DNA of 64,000 bases, taken from Trichoplax adhaerens (lineage: Eukaryota; Animalia; Placozoa). The DNA lies in the NCBI RefSeq assembly GCF_000150275.1, contig NW_002060948.1, positions 4,572,336-4,636,335 on the forward strand, given 5' to 3'. This document shows positions 1 to 64,000 of this stretch, piece by piece; position 1 is the stretch's first letter; each line of letters starts with the position of its first letter. The notes under the pieces were generated by a model. The model did no database searches. It saw nothing but the letters and a program-made list of their open reading frames with translations, and was not told where the DNA came from. The position numbers and the translations under genes are program-made.

Positions 1-3000
1 GAGTATGAATTTGGTTAATGTCTAATAGACGAGGTGATTCGTGTAGTTAAACCGGTTTTAGGCACCGAAGCCTAAATAAGCAGCGGCTTCGCCGATAATA
101 TATTTAAATGGGATGTGATTTTCTAAAATGTTTGGAGATTTCTCTGGGCTGAATCCTATTGATTACTATTTAGAAATACCAACTGATTGGCATTCCAAGT
201 TACAGTAGCGTAGGTTAGAAAACACTCTCAAACTGTGTTGGAAGTTAGGGCTATTCCTAGCTAGCAACATTTATCTACCGTAAGTATCCAATTTTACTAA
301 AACTCCTGGTGTAAAATTTTGTGAATGGTAACCAAGTTCACAACCGCTGACTCATTGAACCCAGTATCACAGCATTGTTGGCGTTAATAAACTTGAAGAT
401 AATGAAAATATTTATTATGGTATATGTGTATGTTGACGCTATTTCTGTAATTTCTACATATTTCTATCATTTTCAGATAACCCTCATGATTATGATTCTT
501 AGCTCATTATAGCAGTAAAAGCTATAAGTAGTATTACAGAAAGGTAATCGGTAGAATTTCGTAGTAAAAATCTTGAAAGAGATATCCTCACGGGAATTGA
601 AATAGCAAATTTGTGATGCTGTAGATTCCATATTTATTGCAGTTATTTGACTGAAGACTTCATCATAAGTCTGAATATAAATCCATTAATACTACAGAAA
701 TGCTGCTTTTCAATGGAGATAGTATTTTAATGACAGGATAAACTATAGATAAGCAAAGGAAAAGACGCAATTTATAGTGACAATTTTCATAACTAGCCTT
801 ATCATATACTCGACTAAAGCTTTTGAAACAGTAACTTTGCAGATTCTATTTAGATATTAATTTTGAATTGATATCTTATTATGAAAGTTTAGTAATACCA
901 ATCCCAGAAGCGGTGCATATTTAGTATAAGTGATATCAATTAGATGAGGAGAATTGTATATTTATTGGATTAAAGATTTCAGAAGAATACAGGTATCGTT
1001 CATACTCCTATCTGACCATATTTTATGATTTAAGATTTATAATTGCATGCATTTCATTAAATTAAAGCTATAATCGATTTTAAAGTAATAAATTACTTGG
1101 CTGTGTCAGTAAATTAGCTCAACAGATGCGGTATTCTTATAAGTTCTCCATTAAATACCAGTACTTCATTAACGTGTTATAAAATAAGGTAGTTTTATTT
1201 CTCAAGTTCCCAAACGAGCTCTAATGAATTTTCTAAGCAGTTAACTCAGTTATTAACTGATTAACAAATTGAGTAAGTAATTAAATGATTAATTTCTGTT
1301 ATCAAGTCACTTATAACATACTGCTCTACGGATTGCGTACCGATTAGTTAAGCCACTTGATCCAACACGAAACAGCATCACTGGCTACGCTGACTACAGC
1401 ATAGCTAAAGCCTCTCGGTAGCAACAGAACCGTACAATCCTAACATTGCTACATTACGTCAAATATATAATTGTAACAATCTGTGATATGGAAATACTAG
1501 CAGTATGCCATATTTTAGACTTGATTAGTGTATTGAAAGCTACCAACTATTCTGTCCAATCTAAGAAGGTCTAATTTTATAAGATATATAATCTAAGTAA
1601 AGTAACCAATATTGCCTTAGATTGCCTTATTTTATCTTCAAAAATCATAAACCTAATCCGGAACGCATCAAAAAGTCCGCATAGCAGCATCCTCCTTTCA
1701 TTGTAAATTTTCATAATTAGCAATCTTAGGAGGATTTGATATGCGAGTACATATTGAATCGCTTTTAATTTAAAAGTAATTAAAACTTCTATAGTCAACA
1801 GAACCAGTTATTGTCGGTATAAATTTTCAACAGGCTAGTGTGACTCAAAGATTTATTAATTTTATCCTTGCAGTGATGCCAAATTGTAATTGGCGAAGTT
1901 TTATTAGCAGAGACTCGTTCACATTGAAATTACTTAAGTATAAAGTGCTAATATTGTTTCACCTAAAATTGATTTAAAAATACGTAGAGGTCACGAGATT
2001 ATTACTTCAGGTAATCATTACACTTACTGTGTAAATAATGTAAATTTCTGGTGCTTATGATTATTTATTTTGAACTTCGTTTTCAGGTAGCTTAGAAAAT
2101 AGACTATTTGACCTTATGTATCAGTCTGTCTCAGCATGATTCTAGATAAAATAACCATATCCTCTAAAATGTTTCCGTACTTGTGTCTTTAAAAAAGTAT
2201 TAATTAATTTTTCTATTCCAAAAACTTATCTCACGAGAATATTCTGCGGCATGAATATAAATAATGATATAAGTATAAACACCACCAAATGCAATCTTAG
2301 CTGTTTTATAGATCCTTTTTCATTTACTTAGTCGATAATTTTTAAGTTTCCAAATCATCAACTTCGAGGCATAGTAATTTTAATTAATTTATTCTCATGC
2401 AATCTATGATAAAAATATTGCTAAAATTCTAACGTGAGCTTACATCTTGTGATACAAGGCATAACTAATGAAAGTAAATAAATTGTTATTATGATAATTC
2501 TTAATCTAGCTTTATGCTAGCTAAAATTAGAATCATTTATGTACGGTAACATCACATGAGTAAATTTCTTACAGCGTATAAAATACTGGTATAGAACAGG
2601 ATTAGGTGTTGCAGGTCAAGTAGAGCTGTTAAAACTAAAACTCTAATAAGATTTCAATTAAGCTCACTTTGATATCTTAATGTAGCTGAGTGTTACGAGC
2701 GGCAACAAGATTGGTGGTATATTAGAGCATGACAGAATCTAATGAAAATTCGAAAACTACTTCAGATAACTCCATCATTCATAAAATTAATAATATTCAC
2801 ATCATTCTAACAAAACTCTCCGTGTTTCCTTAATAATAATATGCAAATCTGTTAATATATTCTGAGTAATAGAATACCCACAGATTATTTCATAGTTATA
2901 ATGTACTATCATTAATTTTATCTGATAAGAGTGCTAGTAACTTTTCGTAACTTTTGAAGAAATAGCAATGATTAAGAAATAACTAAAGCATGGCATATTT

Positions 3001-3632
3001 ACAATCACGTTTTCTTTATTTCCATTTCTTGCCTCACCGTCATGAATATGTAGAAATAAGGCTATAACTGTTATAATTTTTAGAGCTCTTATATATTTCT
3101 GAGTATAGCTGTATTTAAAATGCAATCACACATTAAATGATCAATCTATCCAAAACTGGTTAATCAGGTTATGCAGTCAATCAGATCAACAAAAATTATT
3201 GATGGTAAATAACTTATGTAAATTATATAAATTGACCGTAATTCAGTTATAAAGCTTTTTTAGGGACAATCAGGCGTGAAAACTATGAATTTTGATGACT
3301 CTACAACGACACCAATAAATCGCGAAGTTTCATAGAAATATCAGGTAAACAATTACATATACTCATGCGGCGTGTTGACGAATTCAAGATTAGATAGCAA
3401 ATTTACAGTTTACTCTATTAATGATATTAATTGTCAGCAATAACAACAGTGTATTTTCATACAAGTGTTAAACCTAAAATTTCTTATCCGAAGTATTGTG
3501 CTTATAGTATCGTAGATTCCTGATTTTATGTTGAAATTGATGCTATAGCAAAGACTGCTAACATATTAATTTGATGTTAATCAAACGAGACAATTTTTAT
3601 CATAGCAGACGATAATGACTCGATCAATTGAA

Positions 3633-6600
3633 TCATCGTTTGCCAATGTTGACGCCATAAATTGCATCTACTGGCGTAAAGATGATTCCTTGTAGCTGGA
3701 TATTTCTTATCTGACCAGAAAATCCTGATGAAAGTCTATTTTCTGTTTTTGCTGAAATATCTGGTGCACCACCTTAGTATCAAATTTCAAGTAGAATATC
3801 ACTCTTACATTACGCGAACTTTGTAATAGTAGTATTTATCGAGTCGTATCCAAAGCTTTATTCATTGTAAAATTATGTAGCTAATTTATTTTCATGTATT
3901 ATTTTACGTTTGCTTTAAATCGTGCAGGGTTATAACCGATATTTTGATCATGATTGCATTTCGATTCCATTTAAAACAAAGATTTTATGGCAAGATATAT
4001 ATACATTATCCTTACTGGGAAAACTCCAGTCTTAATCATTGTGACACTGCAGTTTAATTAACTCCTGCTAATGTTACCATTTGAAATGTAATCATGAAAT
4101 TACCAGATATTAGTACGAAAAGATGTTAGTACCTTGAAGTGAAAGATTAGTTAGTAACTATCACGAACTAGAAAAACAAGTACATGCTAGATGCTAGACA
4201 AATTATTCATCTCTGATAAAAATTTAATTAAATTTTTGTAGTGCTTTTTACTTAATTTTCAGTCGTGGTTTGAATTAAATAACATTATTTTGTGATTATC
4301 GCTGAAATTTTGCTTTACATGTGTAGTGTATTTAGAATATACTGTAACTATATTCTACTCTTAAATATATACATGTTGTATTGCTCTTATATTTAGACAG
4401 ATCTACAGTCCGCTTACTCTACATTCATATATAGACTACTGTATTTAGTTATTACGGTACTCGCTGTTTTCTACAATCATCTGCTATTTTGTAACCTGTT
4501 ATGGTATATGTTGTATCTAATTCCACAATCCTATTCTCTGCATGTTCTCTATCTTTAAAATTATAAATACCGGCTATTTCTACCTCAGAGTTCGTTAGCT
4601 TCTCAGTTAGTCTTCTAGTTAGTCTCTGTTACATTTTCTAGTTTATCGTAACAATAATTTAATAGTCCAGTAGGGCTTGAGTAATGAACAATCACGAGTC
4701 CAATAGAGCTTAAGTACCGAACTAACTTTATTATGCGTTAGGAGCCGTTATATATAAGGGACAATTACCAGTAATGTGCAATAACGGACATACCATGAAT
4801 GTTAACGACAATTTTATCTTATTCATAATAAGATAACAACTTATTTTCTTAGATATGCTATCTAGGACTTAATCGTCATCATTACAGAACAACTGCAGAA
4901 ATATACTGAATAAACAGGCTTATTCAATATGATAAATCTTATCGATACTATGTCTACAACAACTGTATTATTTCGTAACAGCCTCTCGCAGTTTAATACT
5001 TCTACTCGTTACTCACGACAGCTTGCACGCTGATCTACCGTAACTACCTCACTGTACTTCACTTTACTAACCTACAATAAAGCGTAACTTTTATAAACCC
5101 TTTGGTGCAATAATTGTAAATGGCGACTAAATCTCAATCCTCTGAGATATTGAACCCTCCATCACAACATGTTATTGGCAATTACTGGTTTCAATCAGAA
5201 TATTATGACTGTTAAACATGTAGACTACGAATGCTAACATGTAAGTTTTGTGCATTTCCCGCGATTTTATAGGTACATTTAACTAAATGTAGCAACTGAT
5301 CTACTCCACTATTGTTATCAATATTACTATAAAGCTGCCAGGATATTTATTGTAGGATTATAGCCAACCGTCTGACAAATATTTCTGCATTTAAATTCTA
5401 TTTAGGCTTAATAGTATCAGCATTTGTCGAGTTACATACCTATGTAAGCATAATTGGAATTTACTACCAGTCTTGATGGGCCAAGATTGGATGATTTGGA
5501 TAACTGAGCTTCGAAGTTATCGACAAACATTTTAATGCTAGAGTAACTCCTGTAAGATAAGAGATATACATCAAAATTGCTTAGATTCGATTTTTAACCA
5601 AGTTTACTCTTCCGAAAAATTCTATAGATATTATAGATAGTATATTATGATATTGTAATTTTTAAAGATCTTAAGATCTTATACCTAGTCACATTGACTT
5701 GATAGTACTTCCCAGTAACGATATTTTGAGATGAAATTAAGTAATTTTCGCGTCCATTAACATGCAATCTATTGATGTTATAGAATATAGTACTTTTAGA
5801 TGAAATCCGAATGCATATGAATAATAAGTAATTAAAAATTTATTAGTATAATTAATGAGGTTGAAATAGACATTGTTCTGTTCTGTATTAACCTAAGCTC
5901 GAGCCTACTTTTTATCAAGGCTATATAGAGATATTTTCCCTCTGATTTCTGGATTGATTAAAAGACAAATTTTTAGATATTAAATTGAGGATATGTGAAA
6001 AAAGTGTCTCAGAATCAGAAATGATCAAAATTAGATAACTGACATTGCTCATTTTACTACACAAACTACTTCTTTATAGTGTCGAAATATCTCAATGGGA
6101 TATTCCTAACCAAAAGCTAAAATATTTACTGTATTAACTATTTAGCGTAGATGTGCGCTCAGTACAATCTTAAGATTCCACTTAATCTATAATCACGTAT
6201 ATCCAGTGTCAATCTTTTAATTTTATATATCTCTTAACGATTTCTTTCGACCTTTTAATTTATTTGAGAGTAGCACCTCAATAGGATATCAATAATTGGC
6301 TACATAATCTACCGTCGGACGAACAGTGATTACTGTAGTCTCTTTATAAGCCCAAGCATTTACAATAGTGAATTTAGAATTAAATATATTTACAGTGATA
6401 AGTAATAGAATATTAAATGATTATACCCCTCAATCTTACCTGACCAATCCAATATAGGGCACCTTCTAAGTTTAAGGCATTAAATTCGAACTGAATTTGC
6501 TGATATCTGCACAAAAAACAATAATTAATTCTTATGGTGACATGTATTTTCGCCTGAAATTCTTAGACTAACAAAAGTTAAATTGTAATAAGATGTCGAT

Positions 6601-9600
6601 TAAATCGTTGATATGCTTTTATTATTAGTTGCAATGCTAAATAATACAGCGCAAGAATATGAAACTTACTCATTAATAATATTTACTGAATAGAGCAGGT
6701 AACTATACTTTTGGAAATATGGAATATCGTTGGCATTTAGTTGTTTCACTGTCGAGATAAACGTAAAGCGATAGTGATAAATTTCATCATATTCTTAAAT
6801 ATTTCTTGCATATTCTTTATTTATCGGATAACTTTTTACTATTCTTACATCGCTAACTTCATGAGGAATTTAAAAGTTAGTCAAGTTAACCTTAAAGCTA
6901 TCTTTAAGTAAAAATGCAAGAATGATGCCTTAACCCTACAGTTAAATTGTATTTACAGTACTATTTATTACCTTCCCCACAGTCCGATAATCCATAGTAT
7001 GGCATAGGACATAAGCAATAATGTTGTTTACCGTTTGCTATACATCGTCCATTATTCAGACAAGGTGATCGGCTACATGGGTTTGTTGTCGCAGAATACA
7101 TTTTCTCGCAGTAATTTCCATAATATTTATCTCTACAGCGACATGTGAAATAACTTTCGTCTTGTGCAAATTTTTGACATGTACCTCCATTTCTACACAC
7201 CTGGTCTCCTTCACAGGCAGCGCCGCATTTGTCCATTTGACGACTTTCGACTGGCTTACTTAAGTCTATCTGTTTGTTATTAAATGATAATTGAGAGATA
7301 CAACCGGAAAATCCATATGGAACTTCAAATAGTGGATTCAGGCTTAAATCGGATAATCCTGCTAAGAATATCCAGCTAGATAGATCTATTGTTGTACTTT
7401 TACCCAAAAAACTACCAAAAGTAAATGCCGGTGTTCCACCGTTAACTACTACCGAACTCCATCCCCGTTCATACTTTGCTACTATGTGGTACCACTTGCC
7501 TTCTTGAATAATGAGTGGATAAACAACCTTACCGGATATTCCAGCAGGGCTACTTTGTGGTCCACTTGAATAGTAAAATGTAATGTGCCGATCTTTAACA
7601 CCTAGTGAAATATAATGCATTGTCGAGGGTGTATTTTCTGCAAATCCGTTACTTTGAAATATAATCAGACCATCATGAACTTTAGTAGGCTTAATTTTGA
7701 TGTTGATTTCATGATAGTCAGATGGCCTTAATGCTGAACCAATAAATGCTCCATAGGCTGCATTATTAGGATTGCTATTATCAAATCCTGGGAGTATCGA
7801 TGTTACTGCAATTTATATATAAGACACATATCACATATAGTTTTAGTAACGATCTGAAATATCGAAAGTAATATCTGCCTGATTATCTCTTAAGAACATA
7901 AAATCTTCTCTCGTATTTTCCAAAGTAACAATTACTGTAAAAAAAATGTTTAATTTAACCTGCTATATCTACTTGCAGCCGTGCCGATACATTCCCATAT
8001 GCATTCGAAACATGACATTCATAAATTCCAGCCATTTCTTGTTTAGGATTTCTAAATTTTAATGAAACACCTGACACCAATGATTGATCAATACTACCTC
8101 CAACTTTAATCCAGGTCACCGATGGAGCTGGTTTCCCGGCACCATTACAGGATACATCTTTTGTTTCACTTTTTAAAAGCCTTAATGCAATTCTGTTTGA
8201 TGGTGATATTTTAGCCGAAGGATAATCTGAAAATTATGGATTTTGCGTTAGAAAAATATTTTACACGTATGTGTGTAACATTTATATTATTTGATAATAG
8301 TGGATTTATAGAGAGAATAAGCTAATTTCACCACATTCTACTAATAGCAGTCAATATTATATTAACATTGAATGACTACTGACGTTAGCGTTAATTCAAT
8401 TTTCTCACCATCAACATGGAGCTGAACAGAATCTTGGCCAATCCCATCATTATTAGAAACAGTGCTAGTATAATATTCGCCTGATTTTTGAACATTTCGT
8501 AAAATTAAGAATGGACCGTATGTCTGGTGATGATAAGGTAAACCGGCTCCCATTCTAGTCCATTCACATTCTTTACTCTGTGTGCCATTAATGTTACTAA
8601 ATAAAATAGCTGTACCCCCTCGTAAAACCTTAGCTGACTTTGGCTGAACATCAACATCAACATCTGTTAATAATTATAAATCAAGCTTGTAAATAGAAAA
8701 TTTAAAAATTCTAATGTCTTTAAAACTCACCGGTAATACGGTATGATGTATTTTTTAGCAGAGATTATGCTTATGTATTGATTAGAATTAAAAATAGATA
8801 AAGCTATATTATATTGTATTAATGCGATATAGTCTACTACTTACGCTTCGATAGATCAACAACCAAAATTACATTTTTAGAAACACTCCCATCTTGATTT
8901 GAAAGTTGGCAAGTATAAATACCGGAATGGCACTCAGTATTAGCTGGAAATATGAGTCTACCCTGTTGATCTTGGAAAACACCTGATGGGAATTTAGTGT
9001 CGCTTTTAGTAGCCCATTTTGGGATATTTTGGGAAGATTCGGAGAAGCATGCAAATTCTAATCTTTGACCTTTCCTAGCATAAACAATCCCTGATGGCAC
9101 CAGTTTTAATGATGGTACTGCTGCTTAACGAAATTAAAATTTAGAAGTCGAGTTGGGAAATAAATTCTAGAATATTACATGCTATCATCTGCAGTACTAG
9201 GATATTAAGTATTATCATCTATGAATGAATTTATAATACATCTAACCTGAATTTGCTTGATAGAAAGACATCTAGATATAATCAGAATAAATACATTAGC
9301 AGCTAAAGCATCAGTTTTTACTATACATGTAATGGCTTATATCACTAACGTTTCGGATGAGATCATTTATCGTGCAACTATAGTTGTGAATTAACTCGTA
9401 ATACCAAGAATAGAACTAATGCATTAAATCCATTATTTCTCCTATAAATTAATTTGCTATTCTACCGCGTTAACATTAATGGTAACTAACGAACTATGTT
9501 ATTTAATTTATAAAATAAATGAATCTATATCGCATATAAAATAGACACCAAAAAATGTTTTATCATAATGAATCTGATCAATGTTACTAGTAACTCATTC

Positions 9601-11769
9601 AAAATACTTCCAAGTACAATTGGATAAATTCTCAACATTCATGAAGCCAAAATTGTCGCTCAAATTATACCCCTATTAAGTAATATAATCAGCATTATAG
9701 TATTTACATCTAAATTAAAGTAAAAATCCATAGCGTACCTTTATCATCGAGCAAAGGTAAATTTAAATCGTTAGAAAATAAAGTGTTGAGAAAACATAAT
9801 AAAAAATCAAACATCAGTTAGAAATCATGCTTAAACACAGCACCTTACAGTGTTTAGACAAGTCTATTCCAATTATGTGTGATATATTGTTTTATATTAT
9901 ACTATCCCGAAATCTCGCAAAACCTCGTTCGTGATAATGTTTTGTTGTAGTTTAAATTGAGTTTTCACTACAATAATCTCTTTTCAACTTGCTTCTGAAT
10001 TGATTTCTATAAAGATGCATTGAAGCAATTATTATGAAGGAGTTGAGCATAGAATTTCTCTTATAAATGTTCTAGTGTCGGCTACTTGCGGTAGTTGCGG
10101 TAGTAACGGACTCATAGTAGCTGAAAAGAAGATATTTACGATTGTTCTAGGAAAATAGTTATCTTGCCTGTACTTTCAGCCTTTCTCTATGTGTTTAGGT
10201 CTCGACTTTGGGCCATACATTAACGAGAACAAGGGTAATAAATATTTTAAATTTTAAATGTATAAACGATCAGAAAGTAGAATTTCACCTTGCTTTAATT
10301 TTCGAGTACCTCAAGTGTATCATTACACTCACTGTATAGTATATAATCTTGGTTAAGTTAAGCTGACAGCTAAAAAATAATTGTATCTTCGTTTTGCTCT
10401 AAGACGCTGCAGGGAACAGGTTCTTAAGTAACTTAATAGCAAGATCCCGATAATAAATAGTAAAATGGTGGCACCAGTTTGTAGGATACTAATGGTGTTA
10501 AAGATACTACATTTGGGTATTAGGATAGTTCAATACTATTAGTGGATAATTTAGAGGCGATAGCAACGGACTTAAGTGAGAATAGAATATGTTATAAGAA
10601 AGATTATAAAAGGCTGGCTTCATGTGAAGGAAGTTTAGTTTGAGCTCTAGCTGTGCATGGATTACGTTGTCTAACTTTGCTACTGTTATTCCATATTATA
10701 ATAAACGTATTATTTAACAATAAAATTAAGAAATAAACTATTTTCATCTACTAACTTTGGGAAACAATTTATTAAGTTATCATGCCATAGTAAATCGCAT
10801 TGTGGTAGATGACTGTAATATACTTATGCATAGTAAGTATAAATCTTATAATATGAAAATTAAAATGTAATTAAGTAGGAGTACGCCCTAACACATAATA
10901 TGTATACACTTCCAAAAATCCAGATGCCGGCCTTTGATGCCAAACTTAGTAGAAATCATAATTATTTAATATTAATATTATTAATGGGATTACATGAAAC
11001 TTATAACCAGGTACATTATTTTACAAAAGAGACATTAATAAAGTAAAATAATGTCAGAAAAATTTGTTTAAAAACTTGTTACTTTTGCGAAACCTAAATT
11101 AAGATTATCGGTAACGACAATAAACTTATTTGTGTGCCAGTATTTCTTTATAAAACTGAGGGCTCTCATAAAGTTGATTCTAGGCTTAATTTACGACTGT
11201 CCGCCTGAGTTTATATTATCAGAGAAATTATTTTATAACTATGAATCTAGTTGTAGCACTGATTTGTGACAATCAAGAAAATTATTGTATAAGAAAGTCA
11301 TAACAGGTAAGCTTATTTCCAGAAATAACGATAAAAAATATTCATTCTGAGAGTTTTTTATTATTTTATAACGAGGTGTTCTGCTAGAGTAATGTATATC
11401 GTGGAAAAATGCTAAGATTCTACGAGCTTATATTAAAATAATTAGCAAAAACTTGCCTGTTATTAATCTAATATACTATAGATAGCAAGTGGATAATTCA
11501 ATAGATTTAATGGGAAGATACCGAATTATTATAGCCGTTGATTTATGAACGTGTTAAGGTGAAAGCAAACTTTGCCACTTAATACTGAAAGCGTTTGCTT
11601 GTACCTTAAAGCCTAATAAGTGCAAGGTGCTTCTGAAAATTCCTTAATAATTGCAATGGACGCAATTAAATATTCTTAAGCAAACAAATGACATTGTTTA
11701 ATAATTGCTACTTACCGCAAGTATGGCAAGATAGGCTACCAATAGGAGAATGCTGAAGGGTTTTCTCAT
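3633..11769 (-). CDS. Secreted perlecan C-terminus paralogue (signal peptide-Ig-Ig-Ig-LG-EGF-EGF-LG), 12 exons, 748 aa
   Basis: Exons 11716-11769 (MRKPFSILLLVAYLAILA), 9247-9271, 8845-9120, 8409-8663, 7960-8226, 6972-7805, 6670-6748, 6440-6506, 5893-5948, 5685-5768, 5440-5549 and 3633-3772 (TGA). All are GT-AG and phase-compatible, total 2247 nt, with no internal stop seen. Exon boundaries match the perlecan 3' end. The first two exons are the least certain. Confidence 0.82.
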
Positions 11770-12083
11770 CTTGGATGATCTGAGAAAGCGTAAAGCAACG
11801 TATACAGTAGGCTAAAAATTACGAGTTATGGGAATTTATCTCCTCTGACGTTCGATTTAAATTGCCGAACACTATCAAGTGTATTATTAAGGGGATAACT
11901 TATACTATGCTAGTAGTGATCCAGCCAGGATACAGAAGATCGAAAGAACTATATTACTTCTTCGCTATGAATTAAACTACTAATCCTTTTTAGTAGTAAA
12001 CTTTTAAATGAAGTCTAGACTTTAGTCTGACTGCAGCTTATTTAATTCAATTTTTTGCTAATGATTGGTTCATTTCCAATTGA

Positions 12084-12133
12084 NNNNNNNNNNNNNNNNN
12101 NNNNNNNNNNNNNNNNNNNNNNNNNNNNNNNNN
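12084..12133. other. Assembly gap (50 N)
   Basis: Run of n characters. Confidence 0.99.
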
Positions 12134-12391
12134 AGAGACTAAGCACATGAGCTATCATAGAGGAATGATAAATATTATAATACCTCAAGCCAAGGTATAA
12201 ATCAAGAAAGGATTCATTTCTACCGTACTGATTGAGTTAGCAAGCCTATCTAGCCGTCAACAGCAATCGAAGTCAACAAAATTCCATTAATTGTAATTAC
12301 TGACGTAAGCAACATACGTAACTTTTATGAAACCCCTGCTATCATTTCTTGTGAGAGTATGCATACTACTAACTAGTAAATTAAAGTTCGG

Positions 12392-12488
12392 TATATATAC
12401 ATATATATATATAATGCCGAACGTATGATACAGATAGTAAATGTTGCATTTTTTATAGATTTCTCTCTCTCTCTCTCTATATATATAT
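12392..12488. repeat. Short (TA)n and compound (TC)n(TA)n microsatellites
   Basis: tatatatacatatatatatata near 12392-12412 and tctctctctctctctctatatatatat near 12462-12488. Confidence 0.7.
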
Positions 12489-13529
12489 GTAATATAGGGA
12501 AGGACTTCTTGATCAAAAATGATCTTCAAAAATTATAAATATATTGGTCGAATTTATTTTTTTATCGAGAAGTCACTGATAGACACGTAGCATGTGAATG
12601 GTTCTCCCTTTACTATAGCAATTGCAGACTTTTGAATATGTTTGCATATTAAATGCTAAGACTGCAAATCTTTCTACCTTATTGTTTAAGTATCTAAATA
12701 TGAAATTTAGCATTGTGTAAATCTAAGTTTTAATTTTCAATTAAAATTATTTCTTAATATGTAACTGAAATGTACTGGATGTAAAGTAATAAGAATTTTC
12801 GTCTAGATTAGATTGACCATAATTACGAAAAACATTTAGAAAAAATTCCTTACACATTAGGGTCTAATTTTAGTAATTGTAGAGTAGAACCTACGAGAAT
12901 ACATTACAATGCTCTAATTACTAATATCGCAATAATGATGGTAGGAAGTAAAGAATTATAAATAAATAAATAAGTAAAGTTTATTTTGCCACATTAATAA
13001 ATAAAACTAGACTGTGGATTACTTTGAATGCATTGGACGTACCAAAATCAGTAATACGAAGGTATATGAGATAATTAGTAATTATAATAAATTATTCATT
13101 TTAGTATTACTTAAACTATCCGGATAATTCATTCAAAACAAAATCCAAACTTTTTTTTCGCAGCTCGGTTTCAATAATAAAATTTTAAGAGAAAAATTAA
13201 CCATAGTAAAATATACATAACTGACTACATATCACTTAAATTCTTAGATATAATTATTAGCTTATACGATCATTTTTAAATTAAGCAGGTTTTAAGAGAC
13301 GCTAAAAGATGAGCAATACGCAATATTCGACGAGTACCTAGTCTTAATGTTGTTAGAATTTATCTTGCTATGAATATGTTAACTGCATTTATAACACTTC
13401 CGTTAGCACCAAGTAACTTACACTATGATAAGAGTAAGTTGAAACTCATTATTATATCGCATAGCAATTTAGCAGGGATTTTTAGCGTTGCTTAGTGAAT
13501 CAATGCTAGAATAATTTACCATGAAAGTT

Positions 13530-16420
13530 GGGCTGTATCATTCGACAGACTTACAAGCAAATTTCAGAATTGAATTAGTATAATACTTATACGTCATAAA
13601 TGCGATTTAATAATGAGCTGGTAAGATTTCGATCATTTTCTCCATTATTTAATTACTTTCTAGCAAAAAATTTAATTTCCGTAAACAATAAATCGAATGC
13701 ATAGCTATAGTCAGTCACTTCACGTATTCTACATACGAATTCTAGCCAATATATTAAGGTTTCTAAGCAGAGCTAAGAATTCTAAGTGCTATCGATTAAT
13801 TTTAGGAGACAAATTTTCATATCTGATTTGAACTGTATTTTACATAAGGCAGTCTGTAATATGTATAGAGATCTAAATAATACTATCTATTTAAAATCAG
13901 AAAATTTCAACATTTGGCGAAAAGATTCTATCTGATACTCAGAATAAAGGTAAATGGTAAATTTTATTAAGAAAATATTGTCAATATCATAATAACATTA
14001 ATTGCATAGCACTTAATAACAACTAATAGATTTAAAATTACAAGCGTATTTGATTAGAAATGTTCTCATACAAGCTTAAATTGAAGTTATAGATTAGTAC
14101 AATATATTATAATGTAGAGAATCAGGTACTAAATGTTATAAAAGTTTAATTGTTTTTAATTTGTAGCCATCATTACAAGCTATAGTTACCAATAACTATG
14201 CCACAAAGAGTATCTTGAACTGCCATCCAGACCCACGCGGGCCCTTAGTATATCCTTGGAAATCTGTAGTAAATCTATCGCCTGTTTTGGAAGCGATATT
14301 ATCTGTTCCTCCTTACTGAACTTTCACAATTATCTTATGCTAACCTATTTTCGCTTTATACTTTGAAGTCTGCGAGTATTGAGGTAGATGATTCTAACTC
14401 ATAGAAATATCATTCGATACTTGTAGAGAATTGTCACTCTAGGAGATTGATTAGTACCAGTAGCTTGGTGTTACGAAACTGCTTTCTTGATCTGACCTAA
14501 ATTAGTCTATCTAATCTATTTAACCTCTATTAACTTCGGGATTTTCTCAATTAGAAAATTTTCTTATTGCAACACCTGAGAATAGAGTTCAACAATAAGG
14601 ATTAAAGTTAGTTGAATTTTATTTAGTACTAGTTATAATGTGCATTAATACCAGTGTACTCGATGTTAGCATCAGTGGAATTGAAATTAAAAAATTAATA
14701 ATTAAGCTTATATATAGTTTAATCCTAAGTCACATAAACGCTCCGGTACTAGTCTCTCATATTAAATTAAGTAATATTCTATAACGAAGCTCTGTTTTCA
14801 TTTTTGAAAATTTAGGCAAAATAAAATGTCTATATTGAATAATTTAAAAACAGGACTGTAAAAATTTTAGATAGAAGAAATACCCCTAGATTATTGATTT
14901 CGTAGATATAAATAGAATTTTATGTAGATACATTGTAACTTTAACAGTATGAGCCCTGCCATCACTAACAGATTGTGGTGCTGTCAACAACGCCTCCCCG
15001 TATCTAAATTAAACCTATTGATTATTTGTTAGAATTAATATATATAGTATTTTATATTGATTAGCGTCTTAAGTAGAAATCTGACCAATAAGTACAAGTA
15101 CAGTATTTATAATTTTGGTATTTAATATCATTGGATTGAATAATATGTCCTACCATAGCTCGACTCGGCCAGAATTGACAGTAACATAAATGTAATGGGT
15201 CGTAGAAGTTACTATCTTAAACACAGAAAACACAAATTAAACTTCGTTTCTATATTATTTTATGATATACAATTAATAGTATAACTATAATTACGCATAC
15301 ATTGCCTTGCCAATAAAGTAGTCCGCTAGACTGATTGGTTGCAAATGTAAACTGTATATCTTGCTGCCTGTATATTATAGTCACAGTAATCAACGTAGCG
15401 CAATTAAATTTGTACAAAAGTTCTTAATTATTAAGTAGTAATAACGCAATAAAATCTAGTACTATCACTTACTCTTTTAATGCATTGATATAATAACGTA
15501 AGTAACTATTTCCATTGAAAGATGCTCCATCAGACGAACTAAACGATAAGGCTAATAAAGTAGAGGGTTAGTCAATAAGATTATAAACACACTGATCGTG
15601 CAATAAATAAAATAAAGTAGATGTACTAATATCTATAATAGGCTAGTTAATTACTATACCTGTATCATAAGTAACTATTTTCATTAAAAGATGCTCCATC
15701 AGGCAAACTAAACGATAGCACTAGCAAAGTAGAGGGTTATTTAATGGAATTATAAACATACGAAGCAAAAATTGTATCATTTCTGCACGGTGCACTGTGA
15801 TATGGATCTGATGGTGATGTATAATTTCTTTCGCAAAGCATTCCAAAATTACTAGATTGGCAGTTACAAATACAATAGTTTCTATCAGCTACCATAAGCA
15901 AGCATCGGTATTTTGGAAACTATTCTGATCATAAGAATTATCGTAGGCTAATTATTCGCGGTTTCTAAGACGCCACTTACCAAATTATGGGTGGAATTGT
16001 CTAATTCACTGTCAAATCTAGAGATACATCCTAAAAACGGAATTGAACCTCGAAGATTGAATTTTGATCAAATTGATTGATGATTCCTAGAAACTTCCAA
16101 TGTGGCAAATCAGTAATTATTCTGCTTTCTGATTGTCTAGTATGCTTTTGCACAAAATTACGTTAGAGTACTTAGCTTCCTTACTTTCTATGGTAAAACA
16201 TATGAACATTCCAAAGGAGAGTATAAAAGCGAACTAAAATTACGGTGTGGGAGAGAGGGAATAAATGATACTATGCAAACCTTGACTACCTAAACGGATC
16301 TTACACTAACGAGTGACCAAAGTGCTCAATGGAAACTGTCTGTTTTTCATATCAGTAGCTATGCTACGGTCAATCCCGGGAATGACCGGCAATTAGCTAC
16401 TAAGCTAATACTACCACAGT
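13530..16420 (-). pseudogene. Pseudogenised duplicate of perlecan domain V and its 3' flank
   Basis: Aligns by eye to ~21720-24470. The LG-EGF exon copy (15780-16420) has indels. There is a 1-nt deletion at ~14996 (tccccg versus tcccccg at 22961). The penultimate exon is truncated by foreign sequence at ~14469-14810, and the last exon copy (~14170-14312) is degraded. Confidence 0.85.
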
Positions 16421-16499
16421 ACTATGATAAACGTAAATAAACTAATTTTCATCAACAGTATCTAGAGATGAAACTAACTTGTATAATATATATTCGCAA

Positions 16500-18470
16500 T
16501 CACTTAAACAAAGATGACTATCCTCGATAATTACATAACAGGGAGGAGCATTGACGGCGAAAACTGCCAAGTAAATTAGTACATTGTTCTTGACAATCCC
16601 CATTCGAAATAATAAATCTAGTTAATAACAGATATTTTTCGCTAATGGTTGATTACCTTGTACGTAATTAATTCCAGCGAACTCATTTCTCACTATGCAC
16701 TTGTAACTACCTAGGGTATTTACTTTTTTACCATACTGATAGGGATTCTAGGGGTATTCGTTAATTTCTAATGAATGGAAATTATAACGTACAGCAGCAT
16801 TAAGGTCATTGCGGTAGTAAATATTGATCCAATGTAATGCCACTTGTTAGAAAATTGATGACCGTGGTCACAGTAAACGCCCGTATATCAAGTTCTGCAT
16901 CAATATTTAGAATCATTATGAGATTGAGTGCATGTCCTTTTTACGTAAGGATTGGAATGACAGTTATCTGATTTAATATTGAATTGTTGTAAAAATAGAT
17001 TAATGGTTACTTTCCCATTTTGAGATTATAAAGCTTTGTTGATTTGAACAATTTATAAGCCAAAGTAATCACAAGTAAAACTTAGCTCTTAAAAAAAAAG
17101 TTTGTTTGATCTACGAGATCTTTCTGAGCAAAGTTTATCTGTGATTGAAATTACGATAAAATAAATTGAAAAATAACTGTATCTTGTCGAATAATGACGC
17201 TGATTGCAAACTGGTAGTGGATGAAGTAGATAGATGAGATAACAGTCATAATTTTTGACAGTGGTGGTTTGATTTCAATGAAAAGGATTGCGGCCCCATG
17301 AAAAGCATACTTTGCCGACGACAATATTTTCTTAAACTGATAGCAAGGTAAAGACATCGACGATTTTGAAGTATCTAAAAAGGGTAACAAAAGGAGGAAG
17401 CTTCTTCAAACAACAATATTGATAGGCCGATGCCTAATAATATTGTATTTAGGCTCTTGTATTGCATAATGCAGAGAAATCTTTCTAAATAACTTGACGC
17501 CATTGCTCGTCATTAATTCACAATTTTAACTTACAGGATTGCAGTCTTCAAATTAATAAAATATTCGAAGAATATAGTAATAAATTACGACAGTATAAAT
17601 AAAAGTATTTATAGTACTTGTTGGATAATTTTCCGTCAGTTATTCTGGTGAGACTGTAACGCATCTAATCATGCTTAACCTTCCTCCGAATATCATCTGG
17701 CTATTGTAGCTACCATCTAAACGATACCAAGAATTATTTAAATATAATCGATCACGAGTAATATCTAAAAATTACTCAACTCAATATATTGATCTTATAG
17801 TATCAGTTAGCAAGATACGATTATGACATGGATCAGTTCATATTAACTAAGCAATCCGATAATGATGTTAAAGTGAAGACGTATTACTAGCCTAAGAAAT
17901 TTATTTTTCAAACTGCAAATTTTGCATGTTTTTTAAACTTAAACAGGAAGTATTGTCTGCTTTTAAAATTTTACCAGCTGGACACCGGCAGTAGTAACTA
18001 CCAATTGTGCTGGTACAATTTCCTTGACACAGCTGATTCTGGCATTCATCAATATCTATCATTAACGACGCAAATCGATACATAAAGAAGGATGAAAATG
18101 GTCGAATTCGATCTATTTCTAAATATCAAAAGTTTAATTATAATAGTAAATAAAGCAACCGACTATTTTGGTATTGCTTTCCATTAAAACTGAGATCGCA
18201 TTGGCATTGGTATTGAAGTCTAATAATAATACATTTTCCATGATTGCAAGGGCCAGGTTCGCATGGATGAAAAGCTAGTATGTAAAGTGAAAAAGTTGTA
18301 GACGGCTATACGCTGGATAGTGATTAGTATCGAGCTGACCACTGTTGAAAGAACACTGTACCTTTTTCTCAGTGTTCTTCGATGTCACCTACAGGATATA
18401 AACATGTATAGCCTGATTTTTCTGAAGTACAATTACCGTAATTAAGGCAAGGATTTAGATTACAACAATC
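16500..18470 (-). pseudogene. Decayed EGF / calcium-binding EGF exon array
   Basis: Exon remnants: ~18362-18470 (CNLNPCLNYGNCTSEKSGYTCLYP...EH*), ~18160-18274 (HPCEPGPCNHGKC...CQCD, last Cys to Tyr), ~17938-18054 (DIDECQNQLCQGNCTSTIGSYYCRCPAG, open), ~16658-16767 (EINEYP*...NTLGSYKC) and ~16505-16617 (frameshifted NGDCQEQCTNLLGSF). Confidence 0.75.
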
Positions 18471-21400
18471 AATAAAGAGTTAAGAAAGGCACAATATTTA
18501 TGAAATTAGAAGCAGGCGATTCGATTTGCCGTTTCCAAGGCTTTAACATCATATCAAATGAACATATTCGGTTTATTTGGCCAAGTAGGAGCAGAATTGA
18601 ATTTTGAAACTTAGCGGATAGGCAATTGTTACAGTGTTAAATACTGTATTAGAGTTGAAATATCTATGTTAGGATAATTCTGCTAGACTATCCTTACTTA
18701 GTTAACTTCTAATTTGGATATACTGTGTTTTAATATAGCACTGACTTTTTATGACAGTGACACTTATACACATACTGAAATTAATAGTTATAATAGGGAT
18801 GCAAATCATCTACTTACAGTTCGAATCATTGTGATTGTAATTTACTTATGCTAGATTGTAAATTATCATGGAAATGTTCCGTGGTAGGACATATCGTAAT
18901 CTGACTATTCTGTATTAGTCATTACATGCCTATGTTCGTAAATACTGTTGTCTGCATTAAGGGAGCAGTAGCTATAATTAATATCTAATTCAGTAAATGA
19001 TTCCGAGGTTAATTGTATTAACTATGACTCATGAACTATTGAGGAACAGTATATAAATGCAGTATATCGTGAAATAAAGAGAATTCTGAAACTTAGTGTT
19101 TAACGTAAAATACGAGACGTTCAAGTCTTTGTGTAGTCTGCTAGTAGAGCAAAAGCGTTTCAGATAGTGCAGATATCGTTCCTTGATACGTGGTTCAAGG
19201 AATTGACTTATTGATTGTACATTACGTTATCTTGTTGCAAAGCTGTTTTGTGACAGTAATAAAGTTTTTATGTTAAATACTCAAATATACTGATTAGTAA
19301 TTGAAGAAAGAATGGGAAAAGTTTGAATAACCTTGTGGATAACTACCGCGCATCTAACCTGAAGAAATCGTTTGGCAATCACAAACTGTTCCACGACAAG
19401 TCATTTGCAAGATATAATTATTAATTATTGGTGATTCCATCGAACAGTACCAAATATTAGTTAGATCTTCATCACATCGTAATCTCGATCCTTGATTGAT
19501 GCTCTTAAAAGTGATCTACTTGTCTAATTTAACTAGTGATATTGCCAACATGGGTTTAGTATTTTGAAGGTGTAGCAAATTATAATATATATGTGATACT
19601 GTCACACACCACTAGTGACAAAGTAGTCTACACACGCCAATCCTTGCGGAGAACACCACCTACTAACTTAAAGAGGCGAGATTAGCTATATCACCAAATA
19701 ATTCAGTTCCAACGACCGAATACTTTGGAATAATTATAGCGTCACAGATGATGTAGACGAGATAGTAAGAGATTTACTATCATTTATTACTGAAGGAATC
19801 TTGCCACCCAAGATTATAGTCTTAGAATTAAATATCAATTGATAAACTAGTAGACTATCTAACCGACTAACTAACTAAAAAGGGATCTTCAGGCACCAAC
19901 CTTTTATAGTCTCGTCAGAAACTCCTGGTGCACATAAAATAAAGCTATCCTTTTAAAGTCATAGGAATTATTATGAATATTGTCATTAAAGACTTCATAT
20001 AAGATAATTAATTAACAACTTCTATTGTTAAGAACTGATAATTAATTAATAAATTAATAAAGAGCTTAACTAGTAAACAGTGCATTATCATATTAATCAA
20101 AGATTAAACAGATTATATGAAGAAATGATAATTAATAAAACGTCAATCCACACAAAAAATATTTAATATTACTCAATAATTAGGACGAGCTTACGCATCG
20201 TAACAGACACAGGTAGGAATTTTCCCAGTTTACGGTCCTTTCTGTATCCGATACGTTAGTCCATTAACAAACTAAGATTAGTGAATACGAAATATATTAC
20301 ACGTATTCAACGAATAAATTAGTCAATTTGCAAGACTGTGCTTGGTACGAAATAAACTATTTAAGCAGTAACAAGAAGAGTCTTGAAGCAAGAGGTTTCA
20401 AGAATTGATACTAGTAATTTCCCACCTGAAAGTACGGTGGGAACGTCCGACAAGATAATCTATGTCGTCGAATCGTCTAAAACGAAAATATTGTAAAGCA
20501 GCATCGATAGAGATCTAAATTTTAAATATTAAAATAACAGATGGTAGAAAATTTACAAAAAATGAAAGGGTTACTAGAAAACCTTGCCCACACGACCTAA
20601 ATTCTAGATTCTGCGTCTTTGCACTCATTACGCCGAAGGTATACAAGAGCGTCTACAAACTTACCTAAATAAATGTCTAATTTGTAAATGAACAAATTAA
20701 GCTGTCAAAGTTGCGTATAATCTGTTTGGATTAAAAATTCAGTGCAAGTAATTCATACAAGCGTTGCTCGTTCTTGGCGTCTATATTGTTATTCTTTTCC
20801 CTTACTACTATTACAGTATACTTCAGGAGATCATTCAAAATTGCTTCAATTAATACCCAAGACATTCTGTCTCGATTTTATGACATGATGCCGCCTTTTT
20901 TATGGATAAGAATGCATTTTAATAAAAGTATAATTCTGGTAGTTAGGCGTGTTTTTTTGTTGAACTGTAATATATACGTATGAGTATGTTGCAGCCATAA
21001 TATAATATTCAATTTAGCATTGTCAATAATAGCTTTACTTCATTTTGTAGTAAGAGAAGAGAATATTATATCGTAATCAAGTGACGGTGAGAAATTTTTT
21101 ATGCACAGTCTGGCTTATTCGTCATTTTAGCCAATTAATTTGAATGCGAGACAGATTGGATGATGGAGAAGCCAAAACTGGATTGAATGCAATGAAAAAT
21201 AGACTAAATGATGAAAATTCTAAAAAAATTCAACTGTAGTAAATATAACTACCAACTACATATTCCTTAAGTTCTTGGATGGAATCTTAAGCTGCCTAAG
21301 CTTTTTCAGATTTAAAAAATTTGCTTTTTGTAACGATAAACAACATGCAGTACTTTATGATAAGAGTATCGCAAAATTTATTAGCTTATTATACAGCAAT

Positions 21401-22430
21401 TTAGCAAAGACTTTTAGTGTTCCTTAATTTATCAAGGTCTGTCACAACCGAGATTGTAACACAAGAATTAAACGGGATTCTTTCCTCTAAAGTAGACTTA
21501 ACTATCTAAGCAACTAACTCTAAGCACTCTTTAATCAACCAAACTTAGATTCGAGTCTTAGACGATAGATTACTCACGTTTCTATGACATTTAATATTAG
21601 TTAATTAGTAGCTAGGTGTCAACATATGATTCATCACACAACAAAATTATAATATTGATGATGCATTAATTAATGAATGTCACAAGGTCACAATACTTTA
21701 CTCTGAAATTTGTGTTCTGTATCGTTGGGTAACCTTCCATACAAATTGCAGAACTAAATTAGTATAATGCTGATGCATCATTGATACGATTCAATAATGA
21801 GCTTGAGAAATATTTGTAAATTTCAGCTATCGTGATAGCTCCTTTCCCGTAAAAATTAAAATTAAGAGTTTCATAAACAATAAATAGTTTACATAGCTAT
21901 AGCTAGCTATTTCACCTATTTTAATACGGAAGCTAGCTATTATATTAAGGCTTCTAGCAGAACTAAAAGTCTTAAGTGCTATCAATTAATTTTAGGTGAC
22001 AAGTTTTATATCTGCTATGAACTGTGTCTTGCATAATGCGGTCGGCAATTAGTAATAAATGAACGGTAGCTAAAGTGCTATATTAATATAGGGTCTTTGT
22101 AGAAATTGCGACAGCAGATATCCATATAATTCTAAATAATATTGCCTATTTTACCTTATAAAATTGTAATATTTTGTGAAAGGCACTCTATCTGATATTA
22201 AAAATAAAGTAAATAGTAAATTTTATTTCTGAAATATCGTTGGAGATTATATCATTGATTGTATAACAATTTACTAACAATTAATAGATTTAAAATTACT
22301 AGCTTATTTTATTAAAAATGTTTCCATGCAGACTTAAATTAAAGTTTTAGATTAGTAAAACAAAATGTAACGTAGAAAATCAATTACTTAATGTCATAAA
22401 TTTTTAACTGTTATTGATTTATAGAGATCA

Positions 22431-24470
22431 CTACAAGCTACATTTTCCTACAGAAACGCCACGAACGGCATCATCAACTGTAAATTGCAATCCAGACATA
22501 CGCAAGTTTGTAATACATCCTTGGAAACCTGTCGTAAATCTGTTTCCTGTTTTGGTAGCGATATTATCTGCTCCTCCTAAATAGAAGTTTGCAATTAGCT
22601 CATGTTAAGCTCTCATCACTTTAAACATTCAAGCCTGTCACGGTAGATGATACTAACCCATAAAAATATCGTTCGATACTTGTAGAGTTCTGCCACTTCC
22701 AGGAGATTGATTAGTACCAGTAGCTTGGCTACCATCAACCCATAAGGAACCATTGTTGGCATTTCTGAAACATGGATAAAAAATAAATGTCTATACTAAA
22801 TAGTTATAATTTAAATACAGGATTGTAAAATTTTAGATAGGAGAAATACCCCTAGGTTATTGATTTCGTAGATATAAATAGAATTTTATGTAGATACCTT
22901 GTAACTTTAACAGTATGAGCCCTGCCATCACTAACAGCTTGTGACGCTGTCAACAACGCCTCCCCCGTACCTAAATTAAACCTATTGATTGTTTGTCAGA
23001 ATTAATATATATATAATATTTTATATTGATTAGAGTCTTAAGTAGAAATCTGACCAATAAGTACAAGTACAGTATTTATAATTTTGGCATTTAAAATCAT
23101 TGGATTGAATAATATGTCCTACCATAGCTCGACTCGGCCAGAATTGACAGTAACATAAATGTAATGGGTCGTAGAAGTTACCATCTTAAACACAGAAAAC
23201 ACAAATTAAACTTCGTTTCTATATTATTTTATGATATACAATTAATAGTATAACTATAATTACGCATACATTGCCTTGCCAATAAAGTAGTCCGCTAGAC
23301 TGATTGGTTGCAAATGTAAACTGTATATCTTGCTGCCTGTATATTATGATCAAGTAATCAACGTAACGCAATTAAATTTGTACAAAAGTTCTTAATTATT
23401 AAGTAGTAATAACGCAATAAAATCTAGTACTATCACTTACTCTTTTAATGCATTGATATAATAACGTAAGTAACTATTTCCATTGAAAGATGCTCCATCA
23501 GACGAACTAAACGATAAGGCTAATAAAGTAGAGGGTTAGTCAATAAGATTATAAACACACTGATCGCGCAATAAATAAAATAAAGTACATGCACTAATAT
23601 CTTTATTAGGCTTGCTAGTTACTATACCTGAGTTGCAATCAAGTAATCCATAGTATGGGAACAAGCATTGACATGTATAACTAGATCCAGCCGAAACACA
23701 AGTACCATCGTTTCTGCATGGTGCACTGTGACATGGATCTGACAGTGATGTATAATTTCTTTCGCAAAGCATTCCAAAATTACTAGATTGACAGTTGCAA
23801 ACATAATAGTTTCTATCAGCTACCATAGGCGAGCAGCGAGCATTATTTTCGCATGTACTCTGATCACAAGGATTGTCGCAGGCAAACGTATTCGCGGTTT
23901 CTAAAGCATCAGTAACCAAATTATAGGTGGAATTGTCTAATTCGAATCTAGAGATACATCCATGAAAACCGAATAGAACATCAAAGATTGGATTTTGATC
24001 AAATTGATTGATGATTCCTAGAAATGTCCAATGTGACAAATCAATAATATTGCTCCTTCCCGATTGTCTGCTATCCTTTTGCACAACAGGACCATTATCT
24101 ATTTGCAAGGTTGCAATCCCATCTCGGAAGACTGCTGAAATATTATACCAAGTATTGCTGACGATATCAGACGAATATGCTAAGCTATCTTGAATGCCAG
24201 CAGGACTATCATCTGGTCCGCTAGAGTAGTAGAATGTGATTCGACGATTTACTATGCAAATTGACATATAGTGAATAGTAGTAGGTGTTTTTTCATCAAA
24301 ACCATTACTGGCGAATATGACCATTTCATTTTGATTGCTAAGAGGTTTAATCCTTGCAGTTATAAAATGATATGCTGAGCTAGTTAGAGCCGTCGGTGTC
24401 TTGCTAGCGTATGCATTGTATGAGTTGCTTTGAGTGGCGTTGTTGACATATCTCCGGATATTTGCCGCAA
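22431..24470 (-). CDS. HSPG2: Perlecan domain V: LG-EGF-EGF (one exon, 23628-24470) plus terminal LG (exons 23441-23519, 23270-23336, 23123-23184, 22898-22981, 22658-22764, 22431-22576)
   Basis: LG1 has [10 protein letters not shown] and is followed by two 6-Cys EGFs. LG2 splices to ...[12 protein letters not shown] / [18 protein letters not shown] / [14 protein letters not shown] / [28 protein letters not shown] / GSLWVDG...IFM / [25 protein letters not shown]...VGKCSL*. Confidence 0.92.
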
Positions 24471-27400
24471 CTATTAGTTTATTTTAGATATAGAAATGGC
24501 ATATTAAGTACATAATTATAGATATAGTGATGAACTCTATATTTAATTTTATTAATAGCTACATTTGAACAGTTAGATTTCTAAGAATAGATATTGTCGT
24601 GATACTAATTTAGGCGACTGATAATTACTATATTAGACATTGTTGATTAGTAATGTTAGCCAGTAGCCAAGTATAGTAAATAAATTTACGTGACTTGATG
24701 ATACTGTGATTGAGAAGTTGCTCAGCACCTTATAGCGTTGAACATTAACAGAAAATCAATGATACTTTCTTCAGATTGATTCGAATAGTAAAATATATTA
24801 ATGATCTATTTGAGGAAAATCATTTGCTTGATGACTTAAATCTGATTTTAGTTTAACTTTTTGACATCAATACATTTAACGAAATGTATTTAAGAACTAC
24901 AGAGATAAATTTAGACTAGACTTCACTTCTTTTGAGGCTAGAATACTTTAAATTAGGTTCTTGTTCAATTATTGCTCTACTATTCTTAAACTTTACGGTA
25001 AACTCTTTTGCTAATTTTTTTTGGACGAAGACAGCTGCTATTTCATGGAATACTTTTATTGAAGTAGCATGCAATAATTTCAGATTATTATAATCGTAAA
25101 TTAGTATACAGTATTAGAGGATATTAATTTGGATATTGTACTATATATTCGGTATTATCAGTGCTCATCATATGTAGGGCAATAGTTAGCTTAGGTGTAA
25201 ATAGTAGTTTATAATTATTTTACCTACAGTAAATGAAATTTAATTAGCTGAACGCTCTCCTATAGTAAGATTTAGAGATAAGCATGGTACATGACTAATT
25301 TTATGCATGTCGTAAGACAGTACTGGAAGTAATAACTCAAATTCCCATTCATTTTGTAATAGTCTAACTTAATCACAGATGATAATAATGGCATATGGAT
25401 TAGTTCTCTTTTCGATATGCTACGACTAACCTGCTATTTTAACATCTAGGATGGTTGTTGATGAACCAATAGTCGATGTTACAGTGCAAACATAAGGCTT
25501 AGCTTTTGCTGCATTAACGTTCCTCAGAGTCAATCGATTTCCAAATGCTTCAAAGAAGGAAATTGTTACACCATCGGCTGCTGTCCATCTCCTACCAGTC
25601 ACTGAAGGTATCCCTGCCCCATTACAAGTGTGCGTTGGAGCAGTATCGCCAGCTTTCAGCACCAATGGATTTACTGAAGGTGATATGCTAGCTCTTGGAA
25701 ATTCTGAATTTTTCAATAATAATCTAATTAGCTACTGACTTAAATAATCTTCTCCAGTTATGGCTAAAAATGAAGATTTCGATCAATAATGATGTAAATG
25801 CATCCATTTTAAAATTGATTACAAACTTCTCCGATTCCTACCGTTTATAGTAATAGATGTACTTGCTGAAGCTAGGCCAGCAATATTAGTTACATTACAC
25901 ATGTAATTTGAGTTACCATCAGGTAGCCTTCGTAAAGCTAAGTGTGTATCGTTAAAAGAATAGCCAGATGGTAATGAACCTCCGCTTTTAGTCCAATTGC
26001 TTGTAGTTTGCAACGAATTTTGTGGGTCACATAGTAACATCACTGATCCACCTCGTAAAACTGTCAGGCTTGATGGTGAAACAGAAACAGTAGGTGATGC
26101 TGAAAGATATACAGAAAATTCGTTTATTAAAATTAGAACGTTAATTTATTCTGTAGACAGTCATTATAATTATATGCGTAATAGAATTATCAATAATCCG
26201 CTAGTCTTTAATGTTTAAATAAATTGTTAGGTCAATTTTTATTTAAATTTCTAGCTTGAAACAACTGTGATAAGATGTACTTACGAATAACGGTTAACAC
26301 AGCGACACTCGTAGCAGATATTTGCCCTTTACTAGTTGTGCAGTTATATGAGCCACTGTCATTAACAACGGCTGAAGAAATTGTTAATACTGTTCCTGAC
26401 TGGACGATATTAGAAGGAAAAGATCCTCCGCTGCCTTTCGACCACGTAACTGTTTCCCCTTCCGTCGAATCTGAGCTGCAGTTGTATACTGCACTCCCTC
26501 CAACAGCAATGAACTGTTGTGGTTTATCAATGATGGCGTTAATAAGAGCTAAGAGAAATAATTAGTTTATCATTATTGTAAAATCCTTTATTAAAGCAAC
26601 CCTTAGGAAACGTTAGCTTAAGATCGTATATATAACCGATTGCAAGAAATTACATTGATAGTATTGAGATTTATGATTAAACCATACGTTTATGAAACTT
26701 ACGATTAACTGTCAACGTAACACTTGAATTGATCGTTCCAGCTGCATTTGTAATAGAACAAGTATACGAACCGCTATTTCTTTCTTGAGTATTGTTAAAT
26801 AGTAATCGATTTCCAATCTGCGTTGCATGAAGTTGTAAAGATTGCCCGTCTGTTCTTGACCAAGTAATTTGACCAGCACTGGAATTTGATTGACATGTAA
26901 ATTGCAAAGAAGTTTCTACTATCACCCTTTGGGAGTCAGGAGTTATCCATACGACAGGATACACTAAATTTGAAAATAATGGGTATGATTGAATAGAGCA
27001 ATAAGTCTATAACATATAGCCTGGAGGTTCTTTCTTTTTCTTTAATAAGATATATTCAATCCGAGAATATTGCATTAGATTCTATATGAACTTACGGATC
27101 ATTTGTATAGTTGTAAAGGCGGTATCATTTCCAGCAGCATTAGCTAAATAGCAGCGATATGTACCTATGTTATCTGCAGTGGCTGAGTTTATTATTAACG
27201 TTCCATTGCTAAAACTACGGACATTATTAGGCAATGTTGCAACACCAAGTTGGCTCCAGATGGCACTTGCTGGGCTAGTCGATGAGTTACAAGTAAATGA
27301 ATATTGTCTTCCTTCGAGAATCGTAGTATTTACTGGCGTTATAGCAGCGCTTGGAATAACTACAGTGCATAGATAGTAAATATTATAAAATTTTTTCTTA

Positions 27401-30400
27401 GTATTAAAAGTAATTTGAGCAACTGTTAGCATTCAATTTAAGCTGCATTGATAATAAATAAGATTTTCCTGAGTTTTTAACGTACGGGTTACTGATATTG
27501 TAACGACGTCAGTTACATTTCCAGCTGCGTTACTTAGATGGCATCGGTAAACTCCAGCTGTTGCAGCATTTGCAAAATTAACAGTTAGTACTCCTTGTGC
27601 ATTAGCTGAAAAATTTGATGGCAAAGGGCTATAATCATTCTTTGACCATGTGATCGTAGCTGGATCGGAACTTGATGAGCAAGATACGACCGTGCTTCTA
27701 CCTTCAAGGATAGTTACTGATCGTTCACTTAAGGCAATTCGAGGTCGTACTTAATAAATTAAATATAAATATTTTATTTATTAGTAAGCGTAATAGCGTA
27801 TGCTCCAAATTAGAAAAGTTTATAAATGATAATTTTAAATTATTACAGCTATCTGATTAGACTATATTTTAAAGCCTGAACTTCAATGGTGAACAGTTTC
27901 TAAAGTTTTCTTACATATTACGGTTATGCCGACGGAGAAGGTATTTGTTCCGGCTGAGTTAGATGTATTACAGTTATAATTTCCTTGCATCGATTTTGAA
28001 GCATTAACAATGAGTAATTCTTGATTGCTTTGGATTGCTGGAGCTAACACTCTACCATCAGTTCGACTCCAGATTGTGTTTGCAGCGCTAGTATTAGATA
28101 TGCAATGTATAACGAGATCTTGACCTTCCAAAACAGTATTACTTTTTGAAACATTAATAGAAGGAAACGGTATATCTAAATAAATTGAAAAAATAACGAT
28201 ATGTTCGCAATTACATACTAATAGAAATAAAAGAGACTTCAATAGCTATTCTCTAAATAAAATATTCCTTAGCTTACAAAAAATAGTTTGCAGCATTTAG
28301 AAGGTTCTTGATTATGACTTACATGTTACGTTTACATGAATAGATGCAGATTCATTTCCGGCAAAGTTCGACAATACACAAACATATTGTTTCTCATTGT
28401 TAGCAAACGCAGAAACAATATTTAATGAGCCATTGGTTAATTGATTTGCGTTGCTCGGTAATGGACTTCCATCGGAAGTAGTCCATTTCACGGAAGCCGG
28501 ACTAGTAGAGGATGCACAACTCAATAGTAAATTACGTCCTTCATCAACTTTAACATTGTCTGATGGGGAGACAACGATTATCGGAAAATCTACAATTTAA
28601 GAAAGAGTATTTCATTTAAGTTGTAGAATAGACGGGTATAATACAATTTTTAGGATTAAAGTAGTCTCTATAAATATGATATTATTAGGACCAGCAGTAT
28701 TGGAAATGTTACTAATATAGATTTTACTTCTAAAGGCGACGTTGCAATGTGTATGTTTATAATTTATTATCAGTAACAATGAGAGTAACATTATTGAAAC
28801 AAATTAATGGTCAGAAAGTTATTTTAAAGCGCAAGTTCAGTAGTGTAGCAGCAATAAGGCTGATTTCATTGTATAAATTTCAGAGAGTTAGTTTAAAAAA
28901 TTGTAAAGGCATTTATCAATAGAGGTATTTGTCGAATGAAGATAGACATATATTAAAGAACAGTAAGATTTGCGATTTTCTGGATTGTTTATGAAATCAG
29001 TTAGTAGATTTGTAGATTCCAAAGTAAGATTGTTCTGCAAAAGCAGCTTAGAGCATAAGCAAATATCAAAAATAGCCTCATTTTTTACGCTTACATATAA
29101 CGGTGATGTTAATACGAGCCGTATTTGAACCAGCAGTATTAGATACGTTGCAGTTATATATCCCCTCTATCGCGGATGTAGCATTGCGTAGACGTAATTC
29201 TTGACCAAACTGTACGGCTGGAGCCAAGGGTCTTCCATCAGCACGAGTCCATGTTACTATAGCACTGCTAGTATTGGATGCACAGATTGAAGTAAGATTC
29301 GTTCCCTCAATCATAATAATATCCTTTGCAACGTTGATGGATGGATAGGGAATAACTATAGATATAAAAAATTGCAATATGGCGATCAATTAACTAAGAA
29401 ACCAAATAGCCTAAGTGAGCTATTAGATAATTTAACTTTTGTTCTTGATGGATATATAGTAGTAGTGATAATTGCGGATTGAACAATTTTAAATAAAGTA
29501 TCAATCGGATAGCAATACTATATCTACTAACATAAATGGTGTGTCTGCGTATTTTTACTTGAATTGAATCGAATAAAATCCGAACTTACGTGTTACTGTC
29601 AGCTTTACAGTTTCTGACCGATTTCCAGCTAAATTACTTAGTGTACATATATATTGTTTCTCACTAGCTGCCGTAGCAGATGTAATGAGTAAGGTACCAT
29701 TCGAAAACTGACGGACGTTACTTTCAAAAGGACTATTATCAGCAGTTCTCCAAGTCGCTGTGGCAGGACTAGTAGCAGAGCTACAAGTAAATGATATATC
29801 TTTTCCTTCATCAACTATCTGGTTCGTAGCAGGAACAATACTAACAACTGGTATATCTGTAAATTTTGTTAAAAATAGCATTTAGTTACCGTTAATTAGT
29901 AAGCATTGAGAATTATAAATCCCAGGTATAAAAGGTTAGATTAAGGACCGTAAATAATTATGTAAAGATTAAATGCTACGATTTGTCAATGAATATATCT
30001 CGTCAAAGTAATATGAATTATATCAGCTTTACAAGAATAGAAATGTATCTGATCAATGTATTCAGGCTTTAAATTATGTTTATCTACAGTCTTCTGCATC
30101 AAGATTATCTCGCTATTTTTACGCTAAGCGAATTCAATATGTTTTAATGTAATATTTATATTTTTTAATTCTTACAAATAACTGTAATATTGATAGATGC
30201 AGTATTTGAGCCAGCTGTGTTAGTGGCGCTGCATAAATAGACTCCTTCTAGTGTTGAACTAGCGTTAGTCAAGCGCAATTCTTTTCCACTTTGTGTTGCT
30301 GGAGCTAGAGGCCTTCCGTCGGCGCGAGCCCAAATTACATTGGCATCACTTGTGTTTGATTGACAACTTGCAGTGAAGCTTTTTCCCTCAATTAAGATAT

Positions 30401-33400
30401 TATTCACGGATACGTTGATAGCAGGATAGGGTATCACTATAAAATTAATTTTAAGTTGAAATGAGTGAGATGATTAATAAGCAATCAGTCTACAGCTTGA
30501 CGAACAGTATATTAAATACTTACGAGTAACTACTAAGCGAGCCGTAATAGTACTATTGCCCGCAAAATTTGATAAAAGGCATATATATGCTTTCTCATTT
30601 GAGGCTATGGCTGAACTTATATACAAGGAGCCATCTGAAAGTTGGCGAATATTATTTTCTAACGCGCTGTTATCGGCTGTTATCCATTTTACCGTTGCTG
30701 GGCTAGAAGTAGAGTTGCAAAAAAATGAGATATTCCGTCCTTCATCCACAGTTTGATTCACAGTAGGAGCAATATAAGGCATAGGCTCATCTAAAATTGT
30801 AAATTCAAATTAAATATTTATTCTTCAGTGATATAAAAATTATTTTAGAAACTTTAATAAGTAAATTGACAGTGAGTAATAATTCATTGAAATTTAGATT
30901 ATTAAGTAAGTGTGCAATAAAAAAGGCAGGCTTTCTTTTTAAATTATTATGTACCTTCCATTTGTCTTGACATAAATTAAATTACCTTTCAATAATATGT
31001 TATAGAAGCATAGAACTTACTGTATATGTGTGCTGAAGACAGCACAGTTGTTTAAGTAAATTAGCAACCCTAATTAGAAGATCACATATTCACTAAAGTA
31101 AAAGCCTTACAATAATTATAAACTTGGCACCTGTACAAAGTCCTCTTGGGATATATTGGCAAAACGAAATGTAACGAGATTTATTTCTGCTATGCATTAC
31201 TCTAATATTTTACAGGCGTAAGCAATTTCGATTCTAATATATAAGCCGAAATTTAGAATACCAGTGAACTGATTGAGAAATTTCACTCTATAAATTTTTT
31301 TAATCGAAGCTAGCAGAAATACGACAATAGCGATGTATTCCTCGAAATCGATGAACAGTATTAAAATCAAATAGTAAGCACTTACAAACGACAGTAACGC
31401 TGATTGAAGCTGTATTGGAACCTGCAATATTCGATACATTACAAACGTAGGTGCCTGTCATATTGGCGTTTGCACTAAAAAGCCGAAGTGTGTTTTCAAA
31501 AACACTTGCTGGAGCTATTTCTCTTCCATCGGCACGAGTCCATACTACATTAGCAGAGCTGGTATTCGATGAACATGTGACTGATAAATTTTTCTCTGCC
31601 TTTAACAAGTTATTGGCAGATACGTCAATATACGGATAAGGAATTTCTAAGATTGAGAACAGCCGGTTAAACAGAAGAAGGAGAAATGTTATAAAAATTT
31701 AACTAGGCCATACCCGACCATCTCTTTCTCAATTAAATACCGTAATATCATAAGATCAAAAGCTAAATTTTGAAGTATAATTCTATCTTCTTAATATTTG
31801 CAAAGTTGACTTACGAACGACGGTTATTGATGCAGAAATCGATGCTGTACCAGCGGCATTCCTTAATGTGCAGCGATATCCTCTTTTATTAGTAGGAGTA
31901 GCTGAAATTATCGATAAGACCCCACCAGGTAATTGGCGTACATTGCTATCGAATGGAGAACCATCGACCGTCTGCCAAGTAATTTGTGCAGGACTACTAG
32001 TAGAATAGCACGTAAAATTTTGATCATTTCCTTCAATTAAAGAAACATTCGTTGCCGGGATAAGACCAATTCGAGGAATATCTATAAATAATATTTCGTG
32101 TTAAAAATTATCATTAGATCGCTAATGTACATAAACTTTTTAAATCAAATGAAAAACAATGAGGCTCGTTTAGCGAAAAATATTTGATTTGCTTTCATAC
32201 TCGTTCTAAATATGCAACTAACACTGTAATAATGTGAAATATTAAGAAGTAAGCTTTGCAATACATCTTTACCAACAAATAGCGCTAACATATGGTAGTA
32301 TAGCTAAGTATAGAATTATAATGTAATATAATTATTGGCCATGATCTGCGTAGCTTTCGATAGACTGTAAATCTCAATCTATGCAGCTATCCTACCAGAA
32401 TATTGATGGCTATAAACAGTGTGACGCTGTATTAATATTAGCACAAACGATAAAAATACGTGTACTCCTGATAGCTCTAGCGTGGTGTAAGGTCATGATA
32501 GTCATTCATACTGTAGCTAGTGGAGAATAATATATGCGACAGTTGGCACCGTGTCAAACTGTAAGTAATCAACCGAAAAATATTTTATTAGTTATAATTT
32601 GTGTATGGGACTTGCAAAATAATGATAGAATGTTGCTATACTAATTGTAACTACGGATACTGCTACGACTCTACGAGTATATAAGCAGGCAATTTTAAAT
32701 GATGTAGTAATTGTATCTGCAGTCTTTCTATCATTGCATTACGCTATATAGAGCAGTAAATTTTTGTATAAGACCATGTGCCGATTAATGAATTTCTAAT
32801 TTTCTACTAGCTATTGAAAGTTTTTGATCTTTTTGATCTGGTCTATATTACTATTAAGTGATAGAATATTTAATATTTACTATTGCTAGATCAAAGGAAA
32901 TTGTACCAACAGCTGCTTTGCTAGAGATAAAACATAGACGTATCAGTAACACGAGTGAATTCACTTACAAATACTAAAAACATTGTTATCAAGTACTAAA
33001 CCTAAACAGATTTAGTATTTTGAGTTTTAAGAGTTTTGTAAAGTAGCGATTGAACGATTAATTATTGCAAATTCTGAAATACTTACATAATATAGTAACA
33101 TTAACGGAGATGATATTTGATCCAGCAGTATTCGTTACATTGCACTCGTAGACTCCTTCTGTTGGTTGCCTGACAGACATTAATCTCAAATTTTGGTTAT
33201 TTTGTACCGCAGGACTTACTTGGCTTCCATTAGCTCGTCTCCATATTACATTTGCCGCACTTGTATTAGAGGAGCAACTTATGATGAGATTTCGTGTTTC
33301 CAGTACAACAACATCTTGAGTTGTGTTGATGACAGGATATGGTATAACTAAGAATGTACATGTATTTTTAAATTTTAGTAAAATGCTATTTCTTAATTAA

Positions 33401-36400
33401 CGAATATCATATACATTAATCAACGAAAGAGTGCTTACGTGTAACTGTTAAATTAGCGGTTGCTATAGTACTACCAGCATAATTTGTTAGTTGGCACTTG
33501 TATTGCTTATCATTAATGGCTGCAACGGAAGTAATGGAAAGAATGCCTCCTGGCAATTGACGAACATTACTTGGGAAAGGACTGCTATCGGCTGTACTCC
33601 AAGTTACATTAGCGAAACTAGTAGTAGATCTACATGTAAATGAGACATCGTTTCTTTCATCAATTACGACATCATTTGATGGAGAAATATCTACTATCGG
33701 GATATCTGCATAATTCAAAGAAGGAAATTAGTAAATAACTGAAGCTGCAACATACCTTAAATGAAGTAACAATAGACAATGTAGTTCATGAGTAACTGCG
33801 ATTGTTTACCCGAGTGATGCTACCTTCATGCAAAACTTGCTACAGTATAGAATTAATATCAGATGATACGGGACAAAAACTGACAACTTACAAATAACTG
33901 TAACATTAATAAAGGCTGTGTTTGAGCCCGCAGTATTAGATACGTTGCAAAGATAAGTTCCATCCAATTCTGATGTGGCATTAATGAAACGCAATTCTTG
34001 ACCAGATTGCACGGCAGGTGATAACACTCGACCATCGGCACGAATCCATGCAACATTTGCAGCGCTTGTATTCGAAGAGCAACGTGGTGTAAGGTTTGTT
34101 CCTTCAGCCACAACAACGTTAGTAGAAACGCTAATCGATGGATACGGTACAACTAAAGTCGATAATAAAAGAATAAATTGCTTGAGTATGTGATCTACTG
34201 TCGATGAAAAGATAATCAATTGATTAACATTCGTACTCATATTTCAAAATGCGTGAATATAACTATTACTACGCTCTATTATTCACTAGATACTGGTGAA
34301 GTTAGTTACTTACGCGTTACTGTTAAATCTATTGGAGCCGAACTATTTCCTGCGATATTGGAAAGTGTGCATGTGTATTGTTTGTCATTGTTGCTAGTAG
34401 CGGAACTAATAAATAGAATGCCAGTCGATGGCTCGTACACGTTGCCAGAGAATGGGCTATTATCAGAGGTCGTCCAAGATATCGCCGCAGGGCTACTAGA
34501 TGAATTGCAAGCGATTGAAATATTTCTCCCTTCATCAACTCTCCAGTTTGCTGATGGTACGATATTTACAATTGGAGGATCTGTATTAAAATTTCAATAT
34601 AAGTATTAAAAGTGGAATTATTGCATTACTAATCATAGGCATTATTGATGAGAAAAGTTGCTAGGTTAATTCGTTGAAATCTAATTAATAGGTTAAGTAG
34701 TTATGTACTATTAAATATTAATTACATTTTTGCCATTATAAATGCAATAACCTTAGAACGGCAGGTATAAAATTTTACTTACATACAACTATTAAAGTAA
34801 CATCGATACTGTCACTAGCGGCAATGTTGGTTAAATTGCATAAATATGCGCCATCATTTGACGATTCTGCAGCATTTATTGTTAAGATGCCATCACTTTG
34901 CTGGACATTACTAGCTAACGGAGTTCCATCTTTTCTTGACCATATTGCAGTTGTTTCATTTATGCTAGAATTGGATGAACATACTATCCTTGTTAGGTGA
35001 CCACTTACCGTATAATACACTCTGGGTGTTGATAAATGTCCTATTGGTGGTGCTATACAGGCGAAAGACAGTTAGCTTAGCATTTTATACAAGTTAATAA
35101 TAAATATGTATGGAAAGAGATTATTGAATGAATAAATATTAAACACAAACATGCCAGAACTAAATTAATTTGTTACACTTTCTAAATTATTGTATAAATT
35201 TTTATTCTAAAATCAAATTTAAATACGTTTTGGGCAATAGAATAAAAAGTGTTTTTAATACTTACAAACAATTTTGATTTGTATAGGTGAATCAATCGCT
35301 CCGGCAATATTAGTAATATTACAAATGTAAGATTGAGACATTGACGGAATAGTATTATAAAATTCTAGCATCCCATTTCCTTTATCTATGACGTTATTAG
35401 GCAAAGGTCGATCGCCTGGCAAATGCCATCTTACAGACGATACTGCGACGGTAGTATTGCAAGAGACAGTAAAATTTTTTCCCACAGGTTGCTGGACAAT
35501 CCGCGAAGGGTAAAATTTGACAATAGCAGGCGTATCTATATAATATTTCGAAATAAATCATGAATTGTATTTTGATTATAATTAATTAATCGTATTCTCA
35601 GGTAGGTAATTTATAACAGCAGTGAGTACTTTTGAAAACAATTATATTTCGATTAATAATGCTCTAACCTATGATCGATAAGGTAGCAGTTGCACTAGCT
35701 CTTCCTGCTGAATTAACTAAGATGCAAACGAAATCTCCGGTGTTATTTGTGGTTGAGTTCGTAAAGACGATAGTATCGTTGTTTCCAAGAAAGTTAACGT
35801 TGTCTTGGAATACTCTTCCATCTTTTCTACTCCATTCAGCCTTGGCTGCATCTGTTGATGATCTACATGTGAACTGTACGTCTTCACCAACTGCAGCTTC
35901 CGTATTAGTCTCAGGGGTAATCACGGCCACAGGTATAGCTGTTTATAGTCTTGACTTTAGAATTTTACTAGAAACTAAATGATCTTACAATTTTAAATTT
36001 GATCTTACCTATAACAATTAATTGTGCGTCTCTACTAACAGAACCAGCGATGTTATCTAGAGTACATCTGTAGCTGATTTGATTTCCTTTGTTTGCATTA
36101 AAGATCGTCAAGTTGCCATCACCTTTATCAATACTATTAGGCGGTAATGGACTTCCACTTGCTGTAGTCCATCGTATGCTAGCTGGTGAACTTGTTGAGT
36201 TACATATAAATGTTATAGCCTCCCCAATGTTAATCGTTACTGCAGAACTAGGCAAGATCTGTGCTTCAGGAATATCTATCGTAAGGTACAAAATTTTATG
36301 TTAGTGCAAAAATACCAAAAATAGATAGCAAATTGCTTGTATTAAAATAAGAGGGTAGGGCTGCTTTATTTGAAGGTTTAAAATTAATGTACGTATATTA

Positions 36401-39400
36401 CTTACGATGAACAGTTAAAACTGAAGTTGCAGAATCAGACCCAGCTGAATTTGTAATTAGACATGTGTATTGGCCGCTATCTGCAGATGTCGGATTGGTT
36501 ATGGCCAGTACTTCTCCATTAGTGCTGACAACAGTGTTACTCTGCAATGGACTTCCGGTGCTCCTAGACCATGCAATACTGCCACCAGTTGTATTTGAAA
36601 TGCAAGAAATATGTACCTTCGCTCCAGCAGCTACAGTTTGGCTCGTAGGTGAAATATGAGCTACAGGCGGTACTAAAAATTAAGAAAATATAAGAAATAA
36701 AATTTTAAAGAAATACTATTGCCATTTCAATGAATAGTATTCTAATTTGTTTCATGCAAGTTATTACGATTACTTTCATGTCCGTAACATGCTAATCTAT
36801 AAAAAATAGTTTTAAGTTCTTTTGATTTAATGAGTAAGAACAGGTAACTTAAAAGTTAATTCTATTTAAATGCATTATTCGGTTATAATATGGTATAATT
36901 ATATATGAATTTAACAAAACAAGAAGCACAATGCAATCTTAGCAAAGTTACAAATAGATCCTTATAGAAAAGTATGAATGGTATACAATATTAATAATAT
37001 TGACAGTATAGTAGCGATCAATGTTGTATAGATTGCAAAAGCCGTTGTAGATAAATTTTAGTATCGTGGAAACTAATGTGAAATACTATAATCCTAGAAT
37101 CCTAAAATCGCATTCTTATACTATGGACAGTAAATAGAATTGATGCAGTTTAAAAATTTTTGTTAGAGACTATTTGGCTCATAAACAGACTAAGAGTATA
37201 AGTAATTAAAATAAAGTAGTAAGGATTGCTCTTGAAATCATGATCTGCTGTTTTATAAAATTTGTTAGCTATATCAACGCAAGAAATTTGACTTGTTTAG
37301 AATTTTTCGTGAAATGCACTTGTCGAGAAAATTAAAAAGAGGTTTAATGCTAGCGGCTATCTTTGAGCTTAATATTGTTAGTGCATTTGAAAAGATTTTA
37401 TCTTGATATAGAATCTTTATATCTTGCTGTACTAGTACAGACTGTTGCAGTTGGAGATATATTATGAATCTATAATAGTGTGTATCCAGCAGCCTTTTAC
37501 TGATTGTGATGAAATAATATAAATAAAACCCTTACATATAACGGTTAAAGATACGATTATCAATCGTGAACCGGCGATATTTGTTAAAGTACATCGAAAT
37601 CCGCGTTCGTCACTTCCTATCGCACTTTGAATAATCAGACTTCCATTACTATTTTGTCTATAACGACTAGTTAAGGCAGCGCCATTGCTAAAGGTCCAAG
37701 TAGCCGCAGCATCGCTTGTATTCGAGTAACAGTTAAATTGAACAAATTCGCCTTGATTAACGGTTTGACTTACGGATGGTATCACAATTGGATATGGTCG
37801 TACTAGTATGAGATAGATTTTAGTATTTTAAAATTTATGTAGCTGTTCCTCATATACATGAATGAAAAGATACATTATTCAACATCGTACCTATGACGAA
37901 AAGTTCTGTAATAGCACTATCTTCACCAGCCTGGTTACGAACCGTACATCGATATTGGCCTCTCATAGAATAATCGATGCTAGACAAACCCAAAATACCA
38001 TTAGTAATAATAGAACTACTCGGTAAGTTATTGCCATCAACTCTACTCCAAGTAATATTGCCAGGACTACTAGTGGAGTTGCAGAAGAAAGAGGCTTTTG
38101 CAGTTTCTGCTGTAGTTTGATTTCGTAGGCTTACAAACGCTACGGGTGGATCTAAATAATTGATTATGGATAAGCTTGTTTTATATCTCCAGCAAATGTT
38201 CATGAATCGTGCTGGTCTATTTTTGGTACTAATTAAACCTAATTCTGACGACTGATGTTAGCGTAATTATAGGCTCATAAGTGTAAAGCTCTTTCTTCAC
38301 TTACAAATGACAATCACCGACATCGTTGCTTGATTAACTCCAGCAATATTAGCCACAATACAAACATACCGCCTGTTATTCTCGCTAGCAGCCACAATAA
38401 TTTCCAAATTGCCTGAATTTTGTTCAACCTCATTACGGAATGGTGTGTTATCTGCTCGTCTCCACCTAACCGTGGCTTGACTAGTGTTAGAATAACACCG
38501 AATTGTAGTATTCTGGCCAGCAGTAATTGCAATCGCGTTTGATGGCGAAATTACAGCAAGTGGTTGGCCTAATTTCAAAGTAAACAATTAGTGAAAGTTA
38601 TGAGTATAAGTTACTAATCTCAATTGGTTCATAAAAATAAAAAAATTGAAGATTCAGGTAATCTTATAAAAACTTTGACATCTATTTGACGAATAATGAG
38701 ACACTCAATCGGCTTAAGATTATTTAAATGTCGTAACATTTTTCTAGAATTATTCTTACCTATTACATTTATAAATGTTATACCAGTATTTGATCCAAAT
38801 GAATTTGTGATGTTGCAAACATATTCTCCAGAATCCTGTTGACTAGCTGATGTAATAACTAAATTGTTGTTCGAATCCTGATTTATATTACTGGGTAATT
38901 GGCTAGCCCCGGCTTTGTACCAGGTAATTTGACCTGGACTAGTGACTGATGCACATGAAAATGTTCTGTTTGCACCTTCTACTATACTACCGTTTATTGG
39001 AGATATTCTTACTTCTGGAAGCACTATAAATGTTAAAAATAATTTCAAATCAGTAAAATACTTAAAATAATATAAATATGTTATCGTAGCTTCTGTAATT
39101 AAAATATCTATAATATTGCATTTATTATTTGAAATAATTTACCAACAACAATTAATCTTGCAGTTATTCTCGTCATTCCAGCAATATTCCCCAAAGAGCA
39201 AATGAAACTAGCATTATTAGTTCTTGCCGCTGAAGTAAAAGTCAGCGAGCCCGAACCGTCTACGATGACATTACTTCCTAGTGCACCGCCATCACTTCTT
39301 GACCATATGACGCTGGCGTTACTTGAGTTTGAATAGCAGTTAAAACTGGCATTTCCTCCTTCGTTAACTTGAATTGTTGTAAAAGGCTTGATGACAGGGA

Positions 39401-42400
39401 CAGGTAACGCTAATTTTGAAATATACAATCATCAGCTTTTATAATTAACTTTAACATCTGCTGGAACTAATTCATATCTTATTGATTGAAATCTCGTCAA
39501 GTTTACATTACTGCTACTTTTGCTTTTGTACATACCAACAATGGTTACAGTAGAAGTAGTAGAGCTTTGACCTGCAGGATTTACAGTAGTACACCGATAT
39601 ACACCGCTGTTTTCTCGTGTCGACGCATTAAGACTTAAAACTCCATCTGGTGATATGGCTGCAGAATTTGGAAGAGTCCCGTCATCTCGACTCCAAGTAA
39701 TATTAACTCTATCAGGGCCGGTTGCGGAATTAATTGTAGAAGAACACTGAACCTGAATAATTGTACTGCTTTCCGCAATATTAACGGCAGTAGGATTTAC
39801 AGCTGCTTGAGGGGGTACTATCATAAAAAATCAAGTGAACATTAGCCAGTAAATAAATAGCAATGCAGCCTTTTACAAATTGCTACTTTAATAAGCTACA
39901 CAAAGATATTTACCTATCACAAACAAAGTCACATTTTTCGAATCTCTTCCGGCGGTATTATTTAAATTACAAGTGTAACTTCCGGAATCGCTAGATTGAG
40001 CCGAAATTATATTTAGTACTCCATTATCAGTGTGTCTTGCATTGCCCAAGAGCAGATTGCTGCCTGTGGTAAGCCAAATAATATCCGCTGGACTTGTAGT
40101 AGAACTGCATGCAAATGAAACGTTGCTATTTTGATTGACTATAAGATTACTTGGAGTAATTTGAACGACCGGAATTACTAGATAAACAAGAGGTAGTTAT
40201 TAGAATTAGGAATCTTAAATAGTTCTAGAATACTTGATAGTGGTATTCTCTAAGAAGACAAATATTATTTCGATCCTAATAAATACACGTCTTCTCTAGT
40301 CCTGATTAACTTACGAGTAACAGACAAATTTCCAACAGCAGTGATGTTCGCTGCTCGATTCGATACCACACAAACATATCTTCCTTCATCTACAGCATTC
40401 GCTGATCTGATTATTAGCGTACCATTAGGGTAAGTAATGGTATTATTTGGTAATGGACTTCCATCGATCTTTGTCCAACGAAATGCAACACCAGATGTTG
40501 TTGACGAGCAGTCGAATTGACCTACTGTATTTTGATTAATTACTTGAGCTGGTGGTCTTATTATAACGTTCTTTGGAATTTCTGGAAATGAATCAAGGTA
40601 GATTTTTTACTAAATTGGAATTGATTACTATGCTATTAAATCGGTTTTTTTTCTCACCTAGAACTTCTAAATAGGCTATTGCTACAACAGTACCCACTGC
40701 ATTTGTTAAATTGCACTGGTAGGCCTTTTCATCTGACAATTGGATTGCACCAATTGTCATTGATCCATCAGAAGCCGTAATTATCCTGCTGTTATTGATA
40801 TTAACCCATGTAGCATTGGCCGCACTACCTGAAGACCTACATGTAAATTTGGCATTTTCGCCTTCAACGATGGATATATTGAATGCTGGTAGAATTGATG
40901 GCGTAGGTAAATCTGTGAAAATAAACTGTCTTGTATTAGCTAAAAATAGGTGAATACTGATTAATTCTTTACGGCTAGGATGTTTTCGTAAAACATTAAT
41001 AGCAAGTCCATCTAAACTATACCATTCTTGATGACTTTAGAAGTAGCTTGTGATGTTCCTTCAGTATTATTAGCTTGACATATATAAGTATCAATATCTT
41101 CATCTTTAAGGAACGGAATGATAAAGATGCTCGAGGAATTGCTATTGGAAGGAACGGATTGCAATGCTTGACCACTTAATCTTTTCCACGATATTACAGC
41201 TACAGGCGAGGCTGCAATATGACAAGTAAGGGTAACTGATGATCCTCCTTGAGCAGTAATAGAATCAGGCACGACCTTAACAAAGGGCTTGAAATTTCCT
41301 AAACAACAGCGAAGGAAAAACATTATTTTCTCATTGACTTTTATTTATTCCATGGTAATAACTACGGCAAAACCAATATTTTTCCTGGCTCTATTAGATA
41401 CCTGGGTCAACAGCTAATGTAGCAACAACATTTCTTTCTCCAGCAGCGTTCCTAGCTGTACAAGTATACGTAGCAGCATCATCAACAGTAGCTGGATTAA
41501 GATGAAAGGATCCCGAAGTTGGATTAACTTGTAAAAATGGCGACAAATTTTCAGACCGTGACCAAGAATAAGTGATTGGTTGATATCCAGATGCACTGCA
41601 TGTGAAATTGGCTTGATTTCCCGCTGTAACCCGTAAACTTTTAGGTGTTATAGTAGGTTTTGGCGTTCCTTTAGCTGATATTTCGGATGAAGGATTCCCG
41701 ATACGATGAAAATTGTTATAAATAATGTGAAAAAAGATTCGTCTATTTAATATTTAAGGTAATCTGAAGATTTAAGTTTTCTAACCTCTGGCAATTACAT
41801 GGGTACTATCCCAAGCCAGCCCTTCAGGACTAAATCCGCTACAGTTATAAGTCCTATTCTGGATTTTAATCTGATTGAATATCAGATCGATTCTTTTGAA
41901 GCCGATTCTTTGGATATTAACAGTTTTTGATAGATTGGAACCATCAGTAGCAGACCACTGTAGGGTAGGTGGAGGATTACCGGAACAATTGCATACAATT
42001 TGAACTCTGTCATCTTCGTTTACGTCCAAGCTAGTAGGTTGTACACTAACTTGGGGCGGGGTGGGTACTATATCAACATACCAAACACAAATTGTAGTAT
42101 GTGTTAAATTACAAGAGTTTAAATTTTCATTAAGATCACTCATATTGTGTAACATTCATATATTGAGAGGTAGAAAAACTTTAAATTTATTAATAGACCA
42201 AGCTAAACGTAAATCATCTTTCATACCCCCAAAGATTATAAAGCCGTATGCTAATGCAGTACTCCATCGATTAGATGAAAAGCATTTGTACTCTCCAGAA
42301 TCTAACTCCGTTCCATTCCGGATTTCTACAACACCAAATCTGTCAATGAATTGAGATGGCAAAGGTTCATTTTCTCGACCACGACTCCATGCTATAACGT

Positions 42401-45400
42401 TGGGAGGTTCACTACAACTGCTACAATTCCAGACACCACTGCCATATTGTGGTAGCCTATAAACAGTCGTTCCAATGATCGGTTGCAATCTGCAATTACT
42501 TGGTACTCGATTAATTTCTGTTTTAAACAAAATTTATGAATCATTATTTAATTTTTAACGTTCTATCAAAGTATCTAATCCTCACCATTAACTTTTAAGG
42601 TTGCAAAAGCATTAACGCTGCCGTACGGATTAGATACGGCACATTGAATATATCCGCTGTCGGATCCGTGAAGATCGATTAAATTTAGGATAGCTTCCTT
42701 CGAGTTTAAAACTCTAGCCATGCGAGTATTATCAGGAATCGTTCTCCAAATGATGGAGATGGGATTAGCTCCGGTAATTTGGCATCGAAACGTGACATTA
42801 CTTGCATCATCTACAAGGGCAGCATCAGGTGAAATTGTAGCCGTCGGAGGTGTTCTATCTGCAAAATTTACAATAATTACGAAATTTAAATATGGCAATT
42901 TTAATATGAATTATAAATGCTAAGCTACTTCTTTACTAATCTTAAAATTAACAAAACCCTCAAATATTGTTTGATGCCGATAATAAAATCTTAAACAATG
43001 CTTACGCGTACCTATAACACATTTTCCTCCTGGAACCCGTGGATTGCCAATATATCCGACTGCACATCTATGATTTTACGTGAGTAACCATATGAAAAGT
43101 TTTAAAGCAGTAAACTTACATTAGCTATAAATAAAAAGGCAAAGCAAACTTTCTTCTTGAAATATAATTGGAGATGAACTACGATTATAAAGAAAATTAA
43201 CATGTGTTTTCTTACTCTCCACAATCGAGTCCCGTATATCCCGGTTGGCAATTTGTGCAATTAATTGCTCCGCTATTGCTCGCTGTGCAAGTGTCACTAA
43301 AGCTGTTATTGAGAGAATTAAGCAAAAATAATTATAATAATTAATGAAATTGTTAAAAACTGTTCTATCTAAGCAGGCAGCTAACTATTTCTTTAAAAAT
43401 TATCATACCGATTGGATGTTATATTTAGAGGACAAGGACATGGCTTACAATCATCTATAGTGCCTACTGTTGCGTTCCCATAATAGCCAAGAGCACAGAA
43501 TTCGCAGTGATCGCCAGTTGTACTAAAGTGACAGCCCTATGCAAAGGTAATGGTATGCAGACATTAAAAATGGGAAAGCATCGGTGTTAATCTTAAGCAT
43601 AATATACATATATAGTAATTTGTTAATATAGAACAACGTCAATCATTTTTCAACAGTTTAAATACACAGTTATACCGGTAAACTTACCGTGCACGTTCCT
43701 ACTACAGTGTCGCAGGTCGCACTATGACCATTACATCGACACGAGATGCACTCGCTTCGCACTCGTAAGGAAGAATCTTTAAGCGTATATCCAGCATCAC
43801 ATTCCTATCCATTTGGGACGTAAATAGAATAAATGTATCAGCAAATACAATTACGTTTTTGATTTGTTGGCTATATGTGAAAATAGGTGTCATAGAAATT
43901 GATTCTAATTACCGTGCATGAAGTACCAATATATCCTGTACTACAAGAACACACTTCAACATCATGTGCACTAGGTCTATTTGAATTTCCAACAAATCCA
44001 TTATCCATCTCAATACCAAAGATGCTATATGAAAATAAAGAATTGTTTTATAAGATATACAATTTGAAAATATTGAACTATCAATCTGATATGTAGTAGT
44101 ATACCATAAGCTGTACTGTGCAATTTTGCATATAATATGAAATAACGTGATCATAAATGAAATTTTTATTACAGCCATAGCATAGATTCTTTGAATTGAT
44201 AATTTCTTTTTTGCAATACAAGTGTATAATTGTTCAGGATATTACAATTTTACGATAGCATGAATCAAATATTAACTTATAAAAATATCTGTATTTGTCA
44301 ATTAGATAGCAACACAAAATGTAGATATTTCATGCTTTAAATTTACCTAGTAGTTAGCCAGTTCTGATTATACTTTGCCCGGATGCGTATATATTCGATA
44401 TCTGCCAGCGCCAGAAGAACTTCATCTCTGGTTGCTGCATCACCTGTAGATTCCAAATTCCAATTTTTCTGCAATAGATAAGGTATTGAATAATATTCTG
44501 AAGGTTAGTTATGCAGCAAGACAGGACTAAATAATTTTTCAGTGCCTGTAACTTTAAATATCTCTACGATGTTTATTGTTATGCGGTCATGATGCAAATA
44601 AATTTTACCTTAGTAACAAATATCTCTTAAATTTTAGGAATGAACGCTATCACACGACTTAATTAACAAATTGTTTGAGTAAATAATCTTTCATACCTCA
44701 GTTAAAGCAATAGAAAATGCATGCCTTGAATTTGCTGCAAGTATTTGCTGGCGACCATCAAAATATTGTAATATAATACCACTACCCTATCAATTTTATT
44801 ATAAATCTCATACGATCAGAAAAGGCCGTTACGCTTTATCAAGAATATAGATTATGAGTCTGGGATTTAAGGGAGCAACAGTAACTTAAGAAATACAAAA
44901 TAAATTACACTGATAGTTCAACAAGGTTCTTACCTTAATCTCAACGTCCGGACCGCTTACTGATGTTTCGTTGGCATTATTATTTGCATCTGTATATGAT
45001 ATTGCATATCTCAGCTGTCCGCCATATGCAGTAACCTTTAATATTCAATTAAATGAAAAAAGTATTGTAAGCTAGTTTCAAATCTATATATGCGTAGTAG
45101 TAATTGATGATAAATAATTTTCAAGTTACTGCTTACTACCTTATTTCCTCGAAATAAATTTGGAAGGTACCAATAATACATGGTACCATTGAAGTCAGGC
45201 ATATACCTAGTAAACTTGAGACTGTTAGAACTAACATTGACACTAAAATACTGCCCATCTTGATTTCCCAAATAAGTTTCTTGATCATTGCCAAAAATGA
45301 AGTTGTTGATATCACTTTGACCGATAAATATTTGTTGTAGCTGAACAATTTATTGAGTAATTCATCTTTTAGATATCTTGATTGCATAAGATATGCTAAA

Positions 45401-48400
45401 AGGTTTGTTATTACCTAACAACCTTATTACCTCGACTTTTGTAATAATATAAAATGGCAAAAATTGTTGCTTACATTGCCTCTGTTATAAGGAGCGCTAG
45501 AACAGGCGTTGGCACGTCCATTACAAAAACATTTTAAGCAACCATCTGAGTGGGTTGCTTGTAAATCGAATGTTCCTGATTTACATCGATCGCATCGAAT
45601 ACCTTCAACATTATCCTATAGATTGAATTATTTAGGGCCAATTAAATGAAACAGATTTCAATAATGAATTTCGATAATAACAAATGCGACGAATGCGGTA
45701 CCTTGCAAAAACATTGGCGTGTGGTAGGACTACACGAATAGTTTAAGCTTCCTCTCATATCACAATTGCAGTATAATGAAACTAAAAATTTACATATATA
45801 TTAGTATTACTTAATCCTCTTATTAATAATATATTTGGAGTAGCTAATTACCATAACATATGAAATCGTATGGATATCTTTGATCCATCACGTAAAAATT
45901 ATAAAAATTTAACTGCTTTATATTACAACATAATAGAATTTTGCTATCATAAATTTTTAAACGCTATTCAGAAAGTTTCAATTTCGAAGAACGATACTTA
46001 CTATCTACACATGATCCTCCTGGAGTATTTGGATTACCGGTATAACCTGGAGCACACCTGTTACGAAGCAAAGATACAAATCTTTAATAATCGCAAAAAT
46101 CAATTACAAAGCAGTTTTCTAAATTAAATAAGTAATGTTCGTATAGGCTACAAATGTATTTATAAATAATGATTTACCTTTCACAGTTCAGGCCAACATA
46201 ACCTGTATTACAATTTTGACATGTTATACTACCATTGGCAGATTGTATACAGCCTTGGCTGAATCTATTGAAATATTAATAGCTTTTTTTTTTACTAAAT
46301 ACTTAAAATTGGAATATGTCTTACCAAAAGAGAATTCTATCACATAATTTATGAACTATTCTGTTAAAATAAGTACACATTTATGCATACGTTTACATCG
46401 AAGTGATTATAAATATTCAACTTTAAAGGAAAAATATACACTATAAGAATGGAGGTACTGTAATTGTAAAAATGCCCTAATACCTTATGACGCTGGATAT
46501 TAATAAAAGCTTCATAATGTTTATGCAGATTGATTTGTACGATAAAATATCTTTAGTATTTATTTGAAGAAAAGTATTTTTTCTATAACTAAGGTCTGAT
46601 TATATAGTTATAGGCGGTCTTATTGCCGTAAATAAACTAAATTAAATGTATTTAAAATCTGCAGAGAGTAATCAGAGACTCTTTAACTATCAAGCTTTAC
46701 AAAATTGACAAACTATCCATACCCGACTAAATTTCACAAAAAGTTAACATTTTGTGAAGTTGGGATCATTGAATATTTTCTGTGAGAACTTAGAATTCAC
46801 TTCGCTTCTTTGAGGTCAATTGCTATTCTACTATTCTTAAATTCTGTCTTAAATTAAAAGCGTTTTCTAAATTCTGTCTTGACTGTTACAATTATTTGAG
46901 AATTGGATTTAAATTATACTGAATAGTACAAGGTACTTTTATAACGTAGCTATAAATGCTGTAAATACTGTAGGTTTCTAATATTTAAAGCAAATCCATT
47001 TCAACTACATCTTATTTACGGCTAAAGTCTGATTTCGATAATTTCCAGATTCCAATCACAAAAGTAATTTTAGTCATAGTAATAGATCCATACTTAATAA
47101 CATCTGATACAAGAAAACAAGAAAACTTTCGTCAACATCAATCAGAAAGTGCTTATCTTTTAAAACGAGAACTAGAGCATTGCGGCTTAAAGTACTTTAG
47201 TACGATATTTATCTAATCAGCTTTGTATTACAATAGCTAATGTTGAAGGTAAAGATGAAGTAACTTCTATGGAAATAATACTTCTCTGATTTCTATCAGA
47301 TAATATATTTTTGTATGTACTGATATTACAATTATCTATAATGCTGTATATGGTTCTATAAATTACTGTGTACTTTTATAGAATTATCCATTCAACGAGA
47401 ATCATTGGTATTATAATTTCTCTACAAACTAACTGAAGTTTTAATAAACTTTAGATGCAGCTTTTGTCTAAGAGAGCCTATTCGTTACTGTAATCTTTAT
47501 GGCAATTGGAAGATCATTAGTTTTTATAGTCGTGTAGTGGTACTGGATAGTAGTCAGGGAGGACAAACCTGACAGTATGCTCACATTATTAATTTTCTTG
47601 TGGTAGTTTTAATTTTTTCATTATAAGTTTCAATTTATAGCAACTGTATGTAGCGATCTTATAAGGAGGCTAACTTACTGATTTGATGACAATGACAGAG
47701 GACAAGGACATAGCTTGCAATCATTTGCTGTTCCAGTAGTTGCATTACCGTAAAACTTAGAGAGGCAAGTTTCACAGTTAAAGCCGGTAGTATTGTGTTT
47801 GCAGTTCTAAAAAGAAATATTAGTAATTGAATGATGATAGGGCGGCTTATTATGAGGATCATGCAAGATATATATTTCGAATTTACTTCAAATACGAAAT
47901 CTTATATGGAGTCTTATTAAACGAAACCTACAATACATTGTCCAGTTTCAGAGTTGCAATCGGTAGAATGACCATTACAGAAGCATGGAACGCATCTGCC
48001 GAAATAATTGCCTGTCGCTATCCGCCGATAACCTTTAGCACAGTACTATCATGTAGTGTTTCAAAATGTTAATTAAAAATACACACAGAAATTATCCATG
48101 TTTCAGATATTAATCGTTTCACAATTATCAATATATTTATCCGGCGAAGACCTACCTCACACGATGTACCAGTATAACCTTGTGGACAATTGCAAACTTC
48201 CACAAACGAAGCCGCACTTGTATTTGTGACTTCATTGCTTAATTCAGCCATTGCGACATCTCGAATACTATTAAAAAAGTTATAAGTAAAATTGAGGAAT
48301 TAATTATTTAGGAAACGGCAGAATTTAATAAGCTATTACGCTTATACCTTGTACTTATCATTTCCGTCGATAAAACCCCAGAAATAAGAATAGCATCTAT

Positions 48401-51400
48401 TTTTGCTAAAACAAACATTAGATCAGCTCGCCCAGCGATTTGTCCGTTTGATTTTCTCCAATTTGTCTATAGAGTAAGTATCATAAATAATATGTTATGG
48501 TTCCCTAAATTATGTTAATAATAAATTGACTATTTATCAAAGTAGATCTTACCTCTGTTAAAGGTATATCGTATCCTACATTCGTGATAGGAGCTCTTAG
48601 CTGGTTGTCAGTAAAAGTTAGAGTTTGTTGACTTCCCTAATAGTAATAATTCAAATGACGCTTGTTTTACGGTGTTATCTTACCGTTAGGATAGTTCAAC
48701 AAGTACAGTAGTAGCTTATATGGAAAATATTCATATTTGTAGCTCTAGGTAAGATGAGTAATGCCTTAACGAGGATATTATTTGTGATAAAATTATTAAA
48801 TATTTGAATTTGATTGTTATTATGTATAGACATTAGTAAGATGATTTGAGTTCTAGATTCATAATTGAACTAGACAACATACATACTTAGATGAAAATTA
48901 AGTATGAGCAAGAGATTAAAAATGTTTACAGATAGAAAAGCTACGTAAGAAACATTTCAGTTCGAGACGCCTCTCCTAGCATGGCAAAATGATAATACTA
49001 TTGTTTATAAATTAGACGGCTCCTATACAAATTGGAATATTTGAGTTGAGTTGTGTGATAAAAAGTTGTAGATATGTCTATGCTAATAAAATTTCTATCT
49101 TTACGTTACTTCACTGTGTGTGTTAAATGTTTAGTAAAAGGACGTTTAAGTCAGTAGTTACTTATAGGCTTTTACTTTACATTTCCTTGTCGCAGAGTTG
49201 AATTTGTGACAGCTTAATTCAAAACTAATACGGACTCTACAAAAGATTTCAAACTGACTAGAGATTGTTGAACAATCGAAATTAGTTATACGCGTACCAT
49301 TAACTCAACAGTAAGTAACTGGCCTGTTCCATTAGTTCTTGACCGGTAGGAAATAGTGAAACTGAGCTCAGATCCATAGGATCCAACCTGCATGATTGTA
49401 ATGGCAAGATTTAGATCGTATTAAACTATACATTATAAGTACAGCAAAACAGCTACCAAAGGAAAATATGTAAGGCTTTACTTTATTGCCCAGGTATTCG
49501 TTTGGCAGATACCAATAATAATTTTGGATGGGTAAAGTATTAAATTTATCGAAAGTCAGATAAGCATCATTTTGGCTAATAGTAAGGTCACCATTTGCAT
49601 ACAATAAGCTCTTGTTCTTGTTACCAAACATGAAACCGTTTGAACTAAGAGTAAACCCACTACCAATCTAAAGGAGCGAATCAAAGTTTAAAGCAATCAT
49701 TTTGTCAATCATTGGAATTATTACAATGTTGTTAAAAGTCAACGTTTTATTTCTATAATACTACCCATAAGCTATAATTGTTTGCTTACTACTGTCAATG
49801 CTTTAGATGAAGGTGCACATGATGTTGATAAATTGAAGCAAAAACATTCATTACAACCATCTGTGTTGCTTTCCTGTAAATTGAAATAACCTTGCTTGCA
49901 AAACTGGCAGAGGTTCCCTTCAACGTTATTCTGAGCGAGTTAAATATGGAATAGATATACCTTTAGTCTTCAGTGTTACCAGATAAATAGGAGCTTAATT
50001 AATCTATTATAGTTTTATGCACATTATTATAGAATATTTAACAATTTTGACATTACTTTGCAACGATCGCATATCCCCCCACTGTTCGGCCATGGAGATA
50101 AGCTTCCTCTTACATCACAAGGGGCTATAGTTTTGGTTAATATTTAAATGTATCTGAGTATTATCTAATTAATTAAGTTTTACAATCGTATAGTTTAAAA
50201 AGTTTAATAGGTCTAATATTAAGAGGGAATTTCTATCATAATGCAGCATTATTCGCATTTTACCGCATACATTTTATTTTACAGGTATCACCAACTTGTC
50301 TGGGGTCGCCATAGTATCTCTCGCGACAACTATTACACAACAAATTATGACCAACTTAAAGTTAAAGGTTTGCGATGTACAGTATGTAGCGACTATTTTA
50401 TTCTACTGTAATAAATCAGTTCATCAGAATTACCGTCTTTAAGGTATATGACATCGTAATATAATATAATCTAGTCTAATATCAAAGTAGATATAATACA
50501 ACATATAGCAAGGTGTAACCTTTCGCAATTTCTTCCTTCATATTCATTTGCGCAATTACTACATGTAGGTTTGCCATCGGTAGCCAAGAAGCATGTTGGA
50601 CTAAATCTGTGATTATGATATATATCCTCCATTTATTATCAGTACTTTAAAGTTTATAGCCTTTATAGGATTTAATTATGCCACATCCAGCTATAATTAC
50701 TTAATCGTTAGGTTTATAGATAGTACCTATTAGATGCTACAGTTAAAGGGCAAGGACACGATTGGCAAGCTTGTGGTGAACCATTAGTAGCATTTCCATA
50801 AAATCCCGGTTTACAGCGATCGCAATGATAACCAGTGGTATTATGCTGACAGTCCTATTTTAATACATAAGATTTTAGAAATATAATTTAATGTCATTTT
50901 AGTTAAATAATGCGATTACTACTAAATCAAGTTACTTAAAAAAATTCAATTATGAATGAAAACATTCAATGTTACGATGGGTATGTGTCTAAGATATAAC
51001 ATTATTTCAATTTGATTCATCTCTAATTTCTTACAATGCAAGCACCATTTCCACTGAAGTCACATGTTACGGCGTGACCATAACAGAAACAAGGTCCGCA
51101 GGTACCATTTTCGGTTCGTTTAAATCCTGCAGAACATTTCTAAATGTGTAAAGCAGATATTACTATTTTAGATCTAAATCCTTAGCTTTATATTAGTTTA
51201 TGCAAAATATGTTACAAGAAAATGCATCTTCATGATATAAAGAACTGCTTAAATCCGATGTGGCAATTAAATTAAATATAACAATCATTTTCAAACCTCG
51301 CAAGATGTTCCTTCATATCCTAAAGGACATGTACAGTTTTCAGTCTCGGATGCTCTACCAAGACCAACATCAGTATCAGATAAGACTGTTAAGGAAACTT

Positions 51401-54400
51401 TCGCAATTCTTGTCGTGATCATTTTCGGCTGATGGGTAGCACGGATTAGAATAGCTCTTACATTGGATAAAATGTTTAAAAGTATTGCTCTAGTTGCAAT
51501 AGACCCGTTGGTTAAGAACCAATATTGCTAAAATGAAATTTAAATAAAAATAAAACATTAACATTATGAAAATGATTTACAATTACCTTGACAATAAAAG
51601 GAAAGCATCACTATTCATTATAATTCGATACCATAATTAATGATACATTTTTTCATCTAGCATAAAATTTTCGATAAAATGCACAAATTTTATTTACTCA
51701 CTTTGATAACGTTGTCTATATTAAATAAATCTAAAATAACTCCGTCATAACTCAAATCACTATACGCATTTTATACTCTTAAGTAGGATCTTCAATCTAC
51801 GAAAGCTATTTGATAATAACTGTTCTTCTAAGCAATGTGAAGCAGCATTTTGAATTCTAAATCGCATAAATATTTGCAAAGTAAAGTGATAATATTTTCT
51901 GAAGTCCAGATTTACTTTCTTACCTCTCTAATATTAACGGTATATGCCTTTGTATTCGGCCCAATATATTCTGGAAAAGCAGCTGTCAGATTATAGTAAT
52001 CTCCCTTATATTAAAAAATTTATCATTAGGTATTTGTCTAAATGGAATGTATTACTCTAGTGTCTCGCCTTGTGTTGCATAATGAAATTTAAAATAAGAA
52101 AAATATTGATAATGAATTATTCCACATTGCATTTTATTACAATAATTATGACTTCTGGGTAAGTAATGTTGTTATAAAGCTGTTCAGCTCTGTAAGAAAT
52201 TGTAAACTTCAATGTGCCTCCGTACGATCCTAGCTGTAGTCATAGAAAAAATAGGAATAAAAATAGCATCATATATTGTATTTTATTAGTAGTATCTTAA
52301 AAGTTTCTACAAAATCGAAATAGCTAATTTTATTGCCTTATTTCCTAAGAACTCGCTCGGTAGCCGCCAATAGTATGTCAGATTTTGAGGAACCAAACTC
52401 CATTCTTCGAATACTAACATCCTGATACTTGGATTTACTTGTGGTCTGGCTAAGGGCGGTGTAAAACTGAGGTCACTGACGGTCAGCGTATAATTATGCG
52501 CGGAATAAATAAACTCGTTCAAAAGCTAAATAATGAAATGTATGAAATTTTAATAATTGGAAAGGGTAATTGGCAAATGACATAAAAGTATAAGCAGACC
52601 TGTCCCTTAAATAAATTGGAACTAGTGCAATCTGTAGACACTCCTCTACAGTAACAATTGGTACATCCCTTCGCTTTAAACTGAGCTAGATGAAATGTTC
52701 CAGATTTGCATTTATCGCATTTCGGCCCTTCTACATTAACCTGTAATATTCATAATCTTATAATCTTGGTAAAAATTACAAAAAAACTAGAGCTGACATA
52801 AATATATTGAGCCTAAAAGAAATAATTAATTCACGATATAGAAAAAGTCAATTTAATGCTTAAGTTTATATCTACAAAATTTCTTAATATAGTTGAAAAC
52901 TAAGCTAGATTTTTACCAGAGCCACTAACAAGTACTTTAATAATTATTATACTTATTATGTTGCAATAAATCGTGGCATTCATTAATAGTTACTCACTAA
53001 CCTTACAGTCACAAGCGCTTGTATTCACATTAATTACGGGTGAGGTGCTACCGATTGTTGAACATTGAACTAGATTTGAAGAATTGCATTATTAATTAAA
53101 TTCTCTATTAAAACAGAATTCCATAAAGGCGTATAATTTCATCGATATGTTGTTTAGTATTCCGATTTTAACTACTATAAGAAAATCTTAGTTGCATTCA
53201 TACTAACTTAATTTGCAGCGTTCGCCAGGAATAGTTGGATCACCCTCATATGGTAATACACATCTATTTTGATAGATATGCAATTTATTTAGCTCTTAAC
53301 TCATGTAAAGTGCATATATTTACATTGACAATAATTAATATAGATAAGAAGATTTGCCATATATATTACATTTCACAAAATCTTCCATCGTATCCGTTAG
53401 GGCAATCGGTACAGTTAGCTTTTCCGTCACTAGCTAAAATACAGGTTTTGCTAAACCTATTTTGTTAATTTGAAAATATGTTTATACATTATTTTAATAT
53501 GAGGTACAGCAATTGGAATAACGTATTATATGGTTTCCAATTGTATTCATATTTACTGATTTATAGAAATAGTTAAAGGGCAAGGGCATGGACTGCAATC
53601 AAATCTTGTGCCATTTTCAGCATCACCAAAGTAACCAGGTTTACAAAATTCGCAGTGATCTCCAATGGTATTATGTGCACAATTCTTATTATGAAATATG
53701 TTAATAAAATATTTGATATCAGCCCTGTCTGTGTATTGTTTTATTTCATTGCACAATTCAGATATATTTATTTTATATTATATTCTTCCAACAACAATTT
53801 ATTCTTAACTAAATCAACGATCCATCGATACAGCAACGTAATTTTATAAGATCCAGAAATTGACAACTTTTACCTGACAGATTCCCGTAGTTAAATCGCA
53901 TTGGCTAGCGTGGTTATTACATTGACAAGCGGGCACACATCTTCTTACAGTTGGACCTTCTTGAAGCTGATAATATCCACTAGCACAATTCTGCACGGAG
54001 AATATTTTAATTGCAATTTGATACATTAGTGAAGAAGAAATCTTTGAAATAAAAATAATTTCGGACGACTAAATTAATTTAATTTTACCTGGCATGATAG
54101 TCCGGTGTATCCAGTAGGACACTCGCACTTTTCAACTCTGTAAGCTCTTCTACTGTATGTGATTGCTGGCAAAGCGCTAGTTAATGAAAGCCTACTTATA
54201 CTGAAACAAAATCCATAACAAAACGCTTAAATTTTATTTCAAATATTTTACCGAAATTATTTGCCTTTAGATATTATAATTATACTAATACTGTGCAAGC
54301 ATGCAACATATATTTATATATAAATTATGCTAAGGAATGCTTTAAAAATTTGATACTTAGATTACTGACATACGTCGTAGAAGTTGTACTTGAGGTAAAG

Positions 54401-57400
54401 GTACCCCGAATTCCAACGAAATCAAGGCTAGATAAAACTGCCAAGAATAAAGACCTTGATACGCTACTTCCGTTGATGACCTTCCAATAATTCTAGTTAT
54501 AAATAATTCATTTAACTAAGTCAAATCTTTATTCACTAGCTTTGTGAAATTGACATTCTTTTATCACTTACAAAAAAAAATGAAAACACCAATGTACAGA
54601 AATACTTATACTGTAGTTATAAATTTACAGTTTATCCTCTACAGAAAGAATAAAGAATCCAGAGATGCTTCTGAAATTATCTAACCTGTTCTACTCGTAC
54701 TTCAAAGCTGTTAATAATATTTGGCGCTGACATTTTTGAAAACTTATATGCAAGAAATATTCCATTGCCCTGAAATTAAAGCGAAAATAATTAGGACTGT
54801 CTTCATAAAGGGACAAAAGTTGTATCATAATTAATTCGTTATAATTTTTAATTTTGTAAATTCACTAACGCTGGCGATAATATCGTAAGTAGCATCAGGA
54901 TTAACGGGTGCAGTTGCTCCAGAGCTCAAGGAATACTGTATCGAAAATCTGGCAACTCCGCCATACGCCGTTAGCTGTAAGATCAATTGTATCCAATGTA
55001 TTCAGAATTTGTAATTATCAAATTATAACAAATGAAACTCGACTCGGTAATATAATTTAAAATGAAGCCTATTGAAATTTAAATAACTAATTAGGCATTT
55101 AAATTCATGGTTTTTTAATTACCCAATTGCCGATGTATTGATCTGGCATTCTCCAGTAATATGTATCTGGAGGTAATGCATCAATATTTTGAGCGGTGAT
55201 GCGTTCAGCAGCAGTATTGAAGGTATATTGGGTGGTATTAAGCTCAATCATTTGACTATTTACTATTGAAATACTGTTCCGCCCTCCAGCACCAATGATA
55301 GGCATAGCAACCTAGAGTCAATTTTTAAATATCAATATGATGACACTCTGTCTTGGCCAGTTTGATTACAACCTTTAAATATGTTTTATGTTAGGCTGTC
55401 TTTAAAATGCTATCATAACGATATCAATTACTGGATAAGAGTAAAATATTAATTATCAGCGATCAAACTTGGGCAAATTCACGGAATAAACGATAAATAA
55501 TTGTCAAATTTAGATCAATGTCATAACTTAAAAAAGTTGTTAAGAACGAAGAATTACCTCTGATACATTGAGTAGTGAGCTTGAACACTCTGTGGTAGCT
55601 CCAAAACAAAAACATTTTTCGCATGCTTGACTGCTTGTAGCAATGTCATTAAATGTGCCATTAGAGCAGTTGTAGATGGTTGTGGAACCTAGAATTTAGA
55701 ATAAAATGTAATGCTACTATAAAAATCTGTAAAAGTAATAGTTCAGTTGCAGCTACACTCTTACTGCCTGCCGCAAATATTAGATTTTATCTAATAGACT
55801 TTAACGGATAAGACATCAGTATTACCTGCTACCACCACCGCAGCACTTGGTGAATTCACGTTTATCATGGCCATTTTATTAATAGCATAACAAGTATACC
55901 TTCCCGTATTACTTTCCGAAACGTTTCTAATGGTTAATGTCCCTACACCACTAATGGAAGTCATTTGAACGTAATCTGGTAAATTACCGCCGTCCCATGT
56001 CCAAGTTATAATCGGTGTTGGAGTTCCAATAGCAGTGCAACGTAAGTTGAGTGTTTGACCTGATGCTAGATCTTGGTTAGAAATAGGATTTTGAACGATG
56101 GTAGGTGGTGCTATTGAAATAAAATTTGGAGTCATTGCGAATACTATAGAAACCCTGATCATTTATATTATACTTGAGTACGTGCCTTACGGCATCAGAT
56201 AATATAAAGTAACATAGCTATCTATTTCAATACTAACAACATCCAAGTTCATCAGAGCCATCCGAACAATCGCGAACGCCATCGCACTGATAAGCTAATA
56301 AAGTACACGGTATGGTAGAATTTTGGCAAGTAAATTCGACAGATCTGCAAGTTCCTGGCTTATCAACTAATTAAATTTCAAAATTGAGAATTAATTACAA
56401 GCCAAAGAAAGACGTAGAATAGCAAACAATCGTGATAGAAAATTTCACATAAATCTCTGTGGAAGTAATTTAATTAAAGCTATAAATTTTGCTGCTATAA
56501 GAAGCAACAATAGATTACGGAGACGACTATTAGATATCTAAATTTAGCAGAGTCGAAGGGAACTTAAGCAATTAGTATTGACGTCTAAATTTTCTAATTT
56601 TACCTTCGTCTCGATATTAACACAGAAACTAAACCTACTAAACCCTAACAATTAAAATACCGTATTGGGTTAACAGATCAATTAAGAAACATTTGATTGA
56701 TGACATACGTACTGATATTGGTTTTCTGACAATTATAGCATCTATTTGTAATCCACGCTTACTAATGCGAACATAGTAGAAGTCGTGATAAAAAACTTAC
56801 CGCAGTTTTTTTCATCGCTGTTATCGAAGCAGTCATCGCGACCATCACAAATTGAGAATAGTCCAATACATCGATTATTCTGACAGCGAGACTGTTGAAC
56901 GGAACAATCTCGCGAAGGATAAACTAGGATAAACAAGGAATATTTGAGGTGATAGAAGTATATACCTTAATAGAGTATTTACATTTCAGTACTATTAAAA
57001 CTAATTATTTATTTACCGCAATTCGATTCATCAGAATAATCTGTACATTCAGGTTCTGCATTGCATCTTAAAGTCGAATTAACACATTCACCATTTCTAC
57101 ATCTAAATTCACCACTTGCACACGGCTTTAATGTTGGCGTATTTTGTGTAACTATTAAACAAGTTTCATTAGAAATTTTAAATTGATCCATCAAAAAGGC
57201 AATACACTTTAATTCTAACAAAGATATGAAACAGCAAAAGTAATAAGTAACGTTGTATAAAATCAACCTTCATTTTTATTGAAGCTGAAGTAATTAGGAT
57301 CCACTGCTATTGCATTTATATTCCCGGTTGATATGGCTTGAGATAGTCTAGACTGAATTACGTTTTGCGAAATACTACCATCGGTCAATACTTCAAATAT

Positions 57401-58647
57401 TGCAACAACACTACCACTCCTATTTTGGAACGAAAATCATGGTCATAAATGCTTTGTAAGCTATGAACTAGAAACCTAGAGAATAGCGCTACAGTATTTG
57501 ATCCATTTAGCAGTTATTCTCTTAAAGATATCTTACGCAAATGATATAACTCGAACTTCAGTAATTCCAGTTTCATTCTGAAAGATTCCTTCGATCTACA
57601 AACAGTTAAGGATAAAATATGTGTATTCTATGTACCACTTGTGATAGCTTTAATTTATAACCCATGAATTATGGTATCCTATAATAGCAATAGTTTGATT
57701 AGCACTAACCGCTTCAGACACATTAGTAGCTAAAGTCTGAAATTCAGTCGAATTTTTAGTAGTCAAAATCGGTGTAAAATTTTCTTCCGTTAGCCGAATC
57801 CTTCCAGAATAACGATCAACTGCTGATATTTCAGCTCTATTAACTGTAGAAGATGGATGTAGCTAATTAATAAAAATTTAAATATATATATTGAAAGACT
57901 TTTATGCTTCAATACATATCAGGAAGAAGTAAATCTTACTGGAAGATACTACCACATCAGAGTAGCCTTGATTGTTTTCGTATTCGCTACTGTATTCTGA
58001 ATAAAATTCCTACATTCATTAATAGCATGTAAAATTTAAATTAACAATATGAATCTTTAAAAACGCACATGCAACGAATTCAAACATTTCATTTTACTCT
58101 TAGACTGTAATCGTATTTAATATCAAGAAGCTAGTTATCTATTAAAAATTTCTACATCTAGAAGAAACCAATAATCTTTAATCGCAAAGAAACTATAATC
58201 GACTTCATTTAAATTATGCAGTTATGTTATTAACCCTCATACGAATATAAATGATATTACTATAAAACAGGTTAGAAATCGGATTTCTATCTCTAGCAAT
58301 TATTCTACATTTGCATTTCAATAGCGTAAAAGCAAGATACTACTCCTTTCCATTAATACTTTAATTGCGAGATGCAGTTGTTAGAATAGCATCAATATTC
58401 TTTAACCTTAGTTTATATTCAATTACTAATATAAAACTTAGTCCAATTTCAATCCGATTAATCAGGTAGCATAGCTATTTCTATGCCTTTGATACTCACG
58501 TATATTAATCGAAGCTTACGAAAATGATATGATGGTATTTATTTCAAACATTTAACTCACATGAAAATCTTCTTGACCTCTAATTTGGTTTGTTAGCAAT
58601 ATTACCAGTAATAGAATAATCAGGTTCAAATTCTTTAAAGCTGTCAT
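22431..58647 (-). CDS. HSPG2: Perlecan (basement membrane-specific heparan sulfate proteoglycan core protein) orthologue, ~95 coding exons
   Basis: ATG at 58647 opens a signal-peptide exon. The exons then give SEA, LDL-A x3, Ig, laminin IV(B)/LE repeats (CFCFG, YYWxLPxxxxGNK, SYGG, VExCxCPxGYxGxSCE motifs), ~37 Ig exons and LG-EGF-EGF-LG, ending ...VGKCSL* (TAG 22433-22431). This domain order is diagnostic of perlecan. Splice phases were compatible at the junctions I checked. Confidence 0.93.
24760..25030. repeat. Diverged interspersed repeat in an intron (copy 1)
   Basis: Colinear blocks shared with 46520-46880: aaaatat..tatttga.gaaaa.....tctgatt, aaatgtatttaa...cagaga, acttc.cttcttt(t)gagg and tctactattcttaaa. 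Confidence 0.5.
25431..42858 (-). CDS. HSPG2: Perlecan domain IV: ~37 Ig-like domains, one per symmetric phase 1-1 exon of ~255-290 nt
   Basis: The ORF track shows serial Ig translations (C...W...L.I......G.Y.C...N.AG). Further Ig exons missing from the track were read by eye at about 41402-41674, 40659-40912, 40315-40581, 39914-40177, 36406-36672, 33087-33347, 31815-32081 and 26286-26549. The count could be off by one or two. Confidence 0.9.
27915..34580 (-). repeat. Six tandem copies of a two-exon Ig cassette (A 267 nt + B 261 nt)
   Basis: A exons 34314-34580, 33439-33705, 31815-32081, 30524-30790, 29590-29856, 28323-28589. B exons 33892-34152, 33087-33347, 31386-31646, 30176-30436, 29095-29355, 27915-28175. 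Lengths are identical within each class and each class has its own motifs. Confidence 0.9.
28688..28752 (-). pseudogene. Intronic remnant of a B-type Ig exon
   Basis: ggaccagcagtattggaaatgttactaatatag...gacgttgcaatg resembles gaaccagcagtattagatacgttgcagttatat...gatgtagcattg of the neighbouring exon (29127-29190). Confidence 0.5.
43012..55688 (-). CDS. HSPG2: Perlecan domain III: four laminin IV type B (L4) modules interleaved with laminin-EGF (LE) repeats, ~42 exons
   Basis: Four units with the pattern C(F/Y)C(F/R/N)x ... YYWx(L/M)P...GN(K/W) | x(T/G)(A/S)YG ... NW/YW ... VExCxCPxGY at ~54089-55688, 51297-52740, 48157-49931 and 43913-45615. LE exons include [22 protein letters not shown]. 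Confidence 0.9.
46520..46880. repeat. Diverged interspersed repeat in an intron (copy 2)
   Basis: Same colinear blocks as 24760-25030; lies inside one of the largest domain III introns. Confidence 0.5.
55826..57151 (-). CDS. HSPG2: Perlecan domain II: three LDL-receptor class A exons (57017-57151, 56801-56923, 56238-56366) plus one Ig exon (55826-56110)
   Basis: Six-Cys repeats ending DCxDxSDExxC or similar ([33 protein letters not shown]), then an I-set Ig ([15 protein letters not shown]...GRYTCYA). All are phase 1-1 exons. Confidence 0.92.
57268..58009 (-). CDS. HSPG2: Perlecan domain I: acidic stub plus SEA module (exons 57940-58009, 57710-57843, 57537-57595, 57268-57419)
   Basis: Spliced translation [23 protein letters not shown] / [45 protein letters not shown] / [19 protein letters not shown] / [11 protein letters not shown]... 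fits the SEA pattern (S.EF..LA..V...I; V..F..GSVV). Confidence 0.82.
58561..58647 (-). CDS. HSPG2: Perlecan exon 1: signal peptide
   Basis: [29 protein letters not shown] followed by a gtgag donor (87 nt, phase 0); hydrophobic core with a likely IRG|Q cleavage site. Confidence 0.85.
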
Positions 58648-58747
58648 TGTTAATTATTACGTTACTACCAATTCCCAAAAGTCTTGCAACGCGTTAGACC
58701 GCATTAATTGCAAACCTTGAGGATTAATCTTTTAGCACTAATTTTTT

Positions 58748-58755
58748 CCTTTATA
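58748..58755 (-). promoter_or_regulatory. Possible TATA box of the perlecan gene
   Basis: TATAAAGG on the minus strand ~100 nt upstream of the ATG; weak evidence in AT-rich DNA. Confidence 0.25.
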
Positions 58756-61700
58756 ATTCTATGCGGCAACGGATATTTAGTCTTTTAATTAAAAACTTTC
58801 AAGATGGCGTTTGTCAGAGTTTACTATTAAGTATTTTTATTAAAAAGTGAGCGCTCTAATGTATAGAAAGGGCTAAACTTTGGCATAGCCAATGATAACT
58901 CATTCTTCGATAGCACCACGCGCCTGGATTGCAAAGTCCATCTTCAATTAAAGAATTTGTTTATAAGAAGTTTGGAATATCTCAGCATGAATTGGTGACG
59001 CTATTATTCATGACCTTACATGGCTATTAAATTTGACATTTAAGTATTAATATACTAATTACTTACCTTAGTTTTGTTGGTATTCTATGCTTTATTATGG
59101 TGAAAAATATGGCATGAACACTGGTAATGATCACTTGGAATTTATTACTACGTAGGAAAATAATAAAACGAATTGTACAGTACAAGTATGATATAATTTC
59201 TTATTGATGAATGTTGTTGATTAAAATAACAGTCTACGGAGGATCATACATTTTAATGAGTTAAATATTGACGCCTACGGTATCAAGTAAGGTATGCATA
59301 GAATTTAGCTTCCGCTGCACTTAATGTAAGAACACTAAAATATTTCATGGTGAGACTGTATAATGGACTGCAATAATCCGACAATAAATTAGCGTAAGCT
59401 TCTATAGAAATTTGATTACGCATCGATAATTTTTAATCAATCATTTTATAAGAGCTCAAGTTCCTTTCACGGATAGCATTTAAAGAATAAAATGTAAATA
59501 CTTTTTACTTGAGGAGTTAGCTGATTGATAAAATTGAGAAAAAATTTGGGTTTGTTGTACTTTAAAATAAATACATAAAGAATTGTAGAAGGTCTTCCGA
59601 TATTTTTTAGCTTTAATACGAAAATTCATATTTTGATATTACGTTATTATGAATTAAAGACATTTAATAATAATAACTATCATTAATATTTCGTAAACCA
59701 AATCAGTTTTTCAACTACAAGATGGATGCGGATAGTTTTAAATTTCTCTTACCGAGTCTCATCGAACTTTGATAATAACTCTAGATTCTGTATGCATCTT
59801 TAAGTATTTAAAACCGCTACTGAATGCCTACCTACATACAAGTACGCCTTGCATATATATTTTATCGTTTCGTTTTGAAGCAATCCCCTAAATTTATAGG
59901 TTCAGTTGGTAGCAATTAAAATGATTTAATAACAGTAAATGTCAAGTTAGCGACATTTGATGGCTTTAATATCGTTACAAATCGTGCAATATATAGAAAA
60001 AATTTTAGCAATTACAGTAAATATTATTCTAAATTTTTAAAGATTAAGGATTGAACGTCAACTTTACAAAGCTTTAGCTCAAAAATTTGTTAATGGGAAT
60101 AAAGAGTCTGAAGTAAAAAGAACTCTGAAGCATATTGATAATATGAATTAGCTTAAAAGGCACATTCATTGATACAAGTTTATTTTAAATCATTTACTGT
60201 AGCTATCAAGTATGGAAATTTCACACGGGATAATTATAAATTCAATGTAGCAAATTCATCATAGTGAAAATGGTCTAATATTTAAGTACAAGCTAACATA
60301 AAAATAGATTTCAAAGGTTATACTGTACTCTGGAAAGATAAACTAGCAAATACAGTATGCTAAGATAATAATTAATTTTGTGGTAAGAATCGTGGTTATA
60401 GCTGGTTGAAGAATAAACTTTGATTTATTAAATATACAAAATTTACTAATTAAAATGATATTATTTCAATAGAAGGATGACTAACTTTTAAAATCTTCCC
60501 AAAATAGTCTATATTTCATAAAAAGTAACCTATATTTATGTAAAGGCAACCGTTCAACATAATCGTATGTGGACTATCGTAGAGTCTATTGATGATAGCT
60601 AAAAATTTCTGCCGATAAAATATATATATAACTAATAGCTATACTGCGATATATGCTATATTCATGACACTTGGTTCTTTATTACAAGAAATTATATGTA
60701 AATGAATCCTTTCATAGTACATTTCGAAATATAGAGGATTGTTGTGCAGAATTTCTACCAGAAAATTTTACAACATTTTTTATCATCAATTTATCCACAT
60801 ATACGGTAATGTATATATTGCTACTATTTATGAGCCAATGGCTCTGCTAGATATCTTAAAATGGGCCCCAATGTCGGGAGTTTATCTAGTTTATACTGAA
60901 TAATAATGCCAGTTGTAACAGCTCTGTATTAAATTAAATAAGCTGAGTTTGTTATTGACAAAAATATTCAGCGAGTATCGTCAGTAACAGAGAAGAAATA
61001 CGGCACGCAGTACAGGTGGATGAGATATACTTCTAAAGTATGATTAAGGAAAACATAAGACTTTATATTACTTTCGTATACTGTAAGTAATTGTTCTTTA
61101 AATCAGATGTATATTACTAGATTTTTAATTATAAAGTAGAGAAATTAAAGTAATCCATAATTAGAATGAATTACCAACATAATCTATGAACAGACGTCAT
61201 TTAAGAACTTTCTAAATATAACTAATAACACTTTTCTTGAAATAGTGTATTTTCTTTATAGCATATTTCTCGTCCAAACATGAAAAATAAGGTAGTCGAG
61301 AGTTTGTTTACCGTCAGGATATCTTAACAATTTGCATTACGTACTGTGGTAAATTTCAGTTGATAGATGATATTCGAAATATATGTTATTTTAGTATAAA
61401 GAATGAAAAAAGAATCATATTGGTGTTAATATAAGGCACTAGCAAAATTTCTAATGTCGGTTAATTGTAAATGCTACAGAGGCAAATATGTTTTTATCTT
61501 CGAATATGATGAATATTAGGAAATGCTTGATAGAGTAGTATATCACTATTATCGATTGCTATATACGCGTATTGTGGGGTTTGATTTTCGACCACAAGAA
61601 GTGACGCAGCAAAACATGTGCATCTCTTTTAAAGATTTATCTTTAGTTTTCATAGTCTAAAATCTTACTATAGACCCATCTATAACTAATAATATGCAGA

Positions 61701-62363
61701 TTTACGAAAACTAAACGTAACAATAGGTATTTGCTTCGGATATTTTAAATTTGGTGTGATATATACCAATCACGAGATTCCAAATTTTAGAAAAATAAGG
61801 GCTTTATTGAATCTTATACAAAGATTAACTACACACAGCTCTACTCTAGCCGAATACTATTACTAAAGACTTCTACAACGAACTAACTGAATAATCTAAA
61901 GTTGCATGCTTTTATACTTTTCGTAGTATTCGCAGCTACAATCCGCATGGCAACCTTTTACCTTATATTACACATAGTTAAATTATTCTTAGTCAGATTA
62001 TTCTACTGCGGGCCATCATTAATCCAATATGGATACGACTACAGTACTTACGTAGACATTATTCACACCAGCCAAAGTACAATGAATTAACCATATCCTA
62101 ATATATGATTTACAGCTCTATTTTTACCTATAGCCTTTTTAGTAACTCAGCAGCTTACTGTATATAGTCATCTGTACTCTAGCATAGAGTCTCTACCACT
62201 ACAGTCTATAGTTATAGCTACCAAATATCTCTTAGGATAAATATCTACCGTACATTATATTGAACATGGCCAAACAGTCTACAATCACAATACTAGTTAC
62301 ATTACATTTGGGTAGTTTTGAAAATCCATTGGTAGCGATATTGTCAGAGTTTAAATAATAACT

Positions 62364-62397
62364 ACTAGTGCAAACTCCCGTCGCTTTGCTGACGGTT
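62364..62397 (+). mobile_element. Possible Helitron/Helentron-type terminus remnant
   Basis: ACTAG followed by a GC-rich hairpin ccgtc-gc-ttt-gc-t-gacgg, resembling termini of non-autonomous rolling-circle elements; the other end was not identified. Confidence 0.25.
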
Positions 62398-64000
62398 TAT
62401 CACAGTACATCTACTTTAACATATTTCATACACTTCCTCTTATTGCAAGATATATGATTATAAGTTGGTGATTTCTTTCAAGAACAAAAATTTAAAATTT
62501 AAAATCTTCAAATTAATTTCAATAAATGACAAATTAAGACTGAATTTAAAATATAAATGATTGTTAAACAATACATTACTGCAATTGGTGAACACAAGCA
62601 GTAACACAATCTAAGAATGAAATTAGTAGATTAAACTATTAAAACAGCCTATGCAGTTAATTTAAAAAGAAAGCTTCACTTCATTATTTAATAATGAACG
62701 GTGTACTATGTAACTTTACAAATGATGTTCTGTAGCAACAAACCATTATTTATTTTAGTATTATATTCAAATTTCTAGTTTGGTCTATTATAGTATTCTT
62801 TATCCTAGAAAAGTCAGTCCAACTGTAGGTTTCTATGGTATCAATAGTAAACATGATGAACTATAAGGATTAAGAATTGCTTGACTTAATGTCAATTTAT
62901 CATTAATTTTATTAGAAATACCTTCAAAACAAAGTATGAATGTATATTTTTGTTTCTATAACTAATTTTTGATTTTTGTTTCATCAAAATTAAAGCAAAT
63001 AAAAGTCGGTATATAAAGTAAAATCATTTACAATAATTATGATTGACAATAGTCATTAAATACGAACAGGTTAATTAGTTATTGGGGTATTTCTAGAGAT
63101 TTTGTGACATCACTAAGATCCACAGAAGCATGTAGTAAATGGTAACATTGTAATACACATATTTAATATTGTGAATACAAAATACTTTATGAATCCAGAG
63201 CAAGACTTCGTTAAACATTAATCTAATCATATCAAATTCTTAAAGCAGCTGTCAATTCCACTTATTTTAACTAGAGAAACCACTATAGTACATAATAATA
63301 TTCGTTCAACTTACACTGATGTTTTCATTTTATAGTAAGGTTATCATTATTTATACTTTAGCGTTAACAATATACAACTTGATACATTGCACATTTTCTG
63401 TCAATTTAAATCAGTCCTTTTCTTAAAAACAAAAGGAGAAGCTCTTAAATTATAAATGGAAGGAAAATTTGTCACGAATTTCATATATTATTAATTTCTT
63501 TATGATCATAGCAACATACAATATGATGTCGACGAAAGTTATGGTATGAAATAATAATGCTTTAAAAGATTGTTATGTCAACTTGAGAACTTAAAATGTT
63601 CCACTTTGACGTTTAAAGGTAGATAAATTTTCATGATAATTATCTAGAATTAGAAGTGACCCATACTACGCACATCTGCTCATACTATTAATGGTATAAA
63701 TAAAACTTTAGCGTTTATGTACACTATGAACTGTGATACAGCTGTCTAATTAACGATTTGCGATTGCGAAGGAATGATATTTGTATGCCTTTACGGTGGC
63801 TAATGACAGCTTTTAAATTTTTGTACTCAGGGTAAAAATTTTAGCTTATTCACTAAAAGGTCGCTAACTACGCAAGATATACTATTCTATGATTAATTTG
63901 ATGCTTATACAAATATATCATACAGCTATCTTTCATCTTTTAGGATAAATTAATAATTATTAACGACTACAGCACCAGTACTACACGCGGATATAATTAA

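Follow-up and report, generated by a model that had tools for sequence, protein, structure and literature searches.

A separately transcribed gene next to Trichoplax adhaerens perlecan, probably a placozoan duplicate of the perlecan tail

Gene organization of the locus

The window, by which we mean the whole stretch of 64,000 nucleotides that was analyzed, carries on its minus strand the last ten exons of a giant perlecan gene (cassette A), a partial copy of these exons (copy B), and a separate gene, referred to as gene C, which runs from the start codon at 11769 to the stop ending at 3633. A third paralogue, D, is located on a different contig, where the cassette sits behind EGF/D8C exons, so the cassette is not unique to C. 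The features are as follows.

11716..11993, minus strand: exon 1 of gene C; 5′ UTR of at least 11993..11770, start codon at 11769, 54 coding nt (11769-11716) that encode MRKPFSILLLVAYLAILA
9247..9271, minus strand: exon 2; micro-exon of 25 nt with the end of the predicted signal peptide, MSFYQANS followed by a split codon
8845..9120, minus strand: exon 3; Ig domain 1
8409..8663, minus strand: exon 4; Ig domain 2, in which other residues replace the two cysteines of the canonical disulfide
7960..8226, minus strand: exon 5; Ig domain 3
6972..7805, minus strand: exon 6; first LG and two EGF modules
6670..6748, minus strand: exon 7; 79 nt, start of the terminal LG; 79-nt exons of the same phase in A and D
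6440..6506, minus strand: exon 8; 67 nt, terminal LG; 67-nt exons in A and D
5893..5948, minus strand: exon 9; 56 nt (62 nt in A and D), terminal LG; placed by a loose contig end and homology with A and D
5685..5768, minus strand: exon 10; 84 nt, terminal LG; open frame, AG/GT borders, 84-nt counterparts in A and D
5440..5549, minus strand: exon 11; 110 nt (107 nt in A and D), terminal LG; placed by frame and homology
3633..3772, minus strand: exon 12; 140 nt, end of the terminal LG; TGA stop at 3635-3633
13859..16155, minus strand: copy B; younger partial copy of A (matches 22118-24086), decaying
22431..26548, minus strand: cassette A; final ten exons of the giant perlecan gene upstream, with three Ig, LG-EGF-EGF, and a six-exon LG; stop at 22431-22433

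The 12 exons of gene C sum up to 2247 nt, equivalent to 748 codons and one terminal stop, with AG acceptors and GT donors at the listed positions, and the 25-nt exon 2 is required for keeping the frame. A complete 12-exon frame of this size (2247 nt, 748 aa) had been proposed in a first-pass annotation of this DNA; it is intact, and every coordinate, splice site, and codon count agreed. The N-terminus, given there as MRKPFSILLLVAYLAILA-MSFYQANS|AVP, was recovered as well. Between 11993 and 11770, no ATG occurs and an in-frame stop is present at 11814; the first AUG serves as the start codon and has an A at −3.

Relationship to the perlecan tail

The last ten exons of gene C had been described as a mirror of the perlecan 3′ end, and this was borne out by cassette A, which has an equal layout, equal phases, and 79-, 67-, and 84-nt exons of the same length (23519-23441, 23336-23270, and 22981-22898, respectively). 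The remaining three LG exons differ in length by 3 to 6 nt. This ten-exon layout with its phases is common to A, C, and D, and in the alignment C ends no more than three codons from where A and D stop. Every cassette exon is phase-1 compatible, and A and C are adjacent on the same strand, with B between them. At the protein level, C and A are 32.9% identical over 711 aligned residues, and the identity among C and the other cassettes amounts to 29-33%. Exon 6 is 38% identical to the perlecan exon at 24470-23628 and 36% identical to D, and exon 12 reaches 48.9% identity with the last exon of A (tblastx). Regarding the Ig exons, sequence similarity links only the second one of C to the exon at the corresponding position in A; for Ig1 and Ig3, positional homology to A was not demonstrable, with mid-array Ig exons matching equally weakly.

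No nucleotide similarity was found between C and the remainder of the window, which excludes recent copying and duplication in the assembly as its origin. Together with the protein identity of 29-33% and a frame without stop or frameshift, this makes the earlier description of C as highly diverged yet intact correct. Copy B shares 75-87% nucleotide identity with A overall, with one tract of 97% that extends over introns. It has 1-nt indels in e6, e10, and e11 and a 7-nt deletion in e12, and the genome search revealed stops in it.

Further upstream, the perlecan gene holds SEA, LDLa, and laminin-type exons at 57.9-43 kb. The five-domain order of a full-length perlecan/HSPG2, with SEA, LDLa plus Ig, laminin B/laminin-EGF, a long Ig array, and an LG-EGF tail, was not found in C, which has its own 5′ exon and contains Ig, Laminin_G, and EGF only. 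The terminal LG matched perlecan LG3 with E-values of approximately 1e-10; in A and D, this domain had its best score against the bilaterian perlecan LG3, and in C less clearly so.

Transcription and splicing

Transcription was assessed with four runs from three studies, namely X9 and X10, which are recorded as RNA-Seq, as well as X5 and X6. Eight of the 11 junctions of gene C were confirmed by spliced contigs from these studies, both micro-exon junctions among them. The joints 11716/9271 and 9247/9120 were present in X9, X5, and X6 and thus in three studies, while those at 8845/8663, 8409/8226, 7960/7805, and 6670/6506 were present in all four runs. The joint 6972/6748 was found as well, and a loose contig end at 6440 reads into exon 9 (as the reverse complement from 5948 on), which gives the continuation 6440->5948. 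E9-E10, E10-E11, and E11-E12 lie outside the contig-covered stretch and were set by homology with A and D only. In X10, one contig links 9099 and 11980 across opposite strands and was taken to be a chimeric assembly.

The first-pass annotation had named the junctions 11716->9271->9120 as ones to look for, and these were seen in contigs from three studies. It had also raised perlecan-only splicing of these exons; the contigs instead join them to the 11716-11769 exon. Its view of a stand-alone gene is thereby upheld by contigs and sequence: gene C is spliced and expressed and has its own first exon, its own first AUG, and a signal-peptide-like N-terminus. An X5 contig spans 11716-11993 and then continues into Illumina adapter, which puts the observed 5′ end at approximately 11993, about 90 nt from an assembly gap (12084-12133) located upstream. 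The 384 nt around exon 1 are unique in the genome, so the genome search returned no donor of the new 5′ exon.

Exons 3 to 12 could also, or even mainly, serve as an alternative tail of perlecan that is reached by read-through and splicing. The same strand, the phase-1 compatible cassette exons, and the adjacency with the decaying B in between would suit such an arrangement, but the acceptors at 9120 and 6748 were joined exclusively to exons of C itself, and the four contig runs contained no junction to the upstream perlecan and no loose end or joint tying exon 1 or 3 to it. In addition, a PCR by Warren et al. could not connect both genes (PMC4398486). We regard an alternative tail as very improbable, its best prospect being a minor isoform. 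The run data are assembled contigs, which drop rare variants and do not resolve infrequent read-through isoforms, the exact start of transcription, or the level of expression.

Domain composition and predicted secretion

Database searches and Pfam scans were performed exon by exon, and joined sequences were used only for local alignment, trees, and protein comparison. Exon 3 matched Ig_2 with 28.7 bits (cut-off 27) and ig with 24.0 bits (cut-off 21.8), exon 5 matched Ig_3 with 40.6 bits and I-set with 35.8 bits, and exon 4 reached 21.6 bits for I-set, which is under the cut-off of 23.7. Ig1 and Ig3 of C thus score above the cut-offs and have both cysteines, whereas Ig2 is below and has lost both. 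This second Ig aligns with the penultimate Ig domains of A and D, in which both cysteines are retained. For exon 6, Laminin_G_1 (1e-11), Laminin_G_2 (2.3e-11), and EGF (3e-7) were obtained. Pfam matches on the exons of C comprised solely Ig, Laminin_G, and EGF, and no FN3 match was among them. From these data, the protein would consist of a predicted signal peptide, three Ig domains, and an LG-EGF-EGF-LG unit.

In exon 12, both C-terminal LG cysteines are gone (GQIRNI...IGKR). C has consequently lost two disulfides, one in Ig2 and one in the terminal LG, and the four cysteines are gone in pairs. The LG domains were also compared at the Asp position in the D-F/Y-hydrophobic strand motif, this Asp being a Ca2+ ligand in LG structures. 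This residue is D in 17 of 18 bilaterian perlecan LG domains and is absent from all nine placozoan LG sequences, which have H, K, Q, or N at this column; in C, the first LG has H and the terminal LG has K. In this respect, C departs from the Ca2+-binding LG/LNS domains of dystroglycan-type ligands.

Inspection of the N-terminus by rule-based criteria found a basic n-region (MRK), a hydrophobic core of 15 residues with a Kyte-Doolittle maximum of 3.1, and A-N-S, an A-x-S pattern, ahead of the predicted cut. Neither a second hydrophobic segment nor a hydrophobic tail was found in the whole model by Kyte-Doolittle analysis, and we infer that the protein is probably secreted. An acidic-SGxG glycosaminoglycan attachment motif was not found in the C protein.

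Age and constraint

In the maximum likelihood tree, all six LG-EGF-EGF units from placozoans group in a single clade (100/100), within which the C pair (99/95) is sister to the A+D group (100/97). From this topology, the split between the C and A cassettes postdates the parting from the sampled bilaterian perlecans. The orthologue of exon 6 in a second placozoan (P0001), which was the sole return of the exon 6 protein search within a length window of 152-485 aa, is open and 59-61% identical; named perlecans were among the best full-unit matches to this exon. Between the two species, the identity is 59% for C, 62% for A, and 66% for D, and the C branch since the species split is longer than the A and D branches by a factor of approximately 1.4.

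At gene C, contigs and genome differ by approximately 0.9% in exons and 2% in introns. The 10 listed exonic differences comprise six synonymous and four that are not, at 359 synonymous and 1273 non-synonymous sites, and the resulting pN/pS of approximately 0.19 (Fisher p = 0.01) refers to 10 of about 14 exonic differences. Taken with the tree and the orthologue in the second placozoan, this value points to an old, placozoan-specific partial tandem duplicate that has been kept under purifying selection. The origin by duplication, as already put forward in the first-pass annotation, agrees with the same strand, the adjacency, the identical exon phases, and the single placozoan clade.

C might instead be a transcribed relic, which is expressed yet functionless and decays as B does. 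The loss of four cysteines, that is, of two canonical disulfides, and the position of C as the most diverged of the three cassettes (29-33% identity) speak for this. However, its 2247 nt over 12 exons have remained free of stops and frameshifts despite the old origin, whereas the much younger B has already acquired several frameshifts. The orthologous exon in the second placozoan is open, and its 59% identity equals the conservation of the perlecan counterpart; there is an excess of synonymous differences, and the cysteines were lost pairwise. A relic is hence highly unlikely, and the duplicate under constraint is the reading followed here.

Comparison with the published perl 2

Warren et al. 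2015 (PLoS One 10:e0124578; PMC4398486) described "perl 1" and "perl 2" of Trichoplax as separately transcribed genes 13 kb apart. In their work, separate promoters were found by 5′ RACE, PCR failed to link both transcripts, and the sequences were deposited under GenBank KP995435, with Ig and laminin-G modules in perl 2 (PMC4398486). The distance between the stop of A (22431) and the first Ig exon of C (9120) is 13.3 kb, so gene C is probably already known. Like perl 2, which shares its chromosome with perl 1, C is a second gene located about 13 kb off with its own 5′ end and with Ig and LG modules, and the 38 Ig domains in A plus two to three in C compare with "about 40" in the published account (PMC4398486). 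We consider it likely that C is perl 2, a match made from spacing and Ig counts and not from the GenBank record.

The two genes were treated by Warren et al. (PMC4398486) as halves that jointly hold all five HSPG2 domains. Their text is silent on the LG-EGF-EGF-LG tail of perl 1 itself, on perl 2 being a diverged copy of it, and on a third paralogue. According to this account, two adjacent ancestral genes would be retained in Trichoplax, with perl 2 as the C-terminal half and orthologue of domain IV/V, and would have been fused into HSPG2 elsewhere. The tandem arrangement, the separate 5′ RACE products, and the Ig-LG transcripts of two sponges, named perl II-like (PMC4398486), are in line with it. 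However, the upstream gene already owns a complete cassette of three Ig and LG-EGF-EGF-LG with a stop codon, the tree joins A, C, and D in a single placozoan clade (100/100) with C as sister to A+D, and the bilaterian LG3 is matched better by A and D than by C. A split perlecan therefore appears very improbable to us, and we take C to be a paralogue rather than one half of such a gene.

This matters for perlecan evolution, since the published account of its origin leans on a Trichoplax gene "split in two" as an indication for the fusion of two ancestral genes. If C is a placozoan duplicate of a tail that is still present on the first gene, the two-gene fusion argument loses its basis, and Trichoplax perlecan would be one complete gene whose tail has two LG modules. 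The 3′ cassette has also been duplicated at least three times with three fates, as it stands alone in C, is fused to other modules in D, and decays in B. The locus represents a clean natural example of exon-cassette shuffling among matrix proteins.

Proposed origin and role

Overall, we consider it very probable that gene C, with its own 5′ exon, encodes a secreted matrix protein and is a constrained placozoan duplicate of the perlecan tail, a paralogue rather than a half. An ancestral placozoan 3′ cassette of ten exons (three Ig and LG-EGF-EGF-LG), presumably the counterpart of the bilaterian perlecan LG2-EGF-EGF-LG3, would have been partially duplicated in tandem, and the duplicate would have gained a new two-exon 5′ end. 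This probably happened inside the placozoan lineage and ahead of the split between the two deeply diverged placozoan lineages, with purifying selection on C since then being about as strong as on perlecan's own tail. The product would be a soluble, secreted matrix protein of 748 aa with a predicted cleavable signal peptide. In the extracellular matrix, its LG/EGF/Ig surface may bind partners related to those of the perlecan C-terminus, in the absence of the long core, and C could either form a short bridge or act as a competitor.

The first-pass annotation had called C an endorepellin-like protein, which applies in part. Its LG and EGF modules are homologous to those of perlecan domain V, as seen from the clade with perlecan's cassette (100/100) and the perlecan matches, including LG3, and both endorepellin with its LG3 fragment and C represent the LG/EGF C-terminal region of perlecan free of the core. 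The LG-EGF-EGF unit of C lies in a half of the tree that is weakly resolved and that also contains the second units of bilaterian perlecans. The three LG and four EGF modules of endorepellin (LG1-EGF2-LG2-EGF2-LG3) are not present in C, and A and D have two of each as well. While vertebrate endorepellin is released by proteolysis, C has its own gene and a contig-supported mRNA of its own, with two LG, two EGF, and three Ig; it also lacks the Asp found nearly invariably in the LG domains of bilaterian perlecans. Endorepellin has known receptors and anti-angiogenic activity, and we know of no evident placozoan counterpart of either. A function of C as endorepellin or matricryptin is by analogy only. 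It is conceivable, though rather unlikely, that placozoans have turned a perlecan-tail module into genes of its own. C would then act as a soluble competitor or modulator at the partners of the perlecan C-terminus, lacking the core that anchors perlecan in the matrix, and would be a gene-encoded functional endorepellin analogue with an origin independent of proteolysis. With the ten-exon cassette shuffled onto the EGF/D8C protein D as well, the tail would be a mobile matrix-binding unit in an animal that is not known to have a visible basal lamina.

Short HSPG2 transcripts containing endorepellin were reportedly found in human mast cells by Jung et al. in 2013 (cited as ref. 58 in PMC6266596). 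These would resemble C in being genetically encoded, non-proteolytic short forms of the perlecan C-terminus, but they are alternative transcripts of a single HSPG2, whereas C is a separate and diverged paralogous gene.

Small or modular secreted matrix proteins with alternating LG and EGF modules also include pikachurin/EGFLAM, the agrin C-terminus, and eyes shut, and homologues of exon 6 comprised all of these. FN3 domains are present in vertebrate pikachurin, and a "pikachurin" of Nematostella (P0025) has three LG and one EGF but no Ig domain. Membership of C in the pikachurin/EGFLAM family was rejected on its three Ig domains, the missing FN3 match, and the tree, which places the pikachurin units outside the placozoan clade. 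The agrin and eyes shut units are likewise positioned outside this clade.

Perlecan locus and structure of gene C

The window is AT-rich (approximately 31% GC), and the features relevant to gene C are arranged as follows, together with a third paralogue on another contig.

Perlecan-derived features in the Trichoplax adhaerens assembly
~57.9 kb to 22.4 kb, minus strand: giant perlecan-like gene with SEA-, LDLa- and laminin-type exons and approximately 37 tandem Ig exons
26548-22431, minus strand: tail A, the last ten exons of this gene, comprising three Ig exons, an LG-EGF-EGF exon (24470-23628) and six small exons that form a second LG domain
22431-22433, minus strand: A's own stop codon
13859-16155, minus strand: B, a partial copy of A's 22118-24086 with 75-87% identity
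11769-3633, minus strand: C, the gene studied
G000:C1412:2645600-2650800 (cassette from L011 8630 to L012 ~4727): D, with the same ten-exon cassette of three Ig domains and LG-EGF-EGF-LG in the same phases

Between the perlecan stop and B, two open frames were observed at 17904-18305 on the minus strand, encoding one EGF module and one calcium-binding EGF module.

Gene C shares the strand of A and lies downstream of it; its 12 exons were recovered exactly as given in the first-pass annotation, adding up to 2247 nt and 748 codons (748 aa) with AG/GT borders and one terminal stop. The proposed mirroring of the perlecan tail was confirmed as well, as the last ten exons of C and A have identical phases, the 79-, 67- and 84-nt exons are equal in length, and the remaining three LG exons differ by 3 to 6 nt. 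No nucleotide similarity was detectable between C and A; the proteins are 32.9% identical across 711 aligned residues. Database searches of C were carried out by single exon, and joined sequences were compared in local alignments. Pfam assigned Ig to exons 3-5, with the second Ig scoring under the cut-off, and Laminin_G and EGF to exon 6. Among the Ig exons, only the second found its positional partner in A by sequence, with Ig1 and Ig3 being ambiguous. Cysteines were lost from C in pairs, namely both of the Ig2 disulfide (8409-8663) and both of the terminal LG disulfide (3633-3772), all of which are retained in A and D. The acidic-SGxG glycosaminoglycan motif is absent from C. The last intron of C (3773-5439) measures 1.67 kb, compared with 150-250 nt between its Ig exons.

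Transcription and N-terminus of C

Contigs of four sequencing runs (X5, X6, X9 and X10) from three studies, two of the runs being recorded as RNA-Seq, were aligned over 6084-12083; in such assembled contigs, rare isoforms, true ends and expression levels are not visible. Both joints proposed for the 5' end, 11716/9271 and 9247/9120, were found in intron-less contigs of X9, X5 and X6, and the 54-nt exon is therefore real, as is the 25-nt micro-exon. The joints 8845/8663, 8409/8226 and 7960/7805 occurred in all four runs, 6972/6748 and 6670/6506 were likewise present, and a loose contig end at 6440 continues into the first bases of exon 9. The junctions E9-E10, E10-E11 and E11-E12 lie outside the aligned stretch and were placed by homology only. 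In the contigs of the four runs over 6084-12083, exons 1, 3 and 7 showed no joint or loose end leading to upstream sequence.

The 5' UTR measures at least 224 nt, as one contig spans 11716-11993 before it continues as sequencing adapter. No ATG precedes the start codon of C in the observed UTR, and a stop in the same frame is found 45 nt before it. At the encoded N-terminus, a basic start is followed by a 15-residue hydrophobic core, and A-N-S stands ahead of the predicted cut. From this signal-like N-terminus, and because the C protein has no further hydrophobic segment or hydrophobic tail, we infer that the product would be soluble and secreted.

Near the 5' end, an AT-rich TTTAAAAG motif was noted at 12008-12001. 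Only approximately 90 nt separate the observed 5' end from a 50-N assembly gap further upstream (12084-12133), and the C promoter is therefore incomplete in the assembly. In X10, a single RNA contig connects 9099 with 11980 across opposite strands, carrying 11373-11980 in plus orientation. This contig, probably a chimera of the assembly, also shows that the library contains the part of intron 1 close to exon 1.

Further copies of the perlecan tail

A six-frame search with exon 6 covered the whole assembly (105,631,681 bases in 1414 contigs) and returned three intact copies, namely C itself, the A perlecan exon (38% identity) and D (36%), as well as the broken copy in B. The LG exons of D measure 79, 67, 62, 84, 107 and 149 nt, and its cassette is 41% identical to that of perlecan. 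Directly upstream, the D cassette is neighboured on the same strand by several EGF exons as well as a uromodulin-type D8C exon.

One tract of B, spanning exons e7-e10 and their introns, is 97% identical to A, which suggests gene conversion. Among the exons of B, e6, e10 and e11 carry 1-nt indels and e12 has lost 7 nt; B is a younger copy in decay. Repeated duplication of the perlecan 3' end has thus given copies with three different fates, seen in C, D and the decaying B.

Age and constraint

When 1.84 billion representative proteins were searched, the matches included three short open frames from another organism's assemblies; we regard this organism as a second placozoan that has diverged deeply. 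Each best matches one Trichoplax paralogue.

Open frames and their best-matching Trichoplax paralogues
P0001: C, 59% identity
P0004: A, 62% identity
P0002: D, 66% identity

A maximum likelihood tree was built from 44 LG-EGF-EGF units, with named perlecans as well as sponge, eyes shut and pikachurin proteins among them; the set holds no sequence identified as cnidarian perlecan. The six placozoan units formed a single clade (support 100/100). Within it, the two C units pair together (99/95) and stand as the sister group of a clade that unites the A and D pairs (100/97); the deeper nodes are unresolved. It follows that A, C and D arose after the separation from the sampled bilaterian perlecans and were already distinct when the two placozoans split. 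Since then, C and perlecan's own tail have changed to a similar extent, the branch sum of C being approximately 1.4 times larger.

The coding sequence of C is conserved and constrained. Compared with the RNA contigs, which derive from a slightly different strain, exons differ by approximately 0.9% and introns by approximately 2%. Six of the ten listed exonic differences are synonymous, corresponding to a pN/pS of approximately 0.19 (Fisher p = 0.01) in a small sample with about four more differences unlisted. Taken with the separate mRNA, the shared cassette phases and the placozoan clade, the first-pass reading of C as a stand-alone gene from a partial tandem duplication is supported.

Relation to the published perlecan genes

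The available part of Warren et al. (PMC4398486; perl sequences under GenBank KP995435) describes two Trichoplax perlecan genes, perl 1 and perl 2, which lie thirteen kb apart, have separate promoters according to 5' RACE and were never linked by PCR. The distance from the A stop to the first Ig exon of C is 13.3 kb, and 38 Ig domains in A plus 2-3 in C compare with the 'about 40' of that text. Because spacing and Ig counts fit, we consider it likely that C is perl 2, and its stand-alone transcript was probably already known under another interpretation. There, HSPG2 was made by the fusion of two ancestral genes, a proposal restated in a 2018 review (PMC6266596). Against such a fusion, the upstream gene keeps a complete tail and its own stop, C is a diverged copy of the A tail, and D exists as a third paralogue along with the decaying fourth copy B. 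The available part of Warren et al. (PMC4398486) mentions neither a perl 1 with a complete tail and its own stop, nor perl 2 as a diverged copy of the perl 1 tail, nor any copy corresponding to D or to the decaying B. The main value of the analysis lies in correcting the perlecan-origin story and in a clear case of cassette duplication with three fates.

Proposed role and LG domains

Once secreted, C would be placed in the extracellular matrix and could act via the Ig/LG/EGF surface inherited from the perlecan tail. There it would either compete for partners of this tail or serve as a short bridging component. An endorepellin-like function would be an analogy only. Endorepellin is a proteolytic product with three LG modules, whereas C has a separate mRNA of its own, two LG domains and three extra Ig domains, and its LG domains are without the D-F/Y-motif aspartate of bilaterian perlecan LGs.

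Placozoan LG domains were compared with LG1, LG2 and LG3 from seven bilaterian proteins of perlecan type, of which three bear the name perlecan in their source. In all seven comparisons, LG3 gave the best score for the terminal LG of both A and D; for the terminal LG of C, this applied to four of seven, with LG1 or LG2 slightly higher in two and weak matches only in one. The first LG was best against LG2 in most comparisons. Therefore, the placozoan tail corresponds to LG2-EGF-EGF-LG3, and perlecan has two LG modules here.

The aspartate opening the D-F/Y strand motif was found in 17 of 18 bilaterian perlecan LG domains (alignment of 27), and the same column holds H, K, Q or N in all nine placozoan LGs (perlecan, C, D and orthologues). 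On this alignment, the replacement is lineage-wide and not peculiar to C. In LG structures, this aspartate is a Ca2+ ligand; if it has that role here, Ca2+-dependent dystroglycan-type binding would be doubtful for the whole placozoan family, C included. Dystroglycan itself is present in Trichoplax (PMC4582122).
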